NCBI GenBank assembly: GCA_000004695.1
Contig: CM000150.2
Coordinates: 4,448,001 to 4,512,000 of the forward strand
Direction of reading: 5' to 3'
DNA: 64,000 nt
Origin: Dictyostelium discoideum
Taxonomy: Eukaryota
Shown: positions 1-64,000 of the stretch, one piece after another
How the letters are laid out: each line of letters starts with the position of its first letter
Position numbering within the stretch: position 1 is the stretch's first letter
The notes under the pieces: generated by a model
What the model saw: the letters and a program-made list of their open reading frames with translations, nothing else
The model's database searches: none
What the model was told of the DNA's origin: nothing
Position numbers and translations under genes: made by a program

Positions 1-184
1 GATGGTGTAATTGAATATTTTGATGGTTTTGTTTTTCTTTTCTTTTGTTGGGCTTGTTGTTGGGCTTGTTGTTGAGCTTGTTGTTGTGGTATTTGTTGTG
101 GTTGATTTTGAATTTGATTATTATTATTATTATTTGGTGTGGTTGATGTAGAAATTGGTGATGTATTTACATTTGCTTGTTGAA

Positions 185-245
<61 letters not shown>

Positions 246-691
246 TGTATTAGTTGAATCATCTTTTTTCGCATTTTTTTCAACTTCGAATTCTAAATGG
301 TGGATTGATGGTAATTTTAAATTACCTGACATTAATTGTTGTGGTTGTTGTTGTGGTTGTTGTTGAGTTTGTTGTTGTTGTTGTTGTGGTTGAGTTTGTT
401 GGATTTGTTGGATTTGTTGGATTTGTTGGATTTGTTGGATTTGTTGTGGTTGTTGTGGTTGTTGGATTTGTTGTGGTTGCAGATTTTTATTATTATTTAT
501 ATTATTATTTATATTATTATTATTATTTATATTATTTATATTATTTATATTATTATTATTATTATCTTTTTTAATTTTAATATTTAATTCCTTTGAATCA
601 TTAAATTGTGATATATTCGTATTATCCAATTGGACATTATTATTATTATTAAAATCTTTATCATCTCTTAAATAGAAAGGATCAATATATC

Positions 692-764
<73 letters not shown>

Positions 765-1415
765 ATTATTATTTATATTATTATTATTTATATTATTATT
801 ATTTCCACAATCAATATCATCTCTTTGTCTTTTTTTATTTGGTGCACTTAAAACATTTGGTGATGTAGTTGGTATTGATGAATTTAATACAACATTTGAT
901 GTAGAATTATTTGGTATGTAATTTGTTGACGAAGATACTGGCGAATTATTACAAGTTGTATTCTCTGATGATGTATTTGCTGAATTGGTTGAAACTTCTG
1001 ATGTTGGTTGTTGTTGTTGTTGATTTTGGAATGGTTGATTCCATCTCAATTTTGAATCCATATTTAAAAGGTTTGGTGCTTGATCACTACTACTATTCAT
1101 AGAATAGTTTGGACTATTATTGTTATTATTATTATTATTATTATTTGATGAAGATGAAATTAAAGTTGATAAATTTGGTGTAGATTGAGAAATTGAATGT
1201 ATATCAGATGATTGGTTATTATGATGATTATTTATAAAATTATTACTGCTACTTGGTTTATAATTTCCATATAATTCAGAATCAGTATTACTATTTATAA
1301 AATTATTTGGATTAGAATTATTAATATTATTATTATTTATATTTATATTTTCAGATGAATTCGGGAATATATTATTTGATTCATTTAATGGAAAGTCAAT
1401 AGAATATAATTTCAT
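1..1415 (-). CDS. 5' part (N-terminus) of a low-complexity Asn/Ser/Gln-rich protein of unknown function. Start codon at 1415..1413. The gene continues past the window start.
   Basis: Reverse-strand reading from cat at 1413-1415 gives MKLYSIDFPLNESNNIFPNSSENINI..., continuing in frame through poly-N (ATT runs near 700-780) and poly-Q (TTG runs near 300-480 and 1000-1030) with a basic KKRQRDDID patch. There is no in-frame stop back to position 1. It is missing from the ORF track presumably because it is open at the window edge. The listed + ORFs 254..574, 336..587 and 911..1102 are repeat shadows of this gene. Confidence 0.5.
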
Positions 1416-1699
1416 TTGAAGTTTTTTGATAATTTTTAAACACAATTAAAAATTAATTATAATTTGGTAAAAACAATTTGATTTTTTAAAAATTAATTTT
1501 TGAAATAAATAAAAAAAAAAATAAAAAAAAAAAAAAAAAAAGTTAAAACAAAAATACAAATAATACAAATGTAATAAAAATATAAAAAATAAAATTAAAA
1601 AATAAAAAATAAAAAATAAAAAATTAAAAAATTAATATAACAAAATTAATGTTATTTTAATTAATAAAGCTTTTTTTGTGTGCGTGTGCGTGTGTGTTA

Positions 1700-1736
<37 letters not shown>

Positions 1737-2110
1737 CCTGTGTTAAATCACAAAAGTTTTAAGATTTTTTTTTTAAATTTCTTATTTTGGTGAATAAATT
1801 TTTTTTTTTTTTTTTACAAGGAGAGATTTTTTAATAGATTTATTGGTGAATTTAATTATAAATGATTAAAAACTTTGAATTTATTATTATTATTATTATT
1901 ATTTTAATTGATTGGAAATTATTATTATTTTAAATCTAATAATTTTTTGATCAAATTTGGTTTTTTTTTTTAATTTTTTATTTTTTGTTTTTATTTTTAA
2001 TTTTTAATTTTAATTTTAATTTTAATGGTTTAAAAAAAAAAAAAGAAATAAGAGAATTTATTCAAAAAAAAAAAAAAAATTGTTGGTTTGTTTATTTAAA
2101 AATTGTTTTT

Positions 2111-2142
<32 letters not shown>

Positions 2143-2201
2143 TTGTTTAACTTCTAATCCACACTCACCCATATAAATAAATATTTGTAGTTGTTAATTT
2201 A

Positions 2202-2306
<105 letters not shown>

Positions 2307-2849
2307 TAATAACAGTTATTGTGATATTTGAAAATTATTATTAAATGAATATTATTTTAATTATTTTTATATTTAAATAAAAATTAAAATTTTAATACTA
2401 TAATAGGATTGTTATTATTAAAATAATATTAATTTATGGATGGATGTGGTTGAGGAATATATTTATCAATCACAAAACAAAACAAAAAAAAAAAAAAAAA
2501 AAAAAACTTAAACAAAAATAAATAAAAAAAAAAAAAGTTTTTTATAATTTTTAATTTTTTGATTTAAAAAAATATAAAATAATATGATAGGCAGTATCTA
2601 TTTTTCTTTTTTTTTTTTTTTTTCAATAAATCGATTTAGTGGGTGGGTGTGTGTTGAAACAAGTAAAAAAAGGAACAAAAATTTAGTTAAAGAAAAAAAT
2701 GTGTGAAAGTGTGTTAATGGACAAAACGAAAAAAAAAATGATTAAATAAAAAAAATAAAAAAATAAAAAAATAAAAAAAAATTAAATAAAATAAAATATA
2801 ATAAAATAAATGAATAAGATTAAAAATATTAAATGAATTATTTAAAAAT

Positions 2850-3080
2850 CCACACACACATACACACACCTTTCCTCCACCTCACCACTCCTTATTAATT
2901 TTTAAATGATAATAATTAATACATAATCACTAGTATAATCATAATTACTATTACTTATTAATATTGGTAGTATTTGTGTTAAAATATTATAGTGGTTGTG
3001 GTGTGTGAGTGGGTGTGTGTGTGTGGGTGTGTGGGTGTGTGTGTGTATGTGTTTGTTTTGTTGTGGTGGAGGATGAAACC
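2850..3080. promoter_or_regulatory. Inverted pair of CA-rich and GT-rich elements flanking about 110 bp of AT-rich spacer. Resembles Dictyostelium G-box/CAE (GBF-type) regulatory elements.
   Basis: 2850-2895 reads ccacacacacatacacacacc...cctccacctcaccactcc. 2996-3075 reads gtggttgtggtgtgtgagtgggtgtgtgtgtgtgggtgtgtgggtgtgtgtgtgtatgtg...gtggtggagg, approximately the reverse complement. These GC-containing islands stand out from the surrounding >90% AT DNA. G-rich/CA-rich boxes are established cis-elements of Dictyostelium developmental promoters. Calling it a promoter element here is inference. Confidence 0.3.
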
Positions 3081-3992
3081 CCCGCAAGGTATTAATTATA
3101 AACAAAATAGAATTTCAACAAGAATATTTTTTTTGATCTATTGATGGTCATTACAGGGAAATTTTATTCCTACATTTGGTTATTATTATTATTATTAATG
3201 TGAAAAGGGGTTGAGTGGGATATAATTTTTTTTATTTTTTTTTTTTTTTTGTGATTTTTTAAATTTTGGAAACTGGTAAAAACATTAATGAAAGATGATG
3301 TTGTTTATTTTTATTATTATCATTATTATTATTAACGTCATTTATTTCTATTAATTATTATATTATATTATTATATTAAACTTTAGTATTATTTAATAAT
3401 AATTACCATGTACATTTAAACATTTAAAAAAAATAATAATAATAATAATAGTGTGTGTGGTAAATAATAAAAATAAAATAAAATAAATAAAAATCCTCTG
3501 ATGATTCAAAGGGTTTGAAGAGTAATTATTTCCAATGTAATCGTAATAATCATAATTTATTAAAGCGACAAAACACAAAAAAGGAATAAAAAAAAATAAA
3601 AAAAAATTAAAATACAAAATTATTGTGATTTTTTTTTGTTGATTAATTGTGATTGATTGATTGATAAATAATTGATTGTGAACGATTAATTAATTAATTA
3701 TTAGGATTTAGGGTAATAAATCCTTTTTTTTTTTTTTTTTTAATTAAAATAAAAATAAAAATAAAAAAAAAATAAAAAAATAAAAAAATTTGAAATAATT
3801 AAATTTGGTTATATTCTATTTCCTAAACTTTCCATTAAACCTATAATTATAAAAATAAAATACATTTTTTTTTTTTTTTTTAAAAAAAACATACCTATAA
3901 TATTGAATATTCATTTTTTTTTTTTTTTTTTTTTTTTTTGAATAAGTAATTTAATATTTTTTGAGGATTGAATAATGTTTGTATTTATATAA

Positions 3993-4023
<31 letters not shown>

Positions 4024-4536
4024 ATTTTAATTATTTAATTAGTAATAGTACAGAGGATAAGTATTTTAGTTGAAGGGGATTTTTTTTTTTTTTTTTTGTT
4101 ATTTTATTTTATAGAGATTAAATTTATTGGGGCTAAATGAATTTTATTTTTTTTTTTTTTATTTTTTTTTATTTTTTTTATTTTTTTAATTTATAGTTTT
4201 TATAAATTATCAATCTTTAAGAATTGAAATGATTGCAAAAATGTAATAACAATACAAAAAATATGATTACTGATGTTGATGAAAAAATCTAAAATATATA
4301 AAAAAAAAAAAATAATAATAAAATTAAAAATTAAAATATGAAAAAAAAAAAAAAAAATAAAAATAAAAATAATAATTATATATATATAAAAATTAAAAAT
4401 AATAAAAACAATTTTAATGATTTGATAATTAAAATAATGAAAAAATTAATTAAAAGATGAAGGTAAAAAAAAAAAAAAAAAATAAAACAATTTTAATGTA
4501 TATTAATTTGTGTGTGGGTTTTAATTATTATTATTA

Positions 4537-4584
<48 letters not shown>

Positions 4585-4780
4585 TTATTACATATATAAA
4601 TATATTTATATATAAAATATATATATATTTATTATATTAAATATATTGGTATATAATAAATATATGGTTTATTGAAATTTAATATGTATGTGTGTGAGTA
4701 TATATATATATATTGTTTTAAAAATATTTATTCAATAATTATAATTTAATTATCATATTATGATTATTTTAATAATTAAA

Positions 4781-4835
4781 ACTCACACACACACACTCTC
4801 AAAACACACACACCCACACACACAAATTAAATCAA
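4781..4835. promoter_or_regulatory. Second CA-rich element (actcacacacacacactctcaaaacacacacacccacacacacaa) in the long intergenic region. Smaller GT-rich boxes also occur at 1681-1700, 2641-2660 and 4500-4515.
   Basis: Seen directly in the sequence. Same motif class as the 2850-3080 pair. Function not established. Confidence 0.25.
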
Positions 4836-5035
4836 ACAACAACAACAACAAAAGCAAGTAAAGGTTCTTTTGAAATTTTTAAAAGGTGGATTGGGAAAAA
4901 AAAAATTTCAAATGTGATGGTTATGTATATATAATCATTTTTTTTTTTTAATATGGAAATGAAAGAAAATAGATATTTATTTCCCTTTAAAAAATAGAAT
5001 GTTGTTGTTAAAATTTTTATTGTTGTTGTGGTGGT

Positions 5036-5076
<41 letters not shown>

Positions 5077-5227
5077 GGGTAAATAAGGGTAGGGAGTTGG
5101 ATATGGGGTCATAATGATTAAAAAAAAAAAAAAAAAAAAAAAACTAAAGGATTATTTATAATTAATGAGGAAATAATGATGGTTGACCTAGGGTTTTTAT
5201 ATGTTTAAATGACATTCCAAATTTGTA

Positions 5228-5263
<36 letters not shown>

Positions 5264-5586
5264 AAAATTGTAGTGGAGAAATCCTATCTGTTCCCTCACC
5301 AATTTAGTTTATATAAAAAAGTAGAGTGGGTGAATAGTTCTACTTGGTGTGATTAGTTTGTGGAGTTGTTAAACAAATTCAAATTAATTTAAATTTTAAA
5401 AAAATAAAAATAAAAATAAAAAAAATAAAAATAAAAATAAAAATATAATTATTTTAATATTATTATTAGTTTATGATGAATAAAATAATCATCCATAAAA
5501 AAATAAAAAATGCACATATATTTTAAAAAAAGAACGTTAAAAAAATTATTTTTTGTCAAAGAGTACCAAATAACCCTTCATCAAAA

Positions 5587-5636
<50 letters not shown>

Positions 5637-5935
5637 TTATTTAATGTGAGAATAAAAAATACAAATTTATAATATGTGGTTGTGGGTTTAAAACAAGGTC
5701 AAAAGATAAATTAAATTGTTTATTTTAAAAACAATAAAAATAATAATAATAATTTATTTATAAAAAATTGTGAGATAAACCTCAATATACTAATAAAGTT
5801 ATTCTAAAATTAATAAAAAAAAAAAAAAAAAAATTCCAAATGTCCTCGATTAAAAAAAAAAATTGATATTATTTAATTTTATGATGTTTATAGTTGACGT
5901 TGACATTTTGAAGTAAATATTGACCTTATCCCAAA

Positions 5936-6020
<85 letters not shown>

Positions 6021-6321
6021 GTGATTTTTGAAAAGAAAAAATAAGCAGAAAACAAGTAAACAAAATAAACAACACTTAAAATTATTTTTTATAAAATACC
6101 ATTTTGCTCATCCACTAGGCATAATCAATCTAATGGTTAGATGTGATTTGATTTTTTTTTTTTTTTTTTTTTTACCTTCATAATTTAGTAGTTTTATTAC
6201 AAGTTAACGTTAATAACAATAATCTAATATCCTCTCTTTAAGGTATGATTTAAAATATTTTATTAAAAATACAAAGAGGTAAGATAAAATAATTGGTGGT
6301 TTAATAATGTGAAATTTTTTG

Positions 6322-6363
<42 letters not shown>

Positions 6364-7242
6364 TATTTCAAGGTATTAGATTCGATTGTTATGAAAAATA
6401 ATCATATATATAGATAAATACTTTTACATAAAATGAGTATATGAAATAATTATATATGTGAAAATAACAATAGTAACTATATTGTCAAAATTATACAAAT
6501 TTTAAAAATAATTATACTTTTTTTTTTTTTTTTTTTTTTTATTGTTAATTTTGATCCAAACTTTAAATTTTTTTTTTTTTTATCTTTATTTTATTACGAA
6601 TTTATATTTATTTATTTTATTTTATTTTATTTTTAATTTCAAATTTTTTTTTACTATTACTATTATTTTTTTTTTTTTTTTTTTTTTTTTTTTCCCGATA
6701 AATACCTTTTTTTTTTTTTTATCTATATGTGTAGGAAATACTTAAATATGTAAAAAATATATATTTGTAGTTATTATAAGTATAAATCTTTTAAAAAAAT
6801 AATAATAATTATAAAGAAAAAAAAAAAAAAAAAAAAAAAAAGGTCAAAAAACAAAAAAAAAATAAAATAAAATAAATAATTTCTAATTAATATAGTTTAT
6901 TATTAAATATTATTATTTTATTTGTATTCCAATAACTAATAGTTATTAATTTCAAAAAGAATTTTAATGTTCGGACTTTAACGATTTTATTATATTTGTT
7001 TGGTTGTAATTCCACATTTCCATGAGGTTTTTTTTTTTTTTTTTTTTTTTTTCTTCCAAAATAGCTATTATTATTATTTAATTTTTAATTTTATTTATTT
7101 ATTTAATTTTATTTTATTTTTTATTTTTTATTTTTAATTTTTTATTTTATTTCAAAATTAATAATTTAAATAAAATCAGCCACAATGAAAAGTGATAAAC
7201 TCGAATGGTGTGTATTTGTGGGTTTTAAAACACCATTTAATG

Positions 7243-7278
<36 letters not shown>

Positions 7279-8370
7279 ATCAAGGTATTATTTTTATTGA
7301 ATACCCTAACGCAAAAGAATAGTTTTTTCCAATTACCCACTTAAATTTGTTAAAAAATTTAAAAATTATTATTAGTTGACATGCTCTGTAATATAAAATA
7401 AACTTATTTTTAAGTTAATACACTCATTTACATAAATAATTACCAAACCAACCATTAAACAAATAAAATAAATAAATATTTTTATTTTTCATTGGTCATT
7501 TTTTAAAACCCTATTATTAAATAGTTTATCAACTATTAGATTTTATGACGAGCTTGCGTGGTTATTTATTAGATTTTTTTTTTTTCCAAAAAAAAATAAA
7601 AAAAAAAACAACCACAAACCAAAAAAAAAAAAAAAAATAATAATAATAATTATAATAATAATAAAAATAATAATAATACTATTAAATGACAATAGGGGAA
7701 AAAAAAATATTGCAGTTATTGTTGTTTATTATTTATCTTTCACACCATCATTAAATTTTATGAAAAAAAAAATGAATAAAAATGATATAAATGGTCCTAT
7801 CGATAATTTTAAAAATTAAGTTTTTTTTTATCCTATTTTTCTATTTTAAGATAATTAGATAGAAAATGGTAAAAACGATTTTTTTTTTTTTTTTTTTTTA
7901 AAACAGTTTTTTTTTTTTTTTAAACTATTATTTAATCTTTCGTTTTATTAAAAAAACAATATTAATTGGATAAATAATTATATAATTACAATGCATTATT
8001 ATAAAATTAAAGTTTTAAAAACTAAAAAATAGTAGTAAAATAAAAATAATAATGATGCTAAAGAAAGAGAAAAAAAAAAAAAAAAAGCATTTATTAAAAT
8101 TTGAGATGTTATAATATCGAACAATCAAAAAAAAAAAATTTTAATTTAATTAAAGGAATTCTAAATTTCCTTCTTAAAAAAATAGAGTTTAAAAGGAATT
8201 CTAAATTTCCTTTTTAAAAAAAAGTAAATTTGGAAAAAAAAAAATATATATAATAGGTATATTTTTATTTTTATTTTTTTTATTTTTTTATTTTTTTATT
8301 TTTTTTTTATTTTTTTTAAAAAAAAAAAAAAAAATTTTGAAATTTAATATAAAATAAAAAAAACAACACG

Positions 8371-8760
8371 ATGAACATAAAAAATATATTAAACAAAGGA
8401 ATATTTATTGTACCAATAACTGTTGCCATTCATAATTATCTATTTACAATATATGTTGACAAAGGAGAGAAAAAAATAAATAACAATAGTAATAATAATA
8501 GTAATAATAATAATAGTAATAATAATAATAATGATGATATACATTTAAACCCATCAAAAAGATATGAAATGATAACAGCTGATAAAAATGGGGAAATCTT
8601 ATCAATATCAACTTCAACTTCAACTAACAATAACAAACACAGTTTACAAAAAGCAAATATAGATAAAACTTTTAAAATATTATTAATAAATAAATTCTCT
8701 AAAAACTATAAACACAATGATATAGTAACAATAATGTATGTGAAAGTTTTGTTTTTTATT

Positions 8761-8798
<38 letters not shown>

Positions 8799-9089
8799 AA
8801 TAATAAATAATAAATGAAAAAAAAAAAATAATAATGTTTTATTAAAACTCTACCTTAATGAAATAGAGATCCAGATAACCCAAATAATACATTAGTTAAA
8901 AAAGTTTTAGCTACAGGTAACGAATTTATACCATTTCCACCTTATACAAATGGCATTCAAGATGGTTTCTTTGTGTATTCTGAACCAACTGTTGATGGAT
9001 TACCAAAAATAGCAGGTCCCATTCCAATTGGATTTATAACAGGAAAGGTGATAACCAATTTATACCCTAATAAATTAAATATTGTATAA
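8371..9089 (+). CDS. Two-exon gene: exon 1 8371..8735, intron 8736..8866 (GTATGT...AAATAG, phase 2), exon 2 8867..9089 (TAA at 9087-9089). About 196 aa. N-terminal hydrophobic anchor followed by a poly-N linker. Product unknown.
   Basis: ATG at 8371 in an AAAATG context. Exon 1 encodes MNIKNILNKGIFIVPITVAIHNYLFTIYV, a transmembrane/signal-anchor-like segment. Consensus Dictyostelium donor gtatgt at 8736. Acceptor aaatag at 8861-8866 restores a clean frame giving ...HNDIVTIIDPDNPNNTLVKKVLATGNEFIPFPPYTNGIQDGFFVYSEPTVDGLPKIAGPIPIGFITGKVITNLYPNKLNIV*. Exon 2 composition is clearly coding, not AT-junk. Confidence 0.55.
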
Positions 9090-9295
9090 AAAAAAAAAAA
9101 AAATGCAAAGAAAAAGGTTTTGAAAATTAAAAAAATTGGAAAATCAAAAAAAAAAAAAAAAAAAAAAAACACGAAACAATAAACAGAAACGTCAACCGAA
9201 TTTTTTTTTTAATAAATATCTTGCTTATTTAACAACATTTTTTTAATTTTTTGATTTTTTTTTTTTTATGATTTTTCTTAATATTATTTTAATTT

Positions 9296-9327
<32 letters not shown>

Positions 9328-9456
9328 CTTTCTTTCCATTTGAAATATAAAAATTAACAATACACAAATAACATCTTTTTTCTAAATTTATTTTTGGTTT
9401 TTATTTTATTTTTTTTTTTTTCCAGAAAAAAAATAAAATAAAATAATTAAATAAAA

Positions 9457-11763
<2,307 letters not shown>

Positions 11764-12011
11764 TTTAACTATAAATAAAATATATATATATAAAAATAAA
11801 GATTATAATATTTAAGTTTTATGAAACAAATATTTTTATTTGGGAAATATTTCTTTTTTTTTTTTTTTTCTTCTGGTAAAAAAAAAAAAAAAAAAAAAGA
11901 TAAAGTTTGTATTATTTTTTTTTTTCTTTTTTTCTTTTTTTTTTGTATTTTGTTTGTTTGGTTGTTTTTTTGTTGTTGTTTATTTTTTTTTAAAGTTGAA
12001 TTATATTACTT

Positions 12012-12058
<47 letters not shown>

Positions 12059-12064
12059 TTTTAT

Positions 12065-15095
<3,031 letters not shown>

Positions 15096-15166
15096 TGGTC
15101 ACCACTATTAAAATTTGTGGAATAATTGTTTTTTTTTTTTTGTTTTGGGTAGTTTCTTTTACTCTG

Positions 15167-15198
<32 letters not shown>

Positions 15199-16080
15199 TT
15201 TTTTTGTTTCTGTTTCTGTTTATGTTTTTTTTTTTTTATATATATGTGTATTTTGCTTATTTGTTTTTTTGTTTTTATGTAATTGTTTTTTTTTTTAAAA
15301 AAAAAGTTTTTCTTTTCTTATTATTTTTTTATTTTTTTTTATTAAACTGAAAAAAGATTTAATGAGGGTAATTTAATTTATTTTTACTATCTTAGTTGTT
15401 GGTTAATGTTATTGCGGAAGTATTGATATTACTGTTAATTATTGATAATGTTATTTAGTAGTATTGATATTACTGTTATTCGTTATAAATTTTTATTTTG
15501 TGTTGAAAATTGTTTGATTTTTTTATTTTTATTTTTATTTTTATTTTTTTTTTTTAAAATTTTTTTTTTTTCAGAAAAATTGTGTTTTTTTTTCTTTTTT
15601 TAATATTTTTTAATATTTTTTTGGTTTTTTAGTTTTTAAAATTTTGTTATGGATGGAAACTATTATTTCTGATTATTATTATAATTTATTATTTTGGTGT
15701 TAATCGTGTTGTTATTATTGAAACTGCAAAATGAATTATTGAAAGGAAAAAAAAAAAAGTGTTTTCACGCAAATATTTGCAACTTTATAAAAAAAAAAAA
15801 TAAAAAAAAAATTATGAAAAAAAAATTTTTTAAAAAAAAAAAAAAAAAAGATTTTTTAAAAAAAAATTAAAAAAAATAAATAAAAAATAAAAATTGAAAA
15901 AAAAAAAAAAAAAAAGTGCAAGGTGGCTAGAACTATTATTGGTATTGCTTTTATTTTTGAAAAAATTGGAAATATGATCCAAATTATAAATTGATTTGAC
16001 GATTAAATTGATTTTGATTTGTTTTTTTTCTTTTTTTTATTACAATAATAAAATATGGATATTTATTATAAATATTTATA

Positions 16081-16120
<40 letters not shown>

Positions 16121-16289
16121 AATAAATTTATTTTTTATTTAATAAAATAAAATATTATTGTATTTTCTTTATTGTTTATAAAAATAATAAAGAAAAAAAA
16201 AAAATAAAAAAATAAAAAGAAAAAAAAAGAAATAAAATAAAAAAATTACTATGAAATTATTTTTTTTTAAACAATTTTTTTATTAATTT

Positions 16290-16322
16290 ATTTTATTTAT
16301 TTATTTATTTAAATTATTTTTT

Positions 16323-16362
<40 letters not shown>

Positions 16363-16388
16363 TTATTTTATTTATTTATTTAATTATT

Positions 16389-16459
<71 letters not shown>

Positions 16460-16463
16460 TTTG
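16290..16463. repeat. (TTTA)n microsatellite, about 170 bp, intergenic
   Basis: tttatttattta... repeated about 40 times with two short interruptions, seen directly. Confidence 0.9.
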
Positions 16464-16634
16464 TGTATTGAATGGTGCAAGAAAAAAAAAAAAGAAGAAA
16501 AAAAAAAAAAAAAATTAAAATAAAATTAAAAATAATTATTAAAGGAAAAAAAAAAAAAAAAGTGTGTGTCTGTGTATTAATAATAGACAAAATTAAGACA
16601 ATATATAGATTTAACGCATATGGGTATTCTTTGT

Positions 16635-17012
<378 letters not shown>

Positions 17013-17879
17013 TTTTTTTTTTTTTTATTATTATTATTTAAACTATTATATTTTCTATAGTTTTTTTTTTTTTTTTTTTTTAATATATAGAGCTATAGAT
17101 TTATAGATAATTAATTTATTAATTTAATTTATACAGTTTTTATTTTATAGAGTATTTTTAATTTTTTTTTAAATTTGTTTTTATAAAAAAAAAAAAATAA
17201 AAAAAAAATAATAAAATTTTAAACTAAAAAAAAAAAAAAAAAAAAAAAATTTAACTATTTTTGTTATTTTATGATTTATAAATAAATTATTATTATTTGG
17301 TGTTGTTATATTAAATTACAATTATTATTAAAATCACAGGGTTCTTATAAATCCTATTTTTTAAAAAAAATAATTAAAAATAAGAAAATAAAAAAATAAA
17401 AAAAATATATTTGATTGAATGGTACAGCAGTAATAGTAGTGGATATGATAAAATCAAAAAAAAAAAAAAAAAAAAAAAAGTTTTGGCTGGGGGACTGTTT
17501 TTTTATTTTTTTTTATTTTTTTTTTTATTTTTATTTTTATTTTTTTTTTTTTTTATTTTTATTTTTTTATTTTTATTTTTATTTTTATTGTGATAATATT
17601 AGAAGTTCAAAAATATCAAAAAAAATTCATTATTCTAATACCCCAAAAATAGACCAACATATCTTTTTTTTTTTTTTTTTTATTTTTTTTCTATTTTTTT
17701 TTTTTTTTATTTCGTAAGTTTTCAAATAATTGAAATGTAAGTGACAATAATGAAAAAAAAAAAAAAAAAAATATCTGCAGAAATTTTTTAAAGATATTTA
17801 AAAACAATTTTTTTACGACATTATCCAAAAGAAGATATGATCAGGGTGGTCTCATTCATATAAAATTTTTGTAATTGTG

Positions 17880-18370
17880 AATGAAAGAGTGAATGAAAGA
17901 GAGGTCTATTTTTTATTGTTATGACTATTATATTTTTAATTTGTTTGTAATCGAATAAAATGAATATTAGCTGAGAGCCCAACCAAGAGCATGATTAACC
18001 TACAGCTAAGATAGAGAAGAATCTTGGTCAACTTTATGGTGATTTGGATCATAACAAGCAATTACATAATCTGGATTGGCATGTTTCATTTCACCAATGA
18101 TCATAATATTGGAAGCAGCAGAGGCATCACGAATTAAATGCCATGATTTTTGCAATAGACACATCTATCGTTTTTGCGATCAATTACCATAAATTGCTTT
18201 GGTTTAACTTCTTTAAGTTGATGGCAGCCAGGCATTTGAAAATGGTCAATAATTAATTGATCAGAGTAAGCAGCACAGATGTGACAGTTCTTTTACATTT
18301 AAATAATATAAATAATATGATGATTGTGATGTATTGATATTTAATACCAGAGGTTTTACATTAATTGTTT
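17880..18370. other. GC-richer island (about 35% GC) in an otherwise >85% AT intergenic region. It holds several short broken ORFs on the minus strand. Candidate pseudogene, degenerate transposon fragment, or small multi-exon gene.
   Basis: Minus-strand frames give DHFQMPGCHQLKEVKPKQFMVIDRKNDRCVYCKNHGI*, IRDASAASNIMIIGEMKHANPDYVIACYDPNHHKVDQDSSLS* and LTIFKCLAAINLKKLNQSNLW* in three different frames. Composition is coding-like but there is no continuous ORF of at least 60 aa. I do not recognise the protein. Confidence 0.3.
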
Positions 18371-18537
18371 CTTTTTTTTTTTTTTTATTCAAGTAATCCA
18401 ATTAACGCAAAGGCAAAAATAAAATTTTTTCCCTCTTTTTTTTTTTTTTGTTATTAGTTAGATATTAATTTTAGAATTTATTGGCTTTACTAATTTTGTT
18501 TATTTTTTATTATTACTATTATTGGCTGGATAAATTA

Positions 18538-18665
<128 letters not shown>

Positions 18666-19277
18666 TTTTTATTATTATTCATAAATAGATAATTAATTAT
18701 TCAAAGAAATAAAAAAAAAAACATTATTCACTTATTAGGCACCATATCATGTATCAAAATATTTTTCACTTTTATTCTTATTTAATTCAAATAAAAAAAA
18801 AAAAAAAAAAAAAAATATTTCTTCAATCTTGACACAAAATTAATACCCACCATTACCACACATATTTTTTTTTTTTTTTTTTTTTTTTTTTACCTATATA
18901 TAATTTCAAACGATAGTGGGCAATTAATGAATAATCAAAACACACCAAAAAAAAAAAAAAAAAATAAAATAAAAATTAATTATATTATTAAATTTAATTT
19001 ATATATATATTTTTTTTTAAATTAATATTTTTTTTTTTTTTAATATTTTTTTTTTTTTTTTTTAAACATTAAAAAAAAAAAAAAAAAAACTTATTTTATA
19101 ATTACATAAATTATATTAAGTAGAAAGAATCATAATTTATAATTAATTTATTATTTATTTTTTTTTTAAAAAGTTAAACACAATTTTTTTTTTTTTTTTT
19201 TTCTTTATATATTTATTTATATTTATTTTTTATTTTTATTTTTTATCTTTATTTTTTTTTTATTCTTATTTTAAAAA

Positions 19278-20967
19278 ATGAGTAACAATAAGAATCATCA
19301 TGGCAAAGGTAATAGAAATAGTATTAATTCACAAACATCAACTGAAAAATTACCTCAATTAAATAATGGTAGTAATAATAACTTAACATCAATATTAAAT
19401 ACATCTGGCTCACCATTTGTAAAATCATCATCAACAAGTACCATTTCCCCATTTTTAATGTCTAAACATTCACCACCAACATCACCAATGGGAATTCACA
19501 GATTTAATAATAGCAATAATAATAATAATAATAATAATGTTAATAATATTATTTATAATAATAATAATAATAATAGTAATAGTAATAGTAATAATAATAG
19601 TAATAATAATAATAATAATTTTATCCAAAATAATAGTGGATATTTTACACCAACTAATAATAATAGTAGTAGTAATTTAAAAAATACATTGGATGATACA
19701 AGTATTAAGGAAAAAATCCAACAATTGGGTTGGATGGGTAGTCCTCAAACTGCATCAAATGGTAGATTAAGATCAAATTCAATGGCAATTGGTTCTCCAG
19801 GATCCATAACATTCTTTCAATTTCAATTGGAAGAAACTAATAAAAAATTGGAAGAAAAAGAAAAAGATGCTCAACTAGCCGCTGAAATTGGTAAAATTCT
19901 TTTAGAAAGAAATCAAGAACTGGAAGATCAATTAAATACATTATTAGAAAGTGAAAAAAAATATACTGACCATTTCTCTGATTATGATTTTTTAAAAAAT
20001 GTAATTACATTTAATAATTATTATTAATAATATTATTATTATTAAATAATTTATTAATTTTTTTATTTTTTTTTATTTTTAAAATGTTAATAAAGCAAAA
20101 TGAAATTTTAATTGAAAATTTAAAAGAGGCAACAAATGAAAATGAAATGTTAATTGAAAGATTAAAAGAGGAAGAAGAGATTCAAATTCAAAATAATGAA
20201 AAGAATAAAAAATTATTTATGTCACAACAAAATAGATCATCACCAAATAAACTTGAAATTGAAAAGATGGTAATGGAATTGGAAGAATATAAATTAATTA
20301 CAAAGTCAAAAGATAAAATCATAACAAAGATTAAAGGTGAAAAAGGTGATTTAGAACAAAAGATTGATGAATTAAGTAGTGGTGAGGCTTTAATCTTTAA
20401 AGAATTAAATGATGAAATTAATCAATTAAAAGAAAAGAATAAATCATTATCAAATAAATATAAAGATTTAAAATCAATTTCAAATTTAAATATTAGAAAA
20501 TCATTATTGGATGATTTTAATATTTTAAAATTAACGTTTCAACAAAATTTTGAAAATAATTCAATATTATCAACATTATTTTCTACAAATTCAAATTCAC
20601 CAACAACATCAACAACATCAACATCAACATCAACAATAACAACAACTACATCACCAACAATAACAACAAAAAATAAAATATTTAATCAAGAAGAAGATAT
20701 TAAAATATTATTAAATTCAAAAGATTTATTAAATTCTTTAAATCAAAATGAATCAATTTTAAATCAATTAATTTTTAAATTACAAATAATAGATAGAGTT
20801 GCACCACAACAACAACAACAAGATGATGAAAATAATAATATTCTAAAAGAAAAAGAAATTGAAGAAATATCAAATAAAATTGGTAGTATTCAATTGGCAT
20901 CATCAAGTAGTAATGTTATTAAAAATAGTAATGGTTCACCTTTACCATCTTCTTCTTCTTCATTGTT

Positions 20968-20998
<31 letters not shown>

Positions 20999-22454
20999 AT
21001 AGTTTCTACATCATCTTCACCAACGTTATCTATATCTTCGTCATCATCATCAACAATAGAAGGTGATAATTCAAATGATTATTTATTAAGATGTTCAATA
21101 TTAATATTAATTTCAATTTATCTTTCAAATACATTAAATAAATTGAATGATTCATTTTTAAAAGAAAGAGGTTCAAAATGTGAACTAATTGAAGATATTT
21201 CAGAATTAAATGAAAAATATCAAAATATTAATAAAATTAATATAAAATTAGAAGAGAAATTAGAAGAATCAAATATAAATTTACAAAATATTACAGATGA
21301 ATTAAATCAAATTAAAATTAATAATGTTGAAATTGAAAATAATCAAAATAATCAAAATAATCAAAATAATGATTTAATATTAAAAAAATATTATAAAATG
21401 AAATATGATAAAAGTGTAATTGGATTTTCACTAGTGATTCAAAATTTATTTGAAAGAATTAATTCATTAGAGTTATTAAATCAAGAGATAATTGAAAGAA
21501 ATAAATCATTACACAATCAAATGGAAGATATAGTTTGTATTAAAGATAATGATATTAGTTATATTAAACAACAATGTGCAATACTTGAAGAGAAAGCAAT
21601 GATTGAAACTTCAAATTCAATTGAATTAAAAGAAAACAATTCTAAATTAATTCAAGATCTATTACAACATCAAAAGAATTCATTCGAAAAAGAGAACCAA
21701 TTAAAGGATAAATACGATCACGAATTATTAAAATCAAAGCAACAATTACAACACCAAGAGAATCAATTCAACTCGGAATTAATCACAATTAAACAACAAT
21801 TTCAAATTGAAAAACAAGATTTACAATCATCAATTGAAAAACAACAACAACAATTTAATAATGATTTAGAGTGTTGTAAAATTGATTCCTCGAAATTGAA
21901 TGATCAATTAAATCAATCATTACAATTAAAAGATAATCAAATCATACAATTGAATGAACAAATTAATAAATTTAAAACTAAAGAATCATGTTTAAATGAA
22001 TTGATTGAATTTAGTGATCAAGAAATTAAAAGATTAAAAAATGAAATCAATTTAACTTTTGAAGCTTCAAAATTGGAGCAATTGGATGCTCAAGAAAAGA
22101 ATGATGAATTAATAGATGAATTAAATCAAAAATTGGATACTCAAACTTTAGATATCCAAAATAATCTTATTGAAATTGAAAATTCAAAGAATCAATTAGT
22201 AAATCAAATTAATATACTTCAAAATGAAAAAACTTCAATCGAAACAATATTTCATGAAAAATTAATTCAAGAACAATTATTATTAAATGAAAATCAACAA
22301 TTAAAATTAAAATTAAATCAATTTGAACAACAATTAAAAGAAATTAGAGAATTATATGATCAACAACAATTAGAACAACAACAACAATTTGAACAGCAAT
22401 TAGAGTTACAACAGCAACAACAATTTGAACTACAACAACAGAAACAACTAGAGC

Positions 22455-22541
<87 letters not shown>

Positions 22542-22937
22542 CAGTGATTGAGGAAAAAGTTATTCAAACATCACCACCACCACCACCACCATCAACATCT
22601 ATAATAACTGAAAATAATAATAATAATAATAATGAAAAAGTTATTCATAAATGCGAAATATTAAATGATGAAAATGGTTTAGCAATATTAAAATATGTTA
22701 ATAAATTATTGGGTAAAGAGATAAAAAGTGGATGTAGAGAATGTACATTATCATTATTTTCAGATGGTTTATTATTTTGTGAATTAATTAATAAATTCAT
22801 TCCAGAATCAATCGATAGTAGAGGTTTATTTAAAGTTTGTAAAAGTAAACAAGATAGAATAGATAATATAAATGTATCATTAAATTCAATAAAAGTATTA
22901 GGTTTTGGTACAATTTCTTCAACAACAACAACGACAA

Positions 22938-23009
<72 letters not shown>

Positions 23010-24517
23010 GTATTAATAATAATAATAATAATAATTCAACATCAATTTCATTCTCAAGTGAAGGTATAATGAATAATTATTCAGAATTAATTTCATTTTT
23101 ATTAGAAATTTTCTTTATTGGTAATATTAATAAAGTTAATTTATCAACTCATCCTGAATTAGTTTATCTTTGGAAACATAATCCAGAACATTCAATTAGT
23201 CATTCAAAGAGAGAAGAAAGTTGGGATAGTTTCATTGCATTAGAAGAATCATGTCTATTAAGAAGATGGGTTAATCATTTGTTAAAGCAAGATTCTTTAG
23301 ATTTAATTAGTGGTTTTTCAATTGATTTTCAAAAACGTGCTATTTTAATTTTAAAAACTATTATCAAAAAAGTTTATAAAAAGTTAAATAATGAAAATAA
23401 TGATAATGAAATTGAATCAATATTAAATAATATTAGTAATAATAATAATAATAATAATAGTGATAATGAAGAAGAAATAGAAAAATTATTTAAATTTATT
23501 GATTCAAAATTATTACCAAATGAAATGATTGTATTTAAAAATGATTTTTTAGGTGGGGATCAACAAAAAATCATTATATTATTATCACAATTATTACATT
23601 TAAATTCAACCATTGTTTTATCATCAAAGGATGAGAGTGAAATTAGACATAATTCACCAGATTTAGCACCTTCAAGTGAAGAGAAAGCATGTAAAGGTTG
23701 GTTAAAAACAATGGATATTAGTACTTCATCATTTTCTGATGATTTTGGTGATGGTTTATTATTATTGAAAGCATTGGATAAAGTTCAACCTGGTATAGTC
23801 AATTGGAAATTGGTCAATATGAATCCAACAAATACTTTTAGTATGACCGAGAATTGTAATTATTGTGTAAAGTTGGGTAAAGATTTGAAATTTTCTTTGG
23901 TTGGTATTGCAGGTCGTGATTTCGTTGATGGTATTAAAAAGTTTTTATTATCTTTCGTTTGGCAAATGATGAGATTATCAGTTTTAAAGAGAGCAAATCA
24001 TTTTAGAAGTGGTAGTGGAAAAAGTCAAATTAATACAAGTAGTGGTAGTGTTGGTAGTAATGGAAGTGGTACTAGTAATAGTAATGGTGGTGTCAATGGT
24101 AGTGGTGGTACTAATAGTGGTAGTGGTGGATTTAATAATGCAACATTGGAAAGAGGAAATAGTGCTCCAGAATTAACTGAGTCTGATCTAGTTTTGAAAA
24201 TAAATAGAATAGTTCAAAAATCATCTCTATCAAAACAACAAACAACTAGTTCACATATGAAATCTTTCTCTGACCCTTCATTGAAAGATGGTGTTTTCTT
24301 ATTAGACCTTTTAGATTCCATTCAACCTGGCTGTATTGATTATCAAGAGGTACAAAAAACAGATTCTTTTGAAAGTTATAAATCAAATGCTCAATATGTT
24401 ATTACAATTGCTCGTAGATTAGGATGTACTGCAATCATTTTTTGGGAAGATATTGTCGAAGTTAAACAAAATATGATAATGACTTTTGTTTGTTCTTTAT
24501 TGGAATTAATTGATTAA
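19278..24517 (+). CDS. Two-exon gene: exon 1 19278..20000, intron 20001..20095 (GTAATT...AAAG, phase 0), exon 2 20096..24517 (stop included). About 1715 aa. Long coiled-coil protein with a C-terminal fimbrin/plastin-like array of calponin-homology (CH) actin-binding domains.
   Basis: ORF 19278..20027 and ORF 20084..24517 are in the same coiled-coil register. Exon 1 ends ...FLKN at a gtaattacattt donor. The only AG in the next 95 nt is at 20094-20095, and the downstream frame is the frame of the second ORF (QNEILIENLKEATNENEMLIERLKEEEE). The C-terminal region holds CH-domain signatures: CEILNDENGLAILKYVNKLLGKE...LLFCELINKFIP, then EEKACKGWLKTMDISTSSFSDDFGDGLLLLKALDKVQPGIVNWKLVN...FLLSFVWQMMR, then DGVFLLDLLDSIQPGCIDYQEV...IIFWEDIVEVKQNMIMTFVCSLLEL. 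These match CH3/CH4 of fimbrin-type actin-binding domains. Internal (Q)n and (N)n tracts are present. Confidence 0.65.
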
Positions 24518-26270
24518 TTTATAAATAATAATAATTTTTTCTTTTTCTTTTTTTTCTTTTTATTTTTCTTTTTTTTAAGATAATCTTAAAAAATGATAAT
24601 AAAAATAAATAAATAAATAATATTATTTTTTCGAATTAATAATTATCTCATATGATTTACTTTTTTATCTAAAACAATAAAAAGTTTTTCAATTTCTCCA
24701 ATAAATAAAAAACCTGAGAGTGTAAATTGTAATGTTAATAATGCATGGATTTCATTTTAAAAAAAGTTTTTTCAAATACTTAATAAAATTCTAATTTTAA
24801 TTTTATCTTGTTGTAAATATTTGTGAGTTTTTAATAAATTCTTCTTATAGTTGGACATACAGTAATAACTTAACTCAACATTTCCCAATCTATTTAAAAA
24901 AAAAATACTACAATACTTTTTAAAACATTTCTTGAAGTATTAAATGAATACTACCAACAATTGGTAAACCAATAGGTCATGGTAATTTGGAGTTTATTTT
25001 TCTTTTTATATTTTTTTATATTTTTTTAATGTTCAGAATTATTAATATTAAATCTATTTTCATATTTCTATAAATTAACCCAATTCTCTTTTTAGAGTTT
25101 CTTTGAAAATTAATAAATTCGACAATATTCTAAATTTATTTTAAATAAACATTTAATATTAAAAAAAAATATAATTTTATTTTTTATTATTATTTTTTTT
25201 TTTTTTTTTAAAAAATAAAAAACACCAATAACTAAGCAATTTCATTTTTCTAAAAATAACTTTTTTTTTCTCATTTAAATTATAAAAAATATTAAAATCC
25301 TATTACTTTTTTTTATATTGGTTAAATTTTTATTAACCAATATCGCAACATTCCGAATTTAAATTACTATTACTTAAGAAATTTGTCCAATAACTAACAA
25401 TACTATTTTATGGTAATATGAATAATAATGAAAATTTTATTAATTTTTTTTTCAATCAATTAATAAATAAATAAAAAATTAATTTAATTTTTTTTTTTTT
25501 TTTTTTTTTTAAAAATAAATTTATATAAAATAATTTAAATAATTCCAAAAACAGGGTTGGATTATTTAAATAAAGGGTTTTTTTTTAAAAAAAAAAAATG
25601 AAATTTCACGGTTAATTTTTTTTTTTTTAATATATCTAGGACTTTAATATATGAGATAATTATTTTTTATTTTTTTTTTTTAAATTTTACATTTAAAAAA
25701 AAAATCTCACCACACAACCCACAATTTTAAATCAATGATTTTTTGTTTATTTCTAATTTGAAAAAAATTACCATTTTGGGGAAAAACACAAATATGGAAA
25801 AAAAAAAACAAAAAAAAAAAAAAAAAAAATGAAATTATTAAAAAAATATCCAAAAACAAATAAGAAATGGGAATTCTTTTATTATTTTTTATTTAAACTG
25901 TCATAAATTAATACCAATATATAGATATTTGTAATATTTCCAAAATTATAACTTTAATTCTATTAAAATCTTTAGATTTTGTTTTTTGAATTTGATATAA
26001 TCTACCAGTATTAATTAATTAAAATCCATTGTTTTTCTTGTTTTGGGTTGACCATATCAAAACAATCCTTTATTATTATTATTACCAATAATTAGTAAAT
26101 GTACTCATTTTTTCGTTGATTTTTTTTATTTTCTATTTTTAATATTGATGGGAAAATTCAAAATTAATGAAAATTCAAAATATTTAAATAGAAATTTTAT
26201 TATTTTTTTTTTTTTTTTATTTTTTTATTCTTATTAAAAATAATTTCTCATATCTAAAAAAAAAAAAAAG

Positions 26271-26310
<40 letters not shown>

Positions 26311-26317
26311 AAAGAAA

Positions 26318-26602
26318 ATGACTATTTCAAGTAACTATCATTTTATTTTATTTTATTTAATTTTTTATTTTTTTAATTTTTTTATTTTAAGATTTCTAAT
26401 AATTATATTTTTTTTATTTTTAGAAATATTTAAAAATTTAAATTCTACAAATTATAAACAAAATAAGTCATTCATTGAATATTCCAATGAATATTATCAA
26501 AATGGTTCTAATCAAGAAGGAAATAAATTATCAAATCTTTTTGGATATGGAGATAATGGAAATTATGTCTCTGGTGGAGTTAGATCAATAGTACCTCGTT
26601 AA
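26318..26602 (+). CDS. Possible small two-exon gene: exon 1 26318..26330 (ATGACTATTTCAA, phase 1), intron 26331..26423 (GTAACT...TTTTAG), exon 2 26424..26602. About 63 aa: MTISKIFKNLNSTNYKQNKSFIEYSNEYYQNGSNQEGNKLSNLFGYGDNGNYVSGGVRSIVPR.
   Basis: The listed ORF is contaminated by intron sequence (FILFYLIFYFF...). The short first exon, AT-only intron with GT..AG ends, and a second exon with non-junk composition are typical of Dictyostelium mini-genes. No homologue recognised. Confidence 0.3.
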   Translation: MTISSNYHFILFYLIFYFFNFFILRFLIIIFFLFLEIFKNLNSTNYKQNKSFIEYSNEYYQNGSNQEGNKLSNLFGYGDNGNYVSGGVRSIVPR

Positions 26603-26834
26603 AATAATTTCATTCTTATAAAGTTAATCTCGATATAAAAAAAAAAAAAATATATATATATATAAATATTTATATTATAAAATATTTAAAATAAAATAAA
26701 ATAAAATTTTAAAATTATTTTATTTTAAAACCCACACACATTTTATTTTTAATAAAAAAGAAAATAATGACAACACTTAAAGTGTTTGTGTCACACTTTT
26801 TTTTATTTTTTATTTTTTTTTATTATTTTTTTTT

Positions 26835-31049
<4,215 letters not shown>

Positions 31050-31607
31050 TTTAAATGTTTTTAATTTATTTTATTTGTATTGTATATATTTGTAATACAA
31101 AAAAAAATAAAAAGAATTTAAAATAATACTTTTTTTTAAAAAAAAAAGTATATTATATAAAAATTGAAAAACGACAATTATATTAATTTTTTTTTTTCTT
31201 TCCCCTTGTTCTGGTGCGTGTGTTTATTATTTTTTAATTTTATTTTTTTTTTTTGTATTTCACCACCAGTGGACAATTAAAAAAAAAAAAAAAAAAAAAA
31301 AATTATAAAAAAAAAAAAAATTATAAAAATAAAAAAAAAATAAAAAAAAAAAAAAAAAAATAAAAATAAAAAGAAAATTTCATATTTATTTCGTTGAGCC
31401 AGTTTTTGAAAAAAAAAAAAAAATGAAAATGAAAATAAAAATAAAAATAAATTAAACACAAGTGATCTATATCTATTTATTTTTAAAAATAAAAATAAAA
31501 ATAAAAAACAGATAAATAAAGTGTTTGTTGATCATTTGGGGCTTACACAAAAAAAAAAAAAAAAAAAACATAACTTTTTTAATTTTAATTTTTAATATTT
31601 ATTATTA

Positions 31608-32480
31608 TTATATATTTTTTTTTTGATTTATTGGATTAAATTCACAATCTTTGCAATGATCATTAATGATACCAACTGATTGCATAAAAGCATAAAGGGT
31701 GGTTGTACCAATGAATTTGAAGCCTTTTTTTTTTAAAGCAACAGACATAGCATCGGAAACTTCATTTCTAGTTAATGGTCTACTACCTTGAACACTTGTA
31801 TCACCGGTCACTCTTTGACCAATTGAAGATTTATTATTAACAAATGACCAAATGAATGTTGAGAATTCAATTTTATCTTGATCACGCATCTTTAAATAAG
31901 CTCTTGCATTATCAACTATTGCTTGTAACTTTAAACGGTTTCTGATTAAACCTGTGTTTTTCATTAGACTGTTTTCAATTACCTCTGGTGTAATATTATC
32001 AACAATTAATTTCGGATCGAAATTATAGAAACTATCTCTATAGTTTTGTCTCTTTTTCAATACAGTTATCCACGATAAACCAGCTTGTTGAGCCTCTAAA
32101 CAAATCTTTTCAAATAATCTTTGAGAATCACGATTCTCTTTACCCCATTCATTATCATGATAATGAATATACTCTTCATCTTTAGTTAAACTTATCCAAA
32201 AACATCTCTTTTTACTATCTAATGGTTTAAATCCTTTTTTTTCAATTGGTGCTTTTAATAAATCTTCACCTCCCTCTTCTACTTTTTTATTTTTAATTTT
32301 ATTATTTTTTATATTTGTTGTTTTTTTTTTGACTACTGGAGAATTTACTATTATTGGGGTAGTAGTGGTGGTAGTTGATCTTTGTCTAGTGATAATTCTA
32401 GCTGTTGATGACATAATATAATTATTTGAAGTTGGTATTGAAAATAAATGTTTAAAGGTTGTAAAAGGATATTTAAACAT
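31608..32480 (-). CDS. DNA-3-methyladenine glycosylase I (Tag family, EC 3.2.2.20) homologue. Single exon, 290 aa, with an N-terminal extension of about 95 aa, S/T/K-rich and possibly a targeting sequence.
   Basis: The core aligns by eye with E. coli Tag across its whole length: YIHYHDNEWGKENRDSQRLFEKICLEAQQAGLSWITVLKKRQNYRDSFYNFDP versus IAYHDNEWGVPETDSKKLFEMICLEGQQAGLSWITVLKKRENYRACFHQFDP. Further matches are LIRNRLKLQAIVDNARAYL, FIWSFVNN, ALKKKGFKFIGTTTLYAFMQSVGIINDH. The zinc-snap ligands are conserved: Cys in KRCFW, His in YHDNEWG, and His/Cys in NDHCKDC. Real ATG at 32480-32478 (rc of cat). Stop codon is included at 31608-31610. Confidence 0.85.
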   Translation of the reverse strand: MFKYPFTTFKHLFSIPTSNNYIMSSTARIITRQRSTTTTTTPIIVNSPVVKKKTTNIKNNKIKNKKVEEGGEDLLKAPIEKKGFKPLDSKKRCFWISLTKDEEYIHYHDNEWGKENRDSQRLFEKICLEAQQAGLSWITVLKKRQNYRDSFYNFDPKLIVDNITPEVIENSLMKNTGLIRNRLKLQAIVDNARAYLKMRDQDKIEFSTFIWSFVNNKSSIGQRVTGDTSVQGSRPLTRNEVSDAMSVALKKKGFKFIGTTTLYAFMQSVGIINDHCKDCEFNPINQKKNI

Positions 32481-33556
32481 GAAAGTTTTGAATGAAATAA
32501 TTAATTTAAAAAAAAAGAAAAAAAAAAAGTGTTATTTATTTCAAAAAAAAAAATTAAAATTAAAATTAAAAATTAAAAATAAAAATAAAAATAAAAATAA
32601 AGTAAAAACATTTTTTCATTTTTCCTGGAAATCAACCAAACGGTTTTTATTTTTAAAAAAAAGAAAATATCTCACATTCTCGTTTATCTTCGTATTAATT
32701 ACCAAATCAATTACACACAAACTAGAACTTTTTTTTTTTTTTAAAAAAAAAGAAAAACACAGGATTAAAAAATAAAAATAAAATAAATAAATTAAAAAAA
32801 AAAAAAACAAAAAAAAATTAAATAAAATAATATATAAAAATAGAATAAAATTAGTTATAAAAAAAAAAAAAAAAAAAAAGATTTTTAAAATTATTTACAC
32901 ATGTAAAAAAAAAAAAAAAAAAAAAAAGTAAAATTTTGATTTTATAAAAATTAGTTGTGGAAAAAGTTTTATGATTATAACCATATATTGATTTTTTTTT
33001 CTATTTATATATTCGATTTAAAAAAAAAAAAAAATTTAATCACCAAAAGAAATTCATTAACTTAAAACATCTGAGCACTTTTTTTTTAAAAAATACATAT
33101 TTTAATTTTTCCCTTATATAATTATTACCACTTCACTTTGTAAATTATTATTATAACCATATATAAATTTCAATATTAACGATTTTTGTTTTTTCTATAT
33201 TTTTTTTTTTTTTTTTTAAAAAAAATTTCACAAAAAAGGAAATTTAGTGATGTGGGGGTTACATCTAATTTTAAAAACATATGGAGTGGAGATTTTCAAA
33301 AAAAAAAAAAAAAACAAAAATTTAATATTGCCAAAGTTAGTTTTTTCTAGGCAATGTTTGTACAAGGTGTCATTTGTTGATGTAATATTAAAAAGACTTA
33401 ATTGGTTATATTTATTACTTGTACTCAAATTTAAAAAATAAATTAAATTATATGTATTGATTTTCACTATAAATAAAAGTTTTTTTTTTTTTCATTTTTC
33501 ATTAAAATAATATTTTAAAAAAAAAATAAATAAAAACTAATACTATAAAAAGAAAA

Positions 33557-33909
33557 ATGTCAATTTTTAGTAAGTTTTTTTTTTTTTTTTAAAAAATAAA
33601 AAAAAATTATACACATATATTTATATAAAACTATATTTATTAATAAATTTTTTTTTTTATTTTATATTTTTTTTAGAATCAATTACTTCCTTATCAGTCT
33701 CAAAATCTGTTTCAAAATCATCAATTGGCCAAAGTGGAAATTTTGGAGGTGCACAAACCTCAAACCAAATAACTGGAAATGGTGTTGTTGCAGGTTCAAA
33801 AAAAAGTGCTAGTGGTGTTTATTATCATCATGAAGAATCAAAATCATCTACCACATTTGTTAGTGGAAGTTCTTCTGAAAATGAATTTGTTGGTGCATGG
33901 GGACATTAG
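33557..33909 (+). CDS. hssA/2C/7E-family-like small protein: exon 1 33557..33569 (ATGTCAATTTTTA), intron 33570..33676 (GTAAGT...TTTTAG), exon 2 33677..33909 (TAG). 81 aa: MSIFKSITSLSVSKSVSKSSIGQSGNFGGAQTSNQITGNGVVAGSKKSASGVYYHHEESKSSTTFVSGSSSENEFVGAWGH.
   Basis: Canonical Dictyostelium mini-gene architecture: a 13-nt first exon, gtaagt donor, pure A/T intron, ttttag acceptor. The Ser/Gly-rich product begins MSIF.SI.S.S, as in the HssA/SigN family. Family assignment is from established knowledge of that family's stereotyped N-terminus and composition. Not in the ORF track because it is spliced and shorter than 60 aa per exon frame. Confidence 0.6.
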
Positions 33910-34258
33910 AATATTTAATTTTTATAAACTCTTACTTTTATGTGAAAGTTTTTTAAAATGTAAAGTTACCTAAAGCTAATATTACCATATATAAATAAAT
34001 AAGTAAAATTTTTTTTTTCAAAGTAATGACCTAAAATGTGTGTGAGGGTTTTATTTATTTTTTTTATTTTATAAAGTAAATATGTGTCTTTTTTTAAATA
34101 AAAATATTAAAATACATTAATGTATAATATTTCAAACAATTTTAGCTAGTATAAATTAAATTTTTTTTATTTTTTTTTTTATTTATCAAATATTTAATTT
34201 AAATTAACAAATAAAATATTAAAGAAATAGAAATAAAAATAAAAAAATAAAATTTAAA

Positions 34259-34587
34259 ATGACACTTTTTAGTATTTATATTTTAATTTGTTCTTAATAT
34301 TATTTTTAAATATATTGGTATTAATATATATTTTTTTATTTTTTTTTTTTTTATTTTAATTATAATAGATTCAATTTCATCAATTTCAAATTCAAATGGT
34401 ATCTCTAAAAAAAGTTTAATTGTTAATGTTGATAGTAATACAAATGAAAATGGTGGTAATAGTGTTTCATGGTTAGGTGGATTCGATAGTTGTGGTGGTT
34501 GTGGTGGTTGTGGTGGATTCAATGGTTGTGGTAGTTCAAATTTAAATATTATAAATGTTGATATTGATATTGGTCGTCGTCGTAGAT
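34259..34587 (+). CDS. hssA/2C/7E-family small protein: exon 1 34259..34271 (ATGACACTTTTTA), intron 34272..34378 (GTATTT...TAATAG), exon 2 34379..34587 (TAA). 73 aa: [79 protein letters not shown].
   Basis: The MTLF.SISS N-terminus, CGGCGGCGG core and C-terminal RRRCC are the signature of HssA/2C/7E family members. Same 13-nt first exon plus roughly 107-nt intron layout as the upstream paralogue. The minus ORF 34283..34522 is its antisense shadow. Confidence 0.7.
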
Positions 34588-34999
34588 GCTGTTAATCACC
34601 ATTTATAAATAAATATTTTCAATTTTTATAAATATTTATCTTAATTTTAAATTTCAAATAAATAAAACAACCTAAATATTTAAATTGTTTAGTTTTATTT
34701 TTATTTTTAAGTTTTTGGCGAGTATACTTTTTTTCTTCAATGGGTTCATATTTCATTTTTTTTTTTTTTTTTTTTTTTTTTTATTGCAAAATAAAAAATT
34801 AACACCGTTTAAAAATAGAAATAAAAATTACAATAAAAAAAAAAAAATTACCCAAATTAATTTTAAAATTTTAAATAATCCTTTTTTTTTAACAAAAAAA
34901 AAAAAATTTAAGCGCCAAAATAAATCCATTAAATTAAAATAAAATTTTTTTTTCATTTTTTTTTCATTTTTTTATTTTTTTTATAATTTTTAAAAGGAA

Positions 35000-36724
35000 A
35001 TGAGAAAAAAAATCAAAATTGAATATGAGGAAGAAGATAATGAAAATAATAATAATTTAAGTGATATTACAGAAGATGAAGATAATAGTGATGAAGATTA
35101 TGTTGAAAGAAAGAAAAAACCAACAACTAAAAAAACCAATTCTAAAGTTAAAAAGAATAATACAACCACCACTACTACTACAACCAAAACTTCAATTAAA
35201 GTTAAAGATGAATCAATTGAATCAATTGAATTAAAACCATGTCAACATAGTTTAAAATTACATAAATTTAAAAATAAACAAGAGATTCAAGAGATTAGAG
35301 AATCAATGTTAGGATGGTATGAAAAGAATAAAAGAGATTTACCATGGAGAAAGCATGATAATTCACTTGACGAGAATGTTATAGCTTATAGAGTTTGGGT
35401 ATCAGAGATAATGTTACAACAAACTAGAGTGGCCACTGTAATTGAATACTTTAATAAATGGATTGAAAAATGGCCAACTATCAATGACCTCGCATCTACA
35501 ACAATTGAAGAAGTCAATAAAGTTTGGTCAGGCCTTGGTTATTATAGACGTGCTAAAAACCTATGGTTAGGTTCAAAATATGTAGTTGACAATTTCAATT
35601 CTAAGATTCCATCAGATGTTAAATCATTATTAGAAATCAATGGTATTGGTCCATATACAGCTGGTGCAATTTCATCTATTGCTTTCAATAAACCTGTACC
35701 ATTAGTTGATGGAAATGTAATTAGAGTGTTAAGTCGTGTTAGATCAATTGGTGCAAATCCAAAACTATCTTCAACAGTTAAATTATTTTGGGAATTAGGT
35801 AATGATTTAGTTGAATCTGTTGAAAATCCTTGTAATTTCAATCAATCCCTAATGGAATTGGGTGCCACCATTTGTTCTGTTCAATCACCACAATGTAAAC
35901 AATGTCCAATTCAATCAAATTGTCAAGCATATCAACAAGAGAAACAATTTATAAAACCTGAACCAAAAAATTCAATTTCAAAATTTTTTCAACCAAAAAA
36001 TAATAATAATACAAATGATATAGAATCATCATCATCATCAACAAAACCAATAGTAACATTAAATTTAACTGATATTTGTAAAATTTGTCAAAGTTTTGAA
36101 GATTCTGATGGTCCAACTGAAAGTGTTTGTAGATATCCAAAAAAAGTTTTAAAAACAAAAGCTAGAGATGAAAATGTAAACGTATTTTTAATTCATCAAA
36201 CAAAAAGTAATTTATTTTTATTAACTCAACGTCCTGATACTGGTTTATTAGCATCATTATTTGAAGCACCATCAATTATTGAAGAACTTCAATCAAAAAG
36301 AAAAATTAAAAAAGATAAAGAAGATGATAATAGTGAAGAAGAAGAAGAAGAAAATGATAAAAGTGAAGAAAGTGATGATGATGATGATGAAAAGAATTCT
36401 AAAAAAAGGAAAAAACCAACAACAAAGAAAACAACAAATAAAATAACAAAAGAATTTATAGAAAAAGAAATTTTAAAGAAATTATTTAAATCATCAACAG
36501 ATATAACAATTAAATCTGTTAAATCTATTGGAACAGTTTTACATAAATTCTCACATATTAATCAAACATTAACAGTTTATGATTGTCCATGTGATTTTAA
36601 AAAAGAACCAATTCCAAATGATAAATCTAAAACTAAAAATATTTGTTGGTTAAAACTTGATGAAATTCAATCATCAGTTGGTGTTTCAAAACAAATGTTA
36701 AAATGTTTTGATTTAATAAAATAA
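35000..36724 (+). CDS. A/G-specific adenine DNA glycosylase, MutY/MUTYH homologue. Single exon, 574 aa. Acidic/basic N-terminal extension, HhH-GPD catalytic domain with a [4Fe-4S] cluster loop, C-terminal NUDIX-like 8-oxoG recognition domain with an acidic insert.
   Basis: MutY-family signatures: MLGWYEKNKRDLPWR, AYRVWVSEIMLQQTRVATVIEYFNKWIEKWPT (catalytic Glu in VSEIMLQQT), GLGYYRRAKNL, GIGPYTAGAISSIAF, LVDGNVIRVLSR (catalytic Asp). Fe-S cluster loop is CSVQSPQCKQCPIQSNCQAYQ (C-x6-C-x2-C-x5-C). The C-terminal part reads VFLIHQTKSNLFLLTQRPDTGLLASLFEAPS (NUDIX-like). ATG at 35000. Stop codon included at 36722-36724. Confidence 0.85.
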   Translation: MRKKIKIEYEEEDNENNNNLSDITEDEDNSDEDYVERKKKPTTKKTNSKVKKNNTTTTTTTTKTSIKVKDESIESIELKPCQHSLKLHKFKNKQEIQEIRESMLGWYEKNKRDLPWRKHDNSLDENVIAYRVWVSEIMLQQTRVATVIEYFNKWIEKWPTINDLASTTIEEVNKVWSGLGYYRRAKNLWLGSKYVVDNFNSKIPSDVKSLLEINGIGPYTAGAISSIAFNKPVPLVDGNVIRVLSRVRSIGANPKLSSTVKLFWELGNDLVESVENPCNFNQSLMELGATICSVQSPQCKQCPIQSNCQAYQQEKQFIKPEPKNSISKFFQPKNNNNTNDIESSSSSTKPIVTLNLTDICKICQSFEDSDGPTESVCRYPKKVLKTKARDENVNVFLIHQTKSNLFLLTQRPDTGLLASLFEAPSIIEELQSKRKIKKDKEDDNSEEEEEENDKSEESDDDDDEKNSKKRKKPTTKKTTNKITKEFIEKEILKKLFKSSTDITIKSVKSIGTVLHKFSHINQTLTVYDCPCDFKKEPIPNDKSKTKNICWLKLDEIQSSVGVSKQMLKCFDLIK

Positions 36725-36789
36725 AATTAATCTTTTTTTTATTATTTATTTATTTTATTTTTTATTTTTTATTTTTTATTTTTTATTTT

Positions 36790-37548
36790 TTATTTTAATT
36801 TTACTGATACAGCTTGTCTACCTAATTGTCTCCATCTTTTTAAAAATAAATTTTTAGGATATTTTTCAATTTTACCTGTATGTGGATCAGTGATTATTAC
36901 AACATTTTCAATCTCATCAAATCCTGATAAGGTTGCACAATGTTCAGGTGATACCCAATAAAGTGGTTGTGATTGATTTTTAATATCAAACCATTCATCA
37001 GTAATTTTTGGTTCTTTTAATTCTAATGTCATCCAAATTATAATTGGTGCGTTATTAAATATCATATGATTTTTTAAAATTTCAAAATCTTCTTCACCAT
37101 TATTATTATTATTATCATCATTTTCAAAATAATTTAATCTTGATTCAATATAATCTTTAGTTTCATTTTGTTTAATTAAATATTTAAATTTATTTATATT
37201 TGTTTGTGTTAAATCAATTACTTCAATATGTTGATTTTCATTATCTTGATATATAACTTCTTTTATTAAATTATAAATTGGTTTATGAAATATACCAAAT
37301 GATTCTTTTGAATAAGGTGATCCAATAAATGCACGATATGGATTACCACAAAAATTTGTAATTGGGTCTGGGTCTTGTTCTTTTATAATCTTATCTGCTA
37401 ATGATTCATTTGTAATTTTATATGTACTAATATTTAAATTATGACTTTTAATTAATGAATTTAATAATATTGATGTTGCTGTAACTTCACAACCAGTTGG
37501 TAATAAAGGATATTGATTTTGTGCTTTTGTTTCAATTTCAACTATCAT
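36790..37548 (-). CDS. Papain-fold, peptidase C39-like domain protein (BtrH/C39_2-like). Single exon, 252 aa. Function unknown.
   Basis: The N-terminal Q...C motif reads ETKAQNQYPLLPTGCEVTATSILLNSL, with Gln then Cys at the head of a helix as in C39-like peptidases. The C-terminal His/Asp motif reads YWVSPEHCATLSGFDEIENVVIITDPHTG, with His followed by Gly-aromatic-Asp. The assignment is by motif pattern only. Confidence 0.4.
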   Translation of the reverse strand: MIVEIETKAQNQYPLLPTGCEVTATSILLNSLIKSHNLNISTYKITNESLADKIIKEQDPDPITNFCGNPYRAFIGSPYSKESFGIFHKPIYNLIKEVIYQDNENQHIEVIDLTQTNINKFKYLIKQNETKDYIESRLNYFENDDNNNNNGEEDFEILKNHMIFNNAPIIIWMTLELKEPKITDEWFDIKNQSQPLYWVSPEHCATLSGFDEIENVVIITDPHTGKIEKYPKNLFLKRWRQLGRQAVSVKLK

Positions 37549-37668
37549 GTTGTAAAAATAAAAAAAAAATAAAAAATAAAAAATAAAAAATATCCAAAAT
37601 GCATTTTTTTTTCAAACACCCAATTTTTTCATTTTTTTTTTTTTTTTTTTTTATTATTTAAAATTAAA
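37549..37668. promoter_or_regulatory. 120-bp divergent intergenic region between the C39-like gene (minus, ATG 37548) and the FNIP gene (plus, ATG 37669). Putative bidirectional promoter with oligo(A)/oligo(T) tracts.
   Basis: Both start codons face away from this short A/T-homopolymer-rich segment: aaaaataaaaaataaaaaat...tttttttttttttttttttt. Promoter function is inferred from the arrangement only. Confidence 0.35.
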
Positions 37669-38508
37669 ATGCAAGAAAATGATAAACTATTCTTTAAAGT
37701 TTGGAGAAACATAACAATATTAAATGAAATAATTTATCATTTAAGATTATATAGAGATAATTATAAAAAAGAATTTAAAAATTTAAAAGAGTTTAATTTT
37801 TATCAGTTTAGAGACTATATTTCAGAATTAGTTTTAGTTGATAGTAATGATGATGATTTAAATAATAATGATGGTGATAATAATAATGATGATGATTTAA
37901 ATTATTTAAAAAATTCAATTACATCATTAACTTTTAATGATAAATTTAATGAACAATTAAATAAAAGTAATTTCAGTTTAAAGAATTCTTCAATAAAAAC
38001 TTTAAAATTTGGTAAAATGTATAATAAAAAACTAGATTATGATTTATTACCAAATGGTTTAACAAGTTTAATATTTAATAAATTATATGATCAACCAATT
38101 TTACCAAATTATATACCATCTTCAGTAACAAATTTAGAGAATCCATATTTTTCAAAGCAAGAGGATTTGAATAAAGGTATTATACCATCATCTGTTAAAA
38201 TATTAAAATTTGATGATTCATTTAATTTTCCATTAGAAAATGGTTTTATACCTAAAAATGTTACAGATTTAACATTTGGTATTGCATTTAATATGATATT
38301 AAAAAAAGGTGATATTCCATTTGGTTGTAAATCAATTACATTTGGAATTTGTTATAATCAACCTTTAATACCATTTGAAAGTATACCTTTATCTGTTGTT
38401 AATGTTAATTTTGGTTTATGTTTTTCTCAACCAATTAAACCAGGTGATATTCAAAATAGTTTAGCAATAATAAAATTTAGTTTAAATAGGAAAATTTTAA
38501 ATAAATGA
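37669..38508 (+). CDS. FNIP-repeat-containing protein (Dictyostelium-specific family). 279 aa, single exon.
   Basis: The N-terminus KLFFKVWRNITILNEIIYHLRLY is typical of FNIP proteins. Tandem FNIP repeats follow: LPNGLTSLIFNKLYDQPILPNYIPSSVTNL, IPSSVKILKFDDSFNFPLENGFIPKNVTDLTFGIAFNMILKKGDIPFGCKSITFGICYNQPLIPFESIPLSVVNVNFGLCFSQPIKPGDI (FG..FNQPI..G.IP.S). Stop codon included. Confidence 0.75.
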   Translation: MQENDKLFFKVWRNITILNEIIYHLRLYRDNYKKEFKNLKEFNFYQFRDYISELVLVDSNDDDLNNNDGDNNNDDDLNYLKNSITSLTFNDKFNEQLNKSNFSLKNSSIKTLKFGKMYNKKLDYDLLPNGLTSLIFNKLYDQPILPNYIPSSVTNLENPYFSKQEDLNKGIIPSSVKILKFDDSFNFPLENGFIPKNVTDLTFGIAFNMILKKGDIPFGCKSITFGICYNQPLIPFESIPLSVVNVNFGLCFSQPIKPGDIQNSLAIIKFSLNRKILNK

Positions 38509-38596
38509 TAAAAAAAAATTATTATTATTATTTTTTTTTTTTTTTTTTTTTTTTTTTTATTTTTATAAAATTATATATATATATTAATAAAATATT

Positions 38597-41500
38597 TTAT
38601 CTTCTTGGTTTTCTTGTTATATAAACAAATGTAATAACCATAAGAGTATTAAATATCCAGAAACAAATAATAAGAGCTAAATTTCTCCATCTATTATCAA
38701 ATGACCAACCAAGTGTATTATAATATTCTTCACCATTGTTGTAAAGACAATAACCACATTTACTTTCATCACCTTCATTTATTGCTTCAACATAACCTGT
38801 TAATGGTTCTGAAATTGGGAAATATTGTTTACATGTCACACCATTTACAGCTTCTGGATTTGTAAAATGAGTGAAATCTTCTGATGTACACTTTACATCG
38901 GTATGTTTTAATACATTTGTAACAATACCTTCCATAAAGTAACGACATGGGTTTAAATGATACACCCATCCTCTCCAAAAGGTTGGAATTGACGATGGTA
39001 TTACCATTACTCCACAGAAAAGAAATAGGAAAACAATTAACAATGGAATGAGTGTATGTGCTAAAAACATGTTGAAACAAATTGCAGCTACAGCTTGACC
39101 GAAACTAACACAGAAATAGAGGAATAAAATGAAAATGAACCAAAAATAAAAATTAATATCATTGTATTCCGTATTTAAACCAGCTGTCCAAAAAGAGCAA
39201 AAGAAGAAAATTGTACCTGAAACTGTAATGAATGGTAATTCTACAACCACAATGGAAATTGCAAATGGGAACCAAGAATAAAATTTCGAAGCAAAATCTC
39301 TTTTAAAGTATTCTTTTTGCATAATGAATTGTGGAAGTACAACGAAAATTAATAAGATTCCAAGAATGAGTGCTTCAAAAATAAAGAATACACGTTGATT
39401 CATATCTGAACTTGATCCTTGTAATGACCAAAAAGTAAAACCAATAATTAAACCTGCAAGAGCTGATTGAATGAATGAACCATACGTATAGAATGGATCT
39501 CTCCACCAAATTAAATTTAAACGTTTATAAACTTCAATAGTTTGATACCATACTGATGTTGCAAATTCTCTAGGTTTACCATGGTCCTCGGTTGATGATG
39601 GTCCTGCTGCTTCCAATGCTGCTAATTCACGCTCAATCTCTTGTAATTCTGGTGATTGTTTCCAAGTTTCTGGCCAATTAACATCACTTTTACCATGTAC
39701 ACCTGCACCAGTTGCTTCTAAAATATATTCTGCTGGATTTTCACTTTCAGTACATGGACGAACACCATATCTTTCGAAATAAGATGTTAAAGTTTTTGAT
39801 CTTTCACCAATATCACCAAAGTAAACAGTTTTACCACCTTTTGCTAATAAAAGAATACGATCAAAATGTTCAAATAATACTGAAGAAGGTTGATGAATTG
39901 TACAAACTAATGGCATACCAGCATCTGCTAATTTACGAATAAATTTAACAATGTTATATGATGATTGAGCATCTAAACCTGATGTTGGTTCATCAAGGAA
40001 AAGAATATGTGGTTTTGCAACCAATTCTACACCAATTGTTAATCTTTTTCTTTCTTCAACGGAAATACCAACACCAGTTTCTAATGTACCAATTAAAGCA
40101 TCACCTAAATGTTTCATTTCCATCATTTCTAAAACATGTTCAACATAATCAAACTTTTCTTCTAATGAAACTGAAGGTTCTTGACGTAACTTTGCAGAGA
40201 AACGTAATGCTTCTCTTACGGTTAAACCTGGATTATGAACATCCATTTGTTCTACATAACCGGTAATACGTTCAAAATCAATTTCTAATGGTTTACCATT
40301 AAGGAAACATTTACCTTGAACTTCACCCATTGTTTTTCTTTTTGCTAATACATCGAGTAATGTTGTTTTACCAGCACCTGATGAACCCATTAATGCTGTC
40401 ATTTGACCTGGTTTAATCCAACCTTCAACATTATCTAATAGTAATCTTTTTCCACCTTTTACTGGTACAGTATAATTAATATTTTGCCAAGTGAAAATAC
40501 CACCTCTCATTTTTAAAGTATCTTTCATTTTACTTGTAGCATTTGCAACTATTTGATTTTGTTTCTTTTCTTCCTCAGCATCATTCATTTTTGGAGCTTT
40601 ACCTTTTTTATAAACTTTATGACTATAACCTCCACCAGTCCAATCGAAATATTCCATTGCAAACATATTCATAGCGGTAAATAGTACCCACCAAAGATAA
40701 GTGATGAAAACATTTTGAGTAAGATCATCTGATCTAAAGTGTAAATACTGATCCAAATAATCTTTACCTTCAACACTTAAAATACCTTCAACAGCACCAG
40801 GCGATGCACAAACTCTATAATCATTGTCGTATCTTGTAGGATTTTTTGGATCAAATGGAATTGCTGTATCATGACAATCAAATGATAAATCACCAAATTC
40901 ATTTGCCATAAGTGCTTTAAAAGCATAACTGAACGGATTTGCCCAATAAAACCAAGCAAACCATGGATGCATTTTTGGTTTTGGAATTGTATAACCACAA
41001 TATGTAATCATAAAGATAAGAATTACATTCATTACATTTTGACTAATGTAAAGTGATGGTGAGAAATTACCAAAGACACGGAAAAGATTTGTTGTTGCCA
41101 ATGTTGCACCTACTAATGTAAAACAGAAAATAAAGAATTTCCCAGCATTATATTGTAAACCAAACATAAAGTAAACTACAATTGAGAATAAAAATACTTG
41201 TATCATCGTTAAGGGTATATCAGTTACAATTTGTGCAATATGTAAAGCTGATGGACGATACATAGCGTAAGAACGTTGCTTTTGTAAAATACGACGACCA
41301 TACATAGTAAGTGGTAGTTCGGCTTCACTAAGGAAAGCATTGAATAGAATAGCTGAAAATATAGCACCACCTCTTGTAAATAAACCAGGAATTGTTTTTT
41401 CCATTTGAAAGAAAATTGAACCATAAACAAATGATTGAGTAAATACTGAAAGATAACGTGAAATCAATGAGAATTTATCACCCCAAATAATTTGAGAATT

Positions 41501-43085
41501 TCTAACGATTAATGCTTTGACTTGAGTTATATATGAAGTTGTATAAATTGATCTCTTTGGTGTAGTTCTACTTTTTTCAGCTTTAACTTCTTGAATGAAA
41601 TCAACTGCTGGTTGTTCAATTTCAATCTTTCTTTCATATTCTTTTTGTTCCTCTAACATATCTCTATACATTGAAGAGTTTCTCCAAGCAGCTTCAAAAT
41701 CGGCAGAAGTTTCTGGAACACGACCTTCAAATCCTTGTCTAATAATACGTTCTTGTGGATTTGTAACACCTGTCAAAAAATCTGGTGTTGATTTTCTTGG
41801 TTCGCAATCGAATCCTAAATCTATAAAATATTGTTTTGCTTTATTGCCAGGTCCAAAATAAATTAATCTACCTTTTTCAATGATTGCGACATTATCAAAT
41901 AAATTATAGATTGAATCTGATGCTTGATAAAATGATGCGATTGTTGTCTTATCTAATGTATCTGACATGATACGAATTGATTTTGCATAATCTAATGCAC
42001 TTGCTGCATCAAGACCACGAGTTGAACAATCATAACATGTAATTGATGCTGATGATACCATTGCTTCTGTAATTGTTAATCTTTTACGTTCACCACCTGA
42101 TAAACCTCTAATAAATTCATTACCAACAATCTTAAAAAAAAAAATAATTAATATCAATTAATAAATTAATTTTATTAAAAACTAAATACTTACAGTATCA
42201 GCTTGATGAACAATACCAAACATTCCTAATAATAAATCAAATATTTTTTGTCTATATGTACGTTTCTTTTCATCTGGCAAACGATTATGAATTGTTTTGC
42301 ATTTTAATGCGAAATCTAAAGTCTGACGAACTGTTAAAGTTGGATGATGAGTATCCTCTTCTGGTGTATAAATTGATTCACCTTGATAACGTTTCCATTC
42401 TTTCGCTGGGATACCACCATATTTAATATCACCTTTAACTTCAACATATGATCCTCTTTGATTTGATATTAAACGCAATAATGTCTATTGTAGTGAAAAT
42501 AAACATTATTAATATTATTTCTAAAAAATATATAAACACATATAAATTTATAATATTTACCGAACAACCAGAACCAGGACGACCTAATACTAATAACATT
42601 CCACCATCTCTATTGAATAAAGTAATATCATGAAGAATATCAAAAGTACTACCTTTCTCTTTCCAAGTTGATGGTTTAAACAAATTGAAAAAACTAATGA
42701 ATGGAGTTGACATATCGGCAATGACGGATTGATCAGCACCTCTACCAACAACTGTTAAATTTCTAATTGAAACACCCATTTTCTTTGGTTTTTGACCATT
42801 TCCTAATGCCATACGTTGAGAATTTTCAAAGTATCTTCTTAATTTAAAATCTTCATCATTTTCATCATGATTATTTTCAGCATCATGACCTGCCAAATAT
42901 TGTTTTGAATCGATTTCCAATTCTCTTTCGACATTTTTAAATTGATTTTCACTCTTTTGAATATCTGGTGAATCTGGTGGTGATGATCCATCACCAACAG
43001 GATTATCATAATTTGGAGGTGTATTAATATCTAAATTACTCCCACCTTCTTGAAGAGCAATTTCTCTTAATTCATATTCTTCCAT
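38597..43085 (-). CDS. Full-size ABC transporter, G subfamily / PDR type (NBD-TMD-NBD-TMD), copy 1. Exons: 43085..42561 (ATG at 43085, phase 0 end), 42484..42194, 42130..38597 (stop included). Introns: 42560..42485 (GTAAAT...CAATAG) and 42193..42131 (GTAAGT...TTTAAG). 1449 aa.
   Basis: Exon 1 ends ...[11 protein letters not shown] then gtaaat. This is the PDR-type degenerate Walker A with Cys in place of Lys. Exon 2 reads [30 protein letters not shown]...GIVHQADT then gtaagt. Exon 3 begins [24 protein letters not shown] (ABC signature), continues through TMD1, NBD2 ([53 protein letters not shown]) and TMD2 with PDR-like extracellular Cys motifs. The listed ORFs 42441..43085, 42182..42478 and 38597..42157 are the three exons. 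Their M starts at 42478 and 42157 are alternative-start artifacts of the ORF caller. Confidence 0.85.
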
Positions 43086-43751
43086 TATATTTGTATATAT
43101 GGAAAAATAATGAATTTAAATTTAATCTTTATTTTTTTTTTTTCTTAAATTTATAAAAAAAAAAAAAAAATATAATTAAAATACAGAGATATATAAATAA
43201 TAATATAATAAATACAGAGATATATAAATAATAAAAAAAAAAAAAAAAAAAGTTAGTATTTAAATTTTTAAACAGAAAAAAAATAAAAAAATAAAAAAAT
43301 AAAATTAATTAAATATTAAAATTTAGATTAACAATGTTGTTATATATAAACATAAATCGAAATTTTGTTTTTAAGTGATGCAATTTAGCGAAGTAAAGAA
43401 TCATATTATTTTTTTTATTAAAAAAATGGGGTGTATTTGTGTGGGTAAAGAATAAATTAGAACAATAAGAATGTGGGGGTAATGGTGTTAAAAAGCAAAT
43501 TATATTTTTATTATTTTTATTATTTTTATTTTTATTTTTATTATTATTATTTATATTATTTTTATTACTATTATTGTTGCAATTAAAAAAATAAAAATAA
43601 AATTGTATAGATAATTTTACATTTAATTGACTTTTAATTTTACTTTAATCCAAAAATATTTTAATTTTACTTTAATCCAAAAATATTTTAGAATAATTAA
43701 TTATATGTATATATTAAATTTAATTTAATGAAAAAAAAAAAAAAAAAAAAA

Positions 43752-43990
43752 AAAAAAAGATAAAGTAAAATAATTTATAGTAATTTTATTTTTCTAAAAA
43801 AAAAAAAAAAGATTAAAAATGAAAATTCGAAAAAATTATTAATATATTATAAATATTTTTTTTATTTATATGATTAATGTTGGCGCATTCAATCGTTCAA
43901 AAACTAATCTAAAAGTCCAAATTTGGTTCGGAAAAGTCCCTATTTTAATAAACAATCAAAAATCCACTTTTAGAAATTTATTTTAAAATG
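43752..43990. repeat. Left arm of a roughly 240-bp inverted repeat. Partner is at 44689-44925.
   Basis: The reverse complement of 43865-43990 (cattttaaaataaatttctaaaagtggatttttgattgtttattaaaatagggacttttccgaaccaaatttggacttttagattagtttttgaacgattgaatgcgccaacattaatcatataaa) matches 44689-44815 (cattttaaaataaatttctaaaaatggattttgattgtttattaaaatagggacttttccaaaacaaaatttggacttttatattaacttttgaaagattgaatacaccaacattaatcatataaa) at about 90%. The similarity continues outward (atatattaataattttttcgaattttc versus atatattaataattttttggaattttc, and aaattactataaat...attttact on both sides). Confidence 0.8.
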
Positions 43991-44586
43991 TTGTAATGAG
44001 ATGGTTTTTTTAAAAAAAATAAAATAAATAATTAAAATTAATTGGAAATCGCTATCAAGATGTCATTTAGAAGCTTTTTTTTTCAGATCCAAAATTAATT
44101 TAATTAAAAATATTTAAAAAAAAAATAAAAAAAAATAAAAAAAAATTAAAAAAAAAAAAATAAAAAAGAAAAAATAAAAAATAATAAAAAAAAAAATTAA
44201 AAAAAAATAAAATTAAAAATAATAAAATTAAATTTAATAAAATTTGGAAAAACGATGTTGCAATAGATGAGGCTCATTAATGACACTATAACCTTATTCC
44301 AAAAAATAAATAACCCCACAGTTATTTTTTTGTATTTTTTTTTTTTTTTTTTATTTTAAAATTGAATCATAAAATATTATTTAGAACCATTCTGAATAAT
44401 TCTTTTTTATTTGAATACCTGGTGTTTAAGAAAAAAAATAAAAAAAAATAAAAAAAAAAGTAAAATGGGAAAATAATTTGATTGGAAAAAAAAAAAATAA
44501 AAAAATTTAATAAAAAGGTTATTTTTTTTTTATTGTTATTTAATATTTTTATTAATTTTATTTTTTATATTATTATTATTATTATT

Positions 44587-44680
44587 TTTTCCATCTGTTT
44601 TCAAATGACCAACCAAGTGTATACTGTGGTGAAGAATATTATAATCCCCATTGTTGTAAGACAATAACCACATCTCATTA
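44587..44680 (-). pseudogene. About 95-bp degenerate fragment of the 3' terminal exon of an abcG/PDR gene. It corresponds to the ...RWRNLA.. region near the stop and abuts the right inverted-repeat arm.
   Basis: ccatctgttttcaaatgaccaaccaagtgtat...ccccattgttgtaagacaataaccacat matches copy 1 at 38690-38770 (ccatctattatcaaatgaccaaccaagtgtattataatattcttcaccattgttgtaaagacaataaccacat). A 20-nt internal segment is inverted (gtggtgaagaatattataat). There is no open frame and the rest of the gene is absent. Confidence 0.6.
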
Positions 44681-44688
44681 GGACATTT

Positions 44689-44925
44689 TAAAATAAATTT
44701 CTAAAAATGGATTTTGATTGTTTATTAAAATAGGGACTTTTCCAAAACAAAATTTGGACTTTTATATTAACTTTTGAAAGATTGAATACACCAACATTAA
44801 TCATATAAATAAAAAAAAAAAAAAAAAATCTGAAATATATTAATAATTTTTTGGAATTTTCTTTTTTGATCTTTTTTTTATATTTTAAAATTAAATTACT
44901 ATAAATATTTTACTAATTTTTAAAG
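44689..44925. repeat. Right arm of the roughly 240-bp inverted repeat. Partner is at 43752-43990.
   Basis: See the left-arm evidence. The arms face each other across a spacer of about 700 bp that is mostly A/T homopolymers, plus the abcG fragment. Confidence 0.8.
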
Positions 44926-45231
44926 GTCAATAAAATGATTAATAGGTACCTTATTACATAATTATATTTCAAATTGTTCTACTAAAATGACATATGGCGT
45001 TGATGATTAATAAAAACTTCAATTATTTTCGAACATCATTCCAACAAATCATTTTTATAGTAGGAATTTTGAAAAAAAAAAAAAATAATAAACAATAAAC
45101 AATAAACAATAAAATTAATATATTTTTTTTTATTGTTAAATATTATTATTAATTTTATTTTATTGTTTATAATTATTATTTATTTATTTATTTTTTATTT
45201 ATTTTTTATTTATTTTTTTTTGGTTGAGATT

Positions 45232-48200
45232 TTATCTTCTTGGTTTTCTTGTTATATAAACAAATGTAATAACCATAAGAATATTAAATATCCAGAAACA
45301 TATTAAAATAGCTAAATTTCTCCATCTATTATCAAATGACCAACCAAGTGTATTATAATATTCTTCACCATTGTTGTAAAGACAATAACCACATTTACTT
45401 TCATCACCTTCATTTATTGCTTCAACATAACCTGTTAATGGTTCTGAAATTGGGAAATATTGTTTACATGTTACACCATTTACAGCTTCTGGATTTGTAA
45501 AATGAGTAAAATCTTCTGATGTACACTTTACATCGGTATGTTTTAATACATTTGTAACAATACCTTCCATAAAGTAACGACATGGGTTTAAATGATACAC
45601 CCATCCTCTCCAAAAGGTTGGAATTGACGATGGTATTACCATTACTCCACAGAAAAGAAATAGGAAAACAATTAACAATGGAATGAGTGTATGAGCTAAA
45701 AACTAAATTTTTTTTTTTTTTTTAAATGATTAATATTAATTTTTTTTTTTTTTTTTTTTTAATAAATAAAATGAGTCTTACCAAATTAAAACTAATTGCA
45801 GATACTGCTTGACCAAAGCTAACACAAAATAAAAGACTATAAAAAAATTTATAAAGATATCTAATTAGTAATTTCCTTTTTTTTTTTTTTTTTTTTTAAC
45901 AACCTACTATAAAATTAAAATAAACCAAAAATAAAAATTGATTTCATTAAATTTAGTATATAAACCAGCTGTCCAAAAAGAACAAAAGAAAAAAAAAGTA
46001 CCAGATATTATTACAATTGGTATCTCCACTGCAACTATTGAAATTGCAAATGGAAACCAAGAATAAAATTTTGATGCAAAATCTCTCTTAAAGTATTCCT
46101 GTTGCATAATGAATTGTGGAAGTACAACGAAAATTAACAAAATTCCAAGAATGAGTGTTTCGAAAATAAAGAATACACGTTGACTCATATCTGAACTTGA
46201 TCCTTTTAATGACCAAAAAGTAAAACCCATTATCAAACCTGCCATTGAAGCTTGAATGAATGAACCATACGTATAGAATGGATCTCTCCACCAAATTATA
46301 TTTAAACGTTTATAAACTTCAATAGTTTGATACCATATTGGTGTTGCAAATTCTCTTGGTTTACCATGGTCTTCAGTCGATGATGGTCCTTGTGCTTCCA
46401 ATGCTGCTAATTCACGCTCAATCTCTTGTAATTCTGGTGATTGTTTCCAAGTTTCTGACCAATTAACATCACTTTTACCATGTACACCTGCACCAGTTGC
46501 TTCTAAAATATATTCTGCTGGATTTTCACTTTCAGTACATGGACGAACACCATATCTTTCGAAATAAGATGTTAAAGTTTTTGACCCTTCACCAATATCA
46601 CCAAAATAAACAGTTTTACCACCTTTTGCTAATAAAAGAATACGATCAAAATGTTCAAATAATACTGAAGAAGGTTGATGAATTGTACAAACTAATGGCA
46701 TACCAGCATCTGCTAATTTACGAATAAATTTAACAATGTTATATGATGATTGAGCATCTAAACCTGATGTTGGTTCATCAAGGAAAAGAATATGTGGTTT
46801 TGCAACCAATTCTACACCAATTGTTAATCTTTTTCTTTCTTCAACGGAAATACCAACACCAGTTTCTAATGTACCAATTAAAGCATCACCTAAATGTTTC
46901 ATTTCCATCATTTCTAAAACATGTTCAACATAATCAAACTTTTCTTCTAATAAAACTGAAGGTTCTTGACGTAATTTTGCAGAGAAACGTAATGCTTCTC
47001 TCACGGTTAAACCTGGATTATGAACATCCATTTGTTCTACATAACCGGTAATACGTTCAAAATCAATTTCTAATGGTTTACCATTAAGGAAACATTTACC
47101 TTGAACTTCACCCATTGTTTTTCTTTTTGCTAATACATCGAGTAATGTTGTTTTACCAGCACCTGATGAACCCATTAATGCTGTCATTTGACCTGGTTTA
47201 ATCCAACCTTCAACATTATCTAATAGTAATCTTTTTCCACCTTTTACTGGTACAGTATAATTAATATTTTGCCAAGTGAAAATACCACCTCTCATTTTTA
47301 AAGTATCTTTCATTTTACTTGTAGCATTTGCAACTATTTGATTTTGTTTCTTTTCTTCCTCAACATCATTCATTTTTGGAGCTTTACCTTTTTTATAAAC
47401 TTTATGACTATAACCTCCACCAGTCCAATCGAAATATTCCATTGCGAACATATTTAAAACAATGTAAAGTATCCACCAAAGATAAAGTATAAAAACATTT
47501 TGAGTAAGATCGTCTGATCTAAAGTGGAATGACTCTTCAATATATTTAGAACCTGATACTGTTAAATTTCCCATTGATGCACCAGGAGATGCACAAATTC
47601 TATAACTATTATCATATACTATAATTTTATTTGGATCAGATGGAATTGCTGTATCTTGACAATCGAATGATAAATCACCAAATTCATTTGCCATAAGTGC
47701 TTTAAATGCATAACTAAATGGATTACACCTATAAAAAAAGAAAAAAAAAAAAAAAAATTATTAATATATATTCCTTAAATTTTAATAAAATTATTTTAAT
47801 TAAAAAAACTTACCAATAAAACCAAGAAAACCATGGATGCATTTTTGGTTTTGGAATTGTATAACCAGTGTATGTAATCATAGAAATGATGAAGATATTC
47901 ATTACATTTTGACTAATGTAAAGTGATGGTGAGAAATTACCAAACATACGGAAAAGATTTGTTGTTGCCAATGTTGCACCTACTAATGTAAAACAGAAAA
48001 TGAAGAATTTTCCAGCATCGTATTGTAAACCAAACATAAAGTAAACCACAATTGAGAATAAGAATACTTGAATAATCGTTAAGGGTATATCAGTAACAAT
48101 TTGTGCAATATGTAAAGCTGATGGACGATACATAGCGTAAGAATGTTGCTTTTGTAAAATACCCCTTTGTCCGAAAGTTAAAGGCATTTCGCATTCGCAT

Positions 48201-50057
48201 AAAAGAGCATTGAATAGAATAACTGAAAAAAGAGTACCACCTCTTGTAAATAAACCATTAATATTTGTTTCTAAATTATAAAATATTGAGCCATAAACAA
48301 ATGATTGAGTAAATACTGATAGGTATCTAGAGCCTAATGATAATTTATCACCCCAAATAATTTGGAAATTTCTAACGATTAACGCTTTAACTTGAGTTAA
48401 AAATGAAGTTGTATAAATTGATCTCTTTGAAGTGGTTTTACTTTTTTCGGCTTTAACTTCTTGAATGAAATCAACTGCTGGTTGTTCAATTTCAATCTTT
48501 CTTTCATATTCTTTTTGTTCCTCTAACATATCTCTATACATTGAAGAGTTTCTCCAAGCAGCTTCGAAATCGGCGAAAGTTTCTGGAACACGACCTTCAA
48601 ATCCTTGTCTAATAATACGTTCTTGTGGATTTGTAACACCTGTCAAAAAATCTGGTGTTGACTTTCTTGGTTCACAATCGAATCCTAAATCTATAAAATA
48701 TTGTTTTGCTTTATTGCCAGGTCCAAAATAAATTAATCTACCTTTTTCAATGACTGCAACATTATCAAATAAATTATAAATTGAATCTGATGCTTGATAA
48801 AATGATGCAATTGTAGTCTTATCCAATGTATCTGACATGATTCGAATTGATTTTGCATAATCTAATGCACTTGCTGCATCAAGACCACGAGTTGAACAAT
48901 CATAACATGTAATTGATGCCGAAGATACCATTGCTTCTGTAATTGTTAATCTTTTACGTTCACCACCTGATAAACCTCTAATAAATTCATTACCAACAAT
49001 CTAAATAATTTTTAAATATTAAAAAATAATATCAATTAATAAATTAACCAATATTATTATTATTATTAAAAACTTACAGTATCAGCTTGATGAACAATAC
49101 CAAACATTCCTAATAATAAATCAAATATTCTTTTTCTATATGTACGCTTTTTTTCATCTGGTAAACGATTATGAATTGTTTTACATTTTAATGCGAAATC
49201 TAAAGTCTGACGAACTGTTAAAGTTGGATGATGAGTATCCTCTTCTGGTGTATAAATTGATTCACCTTGATAACGTTTCCATTCTTTTGCTGGAATACCA
49301 CCATATGTAATATCACCTTTAACTTCAACATATGATCCTCTTTGATTTGAAATTAAACGTAATAATGTCTATAAAATTAAAAAAAAAATTATTAATATTA
49401 TTTTTATTACTAAAAAAAAAAAAAAATTAAAAAAAAAAAATTAAAATAGTTTACCGAGCAACCAGAACCAGGACGACCTAATACTAATAACATTCCACCA
49501 TCTCTGTTGAATAAAGTAATATCATGAAGAATATCAAAAGTACTACCTTTCTCTTTCCAAGTTGATGGTTTAAATAAATTTAAAATTTTAAATATTGGTG
49601 TTGATAAATCTGAAATTACAGATTGATCAGCACCGACACCCACGACTGTTAAATTTCTAACTGAAACACCCATTTTCTTTGGTTTTTGACCATTACCTAT
49701 TTTTTAATAAATTTTAAAAATTAATATTTTTAAAAAAAAATAAAAAAATAATATAATATTAACCATCAACTCACCTAATGCCACACGTTGAGAATTTTCA
49801 AAATATTTTCTTAATTTAAAATCTTCATCATTTTCATTATGATTATTTTCAGCATCTAAATTTGATAAATATTGTTTTGAATCAGTTTCTAATTCATTGG
49901 CAATATATTTAAATTGATTTTCACTATTTTGGATATCTGGTGAATTTAATTGGAAATCATCACCAACCACACCAAAATTATTATTATTATTTGGTGTATT
50001 AATATTTAAATTTTCAACTTCCTGGAAAGAATACTCATTTAATTCAAATTCTTTCAT
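45232..50057 (-). CDS. Full-size ABCG/PDR transporter, copy 2, a tandem paralogue of copy 1. Seven exons: 50057..49775, 49696..49455, 49368..49078, 49000..47814, 47728..45908, 45836..45782, 45702..45232 (stop included). 1449 aa, the same length as copy 1.
   Basis: Donors and acceptors read off the sequence. (1) ...NSQRVALG then gtgagt...aaaaatag, then GT-AATGGTCAAAAACCAAAG, phase 1. (2) ...GRPGSGCS then gtaaac...ttttatag, then ACATTATTACGT ([11 protein letters not shown]...). (3) ...GIVHQADT then gtaagt...ttatttag, then ATTGTTGGTAATGAA. (4) ...[10 protein letters not shown] then gtaagt...ttttttatag, then G-TGTAATCCATTTAGT ([18 protein letters not shown]), phase 2. (5) ...[11 protein letters not shown] then gtaggt...ttttttatag, then T-CTTTTATTTTGTGTTAGC ([19 protein letters not shown]). 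(6) ...AATTTG then gtaaga...aaatttag, then TTTTTAGCTCATACACTC ([15 protein letters not shown]...). Exon lengths sum to 4350 nt, the same as copy 1. Exons 1+2 together equal copy-1 exon 1 (525 nt). The listed ORFs 49704..50057, 49410..49673, 47810..48931, 45907..47694 and 45232..45678 are exon pieces. Confidence 0.8.
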
Positions 50058-50758
50058 TTTTTTTTTTTTTTATTTTTAATTTTTTAATATTTGATTAAAA
50101 GAAAAAAAAAAAAAAAAAAAAGATAAGAGGTTTTCTAAAAATAGTTAGTATTTATAGTTTTATTATTATTTTTTTTTTTTTTTTTTTTTTTCACTTACAA
50201 TTTTTTTAATAATTTTTTTTTTTTTTAAAGATAAAAAAAGAAAAAAGTTTTTATTAATAACCACTTATTTTTCATTTATTAAGTTTAGCTTTTATACCAA
50301 AAAAAAAATAAAAAAAAAAAAATAATAAAAAATAATAAAAATAAAAAAATAAAATAAAATAATGAAAATAATAAAAAAGCCATTATAAAATTTTATAATG
50401 ACTCACTATCCAAATATGGTAAAAGCAAATACTTTATAAAGACATTGCACGGTTTGAAAACAATCAAAAAAAAAAAAAATTTAAAGCCAACACCAATTTT
50501 TTATTTTTTTATTTTTTTTTTATTTTTGAAACGTTTCAAAGACACTAGAACGTTATTTTGTTCCGTTACTGATTATAAAAATAAATTGATTGAAAATAAA
50601 ATTTTGTAAGGACCCTTAACTTGACAAATTTAGAAGGAGTGATTGCCAAATACAATCAAGTTACACAAAAAATTTTAAAAATCAATTGTGATTGCATATT
50701 TATTTTTACGAGAACAATAAAGAATAACGGAACGGAATGAATTTAGTTTAAGACCAAA

Positions 50759-50787
50759 GAAAAAAAAAAAAAAAAAAAAAAAAATTG

Positions 50788-50870
<83 letters not shown>
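50759..50870. repeat. Poly(A)/poly(T) homopolymer of about 110 nt, interrupted once by ttg. Intergenic, upstream of the SDR gene and 700 bp upstream of abcG copy 2.
   Basis: Direct observation. An unusually long pure homopolymer. Confidence 0.9.
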
Positions 50871-50873
<3 letters not shown>

Positions 50874-51253
50874 AATATCTTAAACTTTTTATGATAATAT
50901 TATATTTTCACAAAAAAAAAAAAATTGAAAATATTATATCAATTATCATAAAAAAAAAATTTTGGATATTTATAATATTTATTTTTTTTTATTATTATTT
51001 TTTTTTGAGATACATTATAAAAGTGAAGAAATAAAAACGAAACTTTTTAAAATAAAAAATTAAATTCTAAGAAAAAAAAGACTTTTTTTTATTATTTTTT
51101 TTTTATAAATTTTTTTTTTTTTTTTTTTTTTTTCATCAAAAAAATTTTTTTTTTTTTTTTTTTTTTTATCAACTCATTTTTTTATTTGAATTTATAAATT
51201 ATATAATTAATATATTTATTTATTTATTTTTTTAAAAAAAAAAAAAAAAAAAA

Positions 51254-54247
51254 ATGGTTGACAAAAGTGAAATAATAAAAAATATAGATATAATCAATAA
51301 TTTGATAATTAATAAAATCTCAAAAACCAATGAAAATGAAAATTTTGAAGAATACTTCAAAAATTTAAATAATATTCAATTAAATGAATACTCTGGTTTA
51401 TATTTATGGGTATCATTAAGAGATCAATCAATTAAAAATAATTTAGAATATCATAAAGTCATTGAAAAGTTTAAAACAATTTTAAACAATAGAGAGAAGA
51501 ATAACGACACTGATGAAAACAATAATAATAATAATAATAATAAAAACATAAAAACTTTATTATCATTATATAACAATTCAATTGTTTCAAATACATTCTT
51601 ACAAAAAGATATAAAACCAATTCAAAAGTATTATTTATCAAATTATCAAGTTACCCCAAATGATTGTTCAACAACAACAACAACAACAATAAATTCAAAA
51701 ATAACATCAACACCAACACAATTAATTAAAGTTTATAGTGAATATAAAAAAGAATCAATGGTATTAAGGGATACTTTTGCAGATAAATCAATTTTTAAAA
51801 GAGAAGAAATTACAAATGATGAAATGACACATCCATTTATAAAATTTAATGATTATATTATTGAGCTTGATAAGAATAAAAATGAAGATAAAGCAATTGA
51901 AGAATTAGGTATTAATCCAATTGGTGATTGGTCAATTAATAATTCTTTTGAATTATTTAAAGATTGTTTTAATATATTTACAAAAGGTGTTTTAAATGGT
52001 ATTGAATGGTCAAATGAAAATAGAGATAATACTAAAGTTATTGTATCAGGTGGTTCGGTTTCATCATGTTTAAGTACATTACCAAAAAGATTATTAAAAC
52101 TTTATTATGAAATGAAAATGGTAGCACGTTTATTAAACCAATTAAAATTACCATTTAATGTGGTTCAATCGATTTATGAATATTCTAAACCATATAATCA
52201 ATTCTTTATTGAATTGGAGAAACATTATCATTCAATGGAATCACCATTTTTAAATAGTGATTTAGATTTATTCTTTATTACACCATCAATAAGTGAAGGT
52301 AAAAAGAAATTAGAAGAGGTTGCATTAAAGATTCAATCAAATTTAATTTCAAAATCAGATCATACCGATTTAAGATTTGTTCGTACCCAAAATTCAATTA
52401 CCATTGTATCATCATATCCATATAGACCAATTCAATTAATGATTTTCTTTATTCGTTCAATTGAAGATTTAATTTCATTCTATGATTTAGATTGTGTTAC
52501 TACAGCGTACAATGGTGAAAATGTTTTCCTATTACCACGTACAATCAATGCTTTCAATAAAAGATTAAATATGGTACCGCCTGCATTATTTAATCCTGAC
52601 AATGATAGATTATACAAATATCTTTATCGTGGCTTTAATGCAATGTGTTTTGAAAATTGTATTCATGAAACAAGATGTGATAAGAAAAGTACACTTTATG
52701 ATTTAGTTTTAAATCCAGATTCAATCTCCAAAGATACTCATGGTCGTCCTGAATTTGTAGTGTCAAGTTATAATCAAGATAGTGCAAGTTTCTTTAATTT
52801 CCCATATGGTCCTGAGAAATCATTTGAAGATGTTTTAAAAGAATTGGATAAAAAAAATTATTTAAATTCAATTAATTTCAATGATCAATTATTTGATAAT
52901 CTCCAATATTCAACTCACCCATGTGATTGGAGATTTAAATTCATAAAGATAAAGAATTTATCTTCAAATGTTACTTTCAAATGTTATATGTGTAAGAAAA
53001 ATTTAGATGATACAACCTCAAGATTATGTTCATTTTGTTGTTATATAAATGAAACTTTATTTGAAGATTTATCTTATGAAATAAGTCGTGCTCGATTGAT
53101 TATGAATGAAAAATATGCAATTGTAACTGGTGGACGTATTAAAATTGGTTTAAAAATAGCAATTAGTTTATTAGATTTAGGTTTCAATGTAATTATTACA
53201 ACTCGTTTCCCACAATGTGCAATGGAGAAATTTAAAGAATTGCTTTTACCTAAATATTTAGAAAGATTAAGAATTTATGGTGTTGACTTTAGAAATGTTC
53301 AAGCTGTTCAATCATTCATTGATACAATTAAATCTACAATACCAAGAATTGATATTTTAATTAATAATGCTGCTCAAACTATTCGTAGACCAAGGGCCTA
53401 TTATTATGATTTAATTCAAAAAGAAAAACAATTATTATTAAATAATAATAAAATTAATGCTATATCACCTAATGAATCCAAACAACAACAACAACAACAA
53501 CAACAAAAACTACAACAACAACAACTACAAAATGGTGTTTTAACTTTAACTTGTAAAAAGGATGGTGAATTATCAACAATTTCATCAATTGAAATAGTTG
53601 AAAAAGTTTTAATAGATTGTGATAAAGATGAAAGTAATTTTGAAATTTTCCCACCAGGTCAAGTTGATGAACATGGTGAACAATTAGATCTTCGTGAAAA
53701 GACAAGTTGGGTCCAAAGTGTTGAAGAAATTTCAGTTGTTGAAGTAGCTGAAGTCTCTTTGGTAAATTCAACCATACCATTCATGTTGGTATCACAATTA
53801 TCTTCAATGATGGGAGCAAATTGTCAACCAAATAATTTTAACAAAAATGAAATTGGATATGAAAAATCATTAAAACATATTAAAAGAAATGATTGGTCTT
53901 ATATTGTTAATGTTACCTCACCAGAAGGAGAGTTTAAAAATGAAATTAACTCTTTGACAGGTTTACATGTCCACACAAATATGGCAAAATCAAGTTTAAA
54001 TATGATGACAAAAACCATTGCTTACACTCATGAAATTAAGAATATCTATGTTTGTGGTGCTGATACTGGTTGGATTTCAGATATGCAACCAAAAAGAAAT
54101 GATCTTGGTTTACCATCAAGAGATCCTCCCCTCAGTGAAGAGGATGGTGCAAATCGTGTTTTGTACCCAATCTTTCATCACATGGTTGAAGATAATAGAC
54201 ATCCATCTGGAGTTAATTTCGTTAATTTTAAACCAGTTGAGTGGTAA
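51254..54247 (+). CDS. Large protein of 997 aa with a C-terminal short-chain dehydrogenase/reductase (SDR) Rossmann-fold domain and a roughly 600-aa N-terminal region of unknown function. Single exon.
   Basis: YAIVTGGRIKIGLKIAISLLDLGFNVIITTRF is a TGGxxxIG dinucleotide-binding motif. ILINNAAQ is the NNAG-type motif. Downstream TNMAKSSLNMMTKT sits where the SDR YxxxK catalytic motif would be, but no Tyr is evident. A Q-rich insert ([19 protein letters not shown]) interrupts the domain. ATG at 51254. Stop codon included at 54245-54247. Confidence 0.6.
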   Translation: MVDKSEIIKNIDIINNLIINKISKTNENENFEEYFKNLNNIQLNEYSGLYLWVSLRDQSIKNNLEYHKVIEKFKTILNNREKNNDTDENNNNNNNNKNIKTLLSLYNNSIVSNTFLQKDIKPIQKYYLSNYQVTPNDCSTTTTTTINSKITSTPTQLIKVYSEYKKESMVLRDTFADKSIFKREEITNDEMTHPFIKFNDYIIELDKNKNEDKAIEELGINPIGDWSINNSFELFKDCFNIFTKGVLNGIEWSNENRDNTKVIVSGGSVSSCLSTLPKRLLKLYYEMKMVARLLNQLKLPFNVVQSIYEYSKPYNQFFIELEKHYHSMESPFLNSDLDLFFITPSISEGKKKLEEVALKIQSNLISKSDHTDLRFVRTQNSITIVSSYPYRPIQLMIFFIRSIEDLISFYDLDCVTTAYNGENVFLLPRTINAFNKRLNMVPPALFNPDNDRLYKYLYRGFNAMCFENCIHETRCDKKSTLYDLVLNPDSISKDTHGRPEFVVSSYNQDSASFFNFPYGPEKSFEDVLKELDKKNYLNSINFNDQLFDNLQYSTHPCDWRFKFIKIKNLSSNVTFKCYMCKKNLDDTTSRLCSFCCYINETLFEDLSYEISRARLIMNEKYAIVTGGRIKIGLKIAISLLDLGFNVIITTRFPQCAMEKFKELLLPKYLERLRIYGVDFRNVQAVQSFIDTIKSTIPRIDILINNAAQTIRRPRAYYYDLIQKEKQLLLNNNKINAISPNESKQQQQQQQQKLQQQQLQNGVLTLTCKKDGELSTISSIEIVEKVLIDCDKDESNFEIFPPGQVDEHGEQLDLREKTSWVQSVEEISVVEVAEVSLVNSTIPFMLVSQLSSMMGANCQPNNFNKNEIGYEKSLKHIKRNDWSYIVNVTSPEGEFKNEINSLTGLHVHTNMAKSSLNMMTKTIAYTHEIKNIYVCGADTGWISDMQPKRNDLGLPSRDPPLSEEDGANRVLYPIFHHMVEDNRHPSGVNFVNFKPVEW

Positions 54248-54536
54248 AATATAAGTAAATAAATAAATTAATAAATAAATAAATAAATAAATAAATGAAT
54301 AAATAAATAATAAAAAAAATAAATAAAATGAATAAATAAATAAATAAAATAAATAATTTTTGTTGAATTGGATAATGCGATTGTTGGTTGTATCCTTGAG
54401 TGTTGTTATTAATAAAAAAAAAAAAGAAATATAAAATAAAATAAAGCATAACAAATTTTTTTTTTTTTTTGTTTAATATTTTTATTTAATAAGGTTTATT
54501 TAAATTACTACTATTTAGACAAGATATATTTCAAAC

Positions 54537-54776
54537 TTAATTATCATAATCTTCATCTCTTTCATCTTCATCCAATTCACCAAAAGAACTATCGGAAGGA
54601 TCATCATCATCAAGAGGATTAAATCTTTGTTTTTTGTTTGGTTGATGTCGTTGTTGGTGTTGCTGTTGTTGATAGGAATGATGTTGGTATTGATTATTGT
54701 TATTATGGTTACTATTATAATTATTATTGTTATAGTTATTATGGTTGCTTTTATGATGAAGTTGTTGTAGTTGAGG

Positions 54777-54841
<65 letters not shown>

Positions 54842-55360
54842 GAGGTTGTTGTTGTTGTTGTTGAGGTTGTTGTTGTTGTTGAGGTTGTTGTTGTTGTTGA
54901 GGTTGTTGTTGTTGAGGTTGTTGTTGGGGTCTTGTTACAAAAGTTGGTTGTGGATTTGGTTCATCATCATTAGTGAGGTTTGATAGTGACATTGGATCAT
55001 ATCTTTTACCGCCACCATTATTGATATTATTGAGGTTTGTATTGCTATTGTTATTGTTGTTAATGTTGTTAAAATTACTTATCATATTGTTATTGTTATT
55101 ATTACCACTACTATTTGAACTATAATCCCTAAACTCTCTATTGTCTCTGTTTGGTCTATTATCTCTATGTTCTCTATGTTCTCTATTTTCTCTGTTTTCT
55201 CTATTTTCTCTGTTTTCTCTATCACCTCTATGTTCTCTATTTTCTCTGTGACGCTCTCTGTGCTCTTTGTGATTACTAGATCTATGCTCTTTGTGTTCTC
55301 TGTGATGATCTTTGCCACTGTGATCTCTTTGATTATTATTGTTGGTATTATTGTTGTTGC

Positions 55361-55393
<33 letters not shown>

Positions 55394-56051
55394 TATTATT
55401 ATTATTATTATTATTCATATTATTATTATTATTATTATTATTATTGTTATTACTATTATTATTATTATTATTATTGTTCATATTATTCATATTATTCATA
55501 TTATTATTATTATTATTATTATTAATCATATTATTATTATTATTATTCATATTATTATTATTATTATTAATATTAATGTTACTATTATTGTTATTATTAT
55601 TACTGTTATGGTGATGGTGATCGCTTCTATTTGATTCTCTACTATGATGTTCTTTTTGATCTCTACTTCTCTCTCTGTCTCTCTCTCTACCCTCTTTACT
55701 TTCCTTTTGTCTTTCTCTATCCCTGTCTCTATCCCTGTCTCTATCTCTATCTCCACCCTTACTTGATTTTGACGATGATGATTTAGATTTTTGTGGAGTT
55801 TGATTAGGGTTTTGAGATTGTTGATGGTTTTCATTATTGTTGTTAATATTATTATTGTTATTATTAATATTATTATTATTATTGCTAATGTTGTTATTTT
55901 GAGAAAGGTTACATGGTGAAGCAGGTGGGGATAAGCTATTATTGTTATGGTTTCCTTTCGAATTATTTAAAAGTTTAGTTGAAGTAGTAGTTGTGGTTGA
56001 GTTATTTTTATCTACATTTGGGCTTTGGATTGCTTGTTGTTGTTGTGGTTT

Positions 56052-56100
<49 letters not shown>

Positions 56101-59100
56101 GGTTGTGGTTGTTGTTGTGGTTGTTGTTGAGGTGATTGTTGAGTTATAGTTGGCTGAGATTGTTCAATAGTTGATGTGGTAGATGATTGATCAGCACTAT
56201 TACTTTTATCTTGATGTTCAGAAATATCAAGTTGATCTTTTACGATTTGATCTTTAACAGTAGCTTGTTGAATTGCTAATGAAGTTGGAGATAATGGTGG
56301 TTCTGGTTTCGGTAATTGATTATTTGGGAAGAGTTTATTGAAAAGTTCAGTGAAAAGATTTTGTAAATAGACAGCATCTTCAAATACTTCTGAACCTGAT
56401 TGATTATAAATTTGAGCATTATAAAACATTGAATTGACACTGGCAGCAAAAGATAATGGATTTGAAAACTTGGCACCCACAATTCTTTCTTTTATAGTTT
56501 TCATATCGATTGGTTCTTTAATGGTTATATAATAATCTGGATAATCTCTTTTACTTGGTAATTTGACAAAGATATCACTTCTCTTTCTACCTTCTTCATC
56601 TTGATCGGCTCTAATTGCATCCCAAATTTGGAGATACTTTTGTTCATTCTCAGAGATCTTCTTTTTCATTGTACCTGCTGGTCTACCTCTACCTGCTTTC
56701 TTTACTGGTGATGGTGATGGTAAAGGTGGTTGAGCAGTAATAGATGATGATGATGAAGATGATGGTGTTAATGGTGTTGATGGATTAGAGTTTGATGAAT
56801 CATCACCACCGCCACCACCACCACCACCACCATTACTATTGGCTTTCTTTTCTTTTTCCTGTTTCTTACTTGAAGCAGAAGGTTTCTTTGAGGCAGCAAC
56901 CTTTGCTCTCTTTTTAGATCTTACAGGACGTTGGAAATCTTCATCTTCTTCATCTTCTTCATCTGCGTCATCATCGTCATCCTCTTCATCTGAATAATTA
57001 CTTTCCAATTCTTTTCTCTTATTAGTACGAGATGGAGTTGTTGCAACAACCGAAACATTATTATTATCATAATCATCATTATTATTATTATTATTACTAT
57101 TATTATCGTCATCATCATCATCTAAACCATTTGTATCCTTATCTTTTAATTTTTCTTTTGTATTCTTTTTCTCTTTACGATTATTTGATTCTTTGGAAGA
57201 TTTTGGTTTATCTGAAGTTGTAGTACGTTTTGGAGTTGGTTTAGATTCGAAATCAGAGTCTGAATCAGAAGAAGAAGAGGAGGATCCATCGTCATCATCA
57301 TCAAAGAATTCTGAAATCATAGCATTATTATTTGCAGTTTTTCTTTTAATTTTACCACTTTCCAAAATTTTACGAATTTGTAATTCATTTTCAAGATCTA
57401 AAGATTTCTTACTTGAACCAGGTTTGATTGATTGATTGAGTACAAAACTTAAATCATCACCCAATTCGACCTCTTTAGTGATCCAACTTGGTATTTCATC
57501 CTCTTGACTTAATCTTTTAGCCTCACCTTTTTTACCTGCTTCATCCCATTTCTTTTGATCGATTTCCATTCTCTCTTTATCCATATTTTCATACAATTCA
57601 AACTCTTCAGGAGAACGAGCAATCATTTCATTGATTTGAGAATCGGTGGGTACTGTTTGTTTCTCCATTTCAGCGGTTTCATCTTGAGTCATTAAATCCT
57701 CCAACATTTTCTTTCTATCGGAACGATTTGATTTATTATTGAATTGACCAGCTTGAATGATCTTTTTATCCAATTCTTTCTTAAAGTTTGCTCTTGCTAA
57801 AATACTCTCCTCAACGGAATGAGCAGTGACCAAACGAAGTACACGTACAGTTTGTTTTTGACCAATACGATGTGCACGATCTTGTGCTTGAAGATCCATT
57901 TGTGGATTCCAATCTGAATCGAAAATGATAACAGTATCGGCAGTTTGTAAATTTAAACCTAAACCACCTGCTCTAGTTGAAAGTACGAAAATGAAATACT
58001 CAGAGTTTGGAGCATTGAATAACTCTAAGAGATGACCTCTTTCGTCGGATTTTGTTGAACCATCTAAACGAAGGAATTTGTAATCTTTATAAGCGAAAAA
58101 CACCTCCAAAATATTGATCAATTGAGTCATTTGTGAAAATATTAAAACTCTATGTCCAGCAGCTTTTAACTTTGGTAATAGACGATCCAACAAATCAAAC
58201 TTACCTGCATATCTAATTAGATTATCATCGATATTATACTCGTCATCATAGAAAAGGTAAGGATGATTGCAAATCTTTCTTAATTGAACATAGGTATTCT
58301 TTAGACCTTTTGCTAATTTTGGATTACCATCGGCACCACCAGAACTTGCAAGTTTTGAAACACCCTTTGTTTTAATGAGATCGTACATTTTCGCTTGAAA
58401 AGCCGACATATCACATTTCAATACTTTCTCAACTTTATCTGGTAACTGAGCTTCTACCTCTTTCTTTAATCTTCTTAAGAGAAAAGGTCTTAAAACCTTA
58501 TGAAGACGTTGAATGATTAAAAGTTGTTCCTCTTCATTCATTTCAATCTTTTCACCAGTTTGAGCGAATGGAGCATTAAACCATTGTTCGAAATCTTCAA
58601 CACAATCGAAAATGGTTGGTAGTAAAAAGTTTAACAAAGCCCAAAGCTCTGGTAAACTATTTTGAAGTGGTGTACCAGTCAATAGTAATCTATAACGACT
58701 TGAATAAGAGGTACCCAAAATAATCGATAGTTTACTAGTGTAGTTTTTCATTCTATGACCCTCATCAACGATTAGATAATTCCATTTAATCTTACTTAAT
58801 GCATTCTTATCCTTGATGATATATTCATAGGTTGTTACAACGGCATTGAATTGACCTGGTGCTATAAACTCTTCAAACTTTGATTTTCTAGCAGGTTTAT
58901 CACCATAGTATAAAACACGTTTAACCTTTGGTGCCCATTTTGAAAACTCTTGTCCCCAATTGGAAAGTGTTGACAATGGTACCACAACTAAAAAGGGTCC
59001 ATTATTCTTTTTTACCTCTATCAAATAGGATACCAAAGCAATGGTTTGAATCGTTTTACCAAGACCCATTTCATCCGCTAAAATACCATTCAATTTATTG

Positions 59101-59287
59101 TTATACAATGAAACCATCCATTGAAGTCCTTGCATTTGATATGGTTTTAATTTACCACCTTCTAATAATGCTGGTTGTTCAATAATATCTTCTTGAATTG
59201 AATGTGCTTTTGAATAATATGAATGTGCTTTTGAAACATATGTTGGATTTGTTTGACCTGTTGCTGTTGAAGTTGTTGTTGTTGTAG

Positions 59288-59319
<32 letters not shown>

Positions 59320-59658
59320 GGTGGTGGTGCTGTTGATGTTTCTGTTGTTGTGGTAGATATTGATTTATCATCAACTTTTATATTTGATGAATTATCATCA
59401 CCATCAATAGTTGTTGCTTTTGATTGATCTTTATTATCATTATCTTTCTTTTCTTGAATTTCTTTTGAATTTTTATCTGTATGTTGACCAGAATCATTTT
59501 TCATTATAACATCAGTATTGGATGATGCAGAGGTAGTAGTCGTGGTATTATCGTTTGTTATTTTTTCATCATCTTTATTATCATTTAAACCTATATCATC
59601 TTCATCATCACCATAACCACCTTGATTATTGATACTAACTTTAGGTTTATTACCATTA

Positions 59659-59753
<95 letters not shown>

Positions 59754-61716
59754 ATTACTATTATTATTATTATTATTATCATCTAACATTTGATTATTAT
59801 CATCATTATCATCATCATCATCATCATCTTTACCATTTAATAAATTTGAAATTGGATTTGAAGAACGAACTAAAGGTGATTTTGAATTATTTGAAAGATC
59901 TCTATTTGTTGTATTACCATCAGTATCGATATCAACATCATTTGTTATATTCATGATACTAATTTTTTCAGATTGTTTAGCATCTTCTTCACCTTCTTTT
60001 TCTTTTTGTTGTAAAAGTAATTGATCTTGTTGTCTTCTGATTGCCTCTTCATTCTCTTCTTTCTCTTGAATTGAAATCTTTTCCTTTTGAAGAAGATGAG
60101 AGATTTTATCTAAAAATTCATTGGTTTGATCAAACAATTCACGTAGACGTTGATTTTTAGTTTGTTCCAAGAGTTTAAGGTATTTACTTTCATCATTGGT
60201 TTTGAGTGCACGAAGACGTTCACGCTCTTCTCTCTCTCTTTGTTGTTGTTCTTTCTTTTCTTGTAGGATGAAATAAGCGGTGACACGTTTTGTCATCTTT
60301 TTAATCTTTGTCATTTTGTTTGCATGATACTCTTTAAACTCTTTACTATGATTAAGAATTTGACCCAAGAAATCTTTGAATCTATTCTTTTCCTCATTGG
60401 ATTGTTGTTGATCAAGTTTTTGTTTGAGATCTTTAGATTTCTTTAATTTGGATTTACTAATCTCTGCATCCAATACCTCCCTTCTTAATTGTTTTTGATA
60501 TTCCAACAATGACAATTGTTTATATTGAATGGTCTCTTGAAGTTTCTCAATAGTACCATCCTCTAATGTTGGAATGGACTCATAGAGATATTCAAGTTTA
60601 TCCGATATCAATTGACTAACCAAATTTCTTTTACATTCCAACATGAATTCAATATCCATTGGTTTAGGTATCAATGTTTCCATTGGCAAACTTTTTAATG
60701 GATCAATTGGAATTGATGGTGGCTCTGGTTCTACAACTGGTGTTTGATTTATAATTTGTTGTTGTTGTTGTTGTTGTGTTGGTTGTATTTGTGAAACTAC
60801 CATCGGTTGTGTTGCTATAATACCACCATTGGTAGGTGTTGCTATAACACCGCCATTGGTAGGTGTTGTAGTTGATACTGACGACACTGCTATTACTTGT
60901 GTTGGAATAACAACAGTTGATACAAGTGCTGCTGGTGTATTTATTGATGTTGGTGTAGTTACTAAACTTGGTACAGCATTTGGTTGTTGATTTATTTGTT
61001 GAGGATCTTGTTGGGATTGTTGTTGTTGAGTTATTTGCTCTGATTGTTGTTGGGGTTGATTTTGTTCTGGTTGTTGTTGTGCTTGCATGCTTTGTGTTTG
61101 CTCTGATGACTGTACTTGTTCTGGTTGTTGTTGGGATTGTTGTTGGGGTTGGGGTTGTAAATTTTCTGGTTGTTGTAAGTGTTCTTGTTGTTGTTGTTGT
61201 TGTTGTTGTAAGTGTTCTGGTTGTTGTTGTTGTAAATTTTCTGATTGTTGTTGTGATTGTTGGTGTTGTGGTTGTTGGATTTGTTGTGGTTGGGGTTGTT
61301 GGGCTTGGGTTTGTTGTTGCTGCTGCTCTGGTTGCACTTGGGATTGTGGTTGTGGTTGAGTTTGTTGTTGAGTTTGTGGTTGAGTTTGTTGTGTTTGTTG
61401 AGCTTGTTGAGTTTGTTGGTATGTTTGTTGAGCTTGTGGTTGTTGGTATGTTTGTTGAGTTTGTGGTTGAGTTTGTTGTGTTTGTTGAGTTTGTGGTTGA
61501 GTTTGTTGGTATGTTTGTTGAGCTTGTGGTTGTTGTAACAACTGAGATTGTTGGTGTTGAATCAATCTTTGTTGTTGTAATAGTTTTTGATGTAACATTT
61601 GCTGTTGTATTAACTGTTGTTGGTTTAGTGTCTGTCCTGGTGGTGCCTGTATTTGTTGTAATTGTTGTTGCATCATTTGGTATTGTTGATTTAATGATGC
61701 AATGTTGTTATAAATA

Positions 61717-61752
<36 letters not shown>

Positions 61753-62721
61753 CTAGTATTACTATTGTTGTTGTTGTTATTATTGTTGTTATTGTTATTG
61801 CTATTGCTATTGTTATTACTATTGCTATTGCTATTGCCACTGCTATTGTTATTGTTATTGCTATTGTTATTGCTATTGTTATTGTTATTGCTATTGTTAT
61901 TGCTATTGTTATTGTTATAACTAATATTATTAATATTGTTATTTCCAATATTTCCGTTATTATTACTGATATTGGCACTATTATTGGTGCTATTACCACT
62001 ATTGTTATTACTATTAATATTGCTATTTGTATTATTATTCATATTATTATTATTATTATTATTATTATTCATATTATTATTCATACCATTATTATTATTC
62101 ATATTATTATGATTCATATTATTATTATTACTATTATTATTGGTATTATTATTATTCATATTATTATTCATGTTATTCACACCATTATTATTATTCATAT
62201 TATTATTCATATTACTATTATTATTACTATTCATATTATTATTATTCATATTACTATTACTATTATTGTTATTATTATTATTAACATTACTATTATTTGT
62301 ATTCATTTGTACAACAGACGGTGAAGATTGATTTATAAATGTTGAAGGATGAGCCAATTGCAAGATTCCATAATACTCCTCCGTAATGGGTTTTCTTTGC
62401 ATGAAGCATTTATACGCATAAACCTGAGCTCTAATAACATCAAGTTGTTCTTGTGTAAAAAAAAATGCTGGTGGAGCTAATAATTTTTGTTGAATTGGTT
62501 GTGGTTGTTGCGCTTTCATTTGTTGCTGATTTTGATTTTGGTTTTGATTTTGATTTTGGTTTTGGTTTTGGTTTTGGTTTTGGTTTTGGTTTTGGTTTTG
62601 GTTTTGGTTTTGGTTTTGGTTTTGGTTTTGGTTTTGGTTTTGATTAAAATGTTGATGTTGTGGTTGTTGGAATTGTTGGTTTTGTTGATGTTGATGTTGT
62701 TGTTGGTGTTGTTGTTGTTGT

Positions 62722-62768
<47 letters not shown>

Positions 62769-63085
62769 TTGCTGTTGCTGTTGCTGTTGTTGTTGTTGTA
62801 AAAGTAATTGTTGTTGCATCAATTGTTGTGTAGATGGAATGTTGGGTGATGTCATATTTGGTGAGGTTACATTCATATTTTGTTGATGTTGTAAATGTTG
62901 CTGTTGTTGATGCTTCATTTGTTGCTGTTTCAATTGAGCCTCGTATGCTGCTTGTTGCTGTTGTTGTTGGATTTGGGGTTGTTGTTGTTGAGGTTGTTGT
63001 TGATGTTGATGTTGTTGATGTTGTTGATGATGTTGATGGTATTGTTGTTGTGGTTGTAAAAATTGTTGTGGTTGTTGTTGTGGTG

Positions 63086-63116
<31 letters not shown>

Positions 63117-63152
63117 CTGTTGTGTTTGTGGTTGATGTTGTTGTTGTTGCGG

Positions 63153-63187
<35 letters not shown>

Positions 63188-63549
63188 GCTGCTGTTGTTG
63201 TACCATTGCCAATTTTCTTTGCACTAAAATATTATGTTGTCGAAGGATTTTATTATAGAGATCCAACTCTTGCTGATTTAAAGAAGAAAATGGCTGTGGG
63301 TTCTTTAAAAAATTTATACAACTTTGATAATTAGGTTCTGAGATATCTGTTCCATTGGTTTGTAAATTATCTAAATACTATATAGGTTTTGAACAAATAA
63401 AAAAAGAAAAAAAAAAAAAAAAAAGTTAATAACAAACCCTTTGGTAATAATAAAAATAATGAAAAACACTTACAACATAGACTTCAACATGTTGGTTTTT
63501 TGTAGGAACTTGTTGTTGTTGTTGTTGTTGCATCATATTTGTTTGTTGA

Positions 63550-63592
<43 letters not shown>

Positions 63593-63902
63593 GAGCTTGT
63601 TGAGCTTGTTGTTGTTGTTGTTGTTGTTGTTGAGCTTGTTGTTGTTGAGCTTGTTGTTGTTGAAGTTGAGCTTGTTGTTGTTGAAGTTGTTGTTGTTGAA
63701 GTTGCTGTTGTTGAAGTTGTTGCTGTTGTTGTTGTTGCTGTAATAGTTGTTGTTGTTGTTGCTGTTGTTGTAAAAGTAGATGATATTGTTGTTGCTGTTG
63801 TTGTGGCGCAGATTTATTTATATTCGGTGAATTTATATTCATTGGTGGTGTATTTATATTTTGTTGTTGTTGATGATGGTGTTGTTGTTGTTGTTGTTGT
63901 AA

Positions 63903-63996
<94 letters not shown>

Positions 63997-64000
63997 AATT
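54537..64000 (-). CDS. SNF2/Brg1/Brm-type SWI/SNF chromatin-remodelling ATPase with QLQ, HSA, SNF2_N, helicase-C and bromodomain. The 5' end is beyond the window. Exon 1 >64000..63474 ends in a GTAAGT donor. Intron 63473..63378. Exon 2 63377..54537 (stop included). More than 3100 aa with extensive Q, N, QN, and RD/RE/H low-complexity inserts.
   Basis: Helicase motifs: [39 protein letters not shown] (motif I), [12 protein letters not shown] (DEGH), [24 protein letters not shown], and [39 protein letters not shown] (motifs V/VI). QLQ domain: [27 protein letters not shown] region: [18 protein letters not shown].... Bromodomain: [17 protein letters not shown]...[23 protein letters not shown]. The listed ORF 54537..63266 starts at a TTG. 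The frame is open upstream to an acceptor ...cctatatag then TATTTAGATAATTTACAAACC at 63377. The exon 1 donor reads ...CATGTTGAAGTCTATGTT then gtaagt at 63474. Upstream of the ATG at 63842 the (CAA)n frame stays open to the window end, so the true start lies outside the window. Confidence 0.85.

Follow-up and report, generated by a model that had tools for sequence, protein, structure and literature searches.

The locus lies in a 64,000-nucleotide stretch of Dictyostelium discoideum AX4 chromosome 1 (referred to here as the window), and the features identified are listed below in window coordinates.

31608-32480, minus strand: Tag ORF, 290 aa, uninterrupted and without an intron (from the ORF list)
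31632-32210, minus strand: Tag catalytic domain, aa 91-283, delimited by alignment to E. coli and S. typhi Tag
32211-32480, minus strand: Tag N-terminal extension, aa 1-90, delimited by composition
33557-33909, plus strand: mini-gene 1 (DDB_G0270240), 81 aa; exon 1 33557-33569, intron 33570-33676, exon 2 33677-33909
34259-34595, plus strand: mini-gene 2, 79 aa; exon 1 34259-34271, intron 34272-34368, exon 2 34369-34595
35000-36724, plus strand: myh, MutY/MUTYH adenine DNA glycosylase (dictyBase DDB_G0270764), 574 aa, no intron
36790-37548, minus strand: C39-like peptidase gene DDB_G0270242 (Pfam PF13529, E 6e-19; exact protein match)

The Tag ORF encodes a bacterial-type 3-methyladenine glycosylase that is already annotated in D. 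discoideum, its product being 100% identical to the NCBI entry 'DNA-3-methyladenine glycosylase I [D. discoideum AX4]'. Based on this product name and on the single Tag found in D. discoideum, rather than on coordinates, the gene is very probably dictyBase magA (DDB_G0271050). Residues 99-281 match Pfam Adenine_glyco (PF03352, E 3e-62), and the protein was shown to align with the Tag structures of E. coli and Salmonella (1LMZ, at 193 bits, as well as 1P7M, 2OFI and 2OFK) across the entire catalytic domain, with 53-59% identity over the trimmed domain. Alignment and residue indexing revealed that all four zinc-snap ligands (C93, H108, H275 and C279, corresponding to C4, H17, H175 and C179 of E. 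coli Tag) and the 3mA-pocket residues W95, Y104, Y107, E129 and W137 are retained, consistent with the preliminary description of a bacterial-like, intron-less Tag with four zinc ligands. Unlike its bacterial counterparts, the D. discoideum protein is a eukaryotic one, encoded in the nucleus by a gene of AT-rich codon usage, its composition being host-like throughout (GC 28%, GC3 16%), and it carries a disordered, targeting-like N-terminal extension of ~90 aa and a 7-residue loop insertion around aa 225-235. Tag is predicted to act as a monofunctional zinc-snap HhH glycosylase, which would strip 3-methyladenine (and 3-methylguanine) from alkylated DNA.

The extension contains no acidic residue before position 68, includes 15 S/T among its first 40 residues and harbours a basic cluster (KNNKIKNKK) at residues 58-66. 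Its acid-free, S/T-rich and net-positive start resembles a mitochondrial presequence, while the K-rich cluster that follows resembles a nuclear localisation signal, suggestive of subcellular targeting of Tag. Tag of D. citrinum and D. firmibasis shares this layout, as does the complete ORF of D. purpureum, whereas T. lacteum, Heterostelium, Synstelium and Acytostelium lack it or have a different one; the extension is thus conserved within group 4 only, other dictyostelids possessing different N- or C-terminal tails. The targeting-like S/T/K-rich extension reported previously is present, at about 90 aa.

The second glycosylase gene, myh (chr1 4483000-4484724 in the supplement of PMC6198379), encodes a protein with Pfam HhH-GPD (aa 134-266), HHH and C-terminal NUDIX_4 domains, a 4Fe-4S motif (C292-x6-C-x2-C-x5-C308) located after HhH-GPD, and a CKIC motif at 360-363. 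Structure alignment showed that the catalytic-motif segments VWVSEIMLQQT and VDGNVIRVL are kept, and mammalian MUTYH (7EF8, 7EF9, 8FAY and 3N5N) represented the best structural match over residues 87-431, with 276 bits for the mouse and human proteins versus 202 bits for bacterial MutY. Myh and mammalian MUTYH share the same architecture of HhH-GPD, Fe-S cluster, interdomain connector and NUDIX domain, and the connector CxxC aligns with CQLC of mouse MUTYH. Unlike the mammalian protein, Myh bears an acidic/basic N-terminal tail of 85 aa and, within the NUDIX-like domain, an acidic/basic insertion of ~55 aa that repeats the N-terminal KKKPTTKKT segment as an internal duplicate. The order of MutY hits tracks the species tree (dictyostelids, followed by plants, animals, Balamuthia and Acanthamoeba) and, judged by sequence similarity, Myh is a eukaryotic MUTYH passed on by vertical descent. 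It is predicted to remove adenine opposite 8-oxoguanine by means of its Fe-S HhH-GPD domain and a NUDIX-like 8-oxoG-recognition domain. Pfam domains, solved-structure alignments and conserved residues thus corroborated the original identification of both enzymes.

Tag and myh are divergent, with start codons 2519 bp apart, and hence face away from each other across 2.5 kb as first described. Exactly two small spliced genes were identified between them, each with a first exon of 13 nt and an intron of the GT..AG type; apart from these, the interval holds only A/T low-complexity repeats, and neither a tRNA nor an Rfam family was detected in it. The spliced product of mini-gene 1, the ATG of which is at 33557 (one position from the start previously implied), exactly matches XP_646642 ('hypothetical protein DDB_G0270240'), and the gene is prestalk-enriched in published data (PMC6198379). 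Mini-gene 2 encodes a Gly/Cys-rich CGGCGGCGG motif and an RRRRCC tail; its spliced product has no exact match in the protein collection, and counterparts occur in the same interval of D. citrinum (by tblastn) and D. firmibasis (79- and 82-aa genes called there). Neither mini-gene has a Pfam match, and their assignment to the hssA/7E/2C type, a D. discoideum family that numbers about 100 small genes (PMC6198379), is supported by gene structure rather than by a sequence profile. Both share with this family the 13-bp first exon, a single short intron followed by a second exon of ~230 bp, and an MxxF-SIxS start, with prestalk enrichment of mini-gene 1 and the Gly/Cys-rich core of mini-gene 2 as further likenesses. 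Mini-gene 1 departs from the family in having no Gly/Cys-rich core, and its only annotation is that of a hypothetical protein. An interval containing only two hssA-type mini-genes, as proposed earlier, is consistent with these observations.

Among the species compared, the Tag-MutY adjacency was shown to be confined to the D. discoideum complex (D. discoideum, D. citrinum and D. firmibasis), the gene order in the latter two being C39, MutY, mini-genes, Tag and a gene for a large protein. In D. purpureum, C39 is followed after ~650 bp by Tag and then by the same large protein, with no MutY remnant in the C39-Tag gap; the MutY gene of this species is located on a different scaffold, GL871222, next to a peroxiredoxin gene, and the window contains none of the genes neighbouring it there. 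The Tag loci of T. lacteum, H. album and A. subglobosum contain neither MutY nor C39 within 10 kb, and T. lacteum MutY has unrelated neighbours. The synteny comparison suggested in the preliminary description thus revealed no co-localisation outside the D. discoideum complex, which argues against the adjacency being meaningful. Within group 4, Tag ancestrally neighboured the C39-like peptidase gene, which now delimits the inserted block on its far side. We infer that a ~4.3 kb block comprising myh and the two mini-genes was placed between C39 and Tag in the ancestor of the D. discoideum complex, the adjacency being a by-product of this local rearrangement; a single species, D. purpureum, bears on the direction of the event (insertion in the complex or loss in that species), and synteny does not extend to the deeper outgroups. 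By our own estimate, ~0.02 glycosylase pairs would be expected within three gene positions (~10 genes among about 12,500), making this proximity unusual for glycosylases alone, but unremarkable given the many functional categories that a reader might notice.

The interpretation favoured here, with a probability of roughly 0.8, is that Tag and Myh are independent, ordinary base-excision-repair genes brought together by a rearrangement in the D. discoideum complex, Tag being probably of ancient bacterial origin and Myh vertically inherited. An abasic site left by either enzyme would be passed to the general AP-endonuclease, polymerase and ligase steps, and the two would have nothing else in common. 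It is highly improbable that they constitute a co-regulated functional repair mini-cluster kept by selection. Both enzymes start base-excision repair, both belong to the HhH superfamily, both genes are expressed in vegetative cells and the arrangement is kept in three close species; however, these species share 73-96% protein identity, such that too little time for rearrangement would suffice, and the arrangement is absent from the four other species mentioned above. Tag and myh furthermore have no shared promoter, because two developmentally regulated mini-genes separate them, and published RNA-seq profiles differ: TPM values in cup, stalk, spore and vegetative cells are about 21, 3, 0.4 and 18 for magA, about 0.2, 0.06, 0.2 and 5.4 for myh, and about 11, 42, 15 and 0.1 for mini-gene 1 (PMC6198379 supplement), with magA holding its vegetative level in cup cells while myh falls ~25-fold. 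Synteny thus largely refutes a selected cluster, and the coordinated regulation raised earlier is not supported, given the intervening genes and the expression profiles. Less probable still is a recent horizontal acquisition of Tag that landed beside the resident MutY gene, for which the lack of introns and the 55-59% identity to its nearest non-dictyostelid relatives, which are gamma-proteobacteria, could be cited. Tag was found in seven dictyostelid genera spanning the main groups (including Dictyostelium, Tieghemostelium, Synstelium, Heterostelium, Cavenderia and Acytostelium). A transfer, if there was one, must thus be older than the adjacency by the entire radiation of the dictyostelids, and domestication next to a resident gene is thereby ruled out. 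Moreover, Tag is fully host-like in GC and GC3 and bears lineage-conserved eukaryotic extensions, and its locus in D. purpureum is the same without MutY, implying that MutY or the block moved, not Tag. Distribution and synteny refute this proposal as stated and, since the adjacency is young and the expression profiles are unlike, neither co-regulation nor a transferred gene beside a resident one is supported.

With regard to the origin of Tag, each dictyostelid protein is 48-62% identical to Enterobacterales/Pasteurellales/Orbales-type Tag and 37-47% identical to alpha-proteobacterial, beta-proteobacterial, Firmicutes, Actinobacteria, Bacteroidota and green-algal Tag. Among the best 120 matches of a dictyostelid profile search, dictyostelids were followed only by gamma-proteobacteria, which scored as high as true members of the dictyostelid set. 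In distance-based neighbour-joining trees (about 180 columns, without plant or non-dictyostelid amoebozoan Tag), dictyostelids grouped with enteric-type gamma-proteobacteria; transfer and classical bootstrap values for this group were 91% and 8-12% with all taxa, and 95% and 51% after pruning of three unstable taxa, while the classical value reached 98% without two green-algal sequences. Dictyostelid monophyly received 28-82% support, the second Heterostelium copy not joining the others. Placement with or inside the enteric-type group is thus favoured, and an ancient bacterial origin by horizontal transfer appears likely but not proven. The alternative that Tag is an old eukaryotic gene, passed down vertically and lost many times, and that it resembles enteric Tag through slow evolution of both lineages or through acquisition from bacteria by a far earlier eukaryote shared with green algae, is regarded as possible, though doubtful. 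Green algae do carry Tag (a Bathycoccus cluster), the large tree places their sequences next to the dictyostelid and gamma-proteobacterial group, Bathycoccus and a relative cluster with dictyostelids in 16-22% of the bootstrap replicates when the second Heterostelium copy is left out, and deep nodes are poorly resolved. Nevertheless, this support drops to 0% once that copy is added, dictyostelid Tag is only 39-47% identical to green-algal Tag, and the enteric-type bacteria seldom form a clade of their own (classical bootstrap 9-22%), suggesting that the dictyostelid copies nest inside them. Additionally, no non-dictyostelid eukaryote occurs among the best 120 profile matches, and 25 non-dictyostelid clusters looked up among the remainder of the best 150 cluster representatives yield only Bathycoccus and a contamination-flagged chytrid entry as further named eukaryotes.

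Under the favoured interpretation of an anciently bacterial Tag, the gene would most likely have entered the dictyostelid stem lineage from an Enterobacterales/Pasteurellales/Orbales-type gamma-proteobacterium long before the rearrangement, and would subsequently have adapted its codon usage to the host and gained disordered tails of a basic or targeting type. Of the earlier suggestion of a horizontally acquired repair gene beside a resident one, the bacterial origin is favoured by identity and trees, whereas settlement next to MutY is at odds with synteny and distribution. Adenine_glyco/Tag is not among the domains quoted in bioRxiv 10.64898/2026.03.01.708701 from the list of D. discoideum bacterial-transfer candidates of Eichinger et al. 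2005; the gene exhibits the same pattern as the candidates quoted there, namely a bacterial-type domain, patchy eukaryotic distribution, Proteobacteria as closest relatives and full amelioration. The closest unnamed bacterial group possesses the E. coli-like gene set yiaF-glyS-glyQ-tag-yiaC-yiaD.

The genes considered here occupy the following positions in the window.

31608-32480, minus strand: Tag (DNA-3-methyladenine glycosylase I), uninterrupted ORF of 290 aa
33557-33909: mini-gene 1 (DDB_G0270240), small spliced gene
34259-34595: mini-gene 2, small spliced gene
35000-36724, plus strand: myh (MutY/MUTYH, DDB_G0270764), uninterrupted ORF of 574 aa
36790-37548, minus strand: C39-like peptidase gene (DDB_G0270242), Pfam PF13529

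dictyBase and NCBI already list Tag and myh with the correct functions, and the hssA family to which the mini-genes had been assigned has been described previously. The Tag ORF product was 100% identical to the corresponding NCBI AX4 protein and matched Pfam Adenine_glyco (PF03352) over profile positions 3-175 of 177 (E 3.2e-62; 210 bits, cutoff 25). The solved Tag structures of Escherichia coli and Salmonella were shown to align end to end with the Tag of the window (193 bits), while Staphylococcus Tag scored 137 bits. Alignment revealed that all four zinc-snap ligands are retained (C93, H108, H275 and C279, corresponding to Cys4, His17, His175 and Cys179 of E. coli Tag), as are W95, Y104, Y107, E129 and W137, the counterparts of the 3-methyladenine-binding pocket residues of the E. 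coli enzyme (W6, Y13, Y16, E38 and W46). The identity of the gene, its lack of introns and its intact zinc snap, as put forward in the preliminary description, were thus confirmed. With a GC content of 28% and a GC3 of 16%, the gene is fully ameliorated. Its product is predicted to initiate base-excision repair at alkylation damage (3-methyladenine).

The assignment of the plus-strand ORF to the MutY family of adenine glycosylases was likewise upheld, as its HhH-GPD domain, Fe-S motif and NUDIX_4 domain are all present. Pfam searches identified HhH-GPD (PF00730, E 3.7e-22), HHH and NUDIX_4 domains, the last of these representing the C-terminal NUDIX-like 8-oxoG recognition domain (PF14815, E 6e-12; 45.8 bits, cutoff 35). 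The motifs containing the catalytic Glu and Asp (VWVSEIMLQQT and VDGNVIRVL) line up with mouse MUTYH, and a 4Fe-4S loop of the form C-x6-C-x2-C-x5-C is located at residues 292-308 (CSVQSPQCKQCPIQSNC). Among solved structures, mouse and human MUTYH are the closest (276 bits), followed by bacterial MutY (202 bits). Within the D. discoideum complex (D. discoideum, D. citrinum and D. firmibasis), homologues were 83-89% identical to the window protein; identity fell to 61% in D. purpureum, 49% in Tieghemostelium lacteum, 48% in Polysphondylium violaceum and 42% in Heterostelium. Further down the ranking came matches from plants, animals, chytrids, Balamuthia and Acanthamoeba. Since this ranking follows organismal phylogeny, myh is a vertically inherited eukaryotic MUTYH. 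Retroposition as the origin of the intron-less gene was ruled out, as T. lacteum myh is also intron-less and an intron is present in D. purpureum alone. A published table places the gene at chr1 4483000-4484724 (PMC6198379 supplement), so that the window corresponds to chr1 4448001-4512000 of D. discoideum AX4. Myh is predicted to initiate base-excision repair at oxidative damage (A opposite 8-oxoG), independently of Tag.

An internal duplication was observed in myh (35071-35154 and 36367-36450), with 71% nucleotide identity over 84 nt. The duplicated segment comprises the N-terminal acidic stretch and a KKKPTTKKT motif, its second copy being inserted within the NUDIX-like domain, and it may represent a duplicated nuclear-localisation segment.

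The significance of the Tag-myh proximity was assessed by comparison with the Tag loci of six other dictyostelids (D. citrinum, D. firmibasis, D. purpureum, T. lacteum, Heterostelium album and Acytostelium subglobosum). All three members of the D. discoideum complex share a common gene order, consisting of the C39-like peptidase, MutY, two mini-genes, Tag and a large low-complexity protein. In D. purpureum, C39, Tag and this large protein are retained in the same orientation, with approximately 650 bp between C39 and the Tag ORF. MutY is located on another scaffold, adjoining a peroxiredoxin gene, and its neighbours there have no counterpart in the 64-kb window. The genes flanking MutY in T. 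lacteum are different again. The Tag-MutY neighbourhood is therefore a feature of the D. discoideum complex alone. It is most simply explained if a block of ~4.3 kb, comprising myh and the two mini-genes, came between C39 and Tag in the lineage leading to this complex. An ancestral Tag-MutY adjacency, followed by loss of the block in D. purpureum, is formally conceivable. No MutY or mini-gene remnant was detected between C39 and Tag in that species, and neither MutY nor C39 was found within 10 kb of Tag in T. lacteum, H. album or A. subglobosum. The proposal that the two glycosylase genes form a meaningful pair did not survive this comparison, as the arrangement is seen in the D. discoideum complex alone and is missing from four other dictyostelid genomes. 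Their proximity would instead be a historical accident of lineage-specific rearrangement, and the adjacency carries no functional signal. The locus thereby illustrates how a tempting 'repair gene pair' can fall apart when set against four or five related genomes.

Within group 4, to which the D. discoideum complex and D. purpureum belong, the C39-like gene and Tag are conserved direct neighbours apart from the block (positions 8136-8971 and 9626-10579 of the fetched D. purpureum locus, L001). PF13529 is a mostly bacterial family, and the sole solved relative of the C39-like protein is a distant bacterial structure (3ERV, E 3e-10). Transfer of Tag and the peptidase gene together as a bacterial island was considered and rejected, as a C39 homologue was located nearby in none of 57 bacterial Tag loci.

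Two small spliced genes, and no others, were found in the interval between Tag and myh; both have an exon 1 of 13 nt and a GT..AG intron, and their exon 2 measures 233 nt (mini-gene 1) or 227 nt (mini-gene 2). The hssA/7E/2C family, which has about 100 genes, is characterized by a 13-bp exon 1 followed by an exon 2 of ~200 bp (PMC6198379), and because their structure matches this published hallmark the family label fits both mini-genes. The earlier designation of both as hssA-family genes therefore holds with respect to gene structure (13-nt exon 1 and ~230-nt exon 2). A Gly/Cys-rich core is present in mini-gene 2 and absent from mini-gene 1. Neither protein produced a match in a Pfam search, and the spliced product of mini-gene 1 corresponds exactly to DDB_G0270240, annotated as 'hypothetical protein'. 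Searches of the interval for tRNAs and Rfam families were negative. Hidden RNA genes or mobile-element scars, sought both in the interval and at the block edges, were discounted, as just A/T low-complexity repeats were found. An A-rich, 51-nt direct repeat (86% identity) occurs at 33017-33067, ~500 bp upstream of mini-gene 1, and at 34889-34939, ~60-110 bp upstream of myh, and may reflect chance low-complexity similarity.

Coordinated regulation of Tag and myh, which had been raised as a possibility, is not supported. A shared bidirectional promoter was dismissed because two genes intervene, and the cell-type profiles of magA and myh in published RNA-seq data were shown to differ. In these data, TPM values in cup, stalk, spore and vegetative cells were ~21, ~3, ~0.4 and ~18 for magA (DDB_G0271050, DNA-3-methyladenine glycosylase I), ~0.2, ~0.06, ~0.2 and ~5.4 for myh, and ~11, ~42, ~15 and ~0.1 for mini-gene 1, which is strongly prestalk-enriched (1407 in the prestalk column) and expressed late in development (PMC6198379 supplement). 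Here, magA was equated with the Tag ORF of the window by product name rather than by coordinates, because just one D. discoideum Tag was found and the product name is identical.

Tag was identified in Dictyostelium, Tieghemostelium, Synstelium, Heterostelium, Cavenderia and Acytostelium, a distribution from which the gene probably predates the dictyostelid radiation. Its similarity pattern, in contrast to that of MutY, is not clock-like: the D. discoideum protein is 56-59% identical to Gilliamella and Pasteurella Tag, 58% to that of D. purpureum and 49% to that of T. lacteum. A profile search with a query built from eight dictyostelid catalytic domains returned, after the dictyostelids, only gamma-proteobacteria among its best 120 matches (Orbaceae, Pasteurellaceae, Budviciaceae and one further group), with no other eukaryotes among these 120. 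The gamma-proteobacterial scores (293-310 bits) equalled those of Heterostelium and Acytostelium Tags. In the further gamma-proteobacterial group, tag is surrounded by yiaF, glyS, glyQ, a yiaC-like acetyltransferase gene and a yiaD-like lipoprotein gene, and the same genes surround tag, less compactly, in E. coli K-12. In an alignment trimmed to 182 columns, the nine dictyostelid Tags each averaged 48-62% identity to the enteric-type group (Enterobacterales/Pasteurellales/Orbales-type gamma-proteobacterial Tags), which equals the identity among dictyostelid Tags themselves. Identities to other gamma-, beta- and alpha-proteobacteria, Firmicutes, Actinobacteria, Bacteroidota and two green-algal sequences were 37-47%. 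An AT-composition artefact as the source of the similarity to Gilliamella and Pasteurellaceae was rejected, as E. coli, with a GC content of ~50%, is nearly as close (47-58%) and the sampled Firmicutes, Bacteroidia and Gracilibacteria are not.

Neighbour-joining trees of 66 taxa, in which dictyostelids were the only Amoebozoa and the green lineage was represented by two algal sequences, placed the dictyostelid Tags with or inside the enteric-type group. With all 66 taxa, the node uniting the two received 91% transfer bootstrap and 8-12% classical bootstrap support; these values were 95% and 51%, respectively, after pruning of three unstable taxa, and classical support was 98% without the green-algal pair. 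The green-algal sequences grouped with dictyostelids in 16-22% of replicates, a proportion that fell to 0% after addition of the second Heterostelium copy, and support for dictyostelid Tag monophyly ranged from 28 to 82%. Most of the long, eukaryote-looking Tag representative sequences are metagenome proteins. These results make ancient transfer from a gamma-proteobacterium of the enteric type the best-supported, though not demonstrated, origin of dictyostelid Tag, with a probability of roughly 55-70%. The sole alkylation glycosylase of Tag type in social amoebae is, on fairly consistent evidence, enteric-bacterial in type. A fuller scenario, put at slightly better than even, is that magA derives from an Enterobacterales-type gene which entered the dictyostelid stem prior to its radiation and later gained tails resembling mitochondrial presequences and nuclear-localisation signals, the second H. 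album copy perhaps being a separate acquisition.

No paper on D. discoideum Tag, its origin or the Tag-myh pair was found in the literature. Tag/Adenine_glyco is absent from those domains of the 2005 genome paper's bacterial-transfer list (Eichinger et al. 2005) that are quoted in bioRxiv 10.64898/2026.03.01.708701. Tag is one more candidate among the bacterial genes domesticated by bacterivorous amoebae, its probable bacterial ancestry being a modest addition to a well-known Dictyostelium phenomenon.

The terminal regions of the dictyostelid Tags were shown to be variable. In the D. discoideum complex and in the full D. purpureum ORF, the first ~60 residues are free of acidic residues, rich in S/T and net positive; K-rich clusters come next. 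Conservation of this N-terminal extension is confined to group 4; its composition is reminiscent of a mitochondrial presequence with a nuclear localisation signal after it, suggestive of targeting to mitochondria and/or the nucleus. Acytostelium and Synstelium Tags possess shorter, different N-terminal leaders and K-rich C-terminal tails, and one T. lacteum copy has a C-terminal tail alone. The NCBI model of D. purpureum Tag (184 aa, 'partial') is cut short, as the ORF (L001 9608-10579) extends upstream to an MFSNL... start, yielding a protein of ~317 aa with an N-terminal extension of the same type as in D. discoideum. The Cavenderia fasciculata model apparently lacks a conserved internal segment.

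Two species were found to carry more than one Tag gene. T. lacteum encodes two intron-less paralogues 7 kb apart (2593-3273, minus strand, and 10001-10807, plus strand, of its fetched locus, L002), which are 58% identical to each other and pair in the large tree. H. album has two tandem genes (8861-9814 and 10001-10986 of locus L069), one of which, the second Heterostelium copy referred to above, encodes a 317-aa protein with eukaryote-style low-complexity acidic/basic insertions. This protein is 55-58% identical to E. coli-type Tag and 46-51% to dictyostelid Tags, and in the most frequent bootstrap outcomes its nearest sequence was always gamma-proteobacterial; it could represent either an old paralogue that has evolved slowly or a second acquisition.

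Furthermore, a 387-aa protein with two tandem Tag domains (P0006) is encoded on a 14-Mb contig of the bee moth Aphomia sociella. It could be the product of a bacterial gene integrated in the moth genome, or stem from contamination or a symbiont in the assembly; both of its halves fall in the enteric/Orbales-type clade.

Follow-up and report, generated by a model that had tools for sequence, protein, structure and literature searches.

A tandem pair of PDR transporter genes in Dictyostelium that is old, homogenised in patches by gene conversion, and distinguished by four introns probably gained in one copy

The adjacent PDR-type ABC transporter genes abcG21 and abcG19 of Dictyostelium discoideum strain AX4, located within the window that we analysed (a single stretch of 64,000 nucleotides), form a tandem pair that was already present before D. 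discoideum and D. firmibasis separated, and their high identity is secondary, stemming from concerted evolution. The two genes differ by four introns found exclusively in abcG19. We consider it on balance probable that this old pair, while evolving in concert, gained the four introns in abcG19 and that the two-intron state of abcG21 is the ancestral one.

We reconstructed both gene models from the raw sequence. The gene abcG21 (copy 1; 38597..43085, minus strand) has three exons (43085-42561, 42484-42194 and 42130-38597) and two introns of 76 and 63 nt, each in phase 0; abcG19 (copy 2; 45232..50057, minus strand) has seven exons (50057-49775, 49696-49455, 49368-49078, 49000-47814, 47728-45908, 45836-45782 and 45702-45232) and six GT..AG introns of 71-86 nt with a GC content of 5-14%. 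Both coding sequences comprise 4350 nt and encode 1449 amino acids, and the models match the public AX4 proteins XP_646646/Q8T673 (abcG21) and XP_646647/Q8T675 (abcG19) exactly. An earlier sequence-only reading, in which two 1449-aa PDR transporters in the same orientation lie 2.1 kb apart and have 3 versus 7 exons (2 versus 6 introns), is borne out by these models; the spacer (43086..45231) measures 2146 bp. AbcG13, an early database entry, joins parts of abcG19 and abcG21 in a chimera, which marks the locus as prone to assembly error.

In both proteins Pfam recovered: ABC_trans_N (PF14510, E about 1e-9), two ABC_tran domains, two ABC2_membrane domains and the PDR_CDR extracellular loop (PF06422, E 1e-26 to 1e-27), where ABC_trans_N and PDR_CDR scored above the gathering score in either protein. 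The domains follow the reverse order NBD1-TMD1-NBD2-TMD2 within one polypeptide, with TMD1 at aa 474-684 and NBD2 at aa 837-989, and the abcG19/abcG21 motifs read GRPGSGCS and GSSGAGKT (Walker A) and LSGGERKR and VEERKR (signature). The same NBD-TMD-NBD-TMD layout with ABC_trans_N and PDR_CDR characterizes yeast Pdr5, Candida Cdr1 and the other full-size PDR (ABCG) transporters, and we saw no relevant difference from these. The two are tandem full-size PDR/ABCG paralogues and ordinary members of the family, with a predicted role in ATP-dependent substrate export. A knock-out strain targeted to abcG19 showed a strong developmental phenotype (PMC3743828), and the arm primers of that construct match abcG19 and abcG21 alike; abcG21 was found to be induced by osmotic shock (PMC1888708).

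Ungapped identity between the paralogues amounts to 89.4% (aa) and 91.7% (nt). The divergence had been described as mosaic, and both the alignment and a permutation of identical runs confirmed this: the longest identical runs are 360, 345, 185 and 162 nt, whereas placing equally many differences at random 20,000 times gave a maximum run of 190 nt and a 99.9th percentile of 143 nt, so that the first two runs exceed the random maximum and the other two the percentile. For third positions, identical runs of 147 and 122 compare with a random maximum of 99. Two antisense ORFs (39712-39942 and 46497-46727) do differ at only 3 of 76 residues, as had been reported, and likewise at 3 nt. The first 40 amino acids, taken earlier to be unrelated, have diverged (40% aa and 64% nt identity over the first 40-50 aa) but are clearly homologous (MEEYEL/MKEFEL, L(D/N)INTP).

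The quartet site patterns (240 concerted, 93 orthology, 7 other) are arranged in long alternating blocks, and 179 of the 217 informative third positions are of the concerted type. Three conversion blocks stand out, all on the minus strand. The NBD1 block (abcG19 48443..49629, CDS nt 351-1374; abcG21 counterpart 41573-42735) extends across both shared introns and holds 59 consecutive concerted sites; its nucleotide identity is 96-98% between the AX4 paralogues versus 87-95% between orthologues. The block of the linker and NBD2 (abcG19 46270..47443, CDS nt 2289-3462; abcG21 39485-40658) holds 83 consecutive concerted sites, no orthology sites, and the identical runs of 360 nt (abcG19 47003-47362, abcG21 40218-40577) and 345 nt (abcG19 46607-46951, abcG21 39822-40166). 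The C-terminal block (abcG19 45310..45693, CDS nt 3889-4272; abcG21 38675-39058) holds 51 consecutive concerted sites and the runs of 185 and 162 nt. Within the converted segments dS between the paralogues is 0.064 in AX4 and 0.023 in D. firmibasis, as compared to 0.37 between orthologues; the homogenisation thus reaches synonymous sites and involves more than mere purifying selection. Interlocus gene conversion has been recurrent in NBD1, NBD2 and the C-terminal part, independently in at least two lineages. The suggestion that gene conversion homogenised NBD2 is therefore supported by sliding windows, trees, dS and quartet sites alike, with NBD1 and the C-terminal part to be added.

The pair itself had been considered the product of a recent duplication, with the intron difference as a polymorphism; neither view could be maintained. 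The syntenic locus of D. firmibasis (L001) carries an upstream copy with six introns at the exact positions and phases of abcG19 and a downstream copy with the two shared introns, and a second assembly labelled D. discoideum (GCA_054859355.1) carries the same syntenic pair with the same 6-versus-2 layout. In trees of the low-identity segments the abcG19 orthologues form one clade (bootstrap 100%) and the abcG21 orthologues another (95%), the latter taking in the genes that D. citrinum and D. dimigraforme have as single copies, and D. purpureum 155206 falls outside both (100%). In trees of the high-identity segments the paralogues group by genome instead, with 100% for both the AX4 and the D. 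firmibasis pair. Since the layout is shared with D. firmibasis and the second assembly, and the orthologue clades are separate, the intron difference is old and fixed. A duplication of recent date, in which rapid adaptive change or relaxed constraint had produced the divergent patches, would accommodate the several hundred bases that are 100% identical and the raised dN/dS in those patches (0.31 versus 0.08-0.17 elsewhere). It is nevertheless extremely unlikely, as it conflicts with the pair and intron layout held in common with D. firmibasis, with the 95-100% support for the orthologue clades, with the 33 third-codon positions among the orthology-pattern sites, and with the third-position distances in strict orthology blocks, which are larger between paralogues (0.40-0.47) than between orthologues (0.29-0.32).

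Concerted evolution by interlocus (ectopic) conversion is classically known from the primate gamma-globin genes and from yeast or Drosophila duplicates. Like such tandem duplicates, abcG19 and abcG21 are closer within a genome than orthologues are between species, synonymous sites included, the tracts are mosaic and sharp-edged, functionally diverged segments escape, and homogenisation is independent per lineage. Unlike the classic pairs, they have kept four intron indels between them despite conversion, from a time before D. discoideum and D. firmibasis separated, and in two species the edge of one tract falls at an intron indel. A literature search returned no published description of this conversion/intron pair, which we regard as a clean example of already known processes.

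The two introns that both genes possess lie, as had been noted, at the same positions and in the same phase (0), after GRPGSGCS and GIVHQADT. The first (abcG19 49369..49454, 86 nt; abcG21 42485-42560, 76 nt; minus strand) is 80% identical over the aligned bases, with the common core AAATAATATTAATAAT, and its position was recovered in 9 of the 9 D. discoideum-group genes examined, the paralogue Dcit_6639 among them; in D. purpureum the intron lies 1 nt further upstream, in phase 2. The second (abcG19 49001..49077, 77 nt; abcG21 42131-42193, 63 nt; minus strand) retains an identical 20-nt core, TTAATTTATTAATTGATATT. Its position is ancient: of the 19 genes examined, 14 have it (13 of the 16 aligned genes plus D. 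purpureum 148081), including P. violaceum.

The introns restricted to abcG19, all on the minus strand, are: intron 1 (49697..49774; 78 nt, phase 1, GTGAGT..ATAG) after CDS nt 283 (...RVAL|G...), intron 4 (47729..47813; 85 nt, phase 2) after CDS nt 2003, within the W codon of WFYW|C, intron 5 (45837..45907; 71 nt, phase 2, with an A21 run inside) after CDS nt 3824, and intron 6 (45703..45781; 79 nt, phase 0) after CDS nt 3879 (...SFNL|FLAH...). The junction that had been quoted as an example holds: copy 1 reads AACATGTTTTTAGCACATACACTC at 39073 uninterrupted, and copy 2 reads AATTTG|intron|TTTTTAGCTCATACACTC. Copy 1 is truly continuous, with codon-for-codon alignment across all four sites and no hidden introns, and the same continuity is seen in every other gene compared; with both CDSs at 4350 nt, the insertions are precise and no coding sequence was gained or lost. 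The four introns occur at identical positions in abcG19 of D. firmibasis and of the second assembly.

It had been recognized beforehand that copy 2 might turn out to be a pseudogene, and we rejected this candidate: three genomes share the spliced ORF and all six positions of its introns, and dN/dS of abcG19 between AX4 and D. firmibasis is 0.13. We give practically no credence to this idea, nor to the related one that the extra introns are artefacts of annotation or assembly, for which the chimeric AbcG13 entry could be cited. The seven-exon ORF and its exon lengths recur in three independent assemblies, while the introns differ in length between them by amounts that are not multiples of three (78/73/70, 85/76/86, 71/74/77 and 79/117/88); retention of intron 1 would introduce an in-frame stop, and retention of any of the other five, none of which has a length divisible by three, would shift the frame; and development is severely affected in the strain targeted to abcG19 (PMC3743828). 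The four introns are probably spliced, to judge from their canonical GT..AG ends, the conservation of their positions, their freely varying lengths and the purifying selection on the exons downstream.

Among 16 aligned genes the four positions are confined to the three abcG19 orthologues, and they are also absent from three further PDR genes beyond this alignment. Overall they are missing from 14 other genes (five orthologues of abcG21, that of D. purpureum, and eight more PDR genes) of D. discoideum, D. citrinum, D. dimigraforme, D. firmibasis, D. purpureum, P. violaceum and C. fasciculata; this sample includes some of the AX4 PDR paralogues and, in the order of branching, passes directly from D. 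purpureum to D. firmibasis. Because the 14 include the pre-duplication gene of D. purpureum, gain in abcG19 is the most parsimonious interpretation. Whether the introns had been gained or lost was left undecided in the sequence-only reading; these distributions make gain by the abcG19 lineage more likely than loss from abcG21, short of proof. The four could alternatively be ancient introns of the PDR family that disappeared independently from all other lineages sampled. The family does often lose introns, and an ancient phase-2 intron before a conserved W (alignment column 172) was kept in six genes and lost in the abcG19/21 group. This alternative is very unlikely, since truly ancient positions (columns 172, 211, 308 and 387) recur in several paralogues and 0 of the 14 other genes have the four positions, which would require about five or more parallel losses per intron.

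The exon borders point in the same direction. In AX4 and D. firmibasis a difference between the paralogues lies within 2 nt of all four abcG19-only junctions, versus 22-28% of random junctions, and in the second assembly this applies to three of the four. In the exon bases beside introns 5 and 6 abcG19 is derived and abcG21 has the D. purpureum state, as exemplified by an ATG that became TTG in abcG19 and encodes a Met that is invariant in all other genes.

A source for the introns was sought within the 64-kb window, where only low-complexity matches were found; the introns show no similarity to their flanking exons past poly(A) runs, nor to each other or the rest of the window past A/T runs. 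Direct repeats at the copy-2-specific borders, which had been proposed as a check, were found at intron 1 only (5-6 nt, TAG|GT), those at the other junctions being no stronger than in 45 control introns. Within the window we found no support for introner-like or transposon-derived introns: it holds no near-identical copies and, intron 1 apart, the repeats are no stronger than in the controls. With respect to the criteria for intron gain of Logsdon et al., as quoted in PMC4683709, we found a clear phylogeny with absence from all outgroups sampled, and precise insertion; as to the second criterion, neither a source sequence nor junction repeats other than those of intron 1 were recovered.

The survey of Ma et al. 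2015 (PMC4683709) compares orthologue sets across five genomes, Entamoeba included, and reports only about 40 putative gains genome-wide for D. discoideum, with one gained intron per D. discoideum gene in the part of its table examined. The abcG19 introns resemble those gains in that they are present in D. discoideum and absent from D. purpureum and more distant dictyostelids, and in being precise insertions with no identifiable source and no flanking direct repeats. They differ in comprising four positions in one gene, for which a duplication supplies a date and a sister paralogue at 2 kb distance lacks the introns, and their coordinates do not appear in the tables of the survey.

According to the same survey (PMC4683709), intron loss in D. 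discoideum is about ten times commoner than gain (441 versus 40), is 3'-biased and tends to remove adjacent introns together. This counts against gain, as introns 4-6, which abcG21 lacks, make up exactly this adjacent 3' pattern, and so does the abcG19 stem branch, which the third-position distances given above show to be short; four gains on it would constitute a burst. The introns might instead have been gained in a single-copy ancestor after the D. purpureum split and removed from abcG21 by recombination with reverse-transcribed mRNA, one event taking introns 4-6 and another intron 1, with introns 2 and 3 spared. Absence of three adjacent 3' introns while 5' ones are kept is the signature reported for such loss in D. 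discoideum, precise loss leaves no footprint and fits the perfect codon continuity of abcG21, and the stem before the duplication roughly equals the abcG19 stem in length or exceeds it. We nevertheless hold such loss to be unlikely, though the most serious of the alternatives. It calls for the same four gains and, on top of them, at least two losses; the introns would have to be ancestral, and none of the outgroup genes sampled has any of the four; a single 3'-primed cDNA cannot explain how the 5'-most intron went missing while introns 2 and 3 were kept; all five abcG21 orthologues are without any of the four; and at junctions 5 and 6 it is abcG21 that matches the intron-less D. purpureum bases.

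In the history that we prefer, i.e. gain in abcG19, the tandem duplication took place after the D. purpureum lineage had split off and before D. discoideum and D. firmibasis separated. Conversion at the DNA level has since kept about two thirds of the CDS near-identical per genome, namely NBD1, the linker with NBD2 and the last roughly 150 codons, while the N-terminal extension, TMD1, the PDR_CDR extracellular loop and TMD2 contain islands that have escaped and hold the true divergence of the paralogues. The intron difference is as old as that divergence, the four introns most probably having been inserted into abcG19 after the duplication, with abcG21 retaining the ancestral two-intron structure. 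The data show directly how old the pair is, that it evolved in concert, that the four positions are unique and that the insertions are precise; both the direction and the timing (after, as opposed to just before, the duplication) are to be taken as probable.

Introns 4, 5 and 6 sit in islands that escape conversion, intron 6 at an island's edge. Intron 6 also marks where the C-terminal block has its 5' edge, as the block starts 10 nt downstream of it and the identical run begins at CDS nt 3889 in AX4 and 3878 in D. firmibasis, close to the intron after nt 3879. Intron 1 lies in a mixed stretch with concerted-pattern sites at -25 and +22, and since these flank it on both sides, conversion worked close to the intron without transferring it. 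Intron indels, or diverged intron sequence more generally, may serve as end-points of conversion tracts. That a burst of four gains followed the duplication and that the resulting indels of ~80 bp have since acted as barriers or end-points for the tracts is conceivable but somewhat doubtful; if true, the indels would help the transporters to keep distinct membrane domains and common ATPase domains.

The intergenic spacer gave no match to Rfam, and no tRNA was found in it. It does contain a non-coding block (about 43792-44600) that is conserved upstream of the abcG21 orthologues, an inverted repeat (43792-44003 / 44671-44890) that among five genomes is present in AX4 only, and an 89-nt relic of ABCG 3' coding sequence (44586-44673).

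Two long ABC-transporter reading frames lie on the minus strand of the AT-rich window, and both gene models were rebuilt from the sequence. Copy 1 has three exons (43085-42561, 42484-42194 and 42130-38597, minus strand) and copy 2 has seven (50057-49775, 49696-49455, 49368-49078, 49000-47814, 47728-45908, 45836-45782 and 45702-45232, minus strand); each coding sequence comprises 4350 nt (1449 codons plus stop), and all eight introns (63-86 nt, 5-14% GC) run from GT to AG. Exact-sequence look-up identified the protein of copy 1 as D. discoideum AX4 abcG21 (Q8T673, XP_646646) and that of copy 2 as abcG19 (Q8T675, XP_646647), and therefore the three- and seven-exon structures were already present in public annotation. 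According to Pfam, both proteins have the ordinary full-size PDR architecture. The observation made in the sequence-only reading was borne out as a whole: besides the exon numbers, the positions of the shared introns (after GRPGSGCS and GIVHQADT), the junction sequence quoted for the two copies, the spacing between the genes (2146 bp) and the difference between the antisense ORFs (3 of 76 residues) were all reproduced. The genes and their models are thus not new; what is added is their evolutionary reading, as a new instance of processes already known. A 5'-UTR intron may lie upstream of the abcG19 ATG (about 50134-50198, minus strand), with GTAAGTGA..., a branch-point-like TACTAAC and then TTTTTAG some 75 nt ahead of the start codon.

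The coding sequences of abcG19 and abcG21 align without gaps, at 91.7% nucleotide and 89.4% amino acid identity, and windowed alignment confirmed the mosaic divergence that had been noticed, in that the differences are strongly clumped. Nucleotide identity is 98-100% over aa 801-1100 and 1301-1400, and 64-90% over aa 1-150, 451-550, 701-750 and 1151-1300; the N-termini, which had been called unrelated, are diverged homologues. The copies share identical runs of 360, 345, 185 and 162 nt, where the maximum in 20,000 random placements of an equal number of differences was 190 nt, and third-codon positions by themselves gave the same outcome for long identical runs. The 300 bp flanking the two genes on the 5' and 3' sides showed no alignment beyond low complexity.

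Orthologous loci were fetched from related genomes and every annotated protein was mapped back to its DNA, which gave exact intron positions. In D. firmibasis the tandem pair is present as well, among the same neighbouring genes: the upstream copy contains six introns, at exactly the positions and phases of those in abcG19, and the downstream copy contains the two shared introns only. The same pair and intron layout was found in GCA_054859355.1, a further assembly that bears the name D. discoideum (hereafter the second assembly). At the syntenic position D. citrinum and D. dimigraforme each carry only one gene, with two introns; abcG19 is absent there (8146-10001 of locus L002 and 7921-10001 of locus L004, respectively), and tblastn recovered no remnant of it in either locus. 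The surviving gene is abcG21-type over its whole length and is therefore no unequal-crossover chimera. Of these species D. firmibasis stands furthest from AX4 when judged by the identity of flanking genes; the pair is therefore ancestral to the group, and D. citrinum and D. dimigraforme have lost abcG19. Five introns interrupt the D. purpureum orthologue (155206), namely both shared ones, of which one is displaced by 1 nt, and three more. The GRPGxGCS intron of the two D. purpureum genes (10654-10721 of locus L003 and 2439-2521 of locus L006) is annotated in phase 2, 1 nt upstream of its phase-0 position in the D. discoideum group; either the intron has slid by 1 nt or the offset is a matter of annotation. 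The second assembly differs from AX4 by a dS of about 0.10 in both genes, with flanking proteins 91-95% identical; so large a distance for a single species may point to a cryptic lineage.

Neighbour-joining trees with bootstrap were made from the codon alignment for the high- and low-identity segments separately, and the two segment classes yielded opposite topologies. Where identity is low, the abcG19 genes of AX4, the second assembly and D. firmibasis grouped in one clade (100%) and all abcG21-type genes in the other (95%), D. purpureum branching outside the two (100%); where it is high, the paralogues were sisters within their genome (AX4 100%, D. firmibasis 100%). The site patterns of the quartet formed by the AX4 and D. 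firmibasis pairs (240 concerted, 93 orthology, 7 of the third kind) fall, for concerted and orthology sites, in long alternating blocks. Within the converted blocks dS was 0.064 for the AX4 pair and 0.023 for the D. firmibasis pair, against 0.37 for orthologues; within strict orthology blocks paralogues stood 0.40-0.47 apart at third positions and D. discoideum and D. firmibasis orthologues 0.29-0.32, and the distance to D. purpureum was 0.56-0.78. Trees, site patterns and distances thus place the duplication before the split of D. discoideum and D. firmibasis and after the split from D. purpureum. Of the interpretation offered in the sequence-only reading, the tandem pair with gene conversion stands and the recent duplication does not: the near-identity stems from repeated gene conversion, which went on independently in each lineage, and we hold it as almost certain that this is an old pair evolving in concert. 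The exchanges occur at the DNA level, since the shared introns of the two genes are still recognisably homologous. The converted blocks correspond to NBD1, to the linker with NBD2 and to the C-terminal end; the islands that escape conversion are the N-terminal extension, parts of TMD1, the PDR_CDR loop and TMD2, and within these islands abcG19 is the faster-evolving copy. Import of the divergent abcG19 segments and introns from another PDR paralogue was rejected, as comparison of all divergent segments with the 131 proteins retrieved gave abcG21 orthologues as the best non-abcG19 matches.

Near-identity of tandem paralogues in Dictyostelium can thus reflect conversion rather than youth, which bears on duplication dating, read mapping, assembly (chimeric AbcG13) and gene targeting; a literature search found no paper on gene conversion or intron differences of abcG19 and abcG21. 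The database protein AbcG13 (Q8T680/AAL91498.1), compared with window positions 38597-50057, is a chimera of both genes, being abcG21-type over aa 1-133, abcG19-type over aa 196-790 and abcG21-type again over aa 927-1449; it is probably an artefact of early assembly or prediction, caused by the identical tracts.

The four extra introns were polarised by means of dictyostelid orthologues, as had been proposed. In a 16-gene alignment their positions (after CDS nt 283, phase 1; 2003, phase 2; 3824, phase 2; and 3879, phase 0) are confined to the three abcG19 orthologues, and three further genes likewise lack them. The frame runs on codon for codon over the four sites in all 14 non-abcG19 genes, truly old positions of the family recur in several paralogues (alignment columns 172, 211, 308 and 387), and at junctions 5 and 6 the exon bases are derived in abcG19, abcG21 having the D. 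purpureum state. It is therefore very likely that the four introns are lineage-specific gains later than the D. purpureum split. The most parsimonious history is that the abcG19 lineage acquired four insertions after the duplication and before D. firmibasis split off. The main alternative is that the introns were gained slightly earlier, in the single-copy ancestor, and were then removed from abcG21 by cDNA-mediated loss; loss is about ten-fold commoner than gain in D. discoideum and adjacent 3' introns are removed preferentially (PMC4683709). Such a history requires at least two losses on top of the same four gains, and leaves unexplained that the 5'-most intron is gone while introns 2 and 3 were kept. 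On balance we lean towards gain in abcG19 after the duplication rather than loss from abcG21. Ma et al. (PMC4683709), who surveyed introns genome-wide with five-genome orthologue sets, reported for D. discoideum 40 putative gains, with a single one in each gene in the portion of the table considered here; the abcG19 intron coordinates are absent from their tables. Well-dated intron gains beside an intron-less sister copy are scarce; the abcG19 locus combines four gains in one gene, with a duplication and two speciation events to bracket them, and could therefore be used to time intron gain versus loss in dictyostelids.

As to the source of the extra introns, a blastn-short search of all eight introns against the window returned only matches of A/T runs, apart from the shared introns of abcG19 and abcG21, which were the sole real homology. 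Direct repeats at the borders of the abcG19-specific introns, which the sequence-only reading had proposed to look for, did not stand clearly above 45 control introns (maximum 4 nt): for intron 1 the in-register repeat of donor and acceptor measured 5-6 nt (TAG|GT), for the remaining ones 0-3 nt. The occurrence of TTTTATAGT at both ends of intron 5 was rejected as a direct repeat, being 1 nt out of register. Tandem duplication of the flanking exon was rejected as well, since local alignment of each intron with 150 nt of flank gave significant scores solely from the A21 runs in introns 5 and 6; the coding sequence has lost no codon, which excludes its intronisation. Introns 5 and 6 (45837-45907 and 45703-45781) contain long sense-strand poly(A), A21 in AX4 and up to A32 in D. 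firmibasis, unlike the remaining introns, which are T-rich. Intron 2 has grown to 345 nt by (ATT)n in D. firmibasis; in the second assembly intron 3 is expanded by (ATA)n and intron 6 by an internal duplication of roughly 38 nt.

All four abcG19-only junctions have a paralogue difference at most 2 nt away, both in AX4 and in D. firmibasis (three of four in the second assembly), and 22-28% of random junctions have one as near. With introns 5 and 6 counted as one cluster the association is modest (P about 0.01-0.02), and the link between introns and tract ends is suggestive only. In AX4 the large C-terminal identical run begins at CDS nt 3889, in D. firmibasis at nt 3878, and intron 6 lies after nt 3879; this block holds 51 concerted sites and was thus homogenised separately in the two lineages. 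Both ends of the D. firmibasis identical run of nt 517-800 coincide with shared introns. These positions suggest that conversion tracts tend to end at intron indels, or at diverged intron sequence in general; alternatively, tracts that would carry an intron across may not be retained. Concerted sites flank intron 1, 25 nt upstream and 22 nt downstream. The locus lends itself to testing, in a natural setting, whether conversion tracts are stopped by intron indels.

The spliced abcG19 ORF and its six intron positions are conserved in three genomes, with intron lengths drifting freely, and dN/dS of abcG19 between AX4 and D. firmibasis is 0.13; from sequence conservation we infer that the abcG19 introns are spliced. 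A strain targeted to abcG19 fails normal development (PMC3743828), and abcG21 is induced by hyperosmotic stress (PMC1888708). The arm primers of the published abcG19 knock-out (PMC3743828, Table S1) match abcG19 and abcG21 exactly and its diagnostic primers are abcG19-specific (primer sites at window positions 40225 and 47010; 38983 and 45618; 46184 and 46138); the abcG21 genotype of the mutant may deserve checking. The loss of abcG19 in D. citrinum and D. dimigraforme is notable against the strong phenotype reported for the targeted AX4 strain.

The spacer between the genes contains at 44586-44673 an 89-nt fragment that matches the 3' coding region of abcG21 (38682-38759) and of abcG19 (45317-45394) at 79% identity, in the same orientation. 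It is a relic of ABCG coding sequence, of which none was seen in the spacers of the other genomes. Upstream of abcG21, a conserved non-coding block, 350-800 bp long and 74-88% identical, is shared by five genomes (window 43792-44600; 13045-13793 of the second-assembly locus L010; 8795-9283 of the D. firmibasis locus L001; 8705-9268 of the D. citrinum locus L002; 8825-9191 of the D. dimigraforme locus L004), which is unusual in AT-rich Dictyostelium intergenic DNA. Rfam and tRNA scans of the spacer and the window, conserved block included, gave nothing; the block may be a promoter, a regulatory element or an unannotated RNA. The spacer further contains an inverted repeat of 220 nt (43792-44003 and 44671-44890), with arms 86% identical and 667 bp apart; the other four genomes have only one arm, and therefore the second arm occurs, among the five genomes, in AX4 alone, as an inverted duplication.

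Follow-up and report, generated by a model that had tools for sequence, protein, structure and literature searches.

How did a long inverted repeat come to lie between two neighbouring transporter genes of Dictyostelium discoideum, with a scrap of transporter exon just inside one of its arms, and does it serve any purpose there? The locus belongs to a 64-kb stretch of DNA of extreme A/T richness, referred to below as the window. Three readings had been offered in the original prediction: a MITE-like transposon, the scar of a lost third gene copy, and a palindromic structure that promoted duplication or conversion of the genes. From the analysis presented here, the structure is very likely a non-functional scar of a local rearrangement, and the explanation that fits best is template switching during replication at the abcG19/abcG21 tandem-duplication junction.

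Both genes encode PDR-type ABC transporters and both lie on the minus strand. The downstream copy, gene A (38597-43085, minus strand), was delimited from open reading frames and tblastn and is abcG21, with 98-99% identity to AX4 abcG21 (query P0121), intron gaps included. The upstream copy, gene B (45232-50057, minus strand), was delimited by its stop codon at 45232-45234 and by tblastn and is abcG19. It matches AX4 abcG19 (query P0130) at 100% over residues 273-668, the tblastn blocks outside these residues being lower solely through intron gaps. By these matches the window comes from the AX4 reference strain or from one almost identical to it. The segment had been placed in a 2.1-kb gap between the tandem transporters, and this gap was measured at 2146 bp (43086-45231). 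Read along the minus strand, the order is abcG19, its 3'UTR, a segment termed X, an inverted arm, an abcG pseudo-exon, a 3'UTR-like tail (UTR'), a spacer (S), the left arm, the promoter of abcG21 and abcG21 itself. The latter gene is reported to be inducible by hyperosmotic stress (PMC1888708). No homology was found between the abcG19 upstream region and that of abcG21 in a search with a strict GC filter.

We examined the inverted repeat by gapped local alignment, which pairs the left arm (43764-44003, minus strand, 240 bp) with the reverse complement of the right arm (44671-44914, plus strand, 244 bp) at 214 of 249 positions (86%), or at 88% over gap-free columns. The predicted repeat is therefore real, while the positions first given for its arms (43752-43990 and 44689-44925, at about 90% identity) had to be shifted by 12-18 bp and the identity lowered. 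The alignment score of 322 compares with a mean of 38 and a maximum of 74 for the left arm against random chunks of the window. The non-low-complexity core at 43870-44003 scores 201 against the partner arm, whereas its best score at any other place in the window is 44. A 23-mer common to both arms occurs exactly twice in the window, with 0 occurrences expected. Scanning prokaryote-genome and metagenome collections, which contain no Dictyostelium, with this 23-mer gave 0 hits. In BLAST the arm pair has an E value of 1e-77 and ranks beside the match between the 3' ends of the two paralogues, the remaining matches in the region being low-complexity A/T only. Between the facing arms lie 667 bp with 14.7% GC, in agreement with the predicted A/T-homopolymer-rich spacer of about 700 bp. 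Since the inverted copy and its junction with the pseudo-exon are also present in two independent assemblies of other strains (ACTFIR and ACTFIY), the repeat is no assembly artefact.

With its long inverted termini, its A/T-rich non-coding interior and a total length of about 1.15 kb, the segment superficially resembles a MITE, and D. discoideum does carry multicopy non-autonomous DNA elements, for example thug-S (PMC4894637, PMC6161686). Terminal inverted repeats of 240 and 244 bp alone are nevertheless not diagnostic. No target-site duplication was found at the ends of the unit, where the flanks (...AAGATAA on the left and AATTTTT... on the right) do not match, and no further copy of the arms was present in the window or in nine related loci of about 25 kb (about 290 kb together).

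Adjoining the right arm is an 88-bp pseudo-exon (44586-44673, minus strand), recognised by homology to both genes. It is about 80% identical to 38682-38759 and to 45317-45394, lies in gene orientation and represents a 3' piece of the abcG terminal exon that is truncated at both ends. Its coding integrity is lost, and it carries indels in ACTFIY and ACTFIR. A micro-inversion of 19 bp at 44627-44645 (TGGTGAAGAATATTATAAT) matches 45352-45370 and 38717-38735 exactly when reverse-complemented, and its surroundings are locally palindromic (AATATTATAATATT). The predicted piece of the terminal exon at 44587-44680, with a small internal inversion, was thus recovered almost in place. The pseudo-exon continues into a low-complexity, 3'UTR-like tail, UTR' (44486-44585, minus strand), which is a direct repeat of the abcG19 3'UTR and is identical to 45074-45188 at 93 of 119 positions (78%). 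Its partner, the true abcG19 3'UTR, spans 45074-45231 (minus strand), as delimited by the abcG19 stop codon and the repeat alignment, and the motif AACCTTTTTATTAAAT is common to UTR' and the true UTR of ACTFIR. Exon tail and UTR are therefore present as a direct duplication, 45394-45317 with 45188-45074 in one copy and 44673-44586 with 44590-44486 in the other.

Segment X (44915-45073, no strand assigned), 159 bp with 22% GC, separates the abcG19 3'UTR from the outer end of the right arm. It is present only in the window lineage and is absent at the same position in ACTFIR and ACTFIY. It contains no ORF, and no homologue of it was found in the rest of the window or in the nine loci, whereas a size-matched control found its orthologues (BLAST of 44230-44388, in four of four D. 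discoideum-group loci). At the inner end of the right arm, the junction with the pseudo-exon reads on the minus strand ...AATGAGATG/TGGTTATTGTC..., with the slash at the junction, and is identical in the window, ACTFIR and ACTFIY. It bears a 3-bp ATG microhomology, which is weak evidence in A/T-rich DNA (left arm GAGATG/GTTTT, exon AAATG/TGGTT). On its outer side the right arm stops at a point equivalent to the border of the A28 tract next to the left arm, and the junction between UTR and right arm falls in low-complexity A/T sequence where it is not placeable to the base.

The history of these parts was followed in nine orthologous loci of about 25 kb, reached through proteins. A single abcG occupies the site in D. 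citrinum (two assemblies, L001 and L008) and D. dimigraforme (L007). The tandem pair is present in D. discoideum ACTFIW (L002) and ACTFIR (L004), in D. cf. discoideum ACTFIY (L003) and ACTFIZ (L005), and in D. firmibasis (L006). D. purpureum (L009) is a distant relative with different synteny, and its score of 50 against the arm core is borderline to the background maximum of 44. In all eight loci of the D. discoideum complex, which cover five species, a colinear counterpart of the left arm precedes the abcG21 orthologue, or the sole abcG gene, at 70-99% identity; the arm is ancestral sequence located 0.7-0.9 kb upstream of abcG21. Spacer S (44004-44485, minus strand), composed of A/T homopolymers and a few conserved unique blocks, is likewise ancestral intergenic DNA upstream of the left arm. 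It is colinear with ACTFIW, ACTFIY, ACTFIR and ACTFIZ, and with single-copy D. citrinum up to window position 44411.

The inverted copy, in contrast to the left arm, occurs only in the window, in ACTFIR (8059-8271 of that locus) and, truncated to about 105 bp, in ACTFIY (8130-8232). The other six of the eight related loci (ACTFIW, ACTFIZ, D. firmibasis and the single-copy loci) keep left arm and spacer without a right arm, and an empty site lacking the whole unit, as expected for a mobile element, was not observed among them. The identical junction between arm and pseudo-exon in the three carriers indicates that the inverted copy arose once. Searches with a strict GC filter detected no remnant of an inverted arm or of a pseudo-exon in D. 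firmibasis or ACTFIZ. As both of these have the tandem pair without the repeat, the repeat was not the driver of the tandem duplication, and the proposal of a palindrome that promoted duplication or conversion is not supported. The inverted repeat is a product of rearrangement. Its arms are 14% diverged and 667 bp apart, which makes it ill suited to events driven by cruciforms or hairpins; it does not have the near-identical arms and the spacer of tens of bp or less of fragile palindromes. Inverted repeats so spaced and diverged are essentially stable, as known from studies of inverted Alu repeats in yeast.

The carriers and their relatives differ in what has happened since. ACTFIR has the pseudo-exon in native orientation, so that the micro-inversion is specific to the window lineage, and its right arm nearly abuts the UTR. 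ACTFIY has a longer pseudo-exon, which runs through the stop-codon region and includes the post-stop motif AATCTCAA; this shows that the fragment is a true 3' end of a gene, with a UTR of its own. In ACTFIW the abcG19 stop codon is directly followed by TTTGACAATACAGATGG, a 17-bp pseudo-exon tail identical to that of ACTFIR. This retained tail shows that the short form arose later, when about 450 bp were deleted at an AAT microhomology, and the missing part comprises the right arm and the pseudo-exon only. Such losses in ACTFIW and ACTFIY mark the locus as deletion-prone. Both the micro-inversion and the microhomology-bearing deletions are in keeping with minor replication or repair errors of a single class. 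The simple UTR-to-spacer junction of ACTFIZ could be ancestral or could result from a clean loss through recombination between UTR and UTR'. In D. firmibasis, likewise, the inverted copy may never have been present or may have been lost cleanly via the same UTR/UTR' recombination.

The two arms have evolved at very different rates. Between the window and ACTFIR or ACTFIW, the left-arm bin is 98.7-98.8% identical (1.2-1.3% divergence), compared with 2-5% divergence for exons and for the whole locus including exons, and with 9-14% (86-91% identity) for A/T-rich intergenic bins. The right-arm bins of the window and ACTFIR are 85-90% identical (10-15% divergence), with values in ACTFIW and ACTFIY that are lower but come from poor alignments. 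A direct comparison of window and ACTFIR gave 99% identity for the left arms and 88-90% for the right arms. As the left arm diverges by about 1%, below the exons, the original copy is under purifying selection. The right arm drifts like neutral intergenic DNA, and the arms carry no sign of concerted evolution as judged from these alignments. Local hypermutation and arm-to-arm gene conversion were considered and dropped, since the locus-wide profile puts the right arm at the neutral intergenic rate.

The same differences bear on the age of the copy. At 8 of the 13 fixed differences between left and right arm, the right arm carries the outgroup state, which indicates that the duplication is old. 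Left and right arm differ by about 12-13%, roughly double the divergence that the right arm has accumulated per lineage between strains. From this we infer a duplication older than the split of AX4 and ACTFIR, consistent with its presence in ACTFIY.

The constrained sequence is concentrated in a left-arm core of about 140 bp (about 43865-44003, 26% GC) that is conserved in five Dictyostelium species and is probably a cis-regulatory module of abcG21. Coding explanations were rejected. A 38-codon ORF at 43872-43988 in the left arm has orthologues with indels of 1, 2 and 15-17 nt, and as left-arm indels are not multiples of 3 this ORF is not a gene. Neither a tRNA nor an Rfam match (E <= 1) turned up when the region was scanned, so that the predicted lack of coding capacity in the segment was borne out. 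A conserved RNA structure in the core was also rejected on both strands, with RNAalifold energies of -3.9 and -7.7 kcal/mol and 0 and 2 pairs changed on both sides.

Directly observed are the anatomy of the segment, the ancestry of left arm and spacer, the one junction common to the carriers, the later deletions and the unequal rates of the two arms. The simplest origin for this arrangement is one replication-based event with two template switches, of the FoSTeS/MMBIR type, a mechanism that we deduce from its product. The nascent strand would have copied abcG19 and its UTR and then jumped to the opposite strand at the A28 tract by the upstream element of abcG21, copying about 240 bp of this element backwards. 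On reaching the inner end of the element it would have returned, via the ATG microhomology, to the abcG terminal exon, which lies about 0.9 kb back. Resumption of normal copying from there would yield a direct duplicate of exon tail and UTR, an inverted upstream element and a single-copy spacer. Two features of the segment are those of such an event: the inverted piece comes from a nearby template, its source lying 0.67 kb away, and a direct duplication extends between the switch points, of which ACTFIY keeps the intervening stop region. The event would have occurred once, before the sampled strains of D. discoideum and D. cf. discoideum ACTFIY split. Since then, the original element would have remained under purifying selection while the inverted copy, a decaying version of the left arm, and the pseudo-exon joined to its inner end drifted neutrally. 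Micro-inversion, insertion of X and loss of the exon tail followed in the lineage of AX4; ACTFIY lost the outer arm, and ACTFIW about 450 bp by deletion.

An improbable alternative is that the segment is the remnant of a complete third abcG. After a triplication, the arm, the promoter and the body of the middle gene would have been turned round by an inversion that broke in the terminal exon and where spacer and arm meet, and later deletions would have spared only the inverted arm, the exon tail and its UTR. The pseudo-exon with its own UTR-like tail, extending through the stop region in ACTFIY, does look like a real gene end, the arm is oriented as such an inversion predicts, with its inner end against the exon, and deletions are clearly frequent at this locus. 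The route requires, however, three or more separate events where template switching needs one, and beyond the right arm none of the three carriers shows any trace of an inverted promoter or of abcG 5' sequence. Segment X does not resemble inverted promoter or abcG 5' sequence, the arm of ACTFIR leaves almost no room next to the UTR, and the homology stops at the A28 tract, a plausible switch site. Template switching is preferred because of the number of events otherwise needed and because no inverted promoter or 5' sequence is left, and a duplication of exon tail and UTR alone takes fewer steps than a complete third gene. From the predicted scar of a lost third copy we therefore retain the rearrangement scar, with an abcG 3' end and its own 3'UTR-like tail; a full third gene is not required.

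Could the repeat, whatever its origin, have acquired a function? Read-through from abcG19 would then yield a hairpin RNA whose stem is about 240 bp long, the source of small RNAs acting on the abcG21 upstream element, or the copied module would act on abcG19. The duplicated sequence is a constrained and probably regulatory element, and Dicer-dependent hairpin small RNAs are known in Dictyostelium (PMC6161686). If both arms were in one transcript they would pair extensively: folded as one RNA, 212-215 of 240 positions pair, with a minimum free energy of -311 kcal/mol versus -151 +/- 5 for shuffles. Against this, the right arm decays at the neutral rate without concerted evolution of the arms, at least two lineages have lost or shortened it, and it is missing from other genomes with the tandem pair. 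Moreover, none of 24 published mature miRNAs (PMC6161686, Table S1, a set that does not include those derived from thug-S) maps to the window at up to 2 mismatches. We consider such a function highly unlikely, and the neutral-looking decay together with the repeated loss suggests that the inverted repeat is without function. Were it real, hairpin small RNAs would amount to a strain-polymorphic, self-generated cross-regulation between two recent paralogues, or the copied module could instead serve as a downstream enhancer for abcG19.

Insertion between the genes of a MITE-like non-autonomous DNA transposon with terminal inverted repeats of about 240 bp, possibly related to thug, is an extremely improbable reading and the prediction to this effect is refuted, since one arm and the whole interior are ancestral, syntenic host sequence and only the other arm varies; the left terminus and the interior stand without the right terminus at the orthologous site in six loci, single-gene species included, the right terminus is fused to a piece of an abcG exon, and the termini evolve at rates that differ roughly tenfold.

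Such a probable template-switch scar has some bearing beyond the locus. In a single genome it is a MITE look-alike that consists of host sequence copied in place, which calls for caution in the annotation of repeats in A/T-rich genomes. Taken together, the strains document on a small scale the natural history of a complex duplication junction that had one origin and then underwent independent micro-inversion, insertion and deletions. They also add to the evidence that the abcG19/abcG21 pair is structurally dynamic, with mosaic paralogues and strain-specific indels. As a by-product, the comparison points to some 140 bp of conserved non-coding sequence ahead of the stress-inducible abcG21 as a candidate regulatory module. 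The structure itself is of a well-known kind and leaves the current understanding of genome rearrangement unchanged.

FoSTeS/MMBIR junctions of the types DUP-INV and DUP-TRP/INV-DUP have been described in human genomic disorders and in yeast. As in those junctions, nearby sequence is found inverted at the boundary of a tandem duplication, with templates within about 1 kb, and a direct flanking duplication, here of exon tail and UTR, lies beside the inverted piece; the 3-bp microhomology at the one placeable junction is weak evidence in A/T-rich DNA. Unlike those cases, the present one is ancient and fixed and is seen as a diverged product, with 14% divergence between the arms; breakpoint-associated point mutations are inseparable from later drift, and one junction lies in low-complexity A/T sequence. 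The 88-bp untranslatable abcG exon piece with its UTR-like tail also recalls the truncated gene relics found between tandem paralogues, and longer and shorter versions of it exist in other strains. It differs from such relics in being fused to inverted non-coding upstream DNA and in its 19-bp micro-inversion, and it may never have belonged to a full gene.

MITEs and thug-type elements share with the segment a non-coding, A/T-rich unit of about 1.15 kb with long inverted repeats at its ends. Unlike them, it has no target-site duplication, is undispersed in the examined sequence, has ends with different histories and has not moved as a unit, one end and the interior being ancestral host sequence. 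Finally, the segment resembles hpRNA and other inverted-repeat siRNA loci in its long imperfect inverted repeat, which would form an extended duplex if transcribed. It differs from them in that its second arm is not conserved and that none of the published miRNAs tested maps to the window.

The upstream region of abcG21 contains a conserved non-coding block of about 140 bp (window 43865-44003), located 0.8-0.9 kb upstream of the gene, whose conservation spans five Dictyostelium species, with orthologues found for example in D. citrinum (L001 9041-9205), D. firmibasis (L006 15697-15860) and D. dimigraforme (L007 8955-9125). Between D. discoideum strains the identity of this block is about 99%, which is higher than that of the adjacent exons (95-98%). 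An RNA structure or RNA family was looked for in the block and none was detected. The block is likely a cis-regulatory module.

The A/T-rich spacer between the two arms of the inverted repeat presents two more unique blocks, at 44243-44297 and 44040-44075 (GGAAAAACGATGTTGCAATAGATGAGGCTCATTAATGACACTATAACCTTATTCC and GGAAATCGCTATCAAGATGTCATTTAGAAGC, respectively), that show almost no variation across strains of the D. discoideum group and may constitute extra regulatory elements. A 27-bp perfect tandem duplication (TTTTAATTTTACTTTAATCCAAAAATA x2) was also observed upstream of abcG21, at 43632-43685, between the gene and the left arm.

A single abcG gene is present at the locus in D. citrinum (L001 and L008) and D. 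dimigraforme (L007), whereas D. discoideum and D. cf. discoideum (L002-L005) carry a tandem pair, as does the more divergent D. firmibasis (L006). This distribution implies independent duplications or losses. In the window, the two paralogues, abcG21 (38597-43085) and abcG19 (45232-50057), are mosaics. Residues 1-176 of the database protein 'AbcG13' (Q8T680) match abcG21 at 98.9%, while its residues 273-668 match abcG19 at 100%, and between abcG21 and abcG19 the N-terminal exons, with an identity of about 74-80%, are far more diverged than the remainder. This mosaic pattern suggests either an old duplication with gene conversion homogenising the copies, or a chimeric database entry.

At the junction of the pseudo-exon, an abcG terminal-exon fragment, with its 3'UTR-like tail lies an (AAT)n microsatellite, which is expanded to about 27 units in the D. 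discoideum loci L004 (8373-8455) and L002 (14982-15065), compared to only about 5 in the window (44571-44586). Segment X (window 44915-45073), of 159 bp and 22% GC and without ORF, is confined to the window lineage in the comparison of the window with nine related loci, and no source for it was detectable in any of these sequences. It may be filler DNA, taken from another site of the genome in a second repair event.

Over the 15-kb locus, L002 (ACTFIW) and L004 (ACTFIR), both labelled D. discoideum, differ by 2-5% from the AX4-like window, exons included. This divergence is high for a within-species comparison and may result from deep strain structure or cryptic species.
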